The notes under the pieces: generated by a model
What the model saw: only the letters and a program-made list of their open reading frames with translations
Database searches by the model: none
What the model was told of the DNA's origin: nothing
Part shown: in pieces, positions 1-64,000 of the stretch
Layout of the letters: every line of letters starts with the position of its first letter
Position numbering within the stretch: the first letter of the stretch is position 1
Source: Podarcis filfolensis
Taxonomy: Eukaryota
Assembly (NCBI GenBank): GCA_964270895.1
Contig: OZ185436.1
DNA length: 64,000 nucleotides
Reading direction: 5' to 3' (one strand)
Translations under genes and position numbers: made by a program

Positions 1-3000
1 AGATTTAACTTCGCACCTTTTCCAACAGCTTTTTCACCTTTTAAGTGTTTATTGCAAGTGTTAACTAGAATCAGTTATCATGTTAAAAATAAACTGCATG
101 TGGAACCCTGTATATGTCAATTTAGCCCAGTAAGAAGCTTTCAAAAGAACTCTTCTCCTTCAAAAAGTAACTTTATTTACCAATGCATCTTATCCCTGTT
201 GTCTAAAGATAAGTTCAGTCCTCATTTTTCATGGGCATTGACTGAATTCATTTAAAGTTCAACACAGAGTTGAACAAAGATTTCTCAGGCAGCTTGACTT
301 TCCCACTCCATTAATGTTACCACTTAAGAATGAGGGCAGTCATCTCAATAAACTATAGTAGCTTGAAGGGACTGAAGTCCATTTTTCCACAGAGTTTGAG
401 GGTTAAGCTTTATATTTAGGAAAAACAAGAAATGTATTCATGCTAAGGGCCATCTATTCATAACAATTTTAAGTGTGCATCTAATTTTTTTTAAGTATAC
501 ATCTAAATGATTGACACATATGCACTTTTAGAAATACAGGTATCATAATACGTATAACTCAGGGATAATATTTCATGGCTAGCTTTTTATTCCATCTTTG
601 TGTTTAAATTAATATAATTTTATATGACTATAGTGCTGGCCTTTGGAATATTTGAATGTGACTGTAGTTTACTGGAATTGGTTTCAAAAATGTAAGTAGC
701 CCTGAGAGGGCGTGACCTAAAAGGTCTATAAATACCGGTACTTAATAAATAAAATAAAATAAATAGGACTTCCTTTAGCGATGACAGAAACAGACATAGT
801 TTCAAACAGATACCCTTTTTGAAAAAAAAATAAAAAAAAATACTGTATTAAAGAAAAAACCTGGGAGCCATTTTGAAACCAAGAGAGATCCTTCGTTGAA
901 TCCATATTTTGATTATTTTCTCATCATATCCATATTAATAATGTTATTTATTTATAATTTATAATGTTATTTATTTAATTTCCTTTCTTTCACCATAATG
1001 AAAAAAACAAAGATAAGATTTTATGAGCGGCATGCTGTTAGGGAGATGAAATAATTCAGCCTAATACATAAATTATAGTGATACAATACTATTAATGGAA
1101 TCTCGTCATTCTCATCATTCTCACAACGCAGATGTGAGGATTGCCTAATTGACATATTAATGAAGGAATGCATACATGGTGGAACAGCTGCAGTGGTCAC
1201 CTAGAACATTATCAAACAAATGTCCAAGGAAAGAATTCAGGACTCAGGAATTCAGTTTATTGTCACAGAGCTGTAAAATACTGCAGCTTGAATGGATTAC
1301 CGCAGGGAAGGCCAACTGGTAGCCGACAGGTAGAACCAGGCCTGCTAGATTATTCTACATGCCCCCATAAGTCCGCTGGTCTTTTCCTGCAGACCCCTGG
1401 ACAGTGTAGCACCAAGCAAAAAGAAGTAAAGAGCTGTAAGACCCACTTGGCTCAGAGAAGAAAGAAAGCAGAAAACCAAGTATTTATATTCAAACTGAAT
1501 TTCATTATCGCCAGCACTGGTTTCTAGCTTAGAGAATGATAAAACTGATCACTGCAACACCTGTGTTTCTTTCCGAGATGAATGGTGGTAAACAAAAGCC
1601 CATCAGCACTGAAAGCAGAAATTTTAAAGTGCAGTAGGAAAGCCATTGGTTAAGTTGCCTCCAAGCTGCTTGCTGGTACATCACAAGGCTTGTTGGCCTG
1701 AGAAAAGATGCCTACAGTAGCATAAAACTCACTTTATTTTGTTGGCACTTGCATTTCTATTTAAGCATCCTTTGTTCTTTTGATTAATATTTGCTATACA
1801 AAACTTTTACAGGCAGCTTTTGAAGAGACTTATTCCATTCCAGTGCACAAACTCAAGATACAAATTGGTTACGTAACATGGCTCTGAGCAGTCAGTCACA
1901 TTTATTATTCAGAAGACTAACTAAAAGTCTCAGTGCTTTCTTTCAAATATGCAGTTCTAACTTGTCAATCGTGGACTTACAGCCCTGTACTGCAATGTCA
2001 ATCTGCATCTTCACCACAACAGTGCCTTTGCAAATACTAAGGAGCTCATTCATACCATTTCATTTCATGCAGTGCTTCCCATGCAGGAATGTTGAATAAA
2101 AAAACCAAACAAAGCGAGTTTGTCAACAAGGCTGGGAGAAAGCGAAAGAGGGAATTGTTCTCAAAGTGCTCCAAAAAGTTTATTGTAGTAGTAAATGTCC
2201 AATATGTTTCAGAATGGGTTTTTTTTCTGTCTTCAGGAGCAATTCTTTTTGTAGGAACACGGCACACACCCAAACACAATTAATGCTTCCTCCTTGGCAA
2301 AATACAGATGTAAACAGTCCTAGGAATTACCGAAGTTTTTCTATCAAAGTTTCCATCTCTGGACTTGTTGGTCTCCTCTTTCCTTCTGACACATCTGCAA
2401 AATTCTATTATCAAGGAATTCCCCACATAGGAAATGTTGCTGGTTTGGCTACAGAGTACAGTACAGTCTACCTTTGGATGTTGCATCAGTATGTAGACCT
2501 TTTGCGCACTATTTCTGACTGGCCAAAACATGAGGAATATTTTATTGATATTTCCTGTAGAAGCAGCCCTTCCACTAGCACACCCTACCCATTCATCTAG
2601 GCTTACTGTTTTCCCCAGGAATTTATTTTTATTTAATATTTACAGGCTGCTTTTCAGAGTAAAACTCTCTCAAAATGGCTTAAATGACAAAAAATTAAAT
2701 TAGAGGAAGGAGTTAAGCATATGCAGTTTCGACACTATATGTGCCATTAGCTCATCAATATATTTCCTCGGAAAAGCCACATGTTTCAATGTCCAATGCT
2801 TCTGATGACTGTAAGGAACTGAATAGGAAGTAGCCTGTGAAAAGACTCCATATTCAGCAAGGATTCCTTGCTGTGCCTAAGCAAATAACAACTTACAAAT
2901 CACAATAGAGAAATCACAGTGGAGTAGCTTTAGTCTAACACAAGTTAGTGACTTAGTGATAATGGGATGAAAGTAAACAGTATGCTATTCATCAAGTGTT

Positions 3001-3713
3001 CAGATGAGATACTTTCACCAGGCTCTCCTGATCTTAAGCACTATTAAATGTAACAGTCACAGACTGAAATCTTAAGACTAGGAAATCCATTATCACCATT
3101 ACACTATTCTCCTACATTTAAAGGCTGCTTCTCTTGCAAGTGGGCAGTCAGAAGCAGTGGTGAGGCAGGGGGAGACACTCCCCACCTTCCCCGCTTCACA
3201 GGGGTAGTGCAGGAGCTAAGATTTTGAGAAGGCTTTAATCTCCTCTCATGAGCTGATGAGCAGAAAGTAAATCCTGCTGTCTTGGCTGTGCGATCCTGTT
3301 CCCTGCCCCAAACAAGGCACACAGCCAACGCAGGGCTACAATCTAGCCTCCCAACTATAGGCTGACATCACTGGTGATGTCAGCGGATGGGGAGGAGGGC
3401 GCGACATGGGGGAAATGGCCTCACATGCCAAAATGGGAGGCCCACGATTGGCCTTGTCTGTATTAAGCTTCCAATCCGTTACATATTGAAAGCTTGAATA
3501 GCTTCCTTGGATTTAGAAGGAAATGAGAGATTGGGTGCCATGAACGTATTGTTTATCTTAAACTATTTTTACCCTACTCTTCAGCTGAAAAAAATGCTCA
3601 CAGGCTTGATTAAAGATCAATAATGATCTCTTCCTTGCTCATAAGCTTACAATCTAACAGACACATTGCCAAATGGAAAAAGAATGGGGACACCAAGCAT
3701 CAAACCCCTAAAG

Positions 3714-3849
3714 CAGGCATGGCCAAACTTGGCCCTCCAGCTATTTTGGGATTACAGTTCCCATCATCTCTGACTACTGGTCTTGTTAGCTAGGGATGAT
3801 GGGAGTTGTACTCCCAAAACAGCTGGAGGGCCAAGTCTGGCCATGCCTG
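3714..3849. mobile_element. 136-bp palindromic hAT-type MITE
   Basis: TIRs caggcatggccaaact / agtctggccatgcctg; perfect 8-bp TSD ccctaaag (3706-3713, 3850-3857); internal arms are also self-complementary. Confidence 0.9.
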
Positions 3850-5130
3850 CCCTAAAGGATCTCACCCAGCAGTTTCATGTAGATATTAAGTAGCATGGAG
3901 GACAAAATCCATGCACACATTTTTCTATTTCTTCCTTTTCTTGTCACAGAACTTAGTTGCCTACTGATCTAGATCATCAGTGAGAAGCTTCCAAAGGTTT
4001 CTACTATATTGTTATTTTTGTCCTCAAAAATTCTTACACACTGACTACTGGCTTTAAGGGGAGCCAAAGAAAGTGGTCTCTTTCAGCATTAAATATTAAG
4101 AGACCTGCTTTATCTAGCTGAAGGTTATGAACACTAAGTAAGCGATCAAGTTTCTTCTTCAACTATAAGACATCACATGATTAACTTTACTTACTGCTCC
4201 AAGCCATGCTATAGAGGCTGCTTTCAGGGAAGCTAGTAATGGAATATCTGAGAGGGAGTACTTTGAGATTGTATAAAATGAACTGCACTGGGGCTCATAT
4301 TTGCCCACAAGTCATGATCTCTGCTCTGGAAGCCCTTATCCTATCTCTGACAAGTTGTTTGTAGCTTCCCACTAATGAGGAACAGGAACTGCAGATGCTA
4401 AAGCCATCATACTCTCTTCATTATTATTACTTTACACATTCATGGCTGAGCCCTGACATTCATAATAAGTTCTGGGGCTCAAAACCAACTCAAATCAAAC
4501 CCAGATAGAATCAAGAGAAAATGACTCTGTTTAGACGGTAATCAAAAACATGGTTCAAATTATAACAAACCAACTTTGGTGTATTTGGGTCTCACACACC
4601 CCACCCATACTGCTTCGTACATGAGAGATGGAGAGAGAACGCTTCTGCTCTCACTTTTAACTAAACTACAGCTTCCCAGTCTGAATCTGGGGAACCATAG
4701 TTTATTCTATGGCTAGCTGTTTAAAACAAACCAGGACCAAACGGGTGTAAAAATGAAATTGAGCATGAAAATGAAAGTGGGTGCCATTAAAAGTGAACTT
4801 GCAAGACTATTTGTGGGCCCAGGAGCAGCAAGCCTTTGGCTGTCAAGGTAGAACCAGGGTAGTGGTAATAATGACAGGACTAGCAACTTGGGATCTAATA
4901 GGCCACAACTTTATTGATTCTAGATGTCAGTGGGCTTTGGCTCAGGCATTAAGGTTTGTATTCTGAATCAAACAGGTGCTGGTTGATTATTCCTTCAGAG
5001 TAGTTCCTGGGTTAATGGCTGCCCTGTGACACACATCAAATCCAAGCGATCCCTACAGGATGCCATTTGTGGGTGCTCTATGGGCCACTATCTCCTGTCT
5101 TGGCATTTGGACAGAAGCAGCCCCACTTGG

Positions 5131-5530
5131 TGGACCATAAAGAAGGCTGATCGCCGAAGAATTGATGCTTTTGAATTATGGTGCTGGAGGAGACTCTTGA
5201 GAGTCCCATGGACTGCAAGATCAAACCTATCCATTCTTCAGGAAATCAGCCCTGAGTGCTCACTGGAAGGACAGATCATGAAGCTGAGGCTCCAATACTT
5301 TGGCCACATCATGAGAAGAGAGGACTCCCTGGAAAAGACCCTGATGTTGGGAAAGATTGAGGGCACAAGGAGAAGGGGACGGCAGAGGACGAGATGGTTG
5401 GACAGTGTTCTCAAAGCTACCAGCATGAGTTTGACCAAACTGTAGGAGGCAGTGGAAGACAGGAGTGCCTGGCGTGCTCTGGTCCATGGGGTCACGAAGA
5501 GTGGGAAACGACTAAACGACTAAACAACAA
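5131..5530 (+). mobile_element. 5'-truncated RTE-BovB LINE (3' end of ORF and tail)
   Basis: Peptide WTIKKADRRRIDAFELWCWRRLLRVPWTARSNLSILQEISPECSLEGQIMKLRLQYFGHIMRREDSLEKTLMLGKIEGTRRRGRQRTRWLD; tail aaacgactaaacgactaaacaacaa; perfect 13-bp TSD cagccccacttgg (5118-5130, 5531-5543). Confidence 0.95.
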
Positions 5531-7949
5531 CAGCCCCACTTGGACCCCTTTAATTGGGTACCCTAATCCCTAGGAGTGGGGAGGGAATTAGAGCTCCGGC
5601 CACCCCCTCCGCTTAGTCTAGGAATCCAACCCAATGCATTAACTGCACGCAAGTTGTGACAGTTGCTATGAGAAATGAAATCTCTCCCCCCCCCCCACAA
5701 GCCCAATTTGTCTGCAGGCAAATTCCTCCCTGGTTCTGAATATGGTGCCCAAATAAATCCACCACAAGCTCTAAGCATGCCCTGCTTGCTCACCTTCAAG
5801 CAGGGCCAACGATAAGTTAAGGGCGGGGGGGAGGTAGGAAGTCCATCGACAAATGCGCTGCTGAGAGCAGGCACAGCCATCTTTTAAAAGTTATGTAGTG
5901 GTGGACCTGAGCGAAGTCAGTCACCTTGCCTGCAACTGACCAGTTTAAATTTAAATTTTGTGGGTGAGTTCTAGCTGCTCCTGTGGCTGACGGAGGACAT
6001 GATGGATCGCCCTTCCAGCTGTGGCTATTCCACAACTGCTACATACCACCGATGACAGTACGCAGACTTTCTGCTTGTTTTCAATATTGAAAGATTCTGC
6101 AGTTGCCTTATGTATTACATTTATACCCTGGCTTTCCTCCAGAGATCTCAAGGTGATATACACACAGAGAAAGGGCAAACATTTCAGTTTACTATCTAGA
6201 CAAGTACTATCATTTTACTATCCTGACAAGATCTATCTGCAGGTAGATCCTAATGCCTTTTCCCCACTGATTCTATTTAAAGACACTTTTCCATTCCAGT
6301 AGATTTTAACAAAAACCAGGGAAGTAGAGAAGGAAGAATCAAAGCAGACTCTCCTCTTGCCCTTCTTCCTGCACATATTGTCAGACCATTACAGTTTTCA
6401 GATTTCAGCTGTCTACCTATATTATTGCACCTGTCACCTCATGTACTCTGCGTTCCTACTCCATCTACTAAACTCTTCTATTTACTGTTTCATTTTGTTC
6501 TCTCAGCTTTAGAGATGTCATTAAGATGCTATTTCCTAACATTGTATGTAGATACCTTGCTGACCCTGGAAGTTTCTCATTCTGTTGTTAAGCAAATGGG
6601 TTCCCTCGGCTGAGTGCAAAAACATCCCTTGTGCCAAAGACGATGAATGTAGCTATTGCTGCACATTCATTCAATATATCACAACCATTGTTCCATTTAG
6701 TACATACAACTGTTAATACAACTATGACTGTTCTCCAGTTTTCAGCATACCTCAAGTCTGTAAGAAACCAATACACTAGAGAAATTCAGTGCTCAACAGA
6801 GAGGGCAGCTGAACTTTGAGAGCAGTTAGAATTTCTCGCTGCTCTTCATTCGTGGTTCTATAGCTTTAGGGTGATGATGACTCCTTAACCACTGTTAAAG
6901 AGGTGGTTTGAGTTTGCACATAACACTAATCTCTGGTTAATATCACCTAAGGTTTATGAACCAACTGTAAACCTTCATTAACAAGCAACCCTAACTATAG
7001 TTTAAAAACGGCAGCTGGACTGCATTTACACATAATGCCAAGCCATGGTCTAATAGACCATAGTTTAATAAAACATGGTTTATTGCTATGTGAGAACCAG
7101 GCCAGTAAATTGCTCAAGGCCATTCAGAAAATTTGAAAGACAACCAGGGACTTCCTAAACCCAGACCCAACACTCTACCCCTCTCAAACAGGAAACAAAT
7201 TTAACTAAAATAGGACTAGAATCCTAATTGAAGCTCGAACATCCCCCCCCCCTTTCTGGGTTTAGATGTGGCATTTGAAAAGTCATTCTATAATACCACA
7301 ACACAAAAAATTATTTAAGATAGGACAACAACAGAGAAGAAACATAAATTTTATTTCAGCCAAAATTAAATTTAATAAAGACATCTGTTGGATGCAAGAA
7401 TGAAAAAACAAGATCCTTAGAACCATCTTGTCTTAGACCATGCCAATTCTCCTAAGCAGTCTCTCTTGCCAACAAACAGAAACTCTGTATTTTCCATTAT
7501 GAAGCAGAGCCAACTGACTCTTAATCCAGATCTCTACTCCCACTTGGCAAAAGCTGAGGAGCAGAAAAGCAAGGAGCTAATATAGTGAGGCAAAATGAAT
7601 TGATCCAGCCAGTTACTCCAGAATTATGGCTGTTCCCCATCTACAAAAAATTGTCATTCCTGGTGAACAATGGAAAAATTACCATTTGCACTGCAGTGTT
7701 AATATGCCAGAGATGCCTCCCCATATATCATCAGAGAACACTAAAACTCTATGCAAGCTGTTGAATAATGCACACAACTGCCAGTTAAACTATTAGGGCA
7801 TGCTTAGAAACAGTGAAGTAAATTGTCACACATGAACAAAGATTATCTACTATCCCTGCTGCTGCCACTAAGCATAGTTTGGAACCCATACAGTTGGCAA
7901 ATGATGCACAGAAAAGTGGCAGAATCCCTGACCAAAGGATGTACAAAAT

Positions 7950-9060
7950 CTACGTTTGAAAGAGACGAGTTGGAGTGAGAATTCAAGATTGCTTAATAGT
8001 GATGACAGGGTAGGATGAGGGGAATTGGTTGGTAGTGGAAGGTTAGGGGTGATTCAATTGAGCCACTATTGAAGAAGTGGGTCTTGGGAAATAATTTAAG
8101 GTCAAGGGGAGTAGGCTTGATGAACAGAGATGTTGTTCCAGCAGGCACAGGAAGCACATCACAGAAAGTAAGGTCAGAGTAGAAGGAAGACATAAAAGCA
8201 AGTTTGACGGAATATGAAGGATCCTGAGAGAGGTAGCAAGAAGTGGTATTATGAGATAAGAAAGAGATGGTACAAAGAGGCAGTGGATGGGAGTGGGGAG
8301 CTTTTAAAGTATGGCCTATAGAAACTTGTCCTTCATGAGGAGTGACAGAGAGTCAATACAAGGTTTAAAGAAATTGGTGGTGTAATGGTTAGCATTAGGT
8401 GATAAAGTGGGTGGACAAAGAAAGGAAGAAAAGTGAATTCAAGATGCAGGAGATGGCAAAGATGCAGAGGTTGTTGTGGTACTCCAGTTGTGCTACACCC
8501 TTCCCAAGTTATATGGTTGGCACCAACTTTAGAAGTCTTAATTTTCTTAGAAATTCACAGGATATTAGTTGCTTAGTGTGAAGTCACTTTGTGGTTTTGA
8601 AACTGTCAGATGTATTTATGTACATTATCAGCTTTCAGTTATTTTGTTACTGAAATTTATTTGTGGCTCTTTTAAACTGAGTTTTATTATACCCCAGTCT
8701 GAGATAATCGACGGTGAAGGCGGGGTTTGAAATGTAAGGAAGGAAGGAGGGTATAGGACATGGAATATAAAATTTTCTAGACCCAGAGATGGGGCAAGGT
8801 GAGGGAAGAGGGAGAGAGGACATAGGATAAGGGCAGGGTACGTGGAGATGGATGTAAACCTATACTGGATCTTGCTAAGCATCTTGCAGAAGTGTAAGAT
8901 ATTGGACTGTGTGGGAGAAAGATGTGAAAGCTTGAAATACTTACAAAAGAAACAGCAGGGCTACTGTGCAAAGAAGGGACGAGGGGTAGATTAGTTTAAC
9001 AAGGAGGAGAGAGTAAATTGACAGTGCATAAGGTCAACATGGTCTTTCCTAAGAGGCGTC
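7950..9060 (-). mobile_element. Old L2-like LINE relic
   Basis: Strongly purine-skewed plus strand; short minus-strand peptides rich in L/P/S/H, typical of decayed L2 ORF2. Boundaries approximate. Confidence 0.5.
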
Positions 9061-10735
9061 CAGCAAAGTGGTAACAGAAACAGAAAACAGATGAAGCTTT
9101 GGACGTTAGCATGAAACACAGAATTATAATCAGAATGAGGTCAGTTTTCTTGACATTGGCAAGAAAAATCCATAAGAGGCCAGGCTAAGTTAACTAGCCT
9201 CTTGAAAAGTCTTCTTTATTTTAACAGCTTTCCTGTAAGTTAAAGGAAACAGAATAATCAACATTCTCTTACACATCTTAACCACCAAATGTTTCATACA
9301 TGTAACTGAGAAGATCTGAGTCTCCCATCACCCACCTTAAAGGAAGTAACTTCAATACAAGTTCTGCAGAAAACATCAGGGCACTTGAAGATCATAACAA
9401 CAGGCACCCCCAAATAATAAGCATCTTACCTTCTTATACTGAGGCAAAGCCCCTTGCTTTTGTCTCTCCCTGTCAGGATAGCACCTTCTTTATTGAGAAA
9501 AACACTATTATGACTGCCTTAAAAACTCTTCCTTTTAGAAGTAATGGATGCTGCTTAAAAGATAGTCCATAACCTGTGTGTCCTGGGGATGGGTCAGATA
9601 TTATGGGATGTAAAGGATTTATGTTCAACTCAGAGTGTTTTCTTTGAGAGTCCCTTAGGCATTTCACTGCAAGAAAATGACTACATTCTTTCAGTTCTTG
9701 AGCCTTACCTTACCACAGTGCTAACAATGCACATTTTGTCAAGAATGTCCTGATATGCCCCAAGGCACTTTTTCCCCAAATACATTTCTTATTTCTAATG
9801 TGATTGGACATGTACTCCCAGCCTTAGGTGACTTGAGATGCAGCATTTTACATTAACAGTGGCTACTTTAGATATAAGCAGAGTACTACAGCATACCTAA
9901 GATACTTATTAATGAATCTCTATTATTCAAAATGATTGGGATCTTTAAGTGTTTTATTGTGTCATGGCTTACTACTTATCAACTGATCACTATCACAAGC
10001 AATTTATTTATTTAGTTAAAAGCATTTATAAACTGCTTAATATTTTAAAACCTCTAAGTGGTATACACCATGAAAACAACATTATCACTGAAACCAAAGT
10101 ACAGCATAAAGGCAGTAAAATGATAGTACTAAAGCATATTAAAAACAGGAATTCAAACAAGTGAAAATTAGGTTCTAATCTATGGGTCAGGGAAAACCTG
10201 GGCAAAAAGTCTGTCTCTACAAGACGTTTGATGCAACTCACATTTGCCGCTTCTTGTATGGCAGACAGAAGAGTATTTCATAGTATAGAGGCAATAGTGG
10301 AAAATGCCCATTTTGGGGTTGCTGCCCTATGATATTCTATACGGTATAGTACCATGAGTAGAATTCCCACAAGTCTATACAGGGGCAGGCTGTCTTTCTC
10401 ATAAATTTGCCACAAGTTGTTCATGGCTTTATATATTAACAACAAGACTGTGAGCATGGCCCATAGCAGATCGGCAGTCAGTGCAGTTTCCTCAGAACAG
10501 ATGTAATATGTGCACATGCAGGTGTTGCACTCAACAACCTGGCCACAGCATTCTGCATCAGCTACAGCTTTCAGACTAATCCCAAGGGAAGCCCCAAAAA
10601 GAGGGCACCACAGTAGTCCAATCTGATTAAGAGGATGGGCTAGGCATATGCAGCCCCTCACAGTTGTTCCTGTCTCTCACCTAGAAAGCAACCCAATCAA
10701 CAAGTCAAACTACCAGGGGGCAGCATCCTTGCCTG

Positions 10736-10975
10736 CAGTGGTGTCCAAACTTTTTTTCAAAGAGGGCCAGATTTGATGAAGTGAAGGGCCGTGGGGGCCA
10801 ACCAAAGAGCCAAACAAAGTTGTTGACCTTTTTTTAGGACTGAAGTTGTTGAGCTTTTCTTATCTTGTTGGGCATTTTTTAGGATTTTACCCCAGGAAAT
10901 AAACTGCCACAGGGGGCGGATTAAACCAACCAGCGGGCTGGATCAGGCCCCCGAAACAGACTTTGGGCATAACTG
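10736..10975. mobile_element. hAT (Charlie-like) non-autonomous element
   Basis: Imperfect TIRs cagtggtgtccaaact / actttgggcataactg with gggcc...ggcccc subterminal motifs; TSD not conserved. Confidence 0.65.
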
Positions 10976-12514
10976 CCCTACTAGAGGTTCCCACAGCAAC
11001 AACACTAAAAGGGTGTCTTCCCTTTTTGCGTGTTGCCAGGCCTGCTGCCCAAAGCAATGCTCCTTTTAAACCCCAGTGGGGCAGCTAGTAAAGTCAGACA
11101 TGGGCATCTGCCATCAGGAACTGGCTGGCCCCTCTAGGAAGACAAATTGTCTTGCAGAGCCAAACTGCCCTGCAAGGGTACTACAGGCAGAAACAAGCAG
11201 GCAGCAGCTGCTAAGTGCAGTATTCACTTTCCACCTGGGTGAGGCAAGGGGTGGGGGGTAGGGGGTGCTAACACAGTGCTCCTCAGATGGATCAAGAGAG
11301 CTTTACCAAGAACCAATAGAACACTTATCAATGCAGTGTAGGGAATTGGACATACCAGGGAATCTGGAAACCCATAATGACAAATGAAACGCCTTCCTCT
11401 GCTGCACTGTCCCACTTTCTCCATCACATTCTGATCTGCTTCAGGCAATCACAGTAACTGTCTTGCTTCTGCAGTTCCTGCTGCACATGATGCCTCTGCA
11501 GCATTTCTAAATGGATTTTACAAGTACTTTGTAGAGACAACCGACTCCATTCAAAAGACCCCTGAGAAGCAAACAGCCTCTACAGCACTACATCTGCCTG
11601 CTCCTTCATAGGTTAAAGCCATCAAACACTGATCGTGCCATTTGGTGATTATATTATTTTGAGTAATTATAGCATCTGACCACAAAATATTTCAGGTTTC
11701 TGTATCTGCTCTAGTACATACTGTTGATACTATGCTGCTTCCAAAGATTAAGAAATACAGAATACAGAACATACAGAAATACAGAACAAATAAAGCAATA
11801 TATATTCACTGCACTAACCAAATAATTCAACACACACAGAGAAAACATCCCAGTGATTACTAGTCACAGGTTTGTTTTCATTTCCTAGTTGAAAAAAAAT
11901 TCAATTTAATTATTGGTTGGATGTTTGAACTGAAATTAAAACATTAATACACACTTCAACTACAATGTAATTTTGTTAAGAGATTACAGTGATGATTAAT
12001 GTCACGGACTGACAACTCTGATGAGTTATGTCAAATACTAAGCTCATCTTCAAGAAAGGGCTAGGCCTATACATATTACATCCTCAGATAACCCTGCAAC
12101 TGAAGACTCTTGATGGGCGCATGCATGCTGTGAAATCATAGTCAGAGCCAAAGAACCATAGTATCAGTCTTGCCAGAATTTACCTTCTGCTTGATTATGT
12201 GAATTAACTAATCAGTATTCCAATATAAGAACAAGATGCAGCTTAAGATGAACAAGATGGATTCAAGTTCAGCAACAGAATTGTGCAAAATTACAAGAAG
12301 CCTAGAATAATGTAAGCTAATTTTAGTTTTTGTGATGTGATGGTAATTAAAACATAAGTGAAATATAATATAATAAATATTTGCCAGTTTTTACTATGCT
12401 GCCATACCTCAAATCTATGTTCACCCAGGGCAAGATTAATCACCTGCTTAACTCTCAAATATCTCCCCTCCCATAATTTCAATTTCTGGGGGAAATATTA
12501 ATGTCATGTCAGTA

Positions 12515-13052
12515 GGGAGGAGTTAGTGGCAGAATCCATGTTTGCTTCCAAAAGGTGCTGCTTCAGTCCTTGCTATCTCCAGGTAGGGTTGGGGAAGTTT
12601 CCTATCTGAAACCCCAGAGAACCACTGCCAGATGTGTAGACCGGGGTGACTATCCTTTTACTTGGTTCAAGGGCCACTTTCATCCTTCACAAAACCTCTG
12701 GGGCCACATGCCAGCAGTGGGTTTGGCCACTCTACACTCTCACATATACTCAGGCACAAATGCCCCTTATTGGGAAGGGTGGGCTATTGCATCTAGTCTA
12801 CTCATGAAAGTATCATCATGATGACTGGGGAGGGGTGGTTTGCAACCCCATCAGAGTGCTGGGCTCTGTCTACCCCAGTGCTGTGCCCACAATTTTCCCC
12901 TCCTTTTTTGTTTCCACCATTAAAATCAGTGATATCATGGCAGAACAGAAAAATTTGCTTTGGGGCTGGATTAGGCCTTCATACCAGTTAGCCACCCCTA
13001 CTGAACTAGAAGAAGCAGTGGTCTAATTCCACATAAGGCTGCTTCCTTGTAC
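12515..13052 (+). mobile_element. Squam2-like tRNA-derived SINE, apparently split by another insertion
   Basis: 5' part agtggcagaatcc...tctccaggtagggttggggaag...ctgaaaccccagagaaccactgccag (12515-12660); 3' part ctgaactagaag...ggtcta...ataaggctgcttcct (about 13000-13052); unrelated sequence between. Confidence 0.55.
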
Positions 13053-13329
13053 TAGGAAGGGGATCTCCTATTTTGATAATGCAGAACTCCACAGGAAAGA
13101 ACAGTGATTATCTTAGATGCTTTCACTTATAAATTCAGTGGTCTGGGCATGAATGTTAATTACAGTTATTCAATACATGGAGCACCTTGATGAGGAACAA
13201 AGAACCCCCACACTACCCAAATGTTGAATAATGTGCTCAGCTGTTTAAAAATACTAATTTATGCATACTCATAAACAGCAGAATACAGAGCACACATATT
13301 TAGGTATTCTAATTCAGTTCCCTCAGGGC

Positions 13330-14495
13330 TCCAGGGAAATACAGATAACATTTCCATTTTGATAAAATTGCATCATAATTTTGTTTACCTTTCTGCAAAT
13401 TGCTACAGTGGACATTTAGCCATTAAAGCCATCTACCAAATTTCATGAAATCTGCCTTCTAATGAAGGAGAGGGGGACTTTTCCTGATTTTCAACTAATA
13501 ATCTTGCCGAACTCAATAAATTTAATATTAACTCATCGTGACTCTAACTTGAAAAGGCTAAATATCTTATAATAGAGGTCAGGAACAGGCAATCATCAGG
13601 CTGAATAAAAAAATTGAAGGATTCTGTCTATCCCTCTGTTTGCCACCATTCCTCTGGTACTGGTTAGCAGGGTCTAAACAATAAAAAATAACAACCAGTG
13701 GGTCACAATAAATATTATGTCTTGTTATAAATGATCTTAATAACTTTCCTCCAATACTCTTTAGGGTATAATTGACAAGGTAAGTAAGACATATTTTTTA
13801 GAAACTTGCATCAGGTAGGGGATGGGGTATATTTTTCCCTGTGCACTTAAAGAACAACCTATTCAAATATTGCTGTTGTCGTGTACATGTAGAGAAATTA
13901 GACAATTTTACCATTACTCTGAAATCGTCTTCCCATTTACCATTATGGGTTTGTTTTCATTCTGCAACATTTGATTATATTTAGACAATCTTCCTTTTAT
14001 TCCCATTTCTGAAAATGTAGCTAACTCCAGTTCTTCATTTCTTCTAATATTCCAAAGACATTAGTATATGATAAAACAATATACCTAACTTCTGTCAGGA
14101 AAATATAGCTTTCTTATGCTATAGAATTTGATAGTATTAAATGGGCTTTGGAGCTAGTTTCTTCCAAATCTTTCTACAACTCTCTCAATTGTGACTCAGC
14201 AGCTTCATTTGGCACTGTGTTCCATTAATGAATTGTGACAAAGTATTTCTTCTGTTTCAGGTATGCAGACTTTCCCTTTTTGTGAATGATCCTAAGCTCT
14301 TACATTCAACAATAGTTCTTGAAATACATTTTCCTAAAACTCGCTCATGTTTTGAATCTTTTGTGCTACCTATTCCTTACATGTCTAATTTTAATGGTAT
14401 ATAATATTGTATTTTTTCATTCTCTTTGTAAGACTTCTTCATGAGCACAAACTTACTAACAATCTCTGAGTCACCTACAGTTTTGCATTCTTCAT
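13330..14495 (-). mobile_element. Highly decayed L1-clade LINE ORF2 3' region
   Basis: T-rich plus strand; broken minus-strand frames give L1 C-terminal-like fragments (e.g. KIIS*KSGKVPS). Boundaries approximate. Confidence 0.5.
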
Positions 14496-14580
14496 AAAGT
14501 GGTCTTCAGGATAAGAACAGTTTCAGGTTAAGAACGGACCTCTGGAACGAATTAATTACGTAACCAGAGGTACCATTGTA
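14496..14580. mobile_element. Terminal fragment of the Tc1/mariner MITE family seen complete at 57271-57512
   Basis: ttcaggttaagaacggacctctggaacgaatta...gaggtaccattgta is the reverse complement of the 57271-57340 end. Confidence 0.85.
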
Positions 14581-17500
14581 TACTCAATACTGGGAGGTTC
14601 TGGATGCAAGCTCTCCCCCTCCATTCAAAGAGCCTCATCCCGTTTTGAGTTGAGTCCAGACCCATTTGAGTCCAACTTGAAATAATGTTCAACTCCTGCC
14701 AACACTGCCTTCCTTCACAAGCAAATACCTTTAGCTTAGCAGAGGGGGGAAATATAACTGGATTAAGTTCCACAATAATTCATACCAAAGATGGATGCAT
14801 TTTATTGCCAGCCCAGCAGTAGTATTGGTGTGATACAGGAAGAGTTACAGCTCCTTTGAATAACCAACCTCCTGATGTATGGAATAAATGAAGAAAGTGC
14901 CATTGGCAATATTCCCTCACCACTGGCTACATGTAGTAGGGTATTTATCAAAACCTATGAATGAACACTGGCATTTAGTAGCAAACCATGGGGTGAAGGA
15001 AGGATATGTAGCCTAGGCTGGCTTTGCTTTCAGCTTGCTCAGTGGGACTTCTATGGCTGCTTTATACCTGCACTGCATGTTGAGCTGCTTTCAGCTGATG
15101 AAATGCCAGCTATTTACCTAATTTGATAGAGCAGGGGATTTGTGTGCACGTGCAAGAGTGATAGTGATCTGGGAGTAAGGATAAAGGGTAGTAACTTGAC
15201 TTCATGAGAGTAGCATGCAGAGGGGACTGCAAATGCAAACACTGACAGATGCAAGGGAGAGAGAATTGTGGACTGACTGATTAGAAGGGAAGCTTTCAGC
15301 AGGGGGTGTAAGCACATTTTCAAAAACGTGTACTTTTGTGTACAATAACGGGTTCTTAATTACATCTAAAAAGATCTAACTATTTACATTAGACCATAAT
15401 ATATTTAATTAGAGTGGAGTCCTGCTGAAGTCCTCAATCCAAAATTAAGTTGTTTAAATTTTCTCAAGATGTGTGAGTCATTTATTATTTTGTACCATTC
15501 TAAAGGTATCTCGTGTTTCCTTGTATCTGCATATATTGTCATAGCCACATTAATATTTTATATGAGTGGGCAGTTTAGAAATATTTTTTCTAAATATTTT
15601 GACAATGATCCTGTGAGCACTATTGCTTTAGGTGCCGCTTCTGAAACTGTTTTGGTATAGTGCCTCTCTGAAAACAAAACTACGCAGTAGTTCGGAGATG
15701 TAAAGTATAGGGGAGAGCAGGAAGATGTGCTAAGATGTGCTTGTAAGGAAATATCATGCTACAAATAGAATTGACATACAATCAGTCCTGGAGATGGCTC
15801 CCAAGGGAACTCAAAGACTTTGCCACCTGCCAAGGGAAGAGGGGAATTAAATTGGTCTCGTCAAAAAGCTCAAGGAAAATACAGCGTGAGGTTTTAGCAT
15901 CCGCCCTCACTTTTTCAGGTAGTGCTCCACTGGCATTGGCAGTTTCAAATCCAGAAGGCCTATTTAGGTGGTCAGTTACAAATGCATAGCTGAACTTTTG
16001 TTTCTCACTTACAGTGAGGGATTCCAGAATGGGGATTAAGTCCAAAAATGCAAATCGGTAATTTTAATGTAATTACTTACACTCATGTCATGTTGTTCTA
16101 GATAATCTATTGAATGACATATAAACTGGATGTCACTAGCAACTGCATATTTATTTTTTAAGTAAATTGCAGGAATGTGGTGGGGGGCAATCTTATCAGG
16201 ACACTGGCAAGGGACTTTAAGCCTTTGCTCTCCAGTGTGGAACAATACCTGCTATTTGCACTGAAAAGAAAGCTCTGATTTACACTCATGGAAGCTCTTT
16301 CCCAATGAAAATAGCAGGCAAAGGGTCAGGAACACCACGGGGTCCAAGTCCTCTAAACCCACCCACAACAGGGTCTTGTTCCAGATTATGCCATCTCTGC
16401 GGTTGCTGGTTACTTTAGAAAAGCCATTCACACCGTTGCTAAATGCATGTATGATATGTTGTCTGAACTAGTTTGGCCCTTAGAAAAGCAGGCACAAAGA
16501 ACAGTCTGAGACATTTGGTCTTGAAACATCTATTTTTAAATCCATGTCTATATTCATGTCTCATTGCAGTGTGACTTCTTGTGGTTTCTTACATTTCTAA
16601 ATATTGTTATTGTGAGCCTCCATAATGAGTCTGTTATATGGCAGTTCATCAACCCTGTAAGTAAGCAAATAAATTAAATAAATCAGGTAAAATACGGTGA
16701 GCATCAATCTTCCTCACCTCAGACATGAAAGCCCAAAATATTCTCATGTTACTGAAAGCTGTTAATTACAGAAGATTCATAACAGGATTTGAAGGATCAT
16801 GCAGACAAAGGCCAGATTCAAGGAACATGTGTCATTAAAGACTTTGTGATATTGACTTGGGCTTATGCTACCAATTATTTATAACCCCCTGCCACCTGTT
16901 TGTGCCTGGAGTACAAACAGCTTTTGAAATAGAAGCCAAGCCTCCAGCTGCATATAACACAGACAACTGAATTCAGAAATCCAGCTCTTTTCAAGTGCTG
17001 CTAATTTCTCTGTACTTTCAGCTTGCGACCTAAGTAAATTAAAAATAAAGCACGGATGTGTTATTTAAAAAATAAAGTGTTATCGCTTCGGGAACAAATA
17101 AGGTAAGGAAGTGAAAAGCAAAATGGTTATTTCTGAACACTAAAAACATTATGGCACGTATATTTCTGGGACTAAACTGATATTTCAGTGAAAGACATAC
17201 CAAATGGAACATTAACTTTTCTCCATCAGCCAAAGGCTCCAAAAACCAACAAAAGCCTTTATAAATTAATTACACTTATTTCCCAGATTCTCTGCTCTTT
17301 TGTAGCACATACAAGAGATAGCTGAAAGTAACCCCCTGGGTTTTAAAAAATTATTAATTGATATATATATATTACCTCTGCCAGGTTTCTAAAAGACAGC
17401 TGGGATATGATTGCACATACTTGTCACTTTGGGTTCCTAATTATTATTCTATATGTGCCCCCTGTCTTATAGGATAGGGGAGGAACAACGTAGAAATGAA

Positions 17501-20500
17501 ATCTTCCAGAAGAATCCGGCTATCCCTTCTTTAGCAAAGCCTAAGCAGTGGGGGGAGGGGGGCTGTGTCAATCCCAAATGGACCTCTGCCTGAGTTTACA
17601 TCAATTACGTCACAGGATCTCTTTCTGTGTCACTGTCTTGTTAGCCTGCTCAAGTTTAATTTCTGGTACTGCCTTTAACAACTGCATGACAGAACAAACT
17701 AACTGGTTCTGTGAATAGCTATTGGGGAAAGTTCACTTGGTTTATCACACAGTTGTTAAGGCTAGACTGTAAAGAATGTAAACGGGTGATCTGTAGTGGA
17801 TCGCTCAGCGTTTTCTGACTCCTAATCATTTAAAGATAGGAAAAAACAAAGCGCCTTGGGGTGGGGTCTTAAATTAGGATGCTGAAACAAAGAAAGATTA
17901 GGGGGGTGGAGATCAGGAGTGTTTTTGTGTGTGAAAAGATTGTGAACTCAGTCATGGCACCACAAATAAAGTAGATGCCACAGGAGTGACACTATTAATC
18001 CTTGCTTTTAGGGTGCAGAAGCCTAGCATCAAGTATGTGAAATTTTAAATTTCACCTACTCTCTATTGATATGAGCTGGTAACGCATACTAACTTACTAG
18101 CAGACACATGCTATGTTAAGAATGGTTTCTAAGAACTGAGTCAATACAGAGTCTTAAATAATGACTAACTAACCTATATTAAATTCACACCACTAAATAC
18201 CAATTAACCTAGTTAGAAAGCTCATGTAAATCAGTCTCACAGATTCAGGATGCCTTTCAAAGAATCTTTGTTGATTTAATATTTACTGTAGGATATGCTG
18301 GAAAAATCAAATACTATTTCTAGTCTGGCTTCAAATATAAGTATCCCTTAACACCATAATCCCCTCAGAGCTACAATCTATGTTACCCATTCATTTATAG
18401 ACTTAGCAGCATTCTGCATTTGACCCTTGAAACAGTAACTGGGTAAAATTGCCAGTCTGCATAATCGCAGGAAGAAGAGATTCTTCAAAATTCTGCACAA
18501 CAGGGACACGTTTGGTAAGGAAAAAAAATACATCTTTCATAAAGAAAGCTCTGAAAAGATGCAAGGATTTTGACTGAGCTTATTTCAGAATTCAAAATGC
18601 AGTAAGGCACAAAGCTACCTGCAGCTGCAATTCCCACTAACATAGTACTATCAGAAATCAGCTTGTTAGCAGCCATTCTGTTTGTCTGATTCCACTCAAA
18701 ATCGATAAACAGGACTGAACTTTAGTTTCTACAAAACTGTGGGGAACTGCAACATTTGGACTAAGAACAGAAACTGAAATTCTAAATGAACCTGATAAAT
18801 TCAAATGCTGGGTTCAAAACAATAAAATAAAGCCAGCACAGTGTGAGTAAATTACTGTACACTAAGGAACACTGGTAAGGTTCTGATAACATCGACAAAG
18901 ATTCAGAGGTTATTGGGACGTTGTAAGGACATTATAAGCAAAGTATTCACATTTCTCTCCTGTAACAGCCTTTGTCAGAAAGTGAAGGAGGGATAGGTAT
19001 GAAGCACTGAATCTTGCCCTGCTCTCCGCAGCAACATAGTCTATCCTCAGCCAGTATGAAGCAAACAGAAGCTACTACAAAATAGTCAGATTTACGTCCC
19101 TGAACAATGCATGATCTTGTGCAACAGATGTAGATGGCAAGCCTCTTTGACCCTACTGCTACAACTCATTCCTAGCAGAAATTTGTATTATGCCACACCA
19201 GAACTCTCAAAAGTGATAGTACCATAAGCCCTGGGAAACAGAGTAACACTGGGCATTGAACAGTTGTTAGAAACTTCCCGTTTCAAAATTTGGAGATTGT
19301 GAGTGGTGTTTGCAGCTGACAGAGAACAGTAAGCCAGCTTTCTTGTTTCTCCTGTTCCTATAAGTTTGGTTTCAAAATGAAGTTAGTTGAGGCCTTATGA
19401 TATTCAGTCTATACCTTATCACATTCACCCTGGATTTAAGACGGATCAATCTAAATTGTAAGATTATTTTAAAAATCAGATTATAAACAAAAGCTGTAGG
19501 AAACTAAGACTGGAGAGCAGTTATGAGATCTGGAATTTAGGGCTGTTCCTCATGGCAAAGACGTTACTGGTCACCTTTCTCTTGAAATTCCTTCTTTGTG
19601 CAAAGTTTAGAACCTGAAGGGCTATAATGCAATATCCCCATCCGTACTAGGTTATCTCCACTGACTGTCTTTGTAATGAGAGCAGGAACTAAAGTGATTT
19701 ACAAACGACCGTATGGAGGGAATCAATTCTGGATGACACCAGCAGGGAGGGGAAGATCTGACTAGTTCCATTTTGTATATAGTTTAGTAGCAGCGTGTTG
19801 CTAAGTAAAGTTTGTTCCTTCTAATCCAGCCTCTGTGGCTCATATGTAATCTTGCAAATACTTCAGTCTTCTTTTACTATATAGGCTTTTAAGTGGGGTA
19901 GGGCACAGGAATGGGGTTAGTAAAAGATTTTGCAGCCATTTGACTCTTAACGGTTTATTTCCATAATCATTTATCCTAGCGTTAACAACCCTTGAACTTG
20001 CTCTGGTCCTGGATCTGTTTGCATGGTTATGTGGCTAAGCGCAGGATGAAGATGAAAATGAACAAAACGGTCAAGGGATGTTATTTTGCCTCTCATTTTG
20101 CCTCCAGAAAAGCAATTTTAAAAACAATCTCATAATCTTAATTATCAAGGAGACAAAGTTGAAAATTCACAGTAATATGATATGACAGGAGAGAGTGACC
20201 AAGGAGGTTTGTCTACAGGCAACCTGTAAGGGGCAGCCCCACATGTATTTACTCACATTCACATCATCTTGGCTGTGAGTCCTGGAAAACCTGCTCCCTG
20301 CCTTGCAGGCCTTTTCCCACCTGGCCTGCTTTCGGTTTTTTGTATCTTTATTTTAGAGCTTGTTGTGATGTAGATGGAAATTGTTCAGTTTGCTTGTGTA
20401 TTTTTGTGTTATTTGTTATTTATGACTATTTTTATTACATTTCAGTTACATATATTTTCATGTTGTAACCTCCCTTGAGCATGGTTTGAACTGTGGAAAG

Positions 20501-20878
20501 GTGGCATACAAATAAAATAATGTATATATGTGGGTATTAGCACATAAAACACAATTCACCTGCATATTAGAACCAGGTTGGGAGGAAGCCTGCTTAAAGC
20601 TGTAAAGCACAGTGATGAAAGGGAAGGTGGGGTGGTGTTTTGGTTGTTGTTTTTTGTCTTTTTTACTCCTCTGGAATGCTCAGGCACCATTTCTTTAGAC
20701 TCAGAACAAGCTTATTAAAATAGTCCCCACCTTCTGCCACCCCCTGAAAAATCCTGTTTTGAAAAATCAGACAATTGGTGTCTTATGTTGGTTTTATTAG
20801 GTCCCCTTGTTTAAGCTTCTTACATGTCTGGCTAGTTAATTTGGCTACGTTGTAGTCAGGGATGCTAGTACAGTGTGT

Positions 20879-20925
20879 GTATATATATATATGTATGTAT
20901 ATATATATATATATATATGTATATA
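20879..20925. repeat. Interrupted (AT)n microsatellite
   Basis: Direct reading. Confidence 0.9.
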
Positions 20926-21212
20926 AAGAATACAATGTTCTTTAGGTGCTATTTCACATCCTTGGGATCTAATGACAGTTTTTCTAAGCATTTTTGAGAC
21001 CAGTGGCTTACTTAATTCAGTCTCACAACATCACTGAGATTTCAAAACCCTCATTATCATGATACTTTTCCATCCTTCATGCTGCCACACCCTGCTGGCT
21101 CAACCTGATGTAAGAAATGATAGAAGGAACAAAGGGTTTCTGGGAAGTAGTTCCTGGGGCAGCATGTCACACAGAAAAGCAGACTTTTTTCTGTATCTCA
21201 GCATACCAGTTC

Positions 21213-21562
21213 CATGCCCTCCAACATTTGTCTGATGAAAATAGGGACTTCATATTCCATAATGTCAATTTTACTATTTATAACCCACACATCTTACTGG
21301 GTTCCCCCAGCCACTCTGGGCAGCTTCCAACATATATAAAAACATAATAAGCATTAAAATTTTTTTTTTAAAAAACCTTTCCTATACAGTATTGCCTTCA
21401 GACGACTTGGGGGTCAGCTAACTCCATACCCTCCAACATTTTTTCCAATAAAAATAGGGACATCCTAAAGAAAAGTGGGTCTTTCTGGGATCAAATCAGA
21501 AACCGGGATGGCTTCTCTATATCAGGGGTGTCCCTGGAAAATAGGAATACCTGGAGGGTCTG
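21213..21562. mobile_element. Composite non-autonomous element: duplicated MITE left end, antisense L2 3' tail, then a complete TIR MITE
   Basis: cat(g/a)ccctccaacattt...aaaatagggac occurs at 21213 and 21425; right TIR ggagggtctg ends at 21562; 21265-21400 is the reverse complement of the L2 tail at 62070-62195. Confidence 0.7.
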
Positions 21563-21624
21563 CAGTTCTAAAGTTTCCTCCTCCACCATTGTATCAATAT
21601 ATGTGGAACTAAATAAGTGTGTTA

Positions 21625-22725
21625 TAAAAAATAAAGTGCGAGACTGGCTCCATTATTTTCAGATAATGGAGGCTTACAATTTGGACAAGAAAATTGGCTT
21701 CCAGGTGGAAAAATCTAAATTAGAAACAGAAGTGCTAGAACCTAAAACTAAGATTATGTCAAAAATGTATAACTTGCTGCTGAAATGGAATACACAGGAT
21801 GAAACGGTCAAGTCAGCTATGATTAAATGGGCACAAGATGTTGGACACAACATTATGTTTGCTGACTGGGAACAGTTATGGACCACAGGTATGAAATTTA
21901 CGGCATGTAATGCCTTAAGAGAGAATATTATGAAAATGATATACAGGTGGTACATGACCCCAGTCAAGCTTGCAAAAATATATCATTTGCCCGATAATAA
22001 ATGTTGGAAATGTAAGGAGGTTGAAGGTACATTTTTTCACCTTTGGTGGACGTGCCCAAAGATTAAGGCTTTTTGGGAAATGATTTATAATGAAATGAAA
22101 AAGGTATTTAAGTATACCTTCTTGAAAAAACCAGAGGCTTTTCTCTTGGGCATAGTCGGCCATTTGGTGCCAAAGAAGGACAGAACTTTTTTATGTATGC
22201 TACAACGGCAGCAAGAATACTTATAGCAAAGCACTGGAAGACTCAAGATCTACCCACTCTGGAAGAATGGCAGATGAAGTTGATTGACTGTATGGGACTG
22301 GCAGAAATGACTGGCAGAATCCGCGACCAGGGAGAAGAGTCGGCAGAAGAAGATTGGAAGAAATTCAAGGACTATTTACAGAAATACTATAAAATTAATG
22401 AACTTTAAAAAGATGCTGGATTGAATTTATGTGGTCTCTAGCTGTAATGATAAAGATAACTGGGATTAAAATTGTTTAAGTCATAAAATTTAAAAAAGTT
22501 GATTGGAAAATATTAACATTAGTTAAAAGGAATGTTAAGAGATTAGGATTTGCTGGATTAACAATTTGAACTAGAAAACAAGAAGGGGAGGTATGAGGAA
22601 GTCAAAGAAACATGTTACTGAAAAATTGTTATTGAAACTGATTTGTTTTTAATATTTTTCTTTTTCTTTTTCTTTTTGTGTTTGTATAAAATTGGAAAAC
22701 TTAATAAATATTTATAAAAAATAAA
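21625..22725 (+). mobile_element. 5'-truncated L1-clade LINE, ORF2 C-terminus (CCHC zinc knuckle) and 3' UTR
   Basis: RWYMTPVKLAKIYHLPDNKCWKCKEVEGTFFHLWWTCPKIKAFW; one frameshift near 22190, continuing MYATTAARILIAKHWKTQDLPTLEEW; A-rich tail; perfect 15-bp TSD taaataagtgtgtta (21610-21624, 22726-22740). Confidence 0.95.
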
Positions 22726-23097
22726 TAAATAAGTGTGTTAGGACAGCAGTCATAGAGGGAAGGAACAAGTTAAGGGATCGGAAGTGACTCAGCATAAAAC
22801 GTATAGTGAGAGAGCAGGATGGTCAGAGAGAGTTAAAAGCTGAAAGAAAGCTGGTTTAAGTTAAGTTATTGGTTTTATAATACTCCTGCTAGATTCTTAA
22901 TGACAATTAACACCACTTGAAACAACTGTCACACACACCAGCATGTATCTACTATCTTTCATTTGGTTCTATATTTGAGGAGTGCCCAGACTAGCAATTC
23001 ACTGCTCAGAATGCTGCTTGCTCAGGTCTAACAGCATTTCAGGTTGGTTCCTGTAAATCTTGCATGAAATGTACACCCACTATAGCAAGTATGTTTC

Positions 23098-23658
23098 TGT
23101 AAACATCTCCAAACATTTTAGACAGGGCCCTGGATGGAAACTCTGGATATCTGGGTCAAGGTCTGGTTATCCATTCCTCCATCCCAGTGCTTGACCTCAT
23201 GAGTTCTCCTCTTCAGGGAAAGGGTAGAAACCACCCGCCCCCCACATTCCCACTTTTATAAGGGAATGGGAAGAAATTGTATGGCAGATAAGGCACTGGG
23301 TTGTATCTGTAGTTTATTGAGTACATTGTTAAAAGGGTCTGGGAAGGGGTGTCTGTTCGGAAGTCCACACCCAATGGGCCATAGCACACTTCCAAGTGGT
23401 GGCCCTGTTGGGCTCATCTTGATTTGGTGTATGTCATAAGGCGACCCTCTATACAGGGTTGACCCAACCTCTTATCAACCAACAGGTGGGCTGCTTGATA
23501 CCTGATGCTTACCCAATGCCATCGCCAAAGCCTATTTACATATGTGAACAACAAAAGTTGTAGCCTATTTCAACCTAAGACTGATGTCCTGAGTCTTATT
23601 TCTACCTGAGATGGCCCTGCACTGGGCTGCTTGCTTCCTGTGCCTGGGCCCGCAAATA
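23098..23658 (+). mobile_element. Probable solo LTR (related to 42645-43080)
   Basis: Begins tgtaaacatc; shares colinear blocks with 42645-43080 (tgatttg(g/a)tgta..ata.gg.gaccct; aaagttgt.gcct; gcactggg; gggcc.gcaaa). No clear TSD. Confidence 0.55.
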
Positions 23659-24909
23659 TCTAGTCCTCTCTCTTCCTTCTTGAGTCTCCTTGTTCTCAAA
23701 AGAACTAATACATACATGTCCCAGAAAGTGGGACTACCTTGCTGGAATTGTCTTAACCTGCTAATCCTCTTTGGCCAAGAATTACTAAATAATTACATTT
23801 CCGGGACCAATGTGCCCATCTCCAAGGCAGCAGAAGGTGCTTTGACAAAGGGGAAAAGGCAAACATTCTTAAAAGGGATTCCCCATATAGCTGCTTCCAT
23901 CTTCAGAAACAATTGTAAAACGGTTAATGTCTGTCTGTCACACAGACACAAATACACCCACCTCATGCACCTAGCACAGACATGCTCAAGAATTGAAAGC
24001 ATTAGGAAGGGGTCGGATAAATCCCTGTACAGCTGCTTGCTTATGACAGCAGCTTTGAGTTACACACTGATTTTTCAAAAGCACATGTGCAAAAATTAAA
24101 AGAACTCAAACTTTAATGCCTCTCTCCCCGCCCCTTTCTTCTGTCTGTTCTTTTGATGCCTGGGGATGTAACATGCTTCTCTCTCAACTGCTGAGCTATC
24201 AGAGTGCTTTATATAATTTACAAGCATTATTCATAACAGCCAAATGCAAAAACTGGAAGTAGGACAGACTGTGCTTCAGTCCCCCCCTCCCGCCAATCCC
24301 ACTTTTCCTTTCATTATAACTTCAAACCTGACTGTTACAGTGCATTTTTCCAGTAGGTGATATAAAGCAGGTCCATTCTCTACATTTTTTATATGACTAA
24401 TTCTTTTGAACTCTGGTATGAATCATTGGTTTTTGATGGGAAATCAGGACCTTTGTAAGCCTAGATGACACCTGCACAGGGGCGCAAACTCAAAAATCTG
24501 TTTGAATGGAATCAACCAGAACTGGCAGACAGGCTGATTAAACAATATATGCTAAGTGGATCAGGAAGGAGCAATTCTTAGTGATAGTCTACCATTAGAT
24601 CTGTATAATCTCCGCTAATGATAAAAGTCCAGATAATGAGAACTACAATGCCATCCACTACTGCTTCTAAAGATTAAAGGGTTATAGAAAGATTGTTAAC
24701 TAAAGAACACAGAGCTTTCAATAGGATGAGCATGACGTTCTGGATCCCATGCTCTTTCTCAAACAAAGCACAGAAGGAATATTAGCAATCCAGCAGAGAA
24801 GGACTTTGCTAATAAAGGGCTGAACACACTGGAAATGTGAGCTTGTAATGAGAATATAATGCCACAGCAAGAACTTTGCACAATTCTGAGTAATGTGTAG
24901 ATGTAGAAT

Positions 24910-25120
24910 TATTATGTATTACATTTATAGCTTACCTATCTTTCAAAGAGCTCAAATGTCGTACTTGGTCCCCCTCCAAATTTTATCTTCACAACAACCC
25001 TGTGAGGTAGGTTAGGTGGCTCACCTAACTGACTAGTGGATCGGATAATAACTAACCTAAGGTGTCCTGGCAAGCTTCATGACTGTGTGGAAATTCACAC
25101 TCAAGTATCCAGTCACTACC
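24910..25120 (-). mobile_element. Squam3-like SINE
   Basis: Contains ttttatcttcacaacaaccctgtgaggtaggttagg core with the tail toward lower coordinates. Confidence 0.7.
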
Positions 25121-25184
25121 AGGGAGAATGGGAACTCTAGAATCAATAGGAATTTATTCAGAGAAAAATAAAAACCAAAGTACT

Positions 25185-25350
25185 TAAGAACATAACAGAA
25201 ACCTTGCTGGGTTAAACCATAGATTCATCCAGGAATCCATACTGTTTCCCACAATAGCCAACCAGATGTTCATCAGAAGCCGGCAAGCAAGACATAAAGG
25301 CAATAGCACTCTTCTACACTCACTTCCCAGCAGTTAGTATTCAGAGGCCT
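25185..25350 (-). mobile_element. CR1-type LINE 3' end fragment
   Basis: aagaacataacagaaaccttgctgg...tgtttcccacaatagccaaccagatg resembles the reverse complement of CR1 3' ends. Confidence 0.55.
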
Positions 25351-26164
25351 CTACTTAATGTTTCAGAAGCAAGGATGCTATGAAGAAACAGAGACAGAAG
25401 GTATAAGTATGCAATACAATAAAATAAATCATAGTTTGCGTATTGGGTCAAACTCCCAATTTTGGTAGCTAAAGCTTGCATCTGCTCTCTGGCATCAGGG
25501 GGGCACCGTACATACATGGCTCTCAGTCCCCTCTGATTTTTAGGAGAGAGGTGGCAGTTTTTTTGAGATCATATTTTCCTGTAAGCTTTAGGACTCCTTC
25601 CCATCTATAGGAACCTTCTCCAGCCCTGTCACTTATTTCATTTTGTCACCTGAATGCTAAGACTCTCTATTTGAAAATATGGGGAGTGATCATGCAAACA
25701 TTAGGCTTCTAGAATTGCATATTATTATATTAAGGATGAACAGTGTAAAAACAAACCAATGGTGTTATAAGCTATATACCACAGTAACTATACAGACTTG
25801 AATGTCAGTCATTCAACATCACAACTGAGGGCTATTTTGGATGTCAAAGTAGGTGGGGAGGGGAAGAGAAAGTGCAATCTGCCATGTCTGAAGTGAACTT
25901 TTGCATTGCCCCACACCCCCACATACAAGCTGTCTCCCCATTTGAAATTTGCATGTCACCCCAAAGGTCACGTCTCTTGGCACTGCTCCGTAAGGCAGTT
26001 TAATAGATGCCAGTGCCTATCATATAGGTGCAAACAATTAAACAAGAAAGAGTAATTACAATATTGTGAACTGCCATAAAGATGAAAAATGCCTTTGGGT
26101 GTGTTCAGACTGCTGGGATTTTGCATGGTTTGAGAAAACTGCATGGAGCGTGTAAGATATATGG

Positions 26165-26300
26165 CAGCCATAGGCAACCTCGGCCTGCCAGATGTTTTGG
26201 AACTACAACTCCCATGATCCCTAGCTAACAGGACTAATGGTCAGGGATGGTGGGAATTGTAGTCCCAAAATATTTGGCGGGCTGAGGTTGCCTATGCCTG
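26165..26300. mobile_element. 136-bp palindromic hAT-type MITE, related to 3714-3849
   Basis: TIRs cagccataggcaacctcggcc / gggctgaggttgcctatgcctg; same actacaactccc...gggaattgtagt core; degenerate 8-bp TSD (atatatgg / gtatatag). Confidence 0.85.
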
Positions 26301-26839
26301 GTATATAGAATTTACAATGATCAATTGCCACATCTTCGTAGCATATGGGATAGGAGGTAGGTTATACAAAAACTTCTACCTCTCTTTTTTAGAAAAAGAA
26401 AATCATGTATTTAGTATTAATAGGAATAATATTAATTAAGTGGGAGTCATGTTACCAATATATCAATTTAATAATCAGGTCCAGAATGAGTCCATGTTTG
26501 ATATTATACTTATGGATTCACAGGTCTTAAGATTGCTTATCCAAAGTTGTCCAGGGATAATTGGTGACTGAATCCATGCTCTGGCATATTTGCATGAGTA
26601 ATGAAGCAATACTAACCAGCTTGAAAGTTGTCTGATGCACAAGTTTTTCCATCAATGCCATTTTCCATACTTCCTGGTACCAATTATCCAGAAAGGAATT
26701 ATTGCAAGACCTTCAATTTTTTAGCAATTACAAGTCTAGCTGCTATCAGTAAGAATGTTACGAGTTTTTTGTGCACAGCCCCTCAAATATATGTAATAAT
26801 GCCAAGTTGTGGGTCTGGAAGCAATGACTGATTACCAAT

Positions 26840-27420
26840 TGTACCATGGAAAACTCCTCCTCATGATGTTGCAATTCTCTCACATTATCACCACATAAGG
26901 AAAAATGTTCCTCAGTTCTCACTTTGCCTCCAACATGATGGAGAAACCGTGTTAGTCATTCTATTTTGTATGTGAGGAATAAGGTACCAGCAAAATGCCA
27001 TCTTTAAAGAGTTCTCTCTGACTCTAGCAGAAATTGTTTCAACAGTGCTTTGCTTCAAATCCTTTTCCACTTAACCTTGCCAATTTCCAGAGTTAATGTT
27101 CCCCAATTCTTTTAAGTCTGTCATGCGCTCCCAATGTTTGAGCTAATAAATTTCTCTAGATATTTGACAGTATGCCTTTTCTCTAATTTGTGGTTTGGTT
27201 TATTAAATTCTCAAATATCATGAGAGGGGTAGTGACTTGACTCACAATTATGAACATTGTTACGAAACGTTCCTCCTGGTGGAGTTGCTTTCTAATTGAT
27301 TTTGTAATTGTTGTCCTGATTTGGGTCTGATTCCCTGACTCCTGCAGTTCAAAATATTATCTAAGGTCCAATTCCTGTGCAACTTGGCATCCAGAATCTC
27401 AGATTGGGAGATTGAGGTGC
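26840..27420 (-). mobile_element. Decayed L1 ORF2 relic
   Basis: Minus strand reads VSPSCWRQSEN*GTFFLMW**CERIATS*, a degenerate version of the CWKC...GTFFHLWWTCPKI knuckle in the 21.6 kb copy. Confidence 0.7.
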
Positions 27421-27629
27421 AGCTAACTTAAATCATTTGTCTTTAGGGGAAGAGGAGAGTTGGTGGGATGATGTCATCACCTCCTCAACAACTTCAACCT
27501 TATTAAAAAGATAAAAAATCTTCCAATGACTGGTGTGAACAGAGCTCTCCCACTATTCCTTTCCTAGCATAGTACAAAGGTGGATGTGTACATTCAAGGT
27601 ATGTAGATATCTTTAGCAAATGTACAGTA

Positions 27630-27715
27630 TAACACTAAGCATGTTTACTTGAAAGTAAATGCCAGTGAGTTCAACATGGTTTACTCTCAGTAAGTGTCTT
27701 TAGGATTGCAATCTT
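27630..27715. mobile_element. Short palindromic MITE
   Basis: taagcatgtttact...gagttcaac...ttactc...taggattgca; a related decayed copy lies near 40700-40790. Confidence 0.5.
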
Positions 27716-28659
27716 ACATTAATTTGTTCCTTTAATTTTTCAACAGAAGATAAATTCAATTTCCCTCCAAGTCTGGAACCAGGTCACTTCGCATGTCCAT
27801 ATCAAAATCCCCACCCACCCCCCAGTTCTGGCAAAGCACATCAAACTGATTTGCATTTATAGCAATAAATGAATGCTACTGCACAAATTCAGTCTGTTAT
27901 TTTAGGGAAATAAATTAAAATAAATAAATGTCAATCCTGCAATTCCAAGAGGATTCAATCCATGTGTACATACAATATGTAGATATGCGTTTAGCAATGA
28001 TAATCACTAAAACAACAGTGCTGAACACACCAGTAGTGTCTTGTCTTTCAAACTCTCTTTACTATTTCAGATTCAGATTCTGTTATATTCTCTGCTAGAA
28101 GCTTGACACAAATCATATGTCACTTTATCTTATTAGCTGAAGGGCTGTACTGCCACAGATTATTTTTGCATGTTCTTTCATTTACTCTTTAAAACCAAAG
28201 GGAAGTTGTCTAAGACTTTAGGCAATGCAGAAGGCAGTGCTAGGCAGTCATCATCCCTAAAACCTCTTCTAAGCACATGTTTATTCTATTGATTTTATTT
28301 ATCTCTTTGTAGATATCTACAAAGATATGATTTGTTCAGAAAGCTGCTATTCTGGATGATATCTATGTATGGGAATTCAGTCACTCCATTTGCCATGGAA
28401 GCCTCCTATTTGCTCAGATTTCCAACAGACTGAACTATGCAGACTGTAGTATGCATTGCAAATGTTGGCTTGAAATGTTCTGTCAACCAAAAGAGAACAC
28501 CCAATCCATAGTATTCCTCTAGAAACAGTAGGAGTATGGCTGCCTACCTTAAATAAGGATATTTTCCTGGTAAACAGTTTCTGCTGCTTTCCCCACAAAA
28601 ATGAATATGGCTTTGCCTACTGATATAATAATAATAATAATTTACTATTTATACCCCGC

Positions 28660-28942
28660 CCAAGCCAGAATACCTATGACATGTATTACCCACTCATTTG
28701 CTCCCATTCTGCTATTTGAATATCCAACAAAGACATTAGCCCTACATATGTACTCACCACGAGCAACGTCTTCCTCTTAATGCTCCAATATTTTTGTTTA
28801 GATGACATGATATTAAATTCCCTTTAAAGAACCATAATTTTTCTATTTTTGAATAACCTGGACAGCATGTCCATGCTGGGGTCAGCTCTTATCTAAATTG
28901 TTCTAATCTCCACATTTCTGGCTTTCGCTCCTGCACATCTTC

Positions 28943-28988
<46 letters not shown>

Positions 28989-29440
28989 TTGTTTCAGGTT
29001 GTCATCCCATTGCTATGATCATATTCCTCTCTCTTTACACTTCCACATAACTCCTTCTATAACCCTCCAGTCCCTATTTGCAAAGCTGTTCCACATCTCT
29101 GTCCGCATACCATGCCTCACATCTCTCCTTATTTCCCCTGCACTCTTTCAACATCCCAACAAGATTAGCTGCTATTGGTGTGCTTTTTATTCCACTGTGA
29201 ATCTTGCCATGACACTTTCAGCGACTGTATCATATCCCCTCTCTTTTTCATCAAGTCACTTCCTTCCCTCCTCAAGACTAGCTTCATCACTATGTGTTTC
29301 TAGAAACAGCTTAACCTTACCTTGTACTCCAAATTCTTCCTTACCTCATTTCTAGTTCTCTGTCAAACCATGACCTCTCTGTGTATCCCTGTCAGCCAGT
29401 TTAATATAGACTATAAGTGCTCTGGGAAGGGACTGTATCA
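28660..29440 (+). mobile_element. Old L2 LINE 3' region
   Basis: Pyrimidine-rich body ending in tagactataagtgctctgggaagggactgt, an L2 3'-end-like motif; interrupted by an (ATT)n run. Confidence 0.55.
28944..28988. repeat. (ATT)15 microsatellite
   Basis: Direct reading. Confidence 0.95.
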
Positions 29441-29959
29441 GCACTGCTAACTAAATATTAAATCAATCAGAGCTGGGACACATCTATTTTTTCTTCGATT
29501 AATTTTCTATAATAGTTAGGTATGCAAAATTAATAAACAACAATAATGACAGACCTTTTGCCATATATATTAAGAGAGGCATTGCCTCCCATTGGCTGAA
29601 TAGTGATACACCATGGAGAGAGCTGCAGAGCTATCATGGATTCTCTCTCCAGGGGAAAGGGGTTAGGAAAGCAACCCTGAAATAGGTCTGCTTCTACTGC
29701 TTGAAATGGTCTCCCCAGAGATCTGAATAACAGCCAACTTTCTAGCTGTACACAAGAAGCTGTCTAGGGAGGGAGGTTGTGAAATCTCCTTTGGGGCTTG
29801 AATATGCATCTGCTGGGGATTTTTCTGCTGTACAGAATATTAGGGCAGGGAGACTTAGATGGCACAATTTCTTTCACACACTATGTAACACTGCATATAT
29901 CTCCACAACTGTTCCTCCTTCCCCAGGAAGACTGCAACCTTGGCATATATGCACATGTA

Positions 29960-30282
29960 CAGTAGGATCACAACTTGTGCTGATTTAACTTGTGCGACTG
30001 CAACCTGACCGCCTGGTGGCTGGCCAGCTGATATCACACTAATATTAAATGTATGCAAGTCGGAGAGTTCCTTGCCTTGCTTACCGGGCTTGGGAAGGTC
30101 TCCTGTGGGTTCTGGAGGCCTTCACAAAATCTTGGAAGCCCTTGCAAGATCTCGTGCAGGCTTTGGAAGGTAAAATTGTTTGTGCTGGGGTGGTTCCAGG
30201 GGATTGTTTTGAATATACACAACTTTGGCTTTACGTACTACCCCCTCAGAAAGTAAACCCTGAGCAAGACACGATCCTACTG
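29960..30282. mobile_element. Tc1/mariner-type MITE (323 bp)
   Basis: TIRs cagtaggatcacaacttg / caagacacgatcctactg, flanked by TA on both sides (29958-59, 30283-84). Confidence 0.8.
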
Positions 30283-31840
30283 TATGTGTATATCACCACT
30301 TTACACATGAAGTCAGAAATTGGGGCTGCTCCTCTTGTAACACTATAACACTGCTTTTCAACAGTGACGGTGGCAGGTACATTATAGACAGGGGTTCATC
30401 ACCCCTCTGAAACAGGAATCCATCCTCCATTGGGAGCAGAGCATGTATAATCTTTTAACAGCTCAAACTGGGCTCATCTTCCTCAGTAGTTCAGTCCTCT
30501 GGAGTGTTTGGAGTTGAATCTGCTGACCTTGGTGACTGCAGAGCTAGAACAGCTAAAGAGGGGGGGAAAGAGCTGCAGTGTAGCACTCCTGCAGAAAAAG
30601 TGAGAGCTGCAATCCATGCCTCCACTTCTGGCAAAGCGAGTAAAGGCCTTAGAGGATCTCCTGCAAATCCAATCCAGCTCAGGGAGGCAAAACGTGCTTA
30701 AAATCTGTAAAAATGTTTCCTACAGTATAAGATTCAAGAGAAATGGACAACTGAAGTCCTTTGAACAAGGAGATGGCTGCCTCCAAAGAGATTTTGAAAA
30801 TCAATATTATAAAAAATATAATGGAAATTGACTTGGAGGGGGTAAAAAGCATTATTCAGTTCAATTCAGATGTAACAGATGAACTCCTTATACCAAACGC
30901 ATCCCTGAACCATCCGTCTAAACAGTGTTTCATAGACGTGTTGCATTTTCATGTTTCCACTATTTTTCAAATTAACACTGGGGTCACATATCAGTCTTAC
31001 CTAAAGGGGATTATTTCTAGTCATGGGAGTCTCACTGGGAAGAACACAGCTGGGGAGAAGCAGTTTCAGTGGAAGCATTCAGCAACTCCTTCCATCTCCC
31101 CATGTTGCCCTTTAAATTGTCCTCCCGCTCTCTGGCTTCATAGGAAGCCAACAGACATCCGAATTTAATATACAGGGCTCCCACTGCCACCATCAGATTT
31201 TTTCTCTTCTTTAAAACATTCAGCATGTAATGCTATATACACTGAGTTCAATGAATCTTTCTTCCTTCCGAGCTGAAAAGAGTTACAAGCGCAGCCAGAA
31301 AAGAAATGAAAACATTGAGGAAGCAGTGTGTATGTAATGGGGCATAGCACAAGTCTGCTCACCTTCTCTGGTGGGTAGCGTTGTGGCTGGGTCTCAGCCC
31401 CTGCAATGATCTGGCTGGGGGTGGAGACTGACGGCCTCCTTGATGCTGTCTGGCCATGTTGTCAGAGTAAGGGCAGGGCCCTGCCCAGGGGTGGCCCCGC
31501 CATCCAATCAGTGCCTGCAGGAGGCATGGCCGCAGGTAATTTAAACTGCAGTGTGGCCAGAGACCATCCTCTCGCGCCTTTTGCCATGTAATGGGGTATA
31601 GCACAAAGTAACAACAGATCTATTCACCCCAAAACACACAAATTGTATGCAACCCCAAGTGGAACAGCTTGGAGCCCAGTTCCCCCCCACTTACCTGATT
31701 GTCCATTGTTGGGTGAACCCAAATTTACTCAACATCGAGATTGGTGTTGTTGGAGGGTAACATCATGTGGACTACACAAATTAAATGTGAAAGCAAACAG
31801 CTGCAAACACACAATAAACCTCAGTGTGGAAAAGCCCCAT

Positions 31841-31960
31841 GTATCTGATTAGAGTAGGTGTAGCTCAAAAAAGCTTGTCCCAAAATAAATGAATTAGTCT
31901 TGAAGGCGCCATAAGACTCTTTTATGTTTCTCCTGCAACTAATATGACTACCTCTCTTGC
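31841..31960 (+). mobile_element. Decayed Penelope-like pseudo-LTR fragment
   Basis: gtatctgattagag...aaaagcttgtccc...ttagtcttgaaggcgcc...aatatgactacctct is colinear with 63772-63903 (gtatctgaaga...gaaagctcatacc...ttggtctttaaggtgc...aacacggctacctat). Confidence 0.6.
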
Positions 31961-32011
31961 AGTTAAAATCAATAGTACGTCCAAGTTTTCTAAGTATAGT
32001 TAGGACTGAGC

Positions 32012-32349
32012 CAGGGGTGCCGACTTGCTCACCACCTTAAGGGGGCGCGGTCATGTGATGCGTCACGTGATGCCGCCCACAAGACCTGTGGAGGGTGATC
32101 TCCGCGCTTGCTTGTCCCAGCCACAGCCCAGGAGCCAGGGTATGGCTGGGACAAGTGAAGCAAAGACCACCCACTCTCGTCCCAGCTGTGTGGAGTCTGG
32201 GTTGCTGGGCAGAGGCTGGCGCTGGGATGTGCATGCAGCTGCGGCAGTGTGTGGTGGCAGCCCCCTCAATATTGGGGGGGGCGCTACCCCCTGCCAAAAA
32301 GTATTGGGAGAGCTGAAGCCCCCTCCGCCCCCTATACCCAGCACCACTG
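32012..32349. mobile_element. GC-rich hAT non-autonomous element
   Basis: Termini caggggtgccg / ccagcaccactg; perfect 8-bp TSD gactgagc (32004-32011, 32350-32357). Confidence 0.88.
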
Positions 32350-32937
32350 GACTGAGCTGTTAAAATTGTATGGACATGACAGGCAAAATCTAATAGCAAG
32401 CATTATTTTGTCTCGCTGTACCTTTCATGAACAATGTGAAGTCTGCTTTTAACAACAAACATTGTTATAGCTATAGAGAACCGATTTAAATAAAAGTTCT
32501 CCAGGAGTACAGTACTGCCTTCATTTCTTTCCTTCTTTTTTGGTGCAGAAAACTTACATTGCCTGTAGTCTTTGGTTTATTATTTATCAATCTTTAATTA
32601 GCATAATCTTGCAGATATTGAAATAAAAGAAAAATACACAGTGGTGTACCTAACATTCTCTGCTTCTGTTTATATGGCAAGCAGTTACACAAGCAGACAG
32701 AACTGTTTGCTGAACATTAATTTTTGATTTTAGCAAGCGGGCAAGTTCACATGCCTAAAGTGAGCTTGCTTCTGAGCACAACTAATTATATAGCGGAAGA
32801 GCTCACCACAAGCACAAATCATGGAGTCAGCTGTGTAGATTCTTCTAATCTTCTCCACAGGACAAACAAATAATTTGCACCAATGCTGTAAAGATTTCAT
32901 CCTATACCTGGCAAGAAGGGCAGAGTCACCCAGAATT

Positions 32938-33140
32938 AGGGTGGTATAGTGTGGTTAAGAAGATTGCAGTTGGACTCCTATGCTGCTCTGAAAATCACTG
33001 GGTGACTCTGGGTCAGCCCCTGGGCCAGCTTTTCTCACAGGATTCTTGTGAGGACAGAATGGGGGCAAACCCTCATTTATGTTTTCCCAAGTTCCTTTGG
33101 GAGAGGGTGGGGCATAAATGCAAAGAATAAAATAAGTAAA
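32938..33140 (+). mobile_element. Squam3-like tRNA-derived SINE
   Basis: Box-A-like gtggtatagtgtggttaaga, core cactgggtgact..ggg...ctcacaggattcttgtgaggac, tail gggcataaatgcaagaataaaataa. Confidence 0.7.
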
Positions 33141-36100
33141 AGGCAAGTTTAGTGTTGATGACTGTGCTCCAGGTCCACTCAATTGGTCCTTGGGGTGCTG
33201 CATAGAAAGGCCAACATCTTCCTTGCTCCCTAACAATTCTAAGTTTGGGCAGCAGCAGGGAACACCGATCTTCTGTCCCAAGGGAATCAAACATGCTCCA
33301 ACTCTGCAATTGCCATCCTAAGATCTGAGTCTATACATTCTGGCACTACAGCACCATTGTTTTTGCAGGCCAATTGCTACATTTCTATTAAAGAAGGAAA
33401 ACAATATACAAATGTAAATTTTAATCAATATATGACTGAACAGGTTTTTATTCTACCAGCTTATTCATTAGGAGTTGACGGAGAGAATGGTGAAACGAAC
33501 ACTCCAACGAGCAAGCAGTTTTAATGGTTCCTTACTTTCCCAACCTTGCTAGGTTAGCAAGAGTGATACACAGTTTAACTCCCCACCTCTTTTCTTCAGT
33601 GAACCATGCTTATGCATGGCTACAAACTGCCTGTTTGGGCAGACTGCTGCATATCTTTTTGTAGAGCACAGTACTCATCCCTGTTCTCTTGGTGCCAATG
33701 GGGAATTTCTTCCCCAAAGCAAATACTAGCTTTAGTAAAAGGATTGTCCTCAGGACTGAAGCAGGGGAGGAAAGCCTTAAATTCTCCCCTCCGCACCTTC
33801 TGGTGGAATTTGCATCTTTTAAAAACCTGCATTTTTGTTCAGCATTCATAAATAACTCAGAATTTGGCAGTAGCAGCCTATTTCAAACATTAGGCATGCA
33901 GTTCCAGAGTCCTATGGAGTTATTTTGTTTACACAAAACACTGCAGAAGTGGGAATACCCCAAACTTTATAGTGTCAGAGATTTGCTGATTTATTGGCTG
34001 TTAGGAGAGCTGGACTGCCCATGAGGCAGGATGAGGGAGCCGCCTGAAGCAGCACCCCTTAAGGGGTGGCACACCCATTCAACTGCCAAGGTGGAGGTGA
34101 AGGTAGAGGCATCTTCTACTGTAAGGAGCTAACCATATACATTTGAAACCCTTCCTACTTCCCCTTGCTATTCGTTGCCCCATTTTTAACCAATGGCTCA
34201 TCCCTTCATCGGAACTTGGCTGTATCTTGCTCCTATGGAATGTTCCAATCTGCACTGTGCTGCTTCAGTCAAGGTTTTACATTCTGTAAAATGTAATATG
34301 GCATCCTCTCTTGCTCCTTGTTCATCTCCTCTTACATGCAACATTGAGCTATGTGGGGTTTTAAAAGGGTCCCCCAGTCCCTGACATTACTATTCAAATG
34401 CTATGAAGCTGTTGCTGACTTCATTGCACCAATGTTACAAAGTCACTGCTCCGTGCAAAGAAATGTCATTACCCAATTCACATGATTACACTGTTTAAGC
34501 CATTTTTTTTATCAGACAAGGAAAACAAGGTGCGAGTTCCCAGAGAAAGCTAGTGTGATGCTTAAAAATAAAAAACACGCTTGCAATTTCATTCTTGTTG
34601 TAGATGGCTTGAACTTCCTACTTAGGATTAGTGTATTCTTTTGGGGTCATCTAGGGGTGCAGCTTGGCTTGTTAAAATAAGGGGCCTTTGGGCTTCCTTT
34701 GGATAGAGCTATATAATAATGCAGTACACTACTAGTCTTGCAACTTCCGTGGTAGCATCACACCCACACAGGCATTTCAACGCCACCACTAAAATGCAGC
34801 ACTCTTTTGCTGTGTGGGAGGTGACAGCTGTTTGACAGTAGTAGTTAAAGTAAACCAGAAGCCACTTAAAGTTGTTGTGAGAAACATCTATATACACTTG
34901 AAATTTCAAGATAGCTCTTTTCCCCCTTTGGGGAAATGAAGGGTGCAGGGAGGGCTAAATGGTACTTGGATTCGAGCCAGGTAATCACGGACTGGATTTT
35001 ATGTCCCATCCAAGCAGCATATGTACCCACAGCGGTGCAGCACCCGACAACACAGTCACAGTGTTGCTTCTGTGCTAATTGAGAAGCCATCTGCTGCCCA
35101 GGTATCAGTTCCAGTTCTGCACAGATCCCTGACTTTACATTGCTGAAGAAGAATTTTTAAAAAGAGTAAGACTTTTAGGACCAGCCCCCAAAACCATATC
35201 CTGAAATAATGCCCTGAAAATCAAAAGGCACTGCTGTGCCATAAACGCTGATCAGATTTTTTACGCGTATGTCACAGTAACTTTTCATCTGATTTAAATA
35301 ACACCAACTTTAACCCAATTTTATGATTTAGAATGGAATTTTTTTATATCTCCAAAAAGATGTAAAAGTGGTTTAGAAGAAACAAAATTGCTTCCAAATA
35401 AATTGCTTTTGTAAAATCCTATAAATCAATCTTCTTAATATTGTGCACTAAGAGGCAGGCTTGTGCTTACTGTGCATTTTCCAAACTCCATTTCCACCAA
35501 CAAAAAATATACGATCCATACTAGAGACTGGGTGGATAATAGATCCAAGCCATGTGACTCAGTTCTCTGTAGTTATAACCTCTAGTTAGAAGCTCCCTAC
35601 TATGCTGAGCATTATCAGATAAAGACGGTAAATTAATTGAGTACTCTCAGGTTCTGTGCCTCTGGTCTGGACTCATGAAAGGGCCAACATTGCTCCATGG
35701 TGATTTTTGCAATGATCCATTAGATTTTAGCAGAACTGGAGGACTTCACATACATTTCCAATTAGATGTAAAGGGTATGACTACACCATCTTCCTAGGAA
35801 ATTCACCATTTACAGTTCATGCTGAAACTGATTACCTATGAAAGCAGCATGACATCTTCCAGGTGCAAATCAAAGACTTTTTTTAACAAAATGATGGATG
35901 ACTCATCTACTATCATATTTCCTTTAAACTTCAGAAACCCAAGACCAGAATATGCATTCGTAACCATTTCCATACTGCAGAACAGGAAAGAGATATCTGT
36001 GTGGTGATACAAGGCTTGGGTACCTTAAGACCTTTCCCTACCTACATTCTTCTGCCCTTACCCACAAGGAAAAGGTCCATCAACTCCAGCCTTCGTGTAC

Positions 36101-36604
36101 TCACTAGGCAAGGCCGTTACTCCATCAACTCTTCGGCAATCAAATTATTATCATCAGGATCTATCCCAGCAAGTTGCAAAGCATTCTGTCATTTCAGCTT
36201 GGTATCCAAACCAAATGCAACCAAATCCAGAGCAGCTCCTTCTTACCCAGGCTTGATGCTTTTGTGTTCAGAAACTAAACAAAATAAAAAATTACTTCCC
36301 CGTTGCTGTCACAGTGCTACTTTCACAGGGACCCTCATCCTCTCACAGGCCAAGAAAACATGATCGCTTTGTTCCCCCCAGTCTCTTCCAAAACCAAATT
36401 TTGGAGGAGCAAGAGGGAAACTACGTAAGATTCCTTTATGCATTTGTTTTCATATGAGAATAGTTGCTAATTTCCCCCATCAAACCAATCAAAACATGCA
36501 CTGCCATTCATATCCTTATCAACCATATCCTTATCTATATTGAAACCAGCCACAGGAAATGCACTGCTTTTCAACACTGTTAAAAATTAAATTAGGAGCC
36601 TTAC

Positions 36605-37441
36605 CTCCACCAGATGAGGTGTTGGGTTGAATCCACACATGTTGCAGACCTGCTGCTTACAGGATGTACAGGTATTATAGTTGGAGGGTTCACCGGAGCC
36701 CACGTTGATCTCTGCTTTACAGAGGGGGCACAAGACCCTTGCTTTCGGCACTTCCTTTGGCTTAATTACTTGTTCTGCTTTTGCTTGCTTTGCAGCCGGG
36801 ACAGTTCCAGCCTTACCCTGCATTCCAGGTGTGGTGCCTGGGGCTTTAGGACCAGCTTCTTTGCTGGCATCGCTGAAGACAATTTTCGGAGGCACTTTGC
36901 CAGGGGACTGCTGACTTGGTGGGGTGGCCTCTGGCTGGACAGACATGAGTGTGCTTGCCTGGGTCAAGAGGGAAGCCCCAAATCCAAAGAGTTTACCAGT
37001 GAGGCCCTCTTGGGGCTGCTCTGGCGCCCCAGCACTGGGGGCAGGGGCCGAAGTCTTAGCTGGAGAGTCTCCCACAGTCTTTCTCTGATCAGTGGACGAA
37101 GGCTTTGCTTGCTGATGCTGAGGGGAAGACCTCACCACTTCCTGAGGAGCAGCAGGTTTTGGCTGGGCTTGGCTGGGTGGTTCCCTCTGGGCTGAAGCGG
37201 GGGGTGGTTTGGGGGTCTCAGGCTGCATGACACCAGCACTTGGCCTGGGGCCTGGCTGCATAGTTCCTGGTTGTTTCTCTGGTCCTGGTGCCACATGGGG
37301 CAGTGGCTGTTTGGCTGGGGAATGGGAAGGGGAAAGTGCCGGGGAATGTAGCTGCTGCTGGCTTTTGGAACGGGGAGCAGTGGTCATGTCCATCCCCAAA
37401 GCTCTCTGCATCTGGCAATTTAAACATAACCATTCTTGCAC
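36605..37441 (-). CDS. BSN: Bassoon coding exon (exon 3 equivalent): end of zinc finger 1, Pro/Gln-rich linker, first part of zinc finger 2
   Basis: VQEWLCLNCQMQRALGMDMTTAPRSKSQQQLHSPALSP...QEGLTGKLFGFGASLLTQASTLMSVQPE...LCPLCKAEINVGSGEPSNYNTCTSCKQQVCNMCGFNPTPHLVE; these motifs are BSN-like rather than PCLO-like. Acceptor ttttgtcttctag|GTGCAA at 37441, donor GAG|gtaagg at 36605. Length 837 nt = 279 codons, phase 0-0, in frame with the upstream exon. Confidence 0.97.
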
Positions 37442-37907
37442 CTAGAAGACAAAAACAAAGAAAAGCCCATAAGGATACATCCACAGCTCGGTCATCAGAC
37501 AGCTAGACTGGCAACATGAGAACACAGAACCTTTGTCCCTTGTTGAATGTTGCTTTTCTACCCAATGAACAAAACAGACTCAGTACATGTCTAAAAACTC
37601 TTTCTCCAGAAAGATATTTTGCTACTCAATAAACATCAGGGGTCCATCTGTCAACTATTTCTTTTCTTTGAAGGCCTCCAGTGAAATCTCTGTCTCTAAT
37701 ACATAAATTTGTCTCTATGACCTAGTTCATGTCTGATGAAGGCCTCGGCCTAAGCATCCGAGGAGAATGTGGGACTGAGGAGCATGTAAGTCCCCCAACA
37801 TCTTCACAGCCATGCCACACTGTTTGTGTGAACATTTTAAAGCTGGTATGATTAGGCAAATGGCAGTGGCAACATAGCTGGTCTCCATCTGGTGTTATCA
37901 GGTCAAG

Positions 37908-38212
37908 CAGTGGCGGAGGAAGCTGCTCAGCCGCCTGGGGTGCACCGTCCATAGGGGTGAGGCTCACCGCGGGGCCTCCAGAGCCTGCCTGTCTCCTCCC
38001 ACTCAGCCGCCCTACAGCTGGTGGGGAGGCAGTGGGCGAACCGCTTGGGCAGTGCGGAGCCTGCGTATGCCCAAGCCACCGAATCTCTCCCAGGAGAGGG
38101 TCTGCGCGCACTGCAGACCCTGCGGTGAGTGTCGCCTGGCATTTTGTCACCCCCCTCATTGTTGACACCCGGGGCAGACCACCCCTACCACACACCCCTT
38201 CCTCCGCCCCTG
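37908..38212. mobile_element. GC-rich hAT MITE (305 bp)
   Basis: 15-bp TIRs cagtggcggaggaag / cttcctccgcccctg (1 mismatch); 8-bp TSD aggtcaag / agttcaag. Confidence 0.9.
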
Positions 38213-39683
38213 AGTTCAAGCATGAACACAGCCTAAGCGGGAGCACAGCAGCCCTGTGTGCTGCCAAGGAGGCCACCTACAAGTATGAGTGAGACTTAGT
38301 TTAGTGGCACTGTTCAGCTCAGTATTCTCCAATGCACTGGCTTATCTGGGAAAACTTGTTCAATGAATGGCCAACCCTGGCAGTGGCACGTGAAAATCAT
38401 GTAGTACTATGTATACCCAGACAGCATGACTTGCACACTGCTGCCAGGTTGGTCATTGACTGAAAAGATTAAGCTTTACTACATTCTACAACCTTTCAAA
38501 GCTCTGGAAAGCAAACACAGCAGCATCTTAGAGGCAAGATGGAAAGGTTCAGCCTTCCTCACCAGACATATATGGTTGACTGAAAGCAAGACACATTTTC
38601 ACTCAATACATGTGAAACCCCTAGATACAAAATGAAAACTGTGACATGCCTTGGCTAAGTACTAACAAATGAAACATTCTCCCCATGAGAGAGATACCCA
38701 GTGACACAATAATATCTGAATCAAGTTAATTAAAGAGGCTTTATGGGAGCTGCAAATCTTTTGATTCTTTGAAACCCCAGGACACCATGTGACTGTACAA
38801 ATATTAATATATAACACACTGTTGGATAATCACAGTTCATAAACTGGAGATTTTCTTAGGCAAGCAATTGCAGTCCTAAAAAGCAGCACAGTCAAGAAAG
38901 GTTTACAATAGAGGAAAATAATAGCTGAGAATTTCAGAGCAAGGCTGAGACAGTTAGGGCAGCAGCAATGCATATAGTTGCTCTTTTAACTCAAGAAGCC
39001 CAAAGCATGTATTAAATCCCACCATTTTAATCCTGTCCTCCCAATCTCCCTGAACTCTTACTGCTTGCCAGCCCCCCTGGTCCCAAACTATTTCCAAACT
39101 GAGGATCCTCAGCCCATGATTAAGTACCAGTTCATCTTCTGAGGCTAAAGAGCTGGAGGAGTCACAGATTTGGGCCCTGGCAGTTCTAGAACTGTTGAAA
39201 TGCTACTGCTGATACTAAAACTTCAAGGGGTGCAAGCGTGACGATCTTTGCAACTGATCACTCCAAAAGAAACGGAATCTACTTTTTCATTTAACCTTGG
39301 GAAACTTGCCCTTCTGGTTCTTTACCCACAGACCTAATGCTATGTGAATCAGAGCAGAATGCACAGCCATTTTAGTTTCAACATTTCATAGCTTTGAAAG
39401 GCTGTAAGCAGACTTTTCAAAAATGAGGTGAGGTAAAACCTTTCTCACCACTGAGAAAACAAACAAACCAATAAGGCAGTAGCAGAGTCAGGAACAAAGA
39501 AGACTGCCATTTTCATCCACCTGCCAGAGACACTTATTCGACAACACCAGTTTGAAAATGGATGAAGAGATACACAAAATAGCTTACAATTACAGATATC
39601 CTTCACTTCCTATATAATTTTTCAAAATCAACTATTACAAAAATGCAGTACTGCATTAATAAAATGGTTCATCAGTAGTGAAA

Positions 39684-39875
39684 AGGCTGCTGCCCAGTAG
39701 GAGAGCAATGCTTTGTATGCACAATGGTCCTGAGTTCAATCTTCAGTTAAAATATCAGATAGGAATGCTCAAAAACACCACCGCCTGAGACCCTGAAATG
39801 TTGTCTGTAAAAACAGACAACGTTATGCAATACGAACCAATGTCTCAGTGAAAAACAGCTTTGTATGTGCCAGTG
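39684..39875 (+). mobile_element. Squam2-like SINE
   Basis: tRNA-like head (gcccagtaggagagcaatgctttgtatgca...gagttcaatc) followed by ctgagaccctg...cagacaac...ccaat. Confidence 0.55.
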
Positions 39876-41327
39876 AATTATGTGTGTAGAATGTATTAAT
39901 TTTGCCTGCTTTCTGGGACAATTGCTTCTTGTGTTCACGGTTGCTTCTTGTGTTCCTTTTACACTGGTACAAAAATCACAACAATAAAAATAGGCTGCCT
40001 CAGGAAGGGAGAGAGAGAGAGAAGAAAAACGGGAGGAAATGCTTCATAATCAATCAAAACAGCCTCTGCCTTGATATATGCAAAAGGAGAAAGCTAAATT
40101 CCTGTGATTTTCAGTACTCAACCAACCACATCTGTGTGTCAAAAAGCATCTGCAAAGCAACTGGTAGCTATATACCAATCTGTGAAATAGCACACTTATC
40201 AAAGATGCTTCCAGTGCCGCTGACGCAGCAGTTAGTAATTGCTTTACTTAGCAGGAGAGCTGAAAAGGCTGCACTAAGACAGCAGCACTAGGTGAGATTG
40301 AACTAGATGTTCCAGCTCAAAGTGTTGTCATCTCTGCAAGCAACACCCCACCCAACTGTACCTGACAACTGCCCAGTTTGTTTATATTTGAAAAGGAAGC
40401 TAGAGATGGATTGGAGAATTTGGTGCAGAAAAAGTGGGGAGGAAAGGGGTAAATACCCCTATTCACCTGCTGCATCTCCAGTCAAACTTTACTGATCACA
40501 AACTGACTAACAAGGCTGTATTAAATGCAACTGTCTGTGATGTGTTGTTTACCTTGATAAGGCTTCCAGAAGGAAAAAAATACTGGCCCCTCAACCCACC
40601 TCCTGCAAGCCTATTAACTTCATTCATTCTTCATTCTATTGATTTAGTATCTTAAAATGGCACAACTGCAATGAACACAATACAGACATCTTTTGCATGA
40701 CTGGCAACTCACTCCTATAAATGTTTACTTGGAAGGATCATTGAGTTCAACAGGACTTACTGCCAGGTCAGTATGCATTAAGACTGCAACCTAAACCAGT
40801 CTTTAAAACATAATCAAGGCTTTAGGTTTCTGTGCAACCCCATTTGTAGTCCAAAGATGAGAAACTGTGTGACTTATGAAAAAATGCAGGAATTGTCCAA
40901 TAAATTAAGTCACTATTTACAAAAAAAAAAGTATCCACAGAAAATCATACCTACTAAGCAGTGTTTTTTTTCTTTTTTTAAAAAAAAGTTTAGGGGTACT
41001 CTCAGTTTCCTACTCATATTGAAATACTGCCCCTTAATGAGGCCAAACTTAGATTCACAAAATGTTTAGGGGTAGGCGTTTCCCTGCGTATCCCCAGGAA
41101 AAAAGCACTGCTACTAACCATGATATACAGTTGTATGTAAGAGGGTTCCATAACTCTGAAAGCAAAATTAAACCCATCCTAGTCCCAGTGATTTTAAAGG
41201 CCTGGCTTCCTGCTACAGCTTCCCCATCCTATAATCACTAACCAACAGAAATCAATTTTATAGGGGCTGAACTTTTACAGGGGGAACTTCCAGAAAACAG
41301 AGCTAATAAAGAATGCCCCCCCACCTT

Positions 41328-41359
41328 CACACGCACGCGCACACACACACACACACACA
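41328..41359. repeat. (CA)n / (CG) compound microsatellite
   Basis: Direct reading. Confidence 0.9.
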
Positions 41360-42644
41360 TTCAGAAACTAGACAGCACAACACCTCTGTTATCTGAGAGC
41401 AGGTCTTCCAATCAAGACACTGAGCTGTCAATTATAACCGGCAAAACGTTCCTCCAGCAACCCAGCCCAAGGCAAAAGGACAACCCTTCCAGTTCATTAA
41501 GAAATACTTCTTGTGTGATTTGATGCCTCACTAGATCCCATTTAGATGTTCTTTGTCCTTTGGCTCCTGGAAAAGACCAAAAGGTCTGAGCACGTGCATG
41601 CGTACAGGTCTTTCTTCCCTGCTTTGCAAGCAAGAAATGTAGGAAAGTCTGCCCACAGTGAGTGTAGATGTTTTCTCTGCAGTTCTAGGCTTCTTTCCCT
41701 TTGCTGTCTTAAAAAAATTGCAGCCAACACAGCACACCTTCAACATCAGCCCTCTCAATCAAGGCAACAGCATCTAGGGTGCTTTTTGGTGCTGTGCTGA
41801 AAAGGGCCATGGGACAGGCACGTGAATAAACAAGAAGCCTCAGGGCCCTGGCTAGTCACTCTTTGTCTTTCTCAGAATTAAAATAGCAACTTGAGAGGGA
41901 GGAGGGTGGCCTGAAGGCAACAAGGATCACTGGTGCTCAAAATTGTTTTCATTCACTGGTACCTTATGCCTGAAGCAGAAGCAAACACATAAAGACATTG
42001 GATTTTTGTACAGGAGGGGGGGGAGGGAGTTTAGCTGGAGGGTACAATACTGATGCTTTACACAATAGATATTATACTAGAAAGAGCAAACCGCTCTGAG
42101 TAAACAGACTTAACATTTTATAACCTTAGCGCATGTCGGCATCAAGATATTCACACAAAACAGTGTTAGCCTGTGTGGGTCCACATATTTACACATCGCC
42201 CCCAAGCTGAAGGCCGCAGCACAAGTCTCTTCAGGGCCTCCTTTTACAAACAATGCTGCTACTTCTAAGCGTACAGGCAAAAAGACTTCCGGCCTACTGC
42301 AGTGCAATGTACTGTACTGACAGAGACTGCTTTGCAGCTCCTTCCTGAAAACTGAATGCATCTTAGAATTTGAACTCATTGCCTCGTCATGGCCGCACTA
42401 TTGTTTTCACCTTGCTGTACTTCCCCACATAAAGCTGTATACATTAACATAGCTAATATCAGGCTACTGAGAGCTGGAGGCCAACCATTAACTGATTTTG
42501 TTAAAATTAAAATTAAATATTGTCCCTCAACTAAGAATCACAGGACAGTTTACAGTATAAAAACGCAAAAATACACAACGTAATAACAAACAAAACAATA
42601 GCCATCCCCCCATACAGATTATTATTAACATGAAAAGCACACAT

Positions 42645-43080
42645 TGTAAAACACCTCTCAATTTTCACGGGCAAGCTAAAGGTTGTGGCTTGGGAGCAAA
42701 CCAGAGGGAAAACCTAGCCTCAGTTCAACGTTGGGATCACGGTATCCCTTTAAAGGGATCCTGGGGGCAGTGCTTTGTCCTGATGTCCAAAAAGGGACTG
42801 ATGGGCCATAGCTCCCCAAAATGGTGGTCTTAAGGGTGGGGCCACCCTGATTTGATGTACATGATAGGGTGACCCTTAACCTTGTCAAGCTTCTGTCAGC
42901 AATTGGGCTGGTCGATGTTAGGATACACACTCAATGCTGATGCCAAAACCTGCTAACAGCTGTAATCAATAAAGTTGTGGCCTGTAAAATCCCAAAACTG
43001 TTGTCTTGTGGTTTGTTGCAACTAATATCATAACTGCCTCGTCCCACCCATATCCGCACTGGGTCTGGGCCAGCAAAACA
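42645..43080 (+). mobile_element. Probable solo LTR
   Basis: TG...CA termini (tgtaaaac...gcaaaaca), AATAAA at 42968-42973 followed by a GT-rich segment; homologous to 23098-23658. Confidence 0.6.
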
Positions 43081-44385
43081 TGTCTAGGGCTGAAGCTTCC
43101 AGTTTACAGATTATCTCTTCCTCATGCTCATTTACCATATAGAGTTCTTCCAGTTATAAATTCAGGGATAATTATTCCCTTAGAGAATTGTTTTCAGCTT
43201 TGAAATTTTATTGGAAGGCTACAGGTAAAGTTCATAACATTGTCTATTGTCTTATTTTTAATATTGCATTGTTATGTTGTTATGTACTCAGTAGTATCTT
43301 GGGAAGAGCCAATCTTGGCTGCCATCCAAACAACAGCTTCTGAGGAAGTACTGAAAGAACAATATATGCCAGAGATTTTAAACAAGATTATCTATACTAC
43401 TGGATAACAACATTAACTGTATTTCTGCATGAAATTTGTACAGTAAATCTATGGATGCATGGGATGCACAGGCAAACTGTGTTATCCAGCATCCTGCTAA
43501 AAAAATCATTTTGTGCAAAATGTGCAAAAGAACCTCACAAAAATAATAAAAAATAGAGAGCAGGGAAGAGTTCTTTCTCTATAGGTTGCATTAAAATGCA
43601 AGTTTTTCTTTTGGCTATTAACTGAACTTTGGTCAGATCACACAGAGAGGCCCCTGATAACAACAAAAATCTGTTCACATACGACTGAATTAGAAATCTC
43701 TCAAAGTTGCCCAAGCATACAAACAAGTTCCTATCTCCCAATGGATTTGTATTTGTAATTTGAATCAAACAGAGAATGTAATTCACTATGTACTAAAATA
43801 TCCCTCATATGATTGGTCAAGGGGAAATACTTGAGAAATAACCTAGCTTAAACAACCTATTTTGATTAATAAATCATCTGCTTATTAGAGGGTTTGTCAA
43901 TAATTGTCAGTGCTGCATGCCTTAGCAGCAAGGAAATGTCAAGTGGAAGAAATAGAAAAGATCAGGGCAGTTAATGTAGGGGACTCCTAAGCAGATAAGA
44001 AATCTGTTTGGTTCAGTTTAAATTGAGATGTTATTGTTCTAGATCTCCCTCCCTTGTTCACACACGGTTATATTTTAGTATGTTTCCCCTATAATGTAAT
44101 TTCTGTGATGAAACTTTTATACTGAACCTTTATCTACTTTTATCAACGGCTAGTATAATATGACTGATGAATGAATGACAGGTTGCCGTGCATAATTTTT
44201 GCTCCCTGAAACATCCAAAATCTGGAGAAGTGAGTATTCTGACTGGGAGTTGTGTTCCAATCCACAAACAAATTTGGGAATGTCAGATCAAGCTGGTCAC
44301 CTGCAAAAAGTGGAACAAACAAATTCCTTCTCCATCCCCAGCTGACACATCACCAAAAACCTCCGATGACCTGCTAGTAGTTTCA

Positions 44386-44388
<3 letters not shown>

Positions 44389-44432
<44 letters not shown>
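44389..44432. repeat. (AT)22 microsatellite
   Basis: Direct reading. Confidence 0.97.
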
Positions 44433-44434
<2 letters not shown>

Positions 44435-44444
44435 AATAGCATGA

Positions 44445-44725
44445 TGTAAAGAATAGAATCCTGTGGGTCCTCATAAGGCAGTGGCCCCACACCTACCTTC
44501 TGGAAACACCCAGTCAAAGCACAGTACTTCCTGACCCTAAACCAGTCAGAAATCCAAGGAGGATGTCATAGCCAATGGTATCAAAGGCCAGAAAAGCCAA
44601 CAGGGATGCAGTCTCTTTGTCTGGCTCATGGTAGAGGTCTTCCACCAAAGTAAGGCTGCTTCGGTCCCAAGCTAGCCCTGAATCGGATTGGAAAAGATCT
44701 AAATAATGTATCATCAATATCATTA
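44445..44725 (-). mobile_element. L2-clade LINE reverse-transcriptase fragment
   Basis: YLDLFQSDSGLAWDRSSLTLVEDLYHEPDKETASLLAFLAFDTIGYDILLGFL resembles the RT motifs YLDPFQSGFR...LLDLSAAFDTIDH. Confidence 0.8.
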
Positions 44726-44894
44726 AATTTCTTTATTGCTTTCCAAATTGTTCAGGCCTATAAAGGCTGATTGTTAGGTTAGCTTTACCTAAGCAGAACT
44801 TGTGTTGACTTATAATAAATCTTATTTTAAGTAAGGTAAAAATCACAATGATACAGGCATCCAAATCTGTGTCACGACTAACAGGTGCTTTGTG

Positions 44895-45068
44895 TATACA
44901 CTATACTTTTAAAGCAAATTTGAAACACATTTCCCCTCTCAAAGAATTATGAGCACTGTAATTTGTTAAAGGTTGCTGGGAATTGTAACTCTATGAGGGG
45001 TAAACTACAGCCCTCAGAATTCTTTGAGGTGGGAAATGTGCTTTGAAGGTATACTGTGCACGCAGCCA
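44895..45068. mobile_element. Palindromic MITE related to 54239-54531
   Basis: atacactatacttttaaagca ... tgctttgaaggtatactgtgca inverted ends; gggaattgtaactct core. Confidence 0.6.
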
Positions 45069-45764
45069 TTCTTTATACACAATACAACCAAGCCGTACAC
45101 CCGTCCCTCCTGAGATCGAAACCTACATATGCTTACGTAACATGAGAACTGGGTCTAAAAAGATTATGTCAGGGGAAACCTATTAATTTGTGTACCAGCT
45201 GCCTCACTTGGGCAAGCTGCTTTAGTAAACCCAGGAGTGCCACCATTTTCAGTCTCCTGCAGAGCTTCTTAATGTACTCTGTGTGACATTTCCAAGGATT
45301 ACAGCCAGCCACTCTGTAGTGGAAATTATTGCATCATATGGACAAACCACACAGCATCTTCTTGTTAAGAATGATTCCTCTCCCAATATGCACATGATAA
45401 TATGCAAACAAAACTGCAAGGTGGACAAAAACACTGCCTACGTCTGCTACCTGTGTCTATCCTCATTCTCGCCCTCTTTAAAAAGGCTTCCCTCAGGTAA
45501 TATATTTTATAAATCCTGATTCTTTCTGCAAGGTTGAATTATGTACAGTGACAAGAACTTCTGCTTTATCAGGACAGTGTTTCTAGTAGCTGCCTGGTAG
45601 TGACTATTAAATTGGAAGAGCTCTGTAGCTGACTATGATGCAGAGGCCAGAACCGTGACTGATGCAAGCAGTGTCTGCGCCACTCTGATAAGAACATTAG
45701 ATGTTCCTGAATAATCTCGTCTTTGCTCAACATTAAAGCTGGTATGTTTACTGTTTCTGGCTTG

Positions 45765-45767
<3 letters not shown>

Positions 45768-45819
<52 letters not shown>
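45768..45819. repeat. (GA)26 microsatellite
   Basis: Direct reading. Confidence 0.97.
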
Positions 45820-45822
<3 letters not shown>

Positions 45823-46454
45823 CCATTCATCATATCCATTAGAAGTGAAGGAATTGCCAAGAAACAGGGTAGGAGAACATTTCTTTCTACTATCCACTGT
45901 GCTTCTCTCTGCACATATGCATTGTTGTGGCAGAAAGCCAATGGTAAATTACTTGTCAAACTAGAAGTTACTCATCCTAGTCTTGGGAGGTGAAGGGGTT
46001 CAAGCTTAATTTCTTTAATTTTGTTTATACAAGGAGGGAAACTTCAGCTTGGACTTACTTAAAATACCCGCTCTGTGACCCAAGGTTATGGACACACTCT
46101 AAAACCAGAAAGAGACATCCTTTGAAAATGCACCAGAAATTGGAAGAAAAAAGACGCACTACTATTAATTCCCCATAGCAGCAGCAAGGCACTAGGAGAT
46201 TATGCCTCCTCATTGCAGCATTTCTAACTGAGGTGCCTATAAAAGTTTTGTTTTCTGGAAGCACAGAGTGCAAGGACTTAAACAATCAATTTTATTAGAT
46301 GACCCCAAGTTTTAGTCTTTTGACAGAGGGAGAAATCTGCTCCCAATCAACTTTATTCACACTCTTTCCCCCCCTAAACAGCCTCAGGCAAACACATTAG
46401 CCTTTCGTCAGAAACAAGGTGCTCTTTTTATGATGGGGCAGAGAGATCTGCACT

Positions 46455-46760
46455 CAGTATTTATTTATTTGTCATTTATTATTCAAGATTTATTCCGCTC
46501 TCTTCAAGTATCAGGGCATCTTATCATAAAATATTAAAAACAATATGAAGTAAATAATACATAAAATATGTTAAAAATAGCAAATCTATAAAAGCAACAT
46601 AAAATATAATCCAAGCAAAAGAGATCGCCAGGAATATAAAAGGTCTTTGCCTGGTGACAGAAAGACATCACTGTGGGTGCCAGGTGATCTTCTGGGAGTG
46701 TGTTCCAAAGCCAGGGATCCACCACGGAAAACGCCCACTGTCCACCAATGACCCACCAGA
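46455..46760 (-). mobile_element. L2-clade LINE 3' end
   Basis: Minus-strand peptide WAFSVVDPWLWNTLP...APTVMSFCHQAKT; (ttta)n-like tail near 46460. Confidence 0.75.
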
Positions 46761-47309
46761 GCCCAAATGCCCAAGTACAGACAGACTCATGTGGAGATAG
46801 ACAATCATTCACAGTATAGAGCCACTCCATGTATGTGCATATTCAGAAGAGATGGCAATTATAGGAGATTTAGAACTCTTGGGGGATGCAGTAGGGAGAA
46901 AAAGACCAATGAACAGAGCAAGGGCCATGCACACAGCGATGACTCTACAAAGCACTTCAAATGCCACAGTTACTTTGTTTCATCTGTCACTACAGTCTTA
47001 TCCATTTACAACCTCTTGTTGCTGCACAAGAATTATCATGCTGGTTAATGAAATTAGGAATGCGAACCATGCCATCTTCATGCCTTAGCACTGCACTTGT
47101 CTGAGTTTTTACATTACATATATTGTTTTATTTAAGCCTTCTACGCCCATCTAAACAAAGACTAACAACAGCAGTGAAAGAGTTGATTCAGCTTGCAAGA
47201 TCACCTCATATATGTCCACTTGACCGCTTTGATCTGTGTAACTGGCACTGTTACAGATGCCACATAATACTCATTCTATGCTTGTAAGAAATTGAAATTG
47301 ATTTTGAGA

Positions 47310-47515
47310 GTAGCAGCATCCACACTTTGGAACTCCCTGCCTTTTGACATCCAGACCTTTAGAATGTTGGCATGTGTTTTAATCTGGATTTTAAGCTTAT
47401 TGTGGATTTTAACTATTTTTGAATGTTTTAAATGATAATTTTATTTCTTTTTTGTAATAAACTTAAATGCAATACAATCAAGTGGTATATAAATCTTGTG
47501 AAATATGTAACATAC
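47310..47515 (+). mobile_element. L2-clade LINE 3' end fragment
   Basis: gtagcagcatccacactttggaactccctgcc (V-A-A-x-x-L-W-N-S-L-P motif), then an AT-rich 3' UTR and tail. Confidence 0.55.
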
Positions 47516-47583
47516 ATAAATAAATAAGATGAACACACTGGCTTCATATGGAAATTTGTAGTACAAACCTACATCCTTTAGGC

Positions 47584-47891
47584 CAGGAGTCAGCAAACCT
47601 TTTTCAGCTGTGGGCCGGTCCAGCATCCCTCAGACAATGTGGTGGGCCACTTTTGGGGGGGAAATGAACAAATTCCCACAAATAACCCAGAGATGCATTT
47701 TAAATAAAAGCACACATTCCACTCATGTAAAAACACCAGGCAGGCCCCACAAATAACCCAGAGATGCATTTTAAATAAAAGGACACATTCTACTCATGTA
47801 AAAACACGCTGATTCCTAGACCGTCCACGGGCTGGATTGAGAAGGTGATTGGGCTGCATCCGGCCCCCAGGCCTTAGGTTGCCTACCCCTG
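47584..47891. mobile_element. hAT MITE with internal 71-bp tandem duplication
   Basis: TIRs caggagtcagcaaac / gttgcctacccctg; perfect 8-bp TSD ctttaggc (47576-47583, 47892-47899); repeat units start at 47675 and 47746. Confidence 0.92.
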
Positions 47892-50800
47892 CTTTAGGCT
47901 ATTTTTGATTCAAAATAGTCACAGGACCTATAAAAGTGACATTTCAAAATCAAAGCTTAAAATTTATTGTTTTTATAGTCCACTTAACACAGCAGCTCCT
48001 TTGAAATAAAGGCAGGTGTCTCAGACATGACTAGTGAATACAACTGGAAATGTCATCTGTTTTAGTCTAAGATGCCTAATATAATTCCCGATTTTCTGTT
48101 CTCTTATAGCTTTGCTCATTAACACAACTACTTCTGCTGGCTCAACATACTTAATCTCTGCCTGTTTTTTTGAAAGCTTGAAGAAAAACAGCTCAGTTTC
48201 GCAGACAAGAAGTAAGGAAAATAAATAGTTCTCTTAATACAATGCCAGAGATGCTTTTAAATCAGTCTAGTGCCCTGGACATGGAGGCACAGGGTAAGAC
48301 AATTGCCTCTACCTGTAGAATGTATTAATATCTCATTCCTTCTTAATGAAAATATGCTGAGAGTAATAGCTTAACCGAGACTGAATAATGATTTTCAGTG
48401 AGAATTCTGGGGAACAAGCTACAGATACATACAACTGCATGTAACAATACTTCAGCAGCTTCTTCTTGTAATGAAAAGCGATTATGGAAAAGGTTTTTCC
48501 CCTTATATCCCAAGAAAAAATTATTTACAATGATCAGACTACTTCCTCCTTTCAGGTTGCTGGAACCAATCTGTCTTAATGAGCCATTAGACACCCTACC
48601 AGGCTTTGCCCCTCAAATGTTTTCAGCCAAGATGGGTCAGGGCTGGCACACAAGTGGTATGTATCTCCACATAATGTGGAGTGGGGGAACAGATGCATTG
48701 TCTAACATTATTCTGCTGCCATTCCCCACTGCAGTTAATTTCCCTGCTATGGGGCTCCAGAATGCTGGAGTTTTGTATGTACATTTTCATGTAATGTGCC
48801 CTTTAGAGTATTTTCTTTCTTCCCCAGTGTTTTAAATGAAACATTTCAAGTTACAAACTGTCAAGATTTGCAAAAGCAATACAAACAAATCACTGAAGAG
48901 CTACAGTATGTTGGGGGGAAACAAGGAACTTTATCCAGGATTTGAGAATGCAAATAACATGCCCAAAATATAGTAAGCTTTCTTTGCATTTGTAGAAATC
49001 AAATTTCATTTCTTAGCATTTTAAGTTATATTGCAGTATGCGTCTGGAGCTCTTTATTTTTTTGCACCTCAGAACACTAGAAATACTGGACGGTGGATTT
49101 ACAGTGCAAGCAGCTATTTGCAGATCCAAGTATGTATATGGGTATGCCTTGCAGAAACTCTGATTCACACCATTCTACACCAATGTACTTAGTTTGCAGA
49201 GGTGCAATGACTAGAGTGTCTAAATGGTGAGTAGATACGTGTATCACTGGCTCACCTGTGAATCCGTCGCTATGGAGTCAGCCTTAAAACAGCTGAACAT
49301 ATTGCGGTTTGTCAGTTAAAGCCACCTAGGTTTCAGTTTTCAAGTCACTAGTGCCAATGGTTGACATCAGGGGTTCTGCTGATACAAATATGAATTTGCT
49401 TTTAATTAGAAACAACTGGGATAATTTTAAGGGCAGATATCACAAATGCACGCTTCAACAGCTGCCTAAAACTATGCATTTGGAATCTTGGCACATCTGG
49501 CTATCCTTGTTCAAGGCTCTTCCCGCTGCCCTTGGCAAAGCAGCAATTGCAAAGACGAAAGCATGCTGTTTTTAATACATCCAAAGTTGTTGCCTTTGCT
49601 ACCTGCTGCTTTAATTACTTTTCACCCCCATGTTCTCTCTCCCACACAGAAAGCCACACGCCTACATCCTTTGAAGAAAGCGTAATGTTTCAATCTGAAA
49701 CGCCCATACTGTTTATCATACCTCTTAAACGTTGCAGAACTCCTGCTTAGTCTTGCTCACTCCTTATATCGGAGGCAGAACATGTGGATGACACAATCTA
49801 AAGAGGACTGTCGGTAGAACTAATTGCCTTATTCGTTGTGAATAATGTATCCAACACATTTTTATTAGCACTTGCTTCATCTTTTTGTTTAGTTAAAACA
49901 CTCCTTTCATTATTCTTCCCCACTCTGCAAATGAGAGGAGGGAACCAGAGCAGGAGAGGAAGAAGCAATTGGAACTGTTTGCACATAAAGCAACCTTAGA
50001 TGTTATCAAAGGTTCTGAACAATTGTACACTGTGTTAGTGGGGATAACTTGTTATTTCTCTTTAATAGAATGATAGCAGAATCCTATACTTCTCTATTTA
50101 GAAATAAGTCCTGCTCTGCTGAAACTTACTGCCAAGTATCTGGGTGTATGGCATTGCAGTCAGAGAAATGAAGTTGAGAAATATGCCATTATGTAAAAGG
50201 TTTGTTAGCCTGCAGTTCCTTCTCAATAAAAGAGATGATGAAAATGAGGGGACAGAAAATAAATACCGAATTAGAGAAGACTTAAAAGAACAGGTATATT
50301 TAGAAGTCAGATACTGCAGCAGATATAAAAAGAAAACCAGATGCTTATTTATTTCTTGAATAAAAGAGTAAGAAGATGAAAATGCAACAAGATGAAATCT
50401 CAATTAGCGGATATTGCCCTCTGGAATTCAAAGCCGCATGGGAAAAGGGTTTAGTATAACTTACAAAACCATTCACAAACATTTTCAGACTGGTTTATAG
50501 TTTATAATTACAGCACCGGTAAGGCAAACTATGTCTTACCAAGATGGTGTGAATGGGCGAGCTCCTGCAGAGGAGCTCACTTCAACTTTGCTCATCCTGA
50601 CCATTTTTTGCTGCCATGCTGAACTAAGCCAAGGGTTGGCTTAATGTGTTGTCCACACCCAGGCTCATGGTAGTCTCCTCATTACCTATGGGCAGCAGTC
50701 AAGAAAAAACTTTTAACAAAATGTTTGATAAAGGATGTAAAGAGGGTATAATCAATTTGAAGCAGGGTAGGGCATTATCAAGGTACGCTTAGGCCATAAA

Positions 50801-51772
50801 CCATGCTTTTTAAGGGGATAAAATTCTGCCCACATATATAACATTCTCCTTTGCTGCATTATGTCGGAGTAGGTTAATTCTGAATATAAACAAAAAATAA
50901 TTACTGGCCAAAGGTCAAATCAAGAGGACAATAGTTTGGATCTAAGCTGCTCCTCCATTCACACAAGGAAATGAGTGATTTCCACCAACCAACCCCCTCT
51001 TATCTACAGCCCCACCCCCATAACATCCTTTCCTGAGAGTTCCCTAACCCCCAGCAGCAGATTTCTGTGGAGCACAATGTGCTACAAAGCGAAGCGGGAG
51101 GCAGAAAAGCCATTTTGTAAAAGTGAATGGTATTCCATTTACAGAAGGAAAGAGATGTTCCAAACCCATATGAATGAATAAAGAGTTATACAACAACACT
51201 TTCAGTTGCATAAAAACCTATCATCGCTGTAGTCAACTGCTATAACACAGAGAAACACAAAAACCCGGCCTAACATCAAAGTTGATGTTTAATCCTTGAA
51301 ACAAATTTTAACAAGCATGTTTCACATTATTTTTATTATTATTTTAATCACACAAAAAGTGATCTGAAATCAATTTTATAAGAAATTCAGAAAAAATATG
51401 CAACTATAGGAATATATGGTTAAAAGAGATCAGGTTCATTCATACTGTTGTTTAATGTGGGTAGCAAGCTTCCTAAATCTCCATTAATTCTCCATTGCCC
51501 ATATGACATTCTGCCTCTGGACAATGGAGAATTAACGAAGGTACAGAAAGCTGACTAGCCATATTAAACAACAGTATGGGTGGCACCCCTGTTTCTTCTG
51601 CTGTTGATGTGGTTTTTATGACTATGTGTGCTGCTTTTGGGTTTCTCCCCCAATTTTATTGTACTTTCCTTCTAAACCAGCTTACATTGATTTTATTATA
51701 GAAAAACAGGATATAAACATTCAGATAAAATTTAAAAGCCCTCTTTATACTGAACCAAAAATGTCACTTTTT

Positions 51773-52381
51773 TTTTTGCAAGAATACTTATTGCAAAGTA
51801 TTGGAAGACACAAGATTTACCCACCCTGGAAGAGTGGCAGATGAAGGTGATGGACTATATGGAATTGGCGGAAATGACTGGCAGAATCCGAGACCAGGGA
51901 GAAGAGTTGGTGGAAGAAGATTGGAAGAAATTTAAAGACTATTTGCAGAAATATTGTAAAATTAATGAATGTTAAAATGATGCTGGATTGAAATTAAGTG
52001 GCATTAGCAACAAGGTTAATAAGAATATGTAAAAATGGATTGATAATGGATGAAAAAATATAGCTATAATATGTTAAGATATAGAGTTAAGATAAAGGAA
52101 AGAGGGTAAGGATTTGCTGAATTGATTATGTAAATGGGAATACAAAAAGGGGAGGTGTGAGGAGGTAAAGGAAACAAGCAAATGAGTCTAAAGATACCAA
52201 AAAATGGATTTGTTTTTAATTTTTCCTTATCTACTTGTTTTTTGTATCTTGTATTTTTTTTCTTTTTTCTTCTCTACGTATTTTTGTATTTTTTCTTATT
52301 TCTTTCTTTTTTATGCTTTTTTTATTCTGTAAACCTCTGCTTTTTTGTAAAACCTTAATAAATATTATATAAAAAACAAAA
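51773..52381 (+). mobile_element. Short 5'-truncated L1 (ORF2 end and 3' UTR), same family as 21625-22725
   Basis: gcaagaatacttattgcaaagtattggaagac...gactggcagaatccgagaccagggagaagag aligns to 22210-22400; perfect 17-bp TSD caaaaatgtcacttttt (51756-51772, 52382-52398). Confidence 0.93.
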
Positions 52382-52471
52382 CAAAAATGTCACTTTTTGT
52401 TCTCTTCCTTTTTTACATTCTGTGGCTGCATCTAAGGCTGATGTTTCATTCACTAACTAGTATGGCTAGCT

Positions 52472-52725
52472 ATAGAATCATAGAGTTGGAAGGGCCCCGG
52501 GGGTCATTAGTCCAACCCCCCGCAATGCAGGAATCTCAACTAAATCCTCCATGACAGGTGGCCATCCAACCTCTGCTTAAAAACCTCCAAGGAAGGAGAG
52601 TCCACCACCACTCAGAGGAGTCTGTTCCACTGTCAAACAGCTCTTGCTGTCAGAATGCTCTTCCTGATATTTAGTCAGAATATCCTTTCCTGTAACTTGA
52701 ACCTATTGGTTCGGGTCCTAGCCTC
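52472..52725 (-). mobile_element. CR1 LINE 3' end
   Basis: atagaatcatagagttggaaggg...tagtccaacccc...ccatccaacctctgcttaaaaacctccaaggaaggagagtccaccacc is the reverse complement of the CR1 3' end with its (attctatg) tail. Confidence 0.9.
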
Positions 52726-54238
52726 AACTGAACAGATATAAGAGTCAGCAGCACTCTTCTCAAAACTAAAACAATTAAGCCTGACATGATTCAAAAGTGA
52801 TGCTACCATAGTTGGGGAAACAGATTCTACCTGGGTTCAGAATGAGCAATAGCTTGATTAATCAACTATCTAAGCACAGAGCAATGAAAGAAAATATGGT
52901 TCCTCTCATGCAAAGAAAAATTAAATGCCAAGTGGGTGTAAATACCTTGAAGATTGCACTTAATTTGTAGTTCCCTAAATTATCAACATTCCAAGTAGCA
53001 AAGTAATGTCAAAGGATGTTCATAACCTTGCTAACACTCCTAAGCAAATCCATGCTCAAGCATCATGATTAATTATCAGGCATTGGAGAACCTGGTAAAC
53101 ACAGCACTTAAAGCATGCACTTGTGGAACAATTTAAATCAACTCATCATACTTCCATGGATGCAAAAAAGTTTGCTAAACTGTGTTTAACACAGACTGGA
53201 ATACAGAATCTGAGCTTTCAAAAAAGCAGTGAATCAAGTTTGGGAAGGATCCCAATAATTTTCTAGTCCTACCATCAGCTGAAAAAGTAGAGGATGATTT
53301 CTCAAACCTCATCTCCTCTTCAAAGATACTCCTATTTGCTTTAGATGGAGCTTCTCCCACCCACCCACCCACCCACCCATGAAAACCACCAGTAAAACTC
53401 ACTCCCATCTGAATTATTTCTTCCCTGGCAGAAATAATTTAAAACTTTATGCCCCATGTTCTGGATTGGGGGCTCTACGCTGGCAACTTATGTTTTAAAA
53501 CCCTGCATTTAGGGGCACCGTTGTCTGTTTGGCCATGAGATGCTTCTAGTTTGGCCTTTAGGTGGTTCCAAAAGTATCTAGGAAACTTGTTCTTTCAATT
53601 AACCACCTAACTAAAGCAAAGTTGCCACAAAAATCTATGCCTCTAACCCTGTGGATTGTAGCAGTGGATAACAACTGTTCTTTATCATCTTTATGGTCAC
53701 CTTTAAGGATCTGAAAATGGATTGTTATTAAGTAGTCATTTAACTGCCTTTTCTCACAGCCTAAATAGTCTTGATATCTAAATGTTTCTAAATCTTTTCC
53801 ACAGTGCCATTTTCTTCAGCTTGTTAGCATGCTTCTTGAATTGGACGTGTTAATCCAGTGTGGCCTAATTAATGGTAAATTTTACAATTACTCCTTGTTA
53901 CTTCTGCAAACTCATTCTGCAAATGTATAAACTAACTCACATGAAAGGCTCGTACTTTATTTAGAATTATTTTCACCAGAAGACTGAAGATGAGGGGGCA
54001 AAGGAAATACAAATTATGGTATTAGAACCACACTAGAGCCTTTTTGGGGAGAAACAAAGTAGAATACAAAACTTCTGCACTCAAGAATCTGGACCAACAT
54101 GTGTATTTTTAAAAGTATATTATAATCAAAGAGATCCAAACTGACTTTATAAAAGCATAACTGGGATCCTCAAGCATAACAATGCATAAATGATTCAGAG
54201 CAAGAAAAAATGTATTTTATATACTGCACTGGTTATTA

Positions 54239-54531
54239 TGGTCTCATCAACACTACACATTTAAAGCACTGCTATACCACATTGAAAAACCATGACTTCC
54301 CCCAAATAATCCTAGGAACTGTAGTTACTGTAGTTCAGAGAGTCGTTAGGAGACCCTTCTTGCCCTCACAGAGCTACAATTCCCAGAGTTCCCAAGGGAG
54401 AGAGATTGGTTGTTAAAACCACTATTGAGAACTGCAGCTTTCCAAGGGGAACAGGGGTCTTCTAATGATTCTCAGCACCCCTAACAAGCAGTGGTATGGT
54501 ACTGCTTTAAACATATACTGCAGATGATGCC
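54239..54531. mobile_element. Palindromic PIF/Harbinger-like MITE
   Basis: Inverted ends catc..cact..acatttaaagca / tgctttaaacatatactgcagatg; flanked by TTA at 54236-38 and 54532-34. Confidence 0.7.
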
Positions 54532-55014
54532 TTAAGCAGATAAGCAAATGAAATCTATTGAGATATATGTTGAGGGAGGCGGGGGACTAATTCTGTAAAT
54601 TAGCAACTTTGTTTTATCCACCTAAACGTTCACTGGAATCTAAAAAGCAAAAGAGCCTACAGATTATCTCCACTACAAAAAAAAGGCAGCAATAAATTCA
54701 AGAAGCAAAGCTTTCGTCCTGTCAGTCAATCAGAAAGCTAAAGGAATGATAGCACTACTAACGTTCAACAAATGACGTTTAAGGAAAAGAATTTCGTGAA
54801 AATAGCCTTCTGGCTTAACACCAAGTCATTCATTTGCAAAGGCGAGAATTATAAGAGGCATCCGAAGAAGATTTGCCCCAAATACATTATATAACAGAAA
54901 CCACAGAAATATATTACTGTTCAGAAAATGATTTATCCTTCATTGTTAGCCCTTGCATTCTGTCCCTGGATATTAACAGTTAATATTCTTCCACCTTGTA
55001 AAGTGACGGAGTAG

Positions 55015-55295
55015 TAGGGTTGCCATGTGTCCTCTTTTTCCAGGACATGTCCTCTTTTTTTGGGGTAAAATATCTGTCCGGGTGGATTTTTTAAATTTGC
55101 CAAAATGTCTCTGGATATACTTTCTGGATGAGACATAGACATAACTGGTGGCTGAAGACTTGCTTTCATCTTCTCTTCTCCTGGCCCCCCTCAGCAATGT
55201 ATCACAGCTTCTACAGCCTACATATAGAAGGGGTATTTAAAATGAGAGTCGTCATAGCATCCTCTTTTTTTGCTCTTCAAAGTATCGCAACTCTA
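55015..55295. mobile_element. hAT element with TAGGG termini
   Basis: tagggttgccat ... atcgcaactcta; 8-bp TSD cggagtag / cagggtag (2 mismatches). Confidence 0.7.
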
Positions 55296-55634
55296 CAGGG
55301 TAGTAAACCAGAAGAGACCATTGTTAATAGATCCTCCGTCGGTGACTGTGTTTTTGTGCGCGCGCGTGTGTGTGTGTGTAAAAATTGCATTCATAACAAT
55401 ATATTGTCTCTGGTTTGCCCTATAAATTACTTTGTGGCTTTAAAACTACAATAATAAACACATGTGCTGACATGATGTCAGTTCAACATCCCTACAGTGC
55501 TGATGCCTTTTTTGGCATATGGAGGGGTTTTTTGGAGGGGGGGTTATTGGGTTGTTGTTGTTTTTATTATGTATTTTCTAGTTTTATTCTGTGAACTGCC
55601 CTGAGACCTGTGGGTAAAAGATGGTATATTTGTT

Positions 55635-55662
55635 AAACAAACAAACAAACAAACAAACAAAC
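55635..55662. repeat. (AAAC)7 microsatellite
   Basis: Direct reading. Confidence 0.95.
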
Positions 55663-55949
55663 AGGTTTGAAGCATTTTATGATAAAGGCAGCTTAACATA
55701 CTTATTTGCTTGTACAGTCAAAATATGGAATCAGAGGCCTGCTCAGTGTGGCTGCTCAAAACATCCTCTGTGGCATCAACACTTCACATGATAAACAATA
55801 ATCAAGCCCTTCAAATTGGTCTCTTTCAAATTCACAAGCATCATATTCCACAATTAGGATTACTTCCTTATCTAAAATAGTCACTCATATAGTTCACCAG
55901 CCTGGATTTGCTGGTTTTTTTTTTGTTTTTGTTTTTTTTGCTAATTTTC

Positions 55950-56062
55950 ATTTAAATGGGTGAACCTGTGATTCTCCAGAGGTTGCTGCAGCAACTCTCA
56001 TCAGCCCCAGTGAGAAAGCCCAATGGTCAGAATCTGGAGGGCCAGAGATTTTTCACCCCTGA
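55950..56062. mobile_element. Decayed, internally deleted hAT MITE related to 3714-3849
   Basis: gggtgaacctgtgattctccagaggttgctg...caactctcatcagcccc...tctggagggcca...cacccctg. Confidence 0.6.
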
Positions 56063-56177
56063 TATAAATCCTCCTAAATGACAAAGAAAGGAAGCAGAAG
56101 TTTTCCAAGCTGATTTGTTTTGTGCCTTGCTAGAACAAAAAGTAAAATGGGCAAATTATGAAATATGCCGACAAATA

Positions 56178-56610
56178 CCGTACTTTTCCATGTATAAAAC
56201 TAGGTTTTTTTTCTTTAAAAATAATGCCCCCAAAATGGGGGGGGGGTCTTATACATGGGTAGTGCATAGGGTGAACGTTTGACTGATTGCTGCCGCGGCT
56301 GTTAGCCGCTATTGTGCATGTTATTGGTTGCTGTGTCAATGGGTGCTGTTGATTTGCTGACACCGCGGCAATTAGGCAGGTAATTGGCAGCTTCTGCCGG
56401 CGAGGGGACAGACGGGAGGCGGATTTCACAAGACGTGCAGGTGAGCAACCCCCCTAAAACCTCTGCAAAAAAAGCTCAACAACTCAGGGGTATTCTCCAC
56501 AAAAAGAGCTTAACAACTCTGTGCCATTTCCCCACATTCTCTTAGAGTCCCCAAAAATAGGGGGCTTCTTATACATGGGGGGAGGGCGTCTTATAGACAG
56601 AAAAGTACGG
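56178..56610. mobile_element. Tc1/mariner (pogo/Tigger-like) non-autonomous element, 433 bp
   Basis: TIRs ccgtacttttccatgtataa / ttatagacagaaaagtacgg with TA duplications at 56176-77 and 56611-12; repeated tcttatacatggg subterminal motifs. Confidence 0.9.
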
Positions 56611-57270
56611 TATGTCATTTGATTTATAGATCCTTTTGTGTATTCCCAACCTTTCCATACTGTTTAATACTATTCAGAAAAGTCAGTTTCATTTATCTAA
56701 ATGGAAAAGCATAATGAACATTCATTGCAAAATATATTTCACATAAAGTACTCAGGCAAATATGCATTAACAAAATCGGGACATAATTCAAGCGCAGCTG
56801 CTGCACAAACTCCATTAATTTCAAACTCCATTGAAATAAATGGAGGTTGAGCAGTAACAGTGGTTAGGGTAATGCATCTTTAATTATATGTAAACAATTT
56901 TGAAATGAAAAAGGGCAGATAGCAAAACATTGCAACAAATAATTCATCCAGTTTAAATCACAAATGAAAGGCTGTGAGATGAAGGATAATGTATTATGTT
57001 ATCTCCCTGCTTGAGAGATGCTCAAGTGAGTTAACATTATATAAGGAACTTGTATAACTAGAGAATCTTGTTAGCTGGGCTATCGTACTCATGTTCAGAC
57101 CAGTGGGACGTGGGGGCGAACCATACTGAACTAGTTTAACAAAATGGCGTACTCCACCCTGCCTCGATCAACTTACCTCACATTCTCTGCCCACTCTATT
57201 ATCCCTTGCACCTATTGAAGGATTCAAAGCAATGGAAGGATTTGCTCTGTGGGCTTCACACAATAATATT

Positions 57271-57512
57271 CAGTTGTACCTCGGGTTAAGTACTTAATTC
57301 GTTCCGGAGGTCCGTACTTAACCTGAAACTGTTCTTAACCTGAAGCACCACATTAGCTAATGGGGCCTCCTGCTGCTGCTGCGCCACCGGAGCACGATTT
57401 CTGTTCTCATCCTGAAGCAAAGTTCTTAACCTGAAGTACTATTTCTGGGTTAGCGGAGTCTGTAACCTGAAGCGTATGTAACCTGAAGCGTATGTAACCT
57501 GAGGTACCACTG
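57271..57512. mobile_element. Tc1/mariner-type MITE with aacctgaa repeats
   Basis: TIRs cagttgtacctcgggtta / taacctgaggtaccactg followed by TA; internal tandem gtaacctgaagcgtat. Confidence 0.92.
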
Positions 57513-59325
57513 TATCAAGGAAATACACCTATGTTTGTGTGACTGCTCTTCATATATTTAGGTATTTTTTAATTAAATAGCAGCCACAGAGGCAATCAAG
57601 ACAATGTGAAGGGTGGGACCCATGTCCTTCCCCATGTCAAAGCCCACTACCCTAAAAAACCTGCTATTTGGCACAGGAGATGCTAGATTTGTTGGAAGTG
57701 CAGCAAAGGGGTTAACTACCCGCATGCTTCCTGCATGCCATAGTTTTAATACTTGTGGCCTCTCTCCTATCACACAATAGGAAAATAATAACATAAAAAT
57801 GATGATGCAGTTTATTTATATGCTGCTTTTCAATGCAAATGCCCGCCAAGCAGTGAGCAGCGCATTAACGTAGTACATGCAACAGAGTACAATAAAATAC
57901 CATATATCAGTCAGTAAGCAAAACCATTTAATAACAAAAGCACCACATTGATTTAATAAATAATTATGATGATAAGAGTCAGAGGAGAACCTCCCCAGGC
58001 TAGAAAATTAAAGGGCACTCTCACCAACCCTATATCCTATCCCACACATTTAGGCGCTAGAGACCTGAACAAAGAGAAATACTTAATTGGTTTTAAAGTA
58101 TAGAAGAGTAAGAAGTACCCCAGTTTAAGAGTACCCTAACTTAATCTTATCAAATTTAAGGGGTTAGAATTAAGGAACATGAATTACAATCATGTCGTTC
58201 ACATACTGTCTAGCTTGGCCCAAAGTCTGGTTATGCAACCCTGATGTATTTTTCATACAAATCAAAGGACTGGTGTCCAGGGAATGTGGCCAAGAACTAT
58301 TTGGGAGCTGCTACAGTTGGTTAGCCTGTCTGCAAGCTGAAGACAAGTCTTTTGAGTGCCACATACCTAACAAGGAGAAAATCAAAGGTATTTCAGGGGA
58401 GGTTTGTCAACACAAGAGATTGTAACCAATTTTCCCCAGTACCAAATATTGCAGAATGAATGCTAGGAAAATGTGATATCACTGCAGCAGAAGAGATAAC
58501 CTCAGAAAGGGTCTATGGATCCCTCACCATGAATAAGTAACAACTCCAGATTTATTTCACAATAAAGCATAATTTAAAACCACTCTCTAAAAATGTCACA
58601 TCAGAGGACCAAATCAACCATAACATAACAACCATAACATCTGAGCTCTTCAGATGCTTAGTTTTATTCCCTGTTCTACTCAACAGCCAATGGAAAAATT
58701 CTCTTCTGTTGCTCCTGAATTTCACAACCATCAAGCCTCAAAGCTATCTGAGCCCCATTCACACACAAAAATCTGAGTATATCAGGCTTCATGCAAGTGT
58801 TAGCAATCTTTAGCTAGTAACAAGCCTGTTGACTGAAGCAAAACTGTATCACATTTTCTCCCTTCCCTTTCATACTTTCACTCTTTCTTTTATTCTTATT
58901 GCAAAAGGTAGAAAAAGATTCACCGTAAGAAAACTTAAAAAGAGATTCAAGAAGAGTATCAGATGAAGGAGCTAAAATGTTTTGGTTGACAGAATTCATT
59001 TAGAAAAGTTAGTTGCAGTTTAGCCAGGTGTACACAACCAAGCTCTCAACAAAATTGCATATGCACCTATGCTCTATTTGATGACATGACATTACTACAA
59101 GCACTATAGTTCCCTAGTCCTCTAAACCATTCTCATCCCAACTTCATCACATACACACATCACTCAGTGTTTCAGATCTCAATAACTATCCTCAAAGGTT
59201 GAATTCCAAACTCCCCTTTTCATATCACACAGTGCAAGGAGGCCCTCACCTGAGTTATGACATATTAACAGAAATTGAGTAATGATGCCCCATAACTTGA
59301 TCAAAATGTTCAGTTTATGTATTAC

Positions 59326-59725
59326 CTCAGTCAGGTGAGGGTTGGGGTTGAATCCACATTGGTTGCAGACCTTGTTGTGACACTGTGTACAGGTGTTGAA
59401 GTTTGGCTGGTTGGGAGAGGAGGTGAGTTCTGTTGTCTTGCATATAGGACAGAGTGTGCTGCTAGGAAGGGGTGCAATTTGTGGGACAGAATAAGGTGAG
59501 GTAGGGGTGCTGCCTCGATCCGGTGACACAGACGGTGAACGCCCTGTTCTCTGGCTCCTGCTGTCCACTTGGAGTGTCCTCCTTGGCCCATCAGCCTGTT
59601 GGGGGGTCTGCCCATGGCTCCTCATCTCTCTTGTGCTTTCGCTGGTCTGAGCAGCCGGTTTTGGGGATGGGGAAGCTGCTCTCTGTCCAAAGGAGGGGTC
59701 CGATTGATCTGGTCTTCTTGGTGTG
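59326..59725 (-). CDS. BSN: Bassoon coding exon (mammalian exon 2 equivalent): Pro/Ser-rich N-terminal region and first part of zinc finger 1
   Basis: Translation ...[90 protein letters not shown] matches vertebrate Bassoon as I recall it. Acceptor tttcag|CACACC at 59725, donor GAG|gtaata at 59326. Length 400 nt = 1+133x3 (phase 2 in, phase 0 out). Confidence 0.97.
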
Positions 59726-61934
59726 CTGAAACACATTAAATGCAGATGTCAACCAGGTTGCAGAGAATTGAGGTAAGATAATAGGCAAAAATGCCTTGAC
59801 TATTTCCTCAAGATATACTTTGAAATGCATTTGAGAATCCCCAAGATTCAAAGTTAAAGGGAAGAAAATAAGTGTAAATAGATGTTTAGAGAAAATGATT
59901 GCCATCTTTACTTCCACCAATTTCTTAAAACCACAAGACATGGATATTTCTTCAAGATGCAATCTAACAAGTTGTAAATACAAGATTCAATTGTATTTGA
60001 AGTCAAAACAACTAAAAACGTGTCCTTTCTTTTCCCCAAAGGCTATAATCTGAAAGGGGTGGGGCTATATGTCAAGTGAGCAGTGCGTAATGGACATGGA
60101 GGGTGAGGCATACATTTTTATACAAATAAAAATAAACAAAAATTAGAACCAACAGAAATCAGGCATACTCAGTTCCAGCTGGATATATTCCCACTACTGG
60201 AGAAGGCTGTGTGGTCATTTGCAATACCACTCTCAAGTCTTCATGCAAGCAAAGGAACTCATAGCCAGCTAGAAGAAACAAATCCCATCCAATTATGCTG
60301 TTTCTATGATAGAGGATAGGTAGACAATTCAACTGCTACATGGCATTATAAAAAGCAGTTTTTCTATTTTGCCAAAAATGGAAAGGCGTTTAAAATAGAC
60401 TTCAAGAGCTGCTGCTTGTTCTCTATTCTAACTTAAAAATAGGTCAGCCGACTGCAAGAACATCTCTTCTTTAGCACACAAGCATGTATATATATTGTCA
60501 TTCATTCCGGCTTCCCTTATTAAGGAATATTCCAAACCAGAATATCTAAATTCACCTATCCTCTTCCAAGTTTCTAGGGCAGGATCAAACATAGTCCTGG
60601 TCTTTTGGGAATTTAACCTTCTGAGGTTCACCAGGATATTATATTGCAATTTCATATTCTCTCATGTCTGAGTAATATTTATAAACTCCCTATCATACAC
60701 TGACAGAAAACTCTGCACTATTCATTCAGTGCTCAGTCCTGTAGATCAAATATGTTGGCTTTGTCCCAAATACTTTTTTGAATTCCTGTGTAACCAGAAC
60801 TACATCAAAAACAGAAATAAATAATGCAGTAATATGTGTGTGCCAAACAATATTTTGTTGTGACTGGTTTTGAACATACTTTCCATAATCCCATCATAAG
60901 AGTGTGATGGCCACAAGGGAAGGTGACTCTCTTAGCTGAAACACATTTACCCATCCTCAGGCTCAATCATTCTTTCATTTAAATATACTTTGAATTTTGA
61001 TACAGCTCAAGTTGCATCTGAGTCATCTGCCGTTTCCCTCTAGTCAGCTCCCCATTGCACTGGTAGCATCTGAGTATGGTTTGACAAAATAATGTGGGTG
61101 TTTCCCATGTAAGCATTAGTGGTTTTGATCAAGAGGAAGCAGGATAGGAACGATGTGTTATCTGGACAACTCATATGCTGCCCAAATGATATGTGAACCA
61201 ACTACAGGAACATCAGCCACCATTGCAACTGTAACGTTTGAATCAGGCTTGATCTTCTCTGAGTCAAGTAGCCAACGATTTATGCCTGGGTGCTCTCTCT
61301 TATCCATGGCTAGAGGACAAGTAAGGAAAGGAGCAAAACCACATGGCTCCTCAGCATATTTGAAGATACCTACAGAGAAATCAAAATAAAACCTTGCAAA
61401 AACACCACAGTGACACACACACCACCTTTGTCCACCATTTGTACAGGAAGTTGCCACTGCCTATGGATTCCTGCCAGGCATACCTATGGTAAAACAAGCT
61501 ACCGTCCATGTTGCATGTTCCTGCAGTATAAATTGTTTTTCTGTAGGGAAGCTATTATCAGAGTAGGAATATCACCTTATCCAACCCACAGATATGCAGT
61601 GGTTTGTGTCCAAAGGCAAAAATATATTATTTGCTCCTAGCATAGATTTGGCATTGACAAGGCCAAAGTCTTCATGAATGTTTAATAAGCACTATAAATC
61701 TTTAGAATACATCAATGACACTGTTTCATACCGTTCAAGTAGATTGCTTTAATGCATGCATGCTGTTCCGACCATACAATTCCTTGTGACTCTCACAGCA
61801 GAACTACACATTGTAAGAAACATAAGAAAAGGCAGCCTCATGTCTTCCCCGATAATCTGAAGGATCGTTCACAAAGACTTCTGAGTGATAGTGGCTGGCA
61901 GGGAGACAGAGCAGCAGCACACTGCCGTCCTCAC

Positions 61935-62215
61935 AGCAGCAGTGTCACTGCCGCTTACCAGAAAGGCTCAGTGGTGGGGTAGAGGCAGAGGGCCTTTTGG
62001 GTAGTGGCTCCTGCCCTATGGAACTCCCTCCCAGCAGATGTCAAACATACAGCTAAGTGATTTTTAAAAGACATCTGAAGGCAGTCCTATTCAGGGAAGT
62101 TTTTAGTGTGTGATGCTGTGTTGTGTTTTTACTACTTTTTGTTGGGAACAGCCCAAAGTGGCTGGGTCAACCCAGTAAGATATATAAATAAACTAATAAT
62201 AATAATAATAATTAG
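61935..62215 (+). mobile_element. L2-clade LINE 3' end with (TAA)n tail
   Basis: aggcagagggccttt..gtagtggctcctgccctatggaactccctccc (RAF.VVAPALWNSLP) through the tail taataataataat. Confidence 0.85.
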
Positions 62216-62334
62216 GAACTGTTGATGAAAATGACAAGTTATCTTTTAAAATTGTTTGTGTGGTGTATGTGTGTGCTTGTGCAAAAGATGTTAGAACATA
62301 CGATAACCCTCTGTTTTATTATGTTGTAAAATGG

Positions 62335-62545
62335 TCACTACTGAGAAGGCCCTCTGCCTGATTCCCTGTAGCTTTGCTTCTCGCAGTGAGGGAACCACCA
62401 GAAGGCCCTCGGCGCTGGACCTCAGTGTCCGGATTGAACGATGGGGGTGGAGATGCTCCTTCAGGTATACTGGGCCGAGGCCATTTAGGGCTTTAAAGGT
62501 CAGCACCAACACTTTGAATTGTGCTTGGAAACGTACTGACTGCGA
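62335..62545 (-). mobile_element. L2-clade LINE ORF2 C-terminal fragment
   Basis: FQAQFKVLVLTFKALNGLGPVYLKEHLHP...RTLRSSAEGLLVVPSLREAKLQGIRQRAFSVV. Confidence 0.88.
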
Positions 62546-62594
62546 TCCCCAGCCACTGATATTCAGAGACATATTGTCTCTGATACTGGAGATA

Positions 62595-62810
62595 GTATAC
62601 AGGCATTATGACCAGCAACAGCCTTATCCTCCATAAATTTGTCTAAACTCCTTTTAAACTCTCCAAGTTGATGGCTATTGTTTAATTTTGTGATAGAAAA
62701 TTCCATGGTTTTAATGATGCAAGTCAAGAAGTACTTTCAGCTTAATTGGATCGCCTGTTTCTAGCATTTTGACAGAGGGAGAAAAGCTTCTCTCTAGCCA
62801 CTTTCAAAGT
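62595..62810 (-). mobile_element. Old CR1 fragment
   Basis: ttatcctccataaatttgtctaaactcc...gaaaattcca...aagaagtacttt resembles CR1 ORF2 antisense. Confidence 0.5.
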
Positions 62811-63379
62811 GAATCTATCACAGCTCAGAACATATTCATTATAACACTTGTAGCAGGTGCCATTTTAAGGCACTATTTTTGCTATTTTAATTGATCCTTA
62901 ATTATCACTAAAATATTTTTATGTCTATAAGAGAGGAACAGCACTATAATTGCATAATGCTACAATATTACTGTAGTATAGTTATAGAACTACTGGGTTA
63001 TGTTGCTATAGAACTATATCTCTTTCATTAAAAAAAAAACACCTGATAAAGTGTAATAAATCACTTGCCTTAGACAAGAATTTCAGTTTGCCTAATAGAA
63101 GGGCTAGTCCTGAATAATGGAGGATTTTAATGAGAAGTGTCTATACAGACTTGTGCTTCTAAACCAGTTCAAAAAGCAATTTAACAAGTACAGTACTTTC
63201 CTACATTCCACTTTCCAAATCAAAACCCTTTTTAAAAGACAGAAGAGGCACACCAAAGGCATCTATACTTGTGGAGATGACCCTATTGTTCTGTTCTTCT
63301 AGAAAAAGTCAGGCTTTCTGGGGTCTGAGTAAAGACAGAAGAACGAGGTGGGCAATAGAAGATGTCAGTGATTGGGAGA

Positions 63380-63545
63380 TGGCATCATGTGCATGTCCAT
63401 AAAAATGTGTGAAAGAAACATGACCCTGCATATTACAACCAATATGATCTGGGGGCTGGCATAACTTTTATGTGAGGAAACGTTTTAGCTCTGAAAAATA
63501 TAAGCAAAGGGAAGGACATGATAGAAGTATATGAAATTATTGGTA
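63380..63545 (+). mobile_element. Old CR1 fragment
   Basis: tatgaggaaacg-like and aagggaaggacatgatagaagtatatgaaattat motifs (YEERL...GDMIEVYKI-like). Confidence 0.45.
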
Positions 63546-63725
63546 TGATTAAAGTAATATGCTTTATTTATTATCAAAAGCACATTAACATTCAAATCTG
63601 AACAAAAAATGCAACATAAATTAATGAACTCAAAATAAAAATTTGCCCATCAATTGCAAGAAATTCAAAACAAAAATTTTTTTTCCTTCCAGTAGCACCT
63701 TAAAGACCAACTAAGTTAGTTCTTG

Positions 63726-63763
63726 GTATGAGCTTTCGTGTGCATGCACACTTCTTCAGATAC
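63726..63763 (-). ncRNA. Identical hammerhead-like motif on the BSN-sense strand
   Basis: Exact mirror copy of 63772-63809 in the inverted arm. Confidence 0.6.
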
Positions 63764-63771
63764 CTGAATCT

Positions 63772-63809
63772 GTATCTGAAGAAGTGTGCATGCACACGAA
63801 AGCTCATAC
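63772..63809 (+). ncRNA. Minimal type-I hammerhead ribozyme-like motif
   Basis: GUAU-CUGAAGA-A-GUGUGCAUGCACAC-GAAA-GC-UC-AUAC: stem I GUAU/AUAC, core CUGANGA, palindromic stem II, GAAA, palindromic AGCU stem III, UC cleavage site (after 63805). Confidence 0.65.
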
Positions 63810-64000
63810 CAAGAACTAACTTGGTTGGTCTTTAAGGTGCTACTGGAAGGAAAAAAAATTTTTGTTTTGACTATGGCAGACCAACACGGCTACCTATCTG
63901 TAACAAGAAATTCAAAGTTACAATTTATGTATGTTTACTAAATTCAAGGAGGGATTACACCCCAAATGTGTACTGAATTGCACTTTAAAATAATAATTTT

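What the first reader, a model, noticed from the sequence alone, without database searches (positions are those of the whole stretch)
63726..63809. Head-to-head pair of minimal hammerhead ribozyme motifs in a BSN intron, one sense to the pre-mRNA
Seen: both strands read GUAU CUGAAGA A GUGUGCAUGCACAC GAAA GC UC AUAC, with every hammerhead core box in type-I order, a 4-bp stem I and a self-complementary AGCU stem III. There is one extra A between the core and stem II. Established: Penelope-like elements carry minimal hammerheads in their pseudo-LTRs, and such motifs cleave poorly as monomers and better as dimers through the palindromic stem III. Inference: the minus-strand copy lies in the Bassoon primary transcript, about 4 kb upstream of exon 2, so it could nick intron 1 co-transcriptionally. 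Its own antisense copy is 8 nt away and should fold over it, giving a ribozyme with a built-in antisense lock.
Basis: partly seen in the sequence, partly recalled or inferred. Interest (0 to 1): 0.75.

Follow-up and report, generated by a model that had tools for sequence, protein, structure and literature searches.

The report
Penelope retroelement palindrome with locked hammerheads
The two hammerhead-ribozyme motifs are real, but they are the ordinary built-in ribozyme motifs of a very abundant Penelope-like jumping gene that recently landed as a 234-bp back-to-back double fragment in a Bassoon-type gene intron, where they are buried in a 99-bp hairpin and almost certainly do nothing for the host gene.

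Summary
Observation confirmed. The same 38-nt minimal type-I hammerhead motif lies at 63772-63809 (+) and 63763-63726 (-). A structural descriptor finds only these two sites in 64 kb and none in 300 random windows.

The motifs form the centre of a 99-nt-arm, 99% complementary inverted repeat (63665-63763 / 63772-63870). This is a 234-bp insertion (63670-63903) flanked by a 13-bp target-site duplication.

Contigs of DNA runs from three closely related organisms carry the exact empty site. The inserted sequence belongs to a hugely multi-copy family. Its layout matches the published signature of Penelope-like elements (PLEs): two 5'-truncated copies head to head, a 33-nt "tail" on one arm only, and the hammerhead near the 3' end. 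The motif has every published hallmark of PLE minimal hammerheads, including the "extra A".

No Rfam hammerhead model matches. On the gene strand the antisense arm is transcribed first. Forcing the ribozyme fold costs about 64 kcal/mol.

Verdict: a young, ordinary PLE mini-insertion with no evidence of use by the host. The scan has already noted many such motifs, palindromes included, elsewhere in this genome. The one point of modest interest is that the locus looks like a clean footprint of PLE priming from both DNA strands.

The parts
63657..63669 (.). Left copy of the 13-bp target-site duplication (CAAGAAATTCAAA)
   Evidence: Identical to 63904-63916. The empty-site contigs join 63656 to 63904, with 13 letters fitting either side.
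63670..63771 (-). 5'-truncated PLE copy, sense on the minus (gene) strand and without a tail. Its last 5 nt (63764-63768, TTCAG on the minus strand) match the family sequence upstream of helix I. The origin of 63769-63771 is unclear.
   Evidence: It is 98.9% identical to the plus copy over 94 nt. The family's upstream consensus ...TGTTTCAG|GTAT comes from loose ends in three runs.
63725..63764 (-). Minimal hammerhead motif on the gene strand: helix I 5 bp, CUGAAGA, bulged A, helix II GUGUG/CACAC with loop CAUG, GAAA, AGCU helix III half-site, C17 at 63730. The predicted cut lies between 63730 and 63729.
   Evidence: Motif features follow Cervera & de la Pena 2014.
63764..63771 (.). 8-nt spacer (loop) of the palindrome, at the junction of the two half-copies
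   Evidence: loose ends at 63764 and 63771.
63772..63903 (+). 5'-truncated PLE copy, sense on the plus strand. It starts exactly at helix I and ends with the tail.
   Evidence: Summed contig depth stays high up to 63903, and family copies break off at 63904.
63772..63809 (+). Minimal hammerhead motif on the plus strand (antisense to the gene): helix I 4 bp, C17 at 63805. The predicted cut lies between 63805 and 63806.
63871..63903 (+). 33-nt AC-rich 'tail', present on the right arm only
   Evidence: The inverted repeat ends at 63870, while the multi-copy signal continues to 63903. The tail matches the 30-40-bp PLE tail and the roughly 34-nt tail between the two RT start sites of Anolis Poseidon.
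63904..63916 (.). Right copy of the 13-bp target-site duplication
63665..63870 (.). Inverted repeat with 99-nt arms and one mismatch (63712 T versus 63823 G). As RNA it forms one long hairpin on either strand.
   Evidence: MFE is -173.9 kcal/mol with z = -27.5.
59326..59725 (-). Context: host-gene exon encoding the first half of Piccolo/Bassoon zinc finger 1 (acceptor ttcag|, donor |gtaat)
   Evidence: Pfam zf-piccolo, E = 1.2e-18. Sequence and translation.

Best explanation
This is a recent 234-bp insertion of a very abundant Penelope-like retroelement (PLE) family. It consists of two heavily 5'-truncated 3'-terminal fragments joined head to head. The hammerhead motifs are the element's own minimal hammerheads, which lie about 65-100 nt from the 3' end of every copy. 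Any very short double insertion therefore produces a 'head-to-head hammerhead pair'.

Most likely mechanism (inferred):
1. The PLE endonuclease made nicks staggered by 13 nt.
2. Both 3' ends primed reverse transcription of element RNA. The left end started at the proximal internal RT start site (no tail). The right end started at the distal site (33-nt tail).
3. Both cDNAs stopped within 5-8 nt of each other, at the 5' edge of helix I, and were joined.

At this locus the ribozyme is inert. In a gene-strand transcript the antisense arm comes first and zips the hammerhead into a 99-bp helix, and there is no second sense copy in cis for the dimer that such motifs need. If the intron is transcribed, the realistic RNA-level consequence is a long perfect dsRNA hairpin.
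For: - Empty site: one single-copy contig in each of three DNA runs (organisms B, C, D) joins 63656 to 63904, skipping 247 nt with 13 ambiguous letters. Flank divergence is only about 0.3-0.6%.
- Target-site duplication: 13-bp exact copies.
- Multi-copy family: 6,600-8,300 contigs laid. Summed depth is 1e5-2e6 over 63646-63917, against 12-42 in the flanks. The signal ends sharply at 63904.
- PLE signatures: the inverted 5'-truncated copy plus a 30-40-bp tail at one end is the published PLE insertion signature (Craig et al. 2021).
- Comparison with Anolis Poseidon: the hammerhead overlaps the ORF start, RT starts at two internal sites bounding a ~34-nt tail at about +85..+119, and the enzyme nicks and extends both DNA strands in vitro (Frangieh et al. 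2024). Here, counting from the ATG in loop II (63790), the arm ends at +81 and the tail at +114.
- Motif hallmarks of PLE min-HHRs are all present: a bulged nucleotide between A9 and G10.1, the G10.1-C11.1 pair, a palindromic 15.2/16.2 and a short helix I.
- Lock: the hairpin folds at -183.4 kcal/mol, against -119.4 with the hammerhead helices forced. The helix I pairing probability is about 4e-44.
- The isolated monomer is no more stable than shuffled sequence (z = -0.44).
Against: - No RT/GIY-YIG ORF of the family was seen. The window holds no other copy, so PLE identity rests on architecture and motif, not on homology to a curated PLE.
- The element is not sequence-similar to Poseidon_Ac beyond the shared layout (compared by eye).
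- No Rfam hammerhead model matches.
- Contigs show that the empty allele is present in B, C and D. They cannot exclude a filled allele there.
- The two-primer model does not explain why both cDNAs stop at nearly the same place. A snap-back hairpin later trimmed by the endonuclease at the tail boundary is not excluded.
- Self-cleavage was not tested.
Confidence: 0.85

Rival explanations
1. Functional intronic ribozyme: the minus-strand hammerhead nicks the Bassoon pre-mRNA co-transcriptionally. The antisense arm would act as a regulated lock, opened for example by helicases or by A-to-I editing of the hairpin.
For: The core and all helices are intact on the gene strand, with the family-typical 5-bp helix I. 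Family copies show no variant at 10% or more of depth in the core boxes. The only common changes inside the motif are C17>U and C11.1>U, both tolerated positions. PLE hammerheads can cleave when helped by the element's protein.
Against: The insertion is absent from three close relatives, so there is no conservation. The lock is 99 bp, is transcribed first and costs about 64 kcal/mol to open. There is no sense partner in cis for the obligate dimer. PLE min-HHRs cleave poorly even as dimers. In Anolis no RNA-seq reads end at the hammerhead site, even for the active element. The one RNA-type run laid here covers only the repeat and not the flanks.
Confidence: 0.03
2. The palindrome is itself a non-autonomous unit, copied as a whole from a master palindromic copy. 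On this view it was not formed de novo at this insertion.
For: The arms are almost identical and the unit has clean ends and a target-site duplication. The scan has noted other Penelope palindromes in this genome (unchecked notes).
Against: The bin holding the junction (63748-63781) has 3-5 times less summed depth than its neighbours in every run. Many family copies run on past 63771 into a different, shared upstream sequence, or break off at 63764. Most copies therefore do not share this centre. The other palindromes noted by the scan have different sizes, 151 and 204 bp, one of them spacer-less (unchecked).
Confidence: 0.08
3. Hairpin RNA gene or substrate: the insertion acts as a miRNA or endo-siRNA precursor, or as an ADAR-edited dsRNA that affects the host gene.
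For: The hairpin is a near-perfect 99-bp helix with MFE -173.9 and z = -27.5. Sub-threshold Rfam matches to several miRNA-precursor models reflect the hairpin shape.
Against: All miRNA matches lie well below the gathering scores, for example 66 against 90 bits. The insertion is lineage-specific. No RNA evidence exists for this locus. Editing or dicing of such a hairpin would be a by-product, not evidence of function.
Confidence: 0.05
4. A DNA transposon (MITE) with long terminal inverted repeats that happens to carry hammerhead-like boxes.
For: The structure is palindromic and has a target-site duplication.
Against: The ends are asymmetric, with a 33-nt tail on one side only. The inverted repeat spans each whole arm rather than only the termini. 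Other family copies are not palindromic around this centre. The motif matches the PLE min-HHR in all details.
Confidence: 0.02

Closest known systems
Minimal hammerhead ribozymes (min-HHR) of Penelope-like elements (Cervera & de la Pena 2014, PMC4209133; Lunse et al. 2017, cited in PMC6765202)
   Same: Type-I order, CUGANGA/GAAA/UH core, an unpaired nucleotide between A9 and G10.1, the G10.1-C11.1 pair, a long helix II, a 4-5-bp helix I, and no loop 3 with a palindromic AGCU that can only form helix III between two molecules. Copy number is massive. Reported in reptiles. 'Dual min-HHRs on opposite strands' were already noted in that paper.
   Different: This exact sequence was not found in the text library. 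Helix II is itself a perfect 14-nt palindrome. Here the two motifs are only 8 nt apart and fully complementary.
Poseidon_Ac (PAc) of Anolis carolinensis and its insertion mechanism (Frangieh et al. 2024, PMC11167929)
   Same: The hammerhead overlaps an ATG in helix/loop II. The 3' end of insertions lies about 80-120 nt downstream, at two alternative RT start sites that bound a ~34-nt AC-rich tail. The enzyme nicks and extends both strands, and the target is AT-rich.
   Different: No evident sequence similarity outside the core boxes. In this copy the reading frame from the ATG stops after 9 codons. No ORF-bearing relative was seen.
PLE complex insertions: inverted 5'-truncated copy plus a one-sided tail (Craig et al. 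2021, PMC8557442; Evgen'ev & Arkhipova 2005)
   Same: An inverted 5'-truncated copy abuts the main copy. A 30-40-bp tail is present at one end only. 5' truncation is extreme.
   Different: Both copies are truncated to about 100-130 nt, so nothing but the 3' terminus with the hammerhead remains. There is no pLTR-ORF body.
Conserved intronic hammerheads of amniotes (HH9, HH10; de la Pena & Garcia-Robles 2010, cited)
   Same: A hammerhead motif in the sense orientation inside an intron of a vertebrate gene.
   Different: HH9 and HH10 are canonical, fold as monomers, are conserved at orthologous sites and match Rfam models. This motif is minimal, masked, lineage-specific and matches no Rfam model.

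Membership tests
PLE minimal hammerhead (min-HHR) | Core boxes CUGANGA ... GAAA ... UH in type-I order, with helices I and II | tested here: met
   Present on both strands, with 0 hits in 300 random windows.
PLE minimal hammerhead (min-HHR) | Unpaired nucleotide between A9 and G10.1, and a G10.1-C11.1 closing pair | tested here: met
   A at 63783 (+) and 63752 (-). Helix II runs GUGUG...CACAC.
PLE minimal hammerhead (min-HHR) | No stable helix III, with palindromic 15.2/16.2 allowing a dimeric helix III | tested here: met
   A-GC-U forms the AGCU palindrome. The AGCU duplex alone is worth only -2.5 kcal/mol.
PLE minimal hammerhead (min-HHR) | Lies in a PLE (pLTR / 3' terminus) or a PLE-derived repeat | tested here: inconclusive
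   The PLE insertion signatures are present (tail, inverted copy, target-site duplication, multi-copy). No RT/GIY-YIG ORF of the family was available to link it.
PLE minimal hammerhead (min-HHR) | Site-specific self-cleavage after C17, as a dimer or with protein help | not testable with these tools
   Needs in vitro transcription and cleavage assays.
Rfam hammerhead families (Hammerhead_1, _3, _II, HH9, HH10) | Covariance-model score at or above the gathering threshold | tested here: not met
   No hammerhead model reached E<=10 on 62000-64000 or on 63766-63820. The published min-HHRs were found with relaxed descriptors, not with these models.
Penelope-like element insertion | Target-site duplication and an empty site | tested here: met
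   13-bp duplication. Precise empty site in three DNA runs.
Penelope-like element insertion | 30-40-bp tail at only one end, with an adjacent inverted 5'-truncated copy | tested here: met
   33-nt tail at 63871-63903 on the right arm only. Inverted copy at 63771-63670.
Penelope-like element insertion | Single ORF with a telomerase-like RT and a GIY-YIG endonuclease (autonomous copy) | tested here: not met
   This copy is 234 bp and has no ORF. No family relative lies in the window. This is expected for a 5'-truncated copy, but it leaves the family unassigned to a PLE clade.
miRNA precursor families (MIR1222, mir-559, mir-3149, mir-466, mir-1) | Covariance-model score at or above the gathering threshold | tested here: not met
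   Scores against thresholds: 66.4 vs 90, 59.8 vs 95, 47.6 vs 100, 41.6 vs 85 and 35.6 vs 45.6 bits. The matches occur on both strands, as expected for any long palindrome.
Conserved intronic hammerheads of amniotes (HH9/HH10) | Conservation at the orthologous intron position across species | tested here: not met
   The orthologous site is empty in organisms B, C and D.

The most novel reading that the evidence does not exclude
The locus is a clean natural footprint of target-primed reverse transcription from both DNA strands by a PLE. Each 3' end of a break staggered by 13 nt primed its own cDNA. One started at the proximal and one at the distal of the two internal RT start sites, which so far have been shown only in vitro for Anolis Poseidon. 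Both cDNAs stopped within 5-8 nt of the 5' edge of the hammerhead, which hints at a defined RNA 5' end or a strong RT stop there. The family sequence just upstream also looks like a splice acceptor. If this is general, young mini-palindromes with empty-site alleles in sister taxa would give in vivo evidence on how PLEs build their inverted repeats and one-sided tails.
Probability: 0.4. Interest if true: 0.35.

Novelty: already known. Interest (0 to 1): 0.15.

Why it matters
It matters little for the host gene. A lineage-specific transposon fragment with a masked, weak ribozyme motif is not a plausible regulator of Bassoon.

There are two practical lessons:
- In PLE-rich reptile genomes, 'hammerhead in the sense strand of gene X' will recur many thousands of times and should be read as transposon anatomy.
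- The 'antisense lock' follows automatically from the inverted insertion architecture of PLEs.

The modest positive value is mechanistic. The insertion has an exact empty site in close relatives, one tail-less arm and one tailed arm. It is the kind of natural product that could test, in vivo, the two-RT-start-site and both-strand priming behaviour reported in vitro for an Anolis PLE.

Tried and rejected
- Rfam at E<=10 on 2 kb and again on 55 nt gave no hammerhead model. It returned only sub-threshold miRNA and sRNA matches on both strands, which I reject as generic hits to a long palindrome.
- blastn of both half-copies against the window found no further copy of the family, so no family alignment or covariation test could be made.
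- Full-text search for the exact motif found 0 papers. The supplement of Cervera 2014 is not held, and Lunse et al. 2017 is not held.
- A simple snap-back model for the palindrome is rejected as the sole mechanism. The 4-nt AGAT/ATCT microhomology near the centre would give a different register. A pure fold-back would also copy the tail, or the flank, into both arms, which is not seen.
- A search for a Bassoon N-terminal 'MGN' start exon between 59737 and 64000 (-) found nothing convincing, so exon 1 is not in the window.
- The search of earlier findings by place near the finding and by sequence returned nothing.
- The RNA question could not be answered. All listed runs are kept as contigs. 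None is on record as RNA for this stretch. The one RNA-type run laid covers only the repeat.
- The big protein searches were not used. The Bassoon identity of the host gene rests on Pfam zf-piccolo plus my memory of the Bassoon sequence.

Full report
**1. The observation**

The motif is GUAU-CUGAAGA-A-GUGUGCAUGCACAC-GAAA-GC-UC-AUAC. It lies at 63772-63809 on the plus strand, and its exact reverse complement lies at 63763-63726.

The 30-nt core stretch occurs exactly twice in the window, against none expected in shuffles. I also wrote a structural descriptor. It required helix I of at least 4 bp, CUGANGA, an optional one-nucleotide bulge, helix II of at least 4 bp closed by G-C, GAAA, a palindromic 15.2/16.2 insert and UH. 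It finds only these two sites in 64 kb and none in 300 random windows with the same dinucleotide make-up. On the minus-strand copy helix I is 5 bp, and on the plus copy it is 4 bp.

No Rfam hammerhead model matches at E<=10, on 2 kb or on a 55-nt stretch. The only Rfam matches are sub-threshold hits to miRNA-precursor models on both strands. Any long palindrome gives such hits.

**2. What surrounds the motifs**

The two motifs are the centre of a much larger object. It is an inverted repeat with 99-nt arms (63665-63763 and 63772-63870), 99% complementary, with an 8-nt spacer. The arms differ at one place: 63712 T versus 63823 G.

Thirteen bases, CAAGAAATTCAAA, occur at 63657-63669 and again at 63904-63916. 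Between the end of the right arm and the second copy lie 33 further bases (63871-63903) that have no partner on the left.

**3. It is an insertion, it is young, and it is multi-copy**

I laid Logan contigs of three DNA runs from three differently labelled organisms (coded B, C and D) on 63000-64000.

- In each run one single-copy contig (790, 4,711 and 2,172 nt) runs straight from 63656 to 63904. It skips 247 nt, and 13 letters fit either side. This is the exact empty site. The insert is 234 bp (63670-63903) plus one copy of a 13-bp target-site duplication.
- The flanks of these contigs differ from the window by only a few letters per several hundred, so these are very close relatives. The insertion is recent or still polymorphic. 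Contigs show that the empty allele is present. They cannot exclude a filled allele in those organisms.
- Over 63646-63917, 6,600-8,300 short contigs per run pile up. Summed word depth is 1e5 to 2e6, against 12-42 in the flanks, and the signal stops sharply at 63904. The tool warns that this is not a copy number. It does show an extremely abundant family that includes the 33-nt right-hand extension.
- An RNA-type run (the label is a guess) from another organism covers only the repeat and none of the flanks. It says nothing about transcription of this locus.

**4. Which kind of element**

The layout is the published signature of Penelope-like elements (PLEs). Craig et al. 2021 describe extreme 5' truncation, an inverted 5'-truncated copy abutting the insertion, and a 30-40-bp 'tail' at only one end.

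Frangieh et al. 2024 studied Poseidon of Anolis carolinensis:
- The hammerhead overlaps the ORF start, with the ATG in helix II.
- Reverse transcription starts internally at two sites that bound a ~34-nt AC-rich tail at about +85 to +119.
- The enzyme nicks and extends both DNA strands in vitro.

Here an ATG sits in loop II at 63790. Counting from it, the tail-less arm ends at +81 and the tailed arm at +114, and the tail is AC-rich.

The hammerhead shows every hallmark that Cervera and de la Pena 2014 list as emerging, beyond their descriptor, in PLE minimal hammerheads:
- the G10.1-C11.1 pair;
- a palindromic 15.2/16.2 with no loop 3;
- a long helix II and a 4-5-bp helix I.

That paper also reports such motifs in reptiles, and reports pairs on opposite strands.

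The link to PLEs has limits. I saw no RT/GIY-YIG ORF of this family, and the window holds no other copy. There is no evident sequence similarity to Poseidon_Ac outside the core boxes (compared by eye). The exact sequence is not in the text library.

**5. Anatomy of the junction**

Loose ends in all three DNA runs show that family copies which continue upstream of 63772 read ...GACTTCTGTTTCAG|GTATCTGAAG. The spacer read on the minus strand is AGATTCAG, so its last five bases (TTCAG) belong to the minus-strand copy.

- The minus copy is 63771->63670 (102 nt, no tail).
- The plus copy is 63772->63903 (132 nt, with tail).

Both stop within 5-8 nt of the 5' edge of helix I. The bin that holds the junction has 3-5 times less summed depth than its neighbours in every run. 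Most family copies therefore do not share this centre, which argues that the palindrome was made at this insertion and not copied from a master palindrome.

**6. Most likely mechanism (inferred)**

A 13-nt staggered break leaves two 3' ends. The right-hand flank's bottom-strand end primed a cDNA from the distal RT start site, giving the arm with the tail. The left-hand flank's top-strand end primed a second cDNA from the proximal start site, giving the arm without a tail. The orientation of both arms and the target-site duplication fit this geometry.

At the left junction five bases (TCAAA / TTTGA) are shared between target and element. The two cDNAs were then joined near the 5' edge of the hammerhead.

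Two points remain open. I cannot explain why both stop at almost the same place (note). A fold-back intermediate later trimmed by the endonuclease at the tail boundary is also not excluded. A simple snap-back on the AGAT/ATCT microhomology gives the wrong register.

**7. Does the ribozyme act on the host transcript?**

The host gene is on the minus strand. A zf-piccolo exon (59326-59725, acceptor ttcag|, donor |gtaat) lies 4.0 kb downstream of the minus-strand motif, and the next exon ends at 37441. From memory, the peptide is that of Bassoon. I ran no further search on this. No start exon lies between 59737 and 64000. The motif is therefore in the preceding intron if exon 1 lies beyond the window, which was not shown here.

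On that strand the antisense arm (63870->63772) is transcribed before the hammerhead (63763->63726). Each ribozyme nucleotide therefore meets its perfect partner as it emerges.

- The hairpin folds at -183.4 kcal/mol. Forcing helices I and II of the hammerhead gives -119.4, a penalty of 64 kcal/mol.
- The ensemble probability of helix I is about 4e-44.
- The isolated 38-mer is no more stable than shuffled sequence (z = -0.44).
- The AGCU helix III duplex is worth -2.5 kcal/mol.
- Two free monomers prefer a 14-bp intermolecular helix II duplex (-30.6).
- A transcript carries only one sense motif, so there is no dimer partner in cis.

In the literature, PLE minimal hammerheads cleave poorly even as dimers. 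The Anolis one needs the element's protein. No RNA-seq reads end at its cleavage site, even for the active element. Together with the empty site in close relatives, a role in the host gene is very unlikely.

If the intron is transcribed, the plausible by-product is a long perfect dsRNA hairpin. I could not test editing or small RNAs.

**8. A weak point in favour of constraint on the motif within the family**

Across thousands of contigs, only two variants inside the motif reach 10% of depth. They are C17>U and C11.1>U, both tolerated by hammerheads. The core boxes show none. A young, recently expanded family would look the same, so this is not strong evidence.

**9. Comparison and verdict**

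The motif works like, and by every sequence criterion is, a PLE minimal hammerhead inside a PLE-type complex insertion. It is not a member of any Rfam hammerhead family by score. It is also not a relative of the conserved intronic hammerheads HH9/HH10.

The scan has already logged 143 hammerhead notes in this genome, several of them Penelope palindromes. Follow-up agents reached the same reading on other DNA. I treated those as leads only.

The kind of feature is already known, and interest is low. The only point worth a specialist's glance is the clean empty-site-backed footprint of two-sided priming from the two RT start sites.

Noticed in passing
window 63758-63772, and loose ends at 63771: In other family copies the sequence just upstream of hammerhead helix I reads ...CTTCTGTTTCAG|GTAT. 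That is a polypyrimidine tract plus CAG|G, which looks like a splice acceptor abutting helix I. It recalls the D. virilis Penelope intron, which ends at the 5' edge of helix I. It may relate to why both half-copies here stop at that point.
   Followed up: partly
window 63665-63669 / 63866-63870: The inverted repeat runs 5 nt into the left target-site duplication. TCAAA pairs with TTTGA at the end of the tail-less arm. This is 5-nt microhomology between the target end and the element at the proximal RT start site. The duplication also contains AAATT, in line with the AT-rich / ATT nicking preference reported for Anolis Poseidon.
   Followed up: no
window 63790-63819 (+): The ATG in loop II of the hammerhead sits where Poseidon_Ac has its ORF start. 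Here it opens a frame that stops after 9 codons (M H T K A H T K N stop). This family's 3' terminus is therefore not simply the start of an intact ORF, or the copy derives from a non-coding relative.
   Followed up: no
window 63177 and 63223: Relative to the window, the contigs of all three related organisms carry 16 extra bases after 63177. Two of them carry 10 extra bases after 63223, and the third carries 5 after 63225. These are small lineage-specific indels in the intron.
   Followed up: no
window 59326-59725 (-) and 36587-37441 (-): Two host-gene exons encode Piccolo-type zinc fingers 1 and 2 (Pfam E = 1.2e-18 and 3.4e-24). Each finger is split by an intron after ...NP(N/T)PHL(T/V)E. The peptides recall Bassoon, from memory and not searched.
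   Followed up: partly
window 21528-22226 (+): A 232-aa ORF has no Pfam match at E<=0.01. It was not examined further.
   Followed up: no
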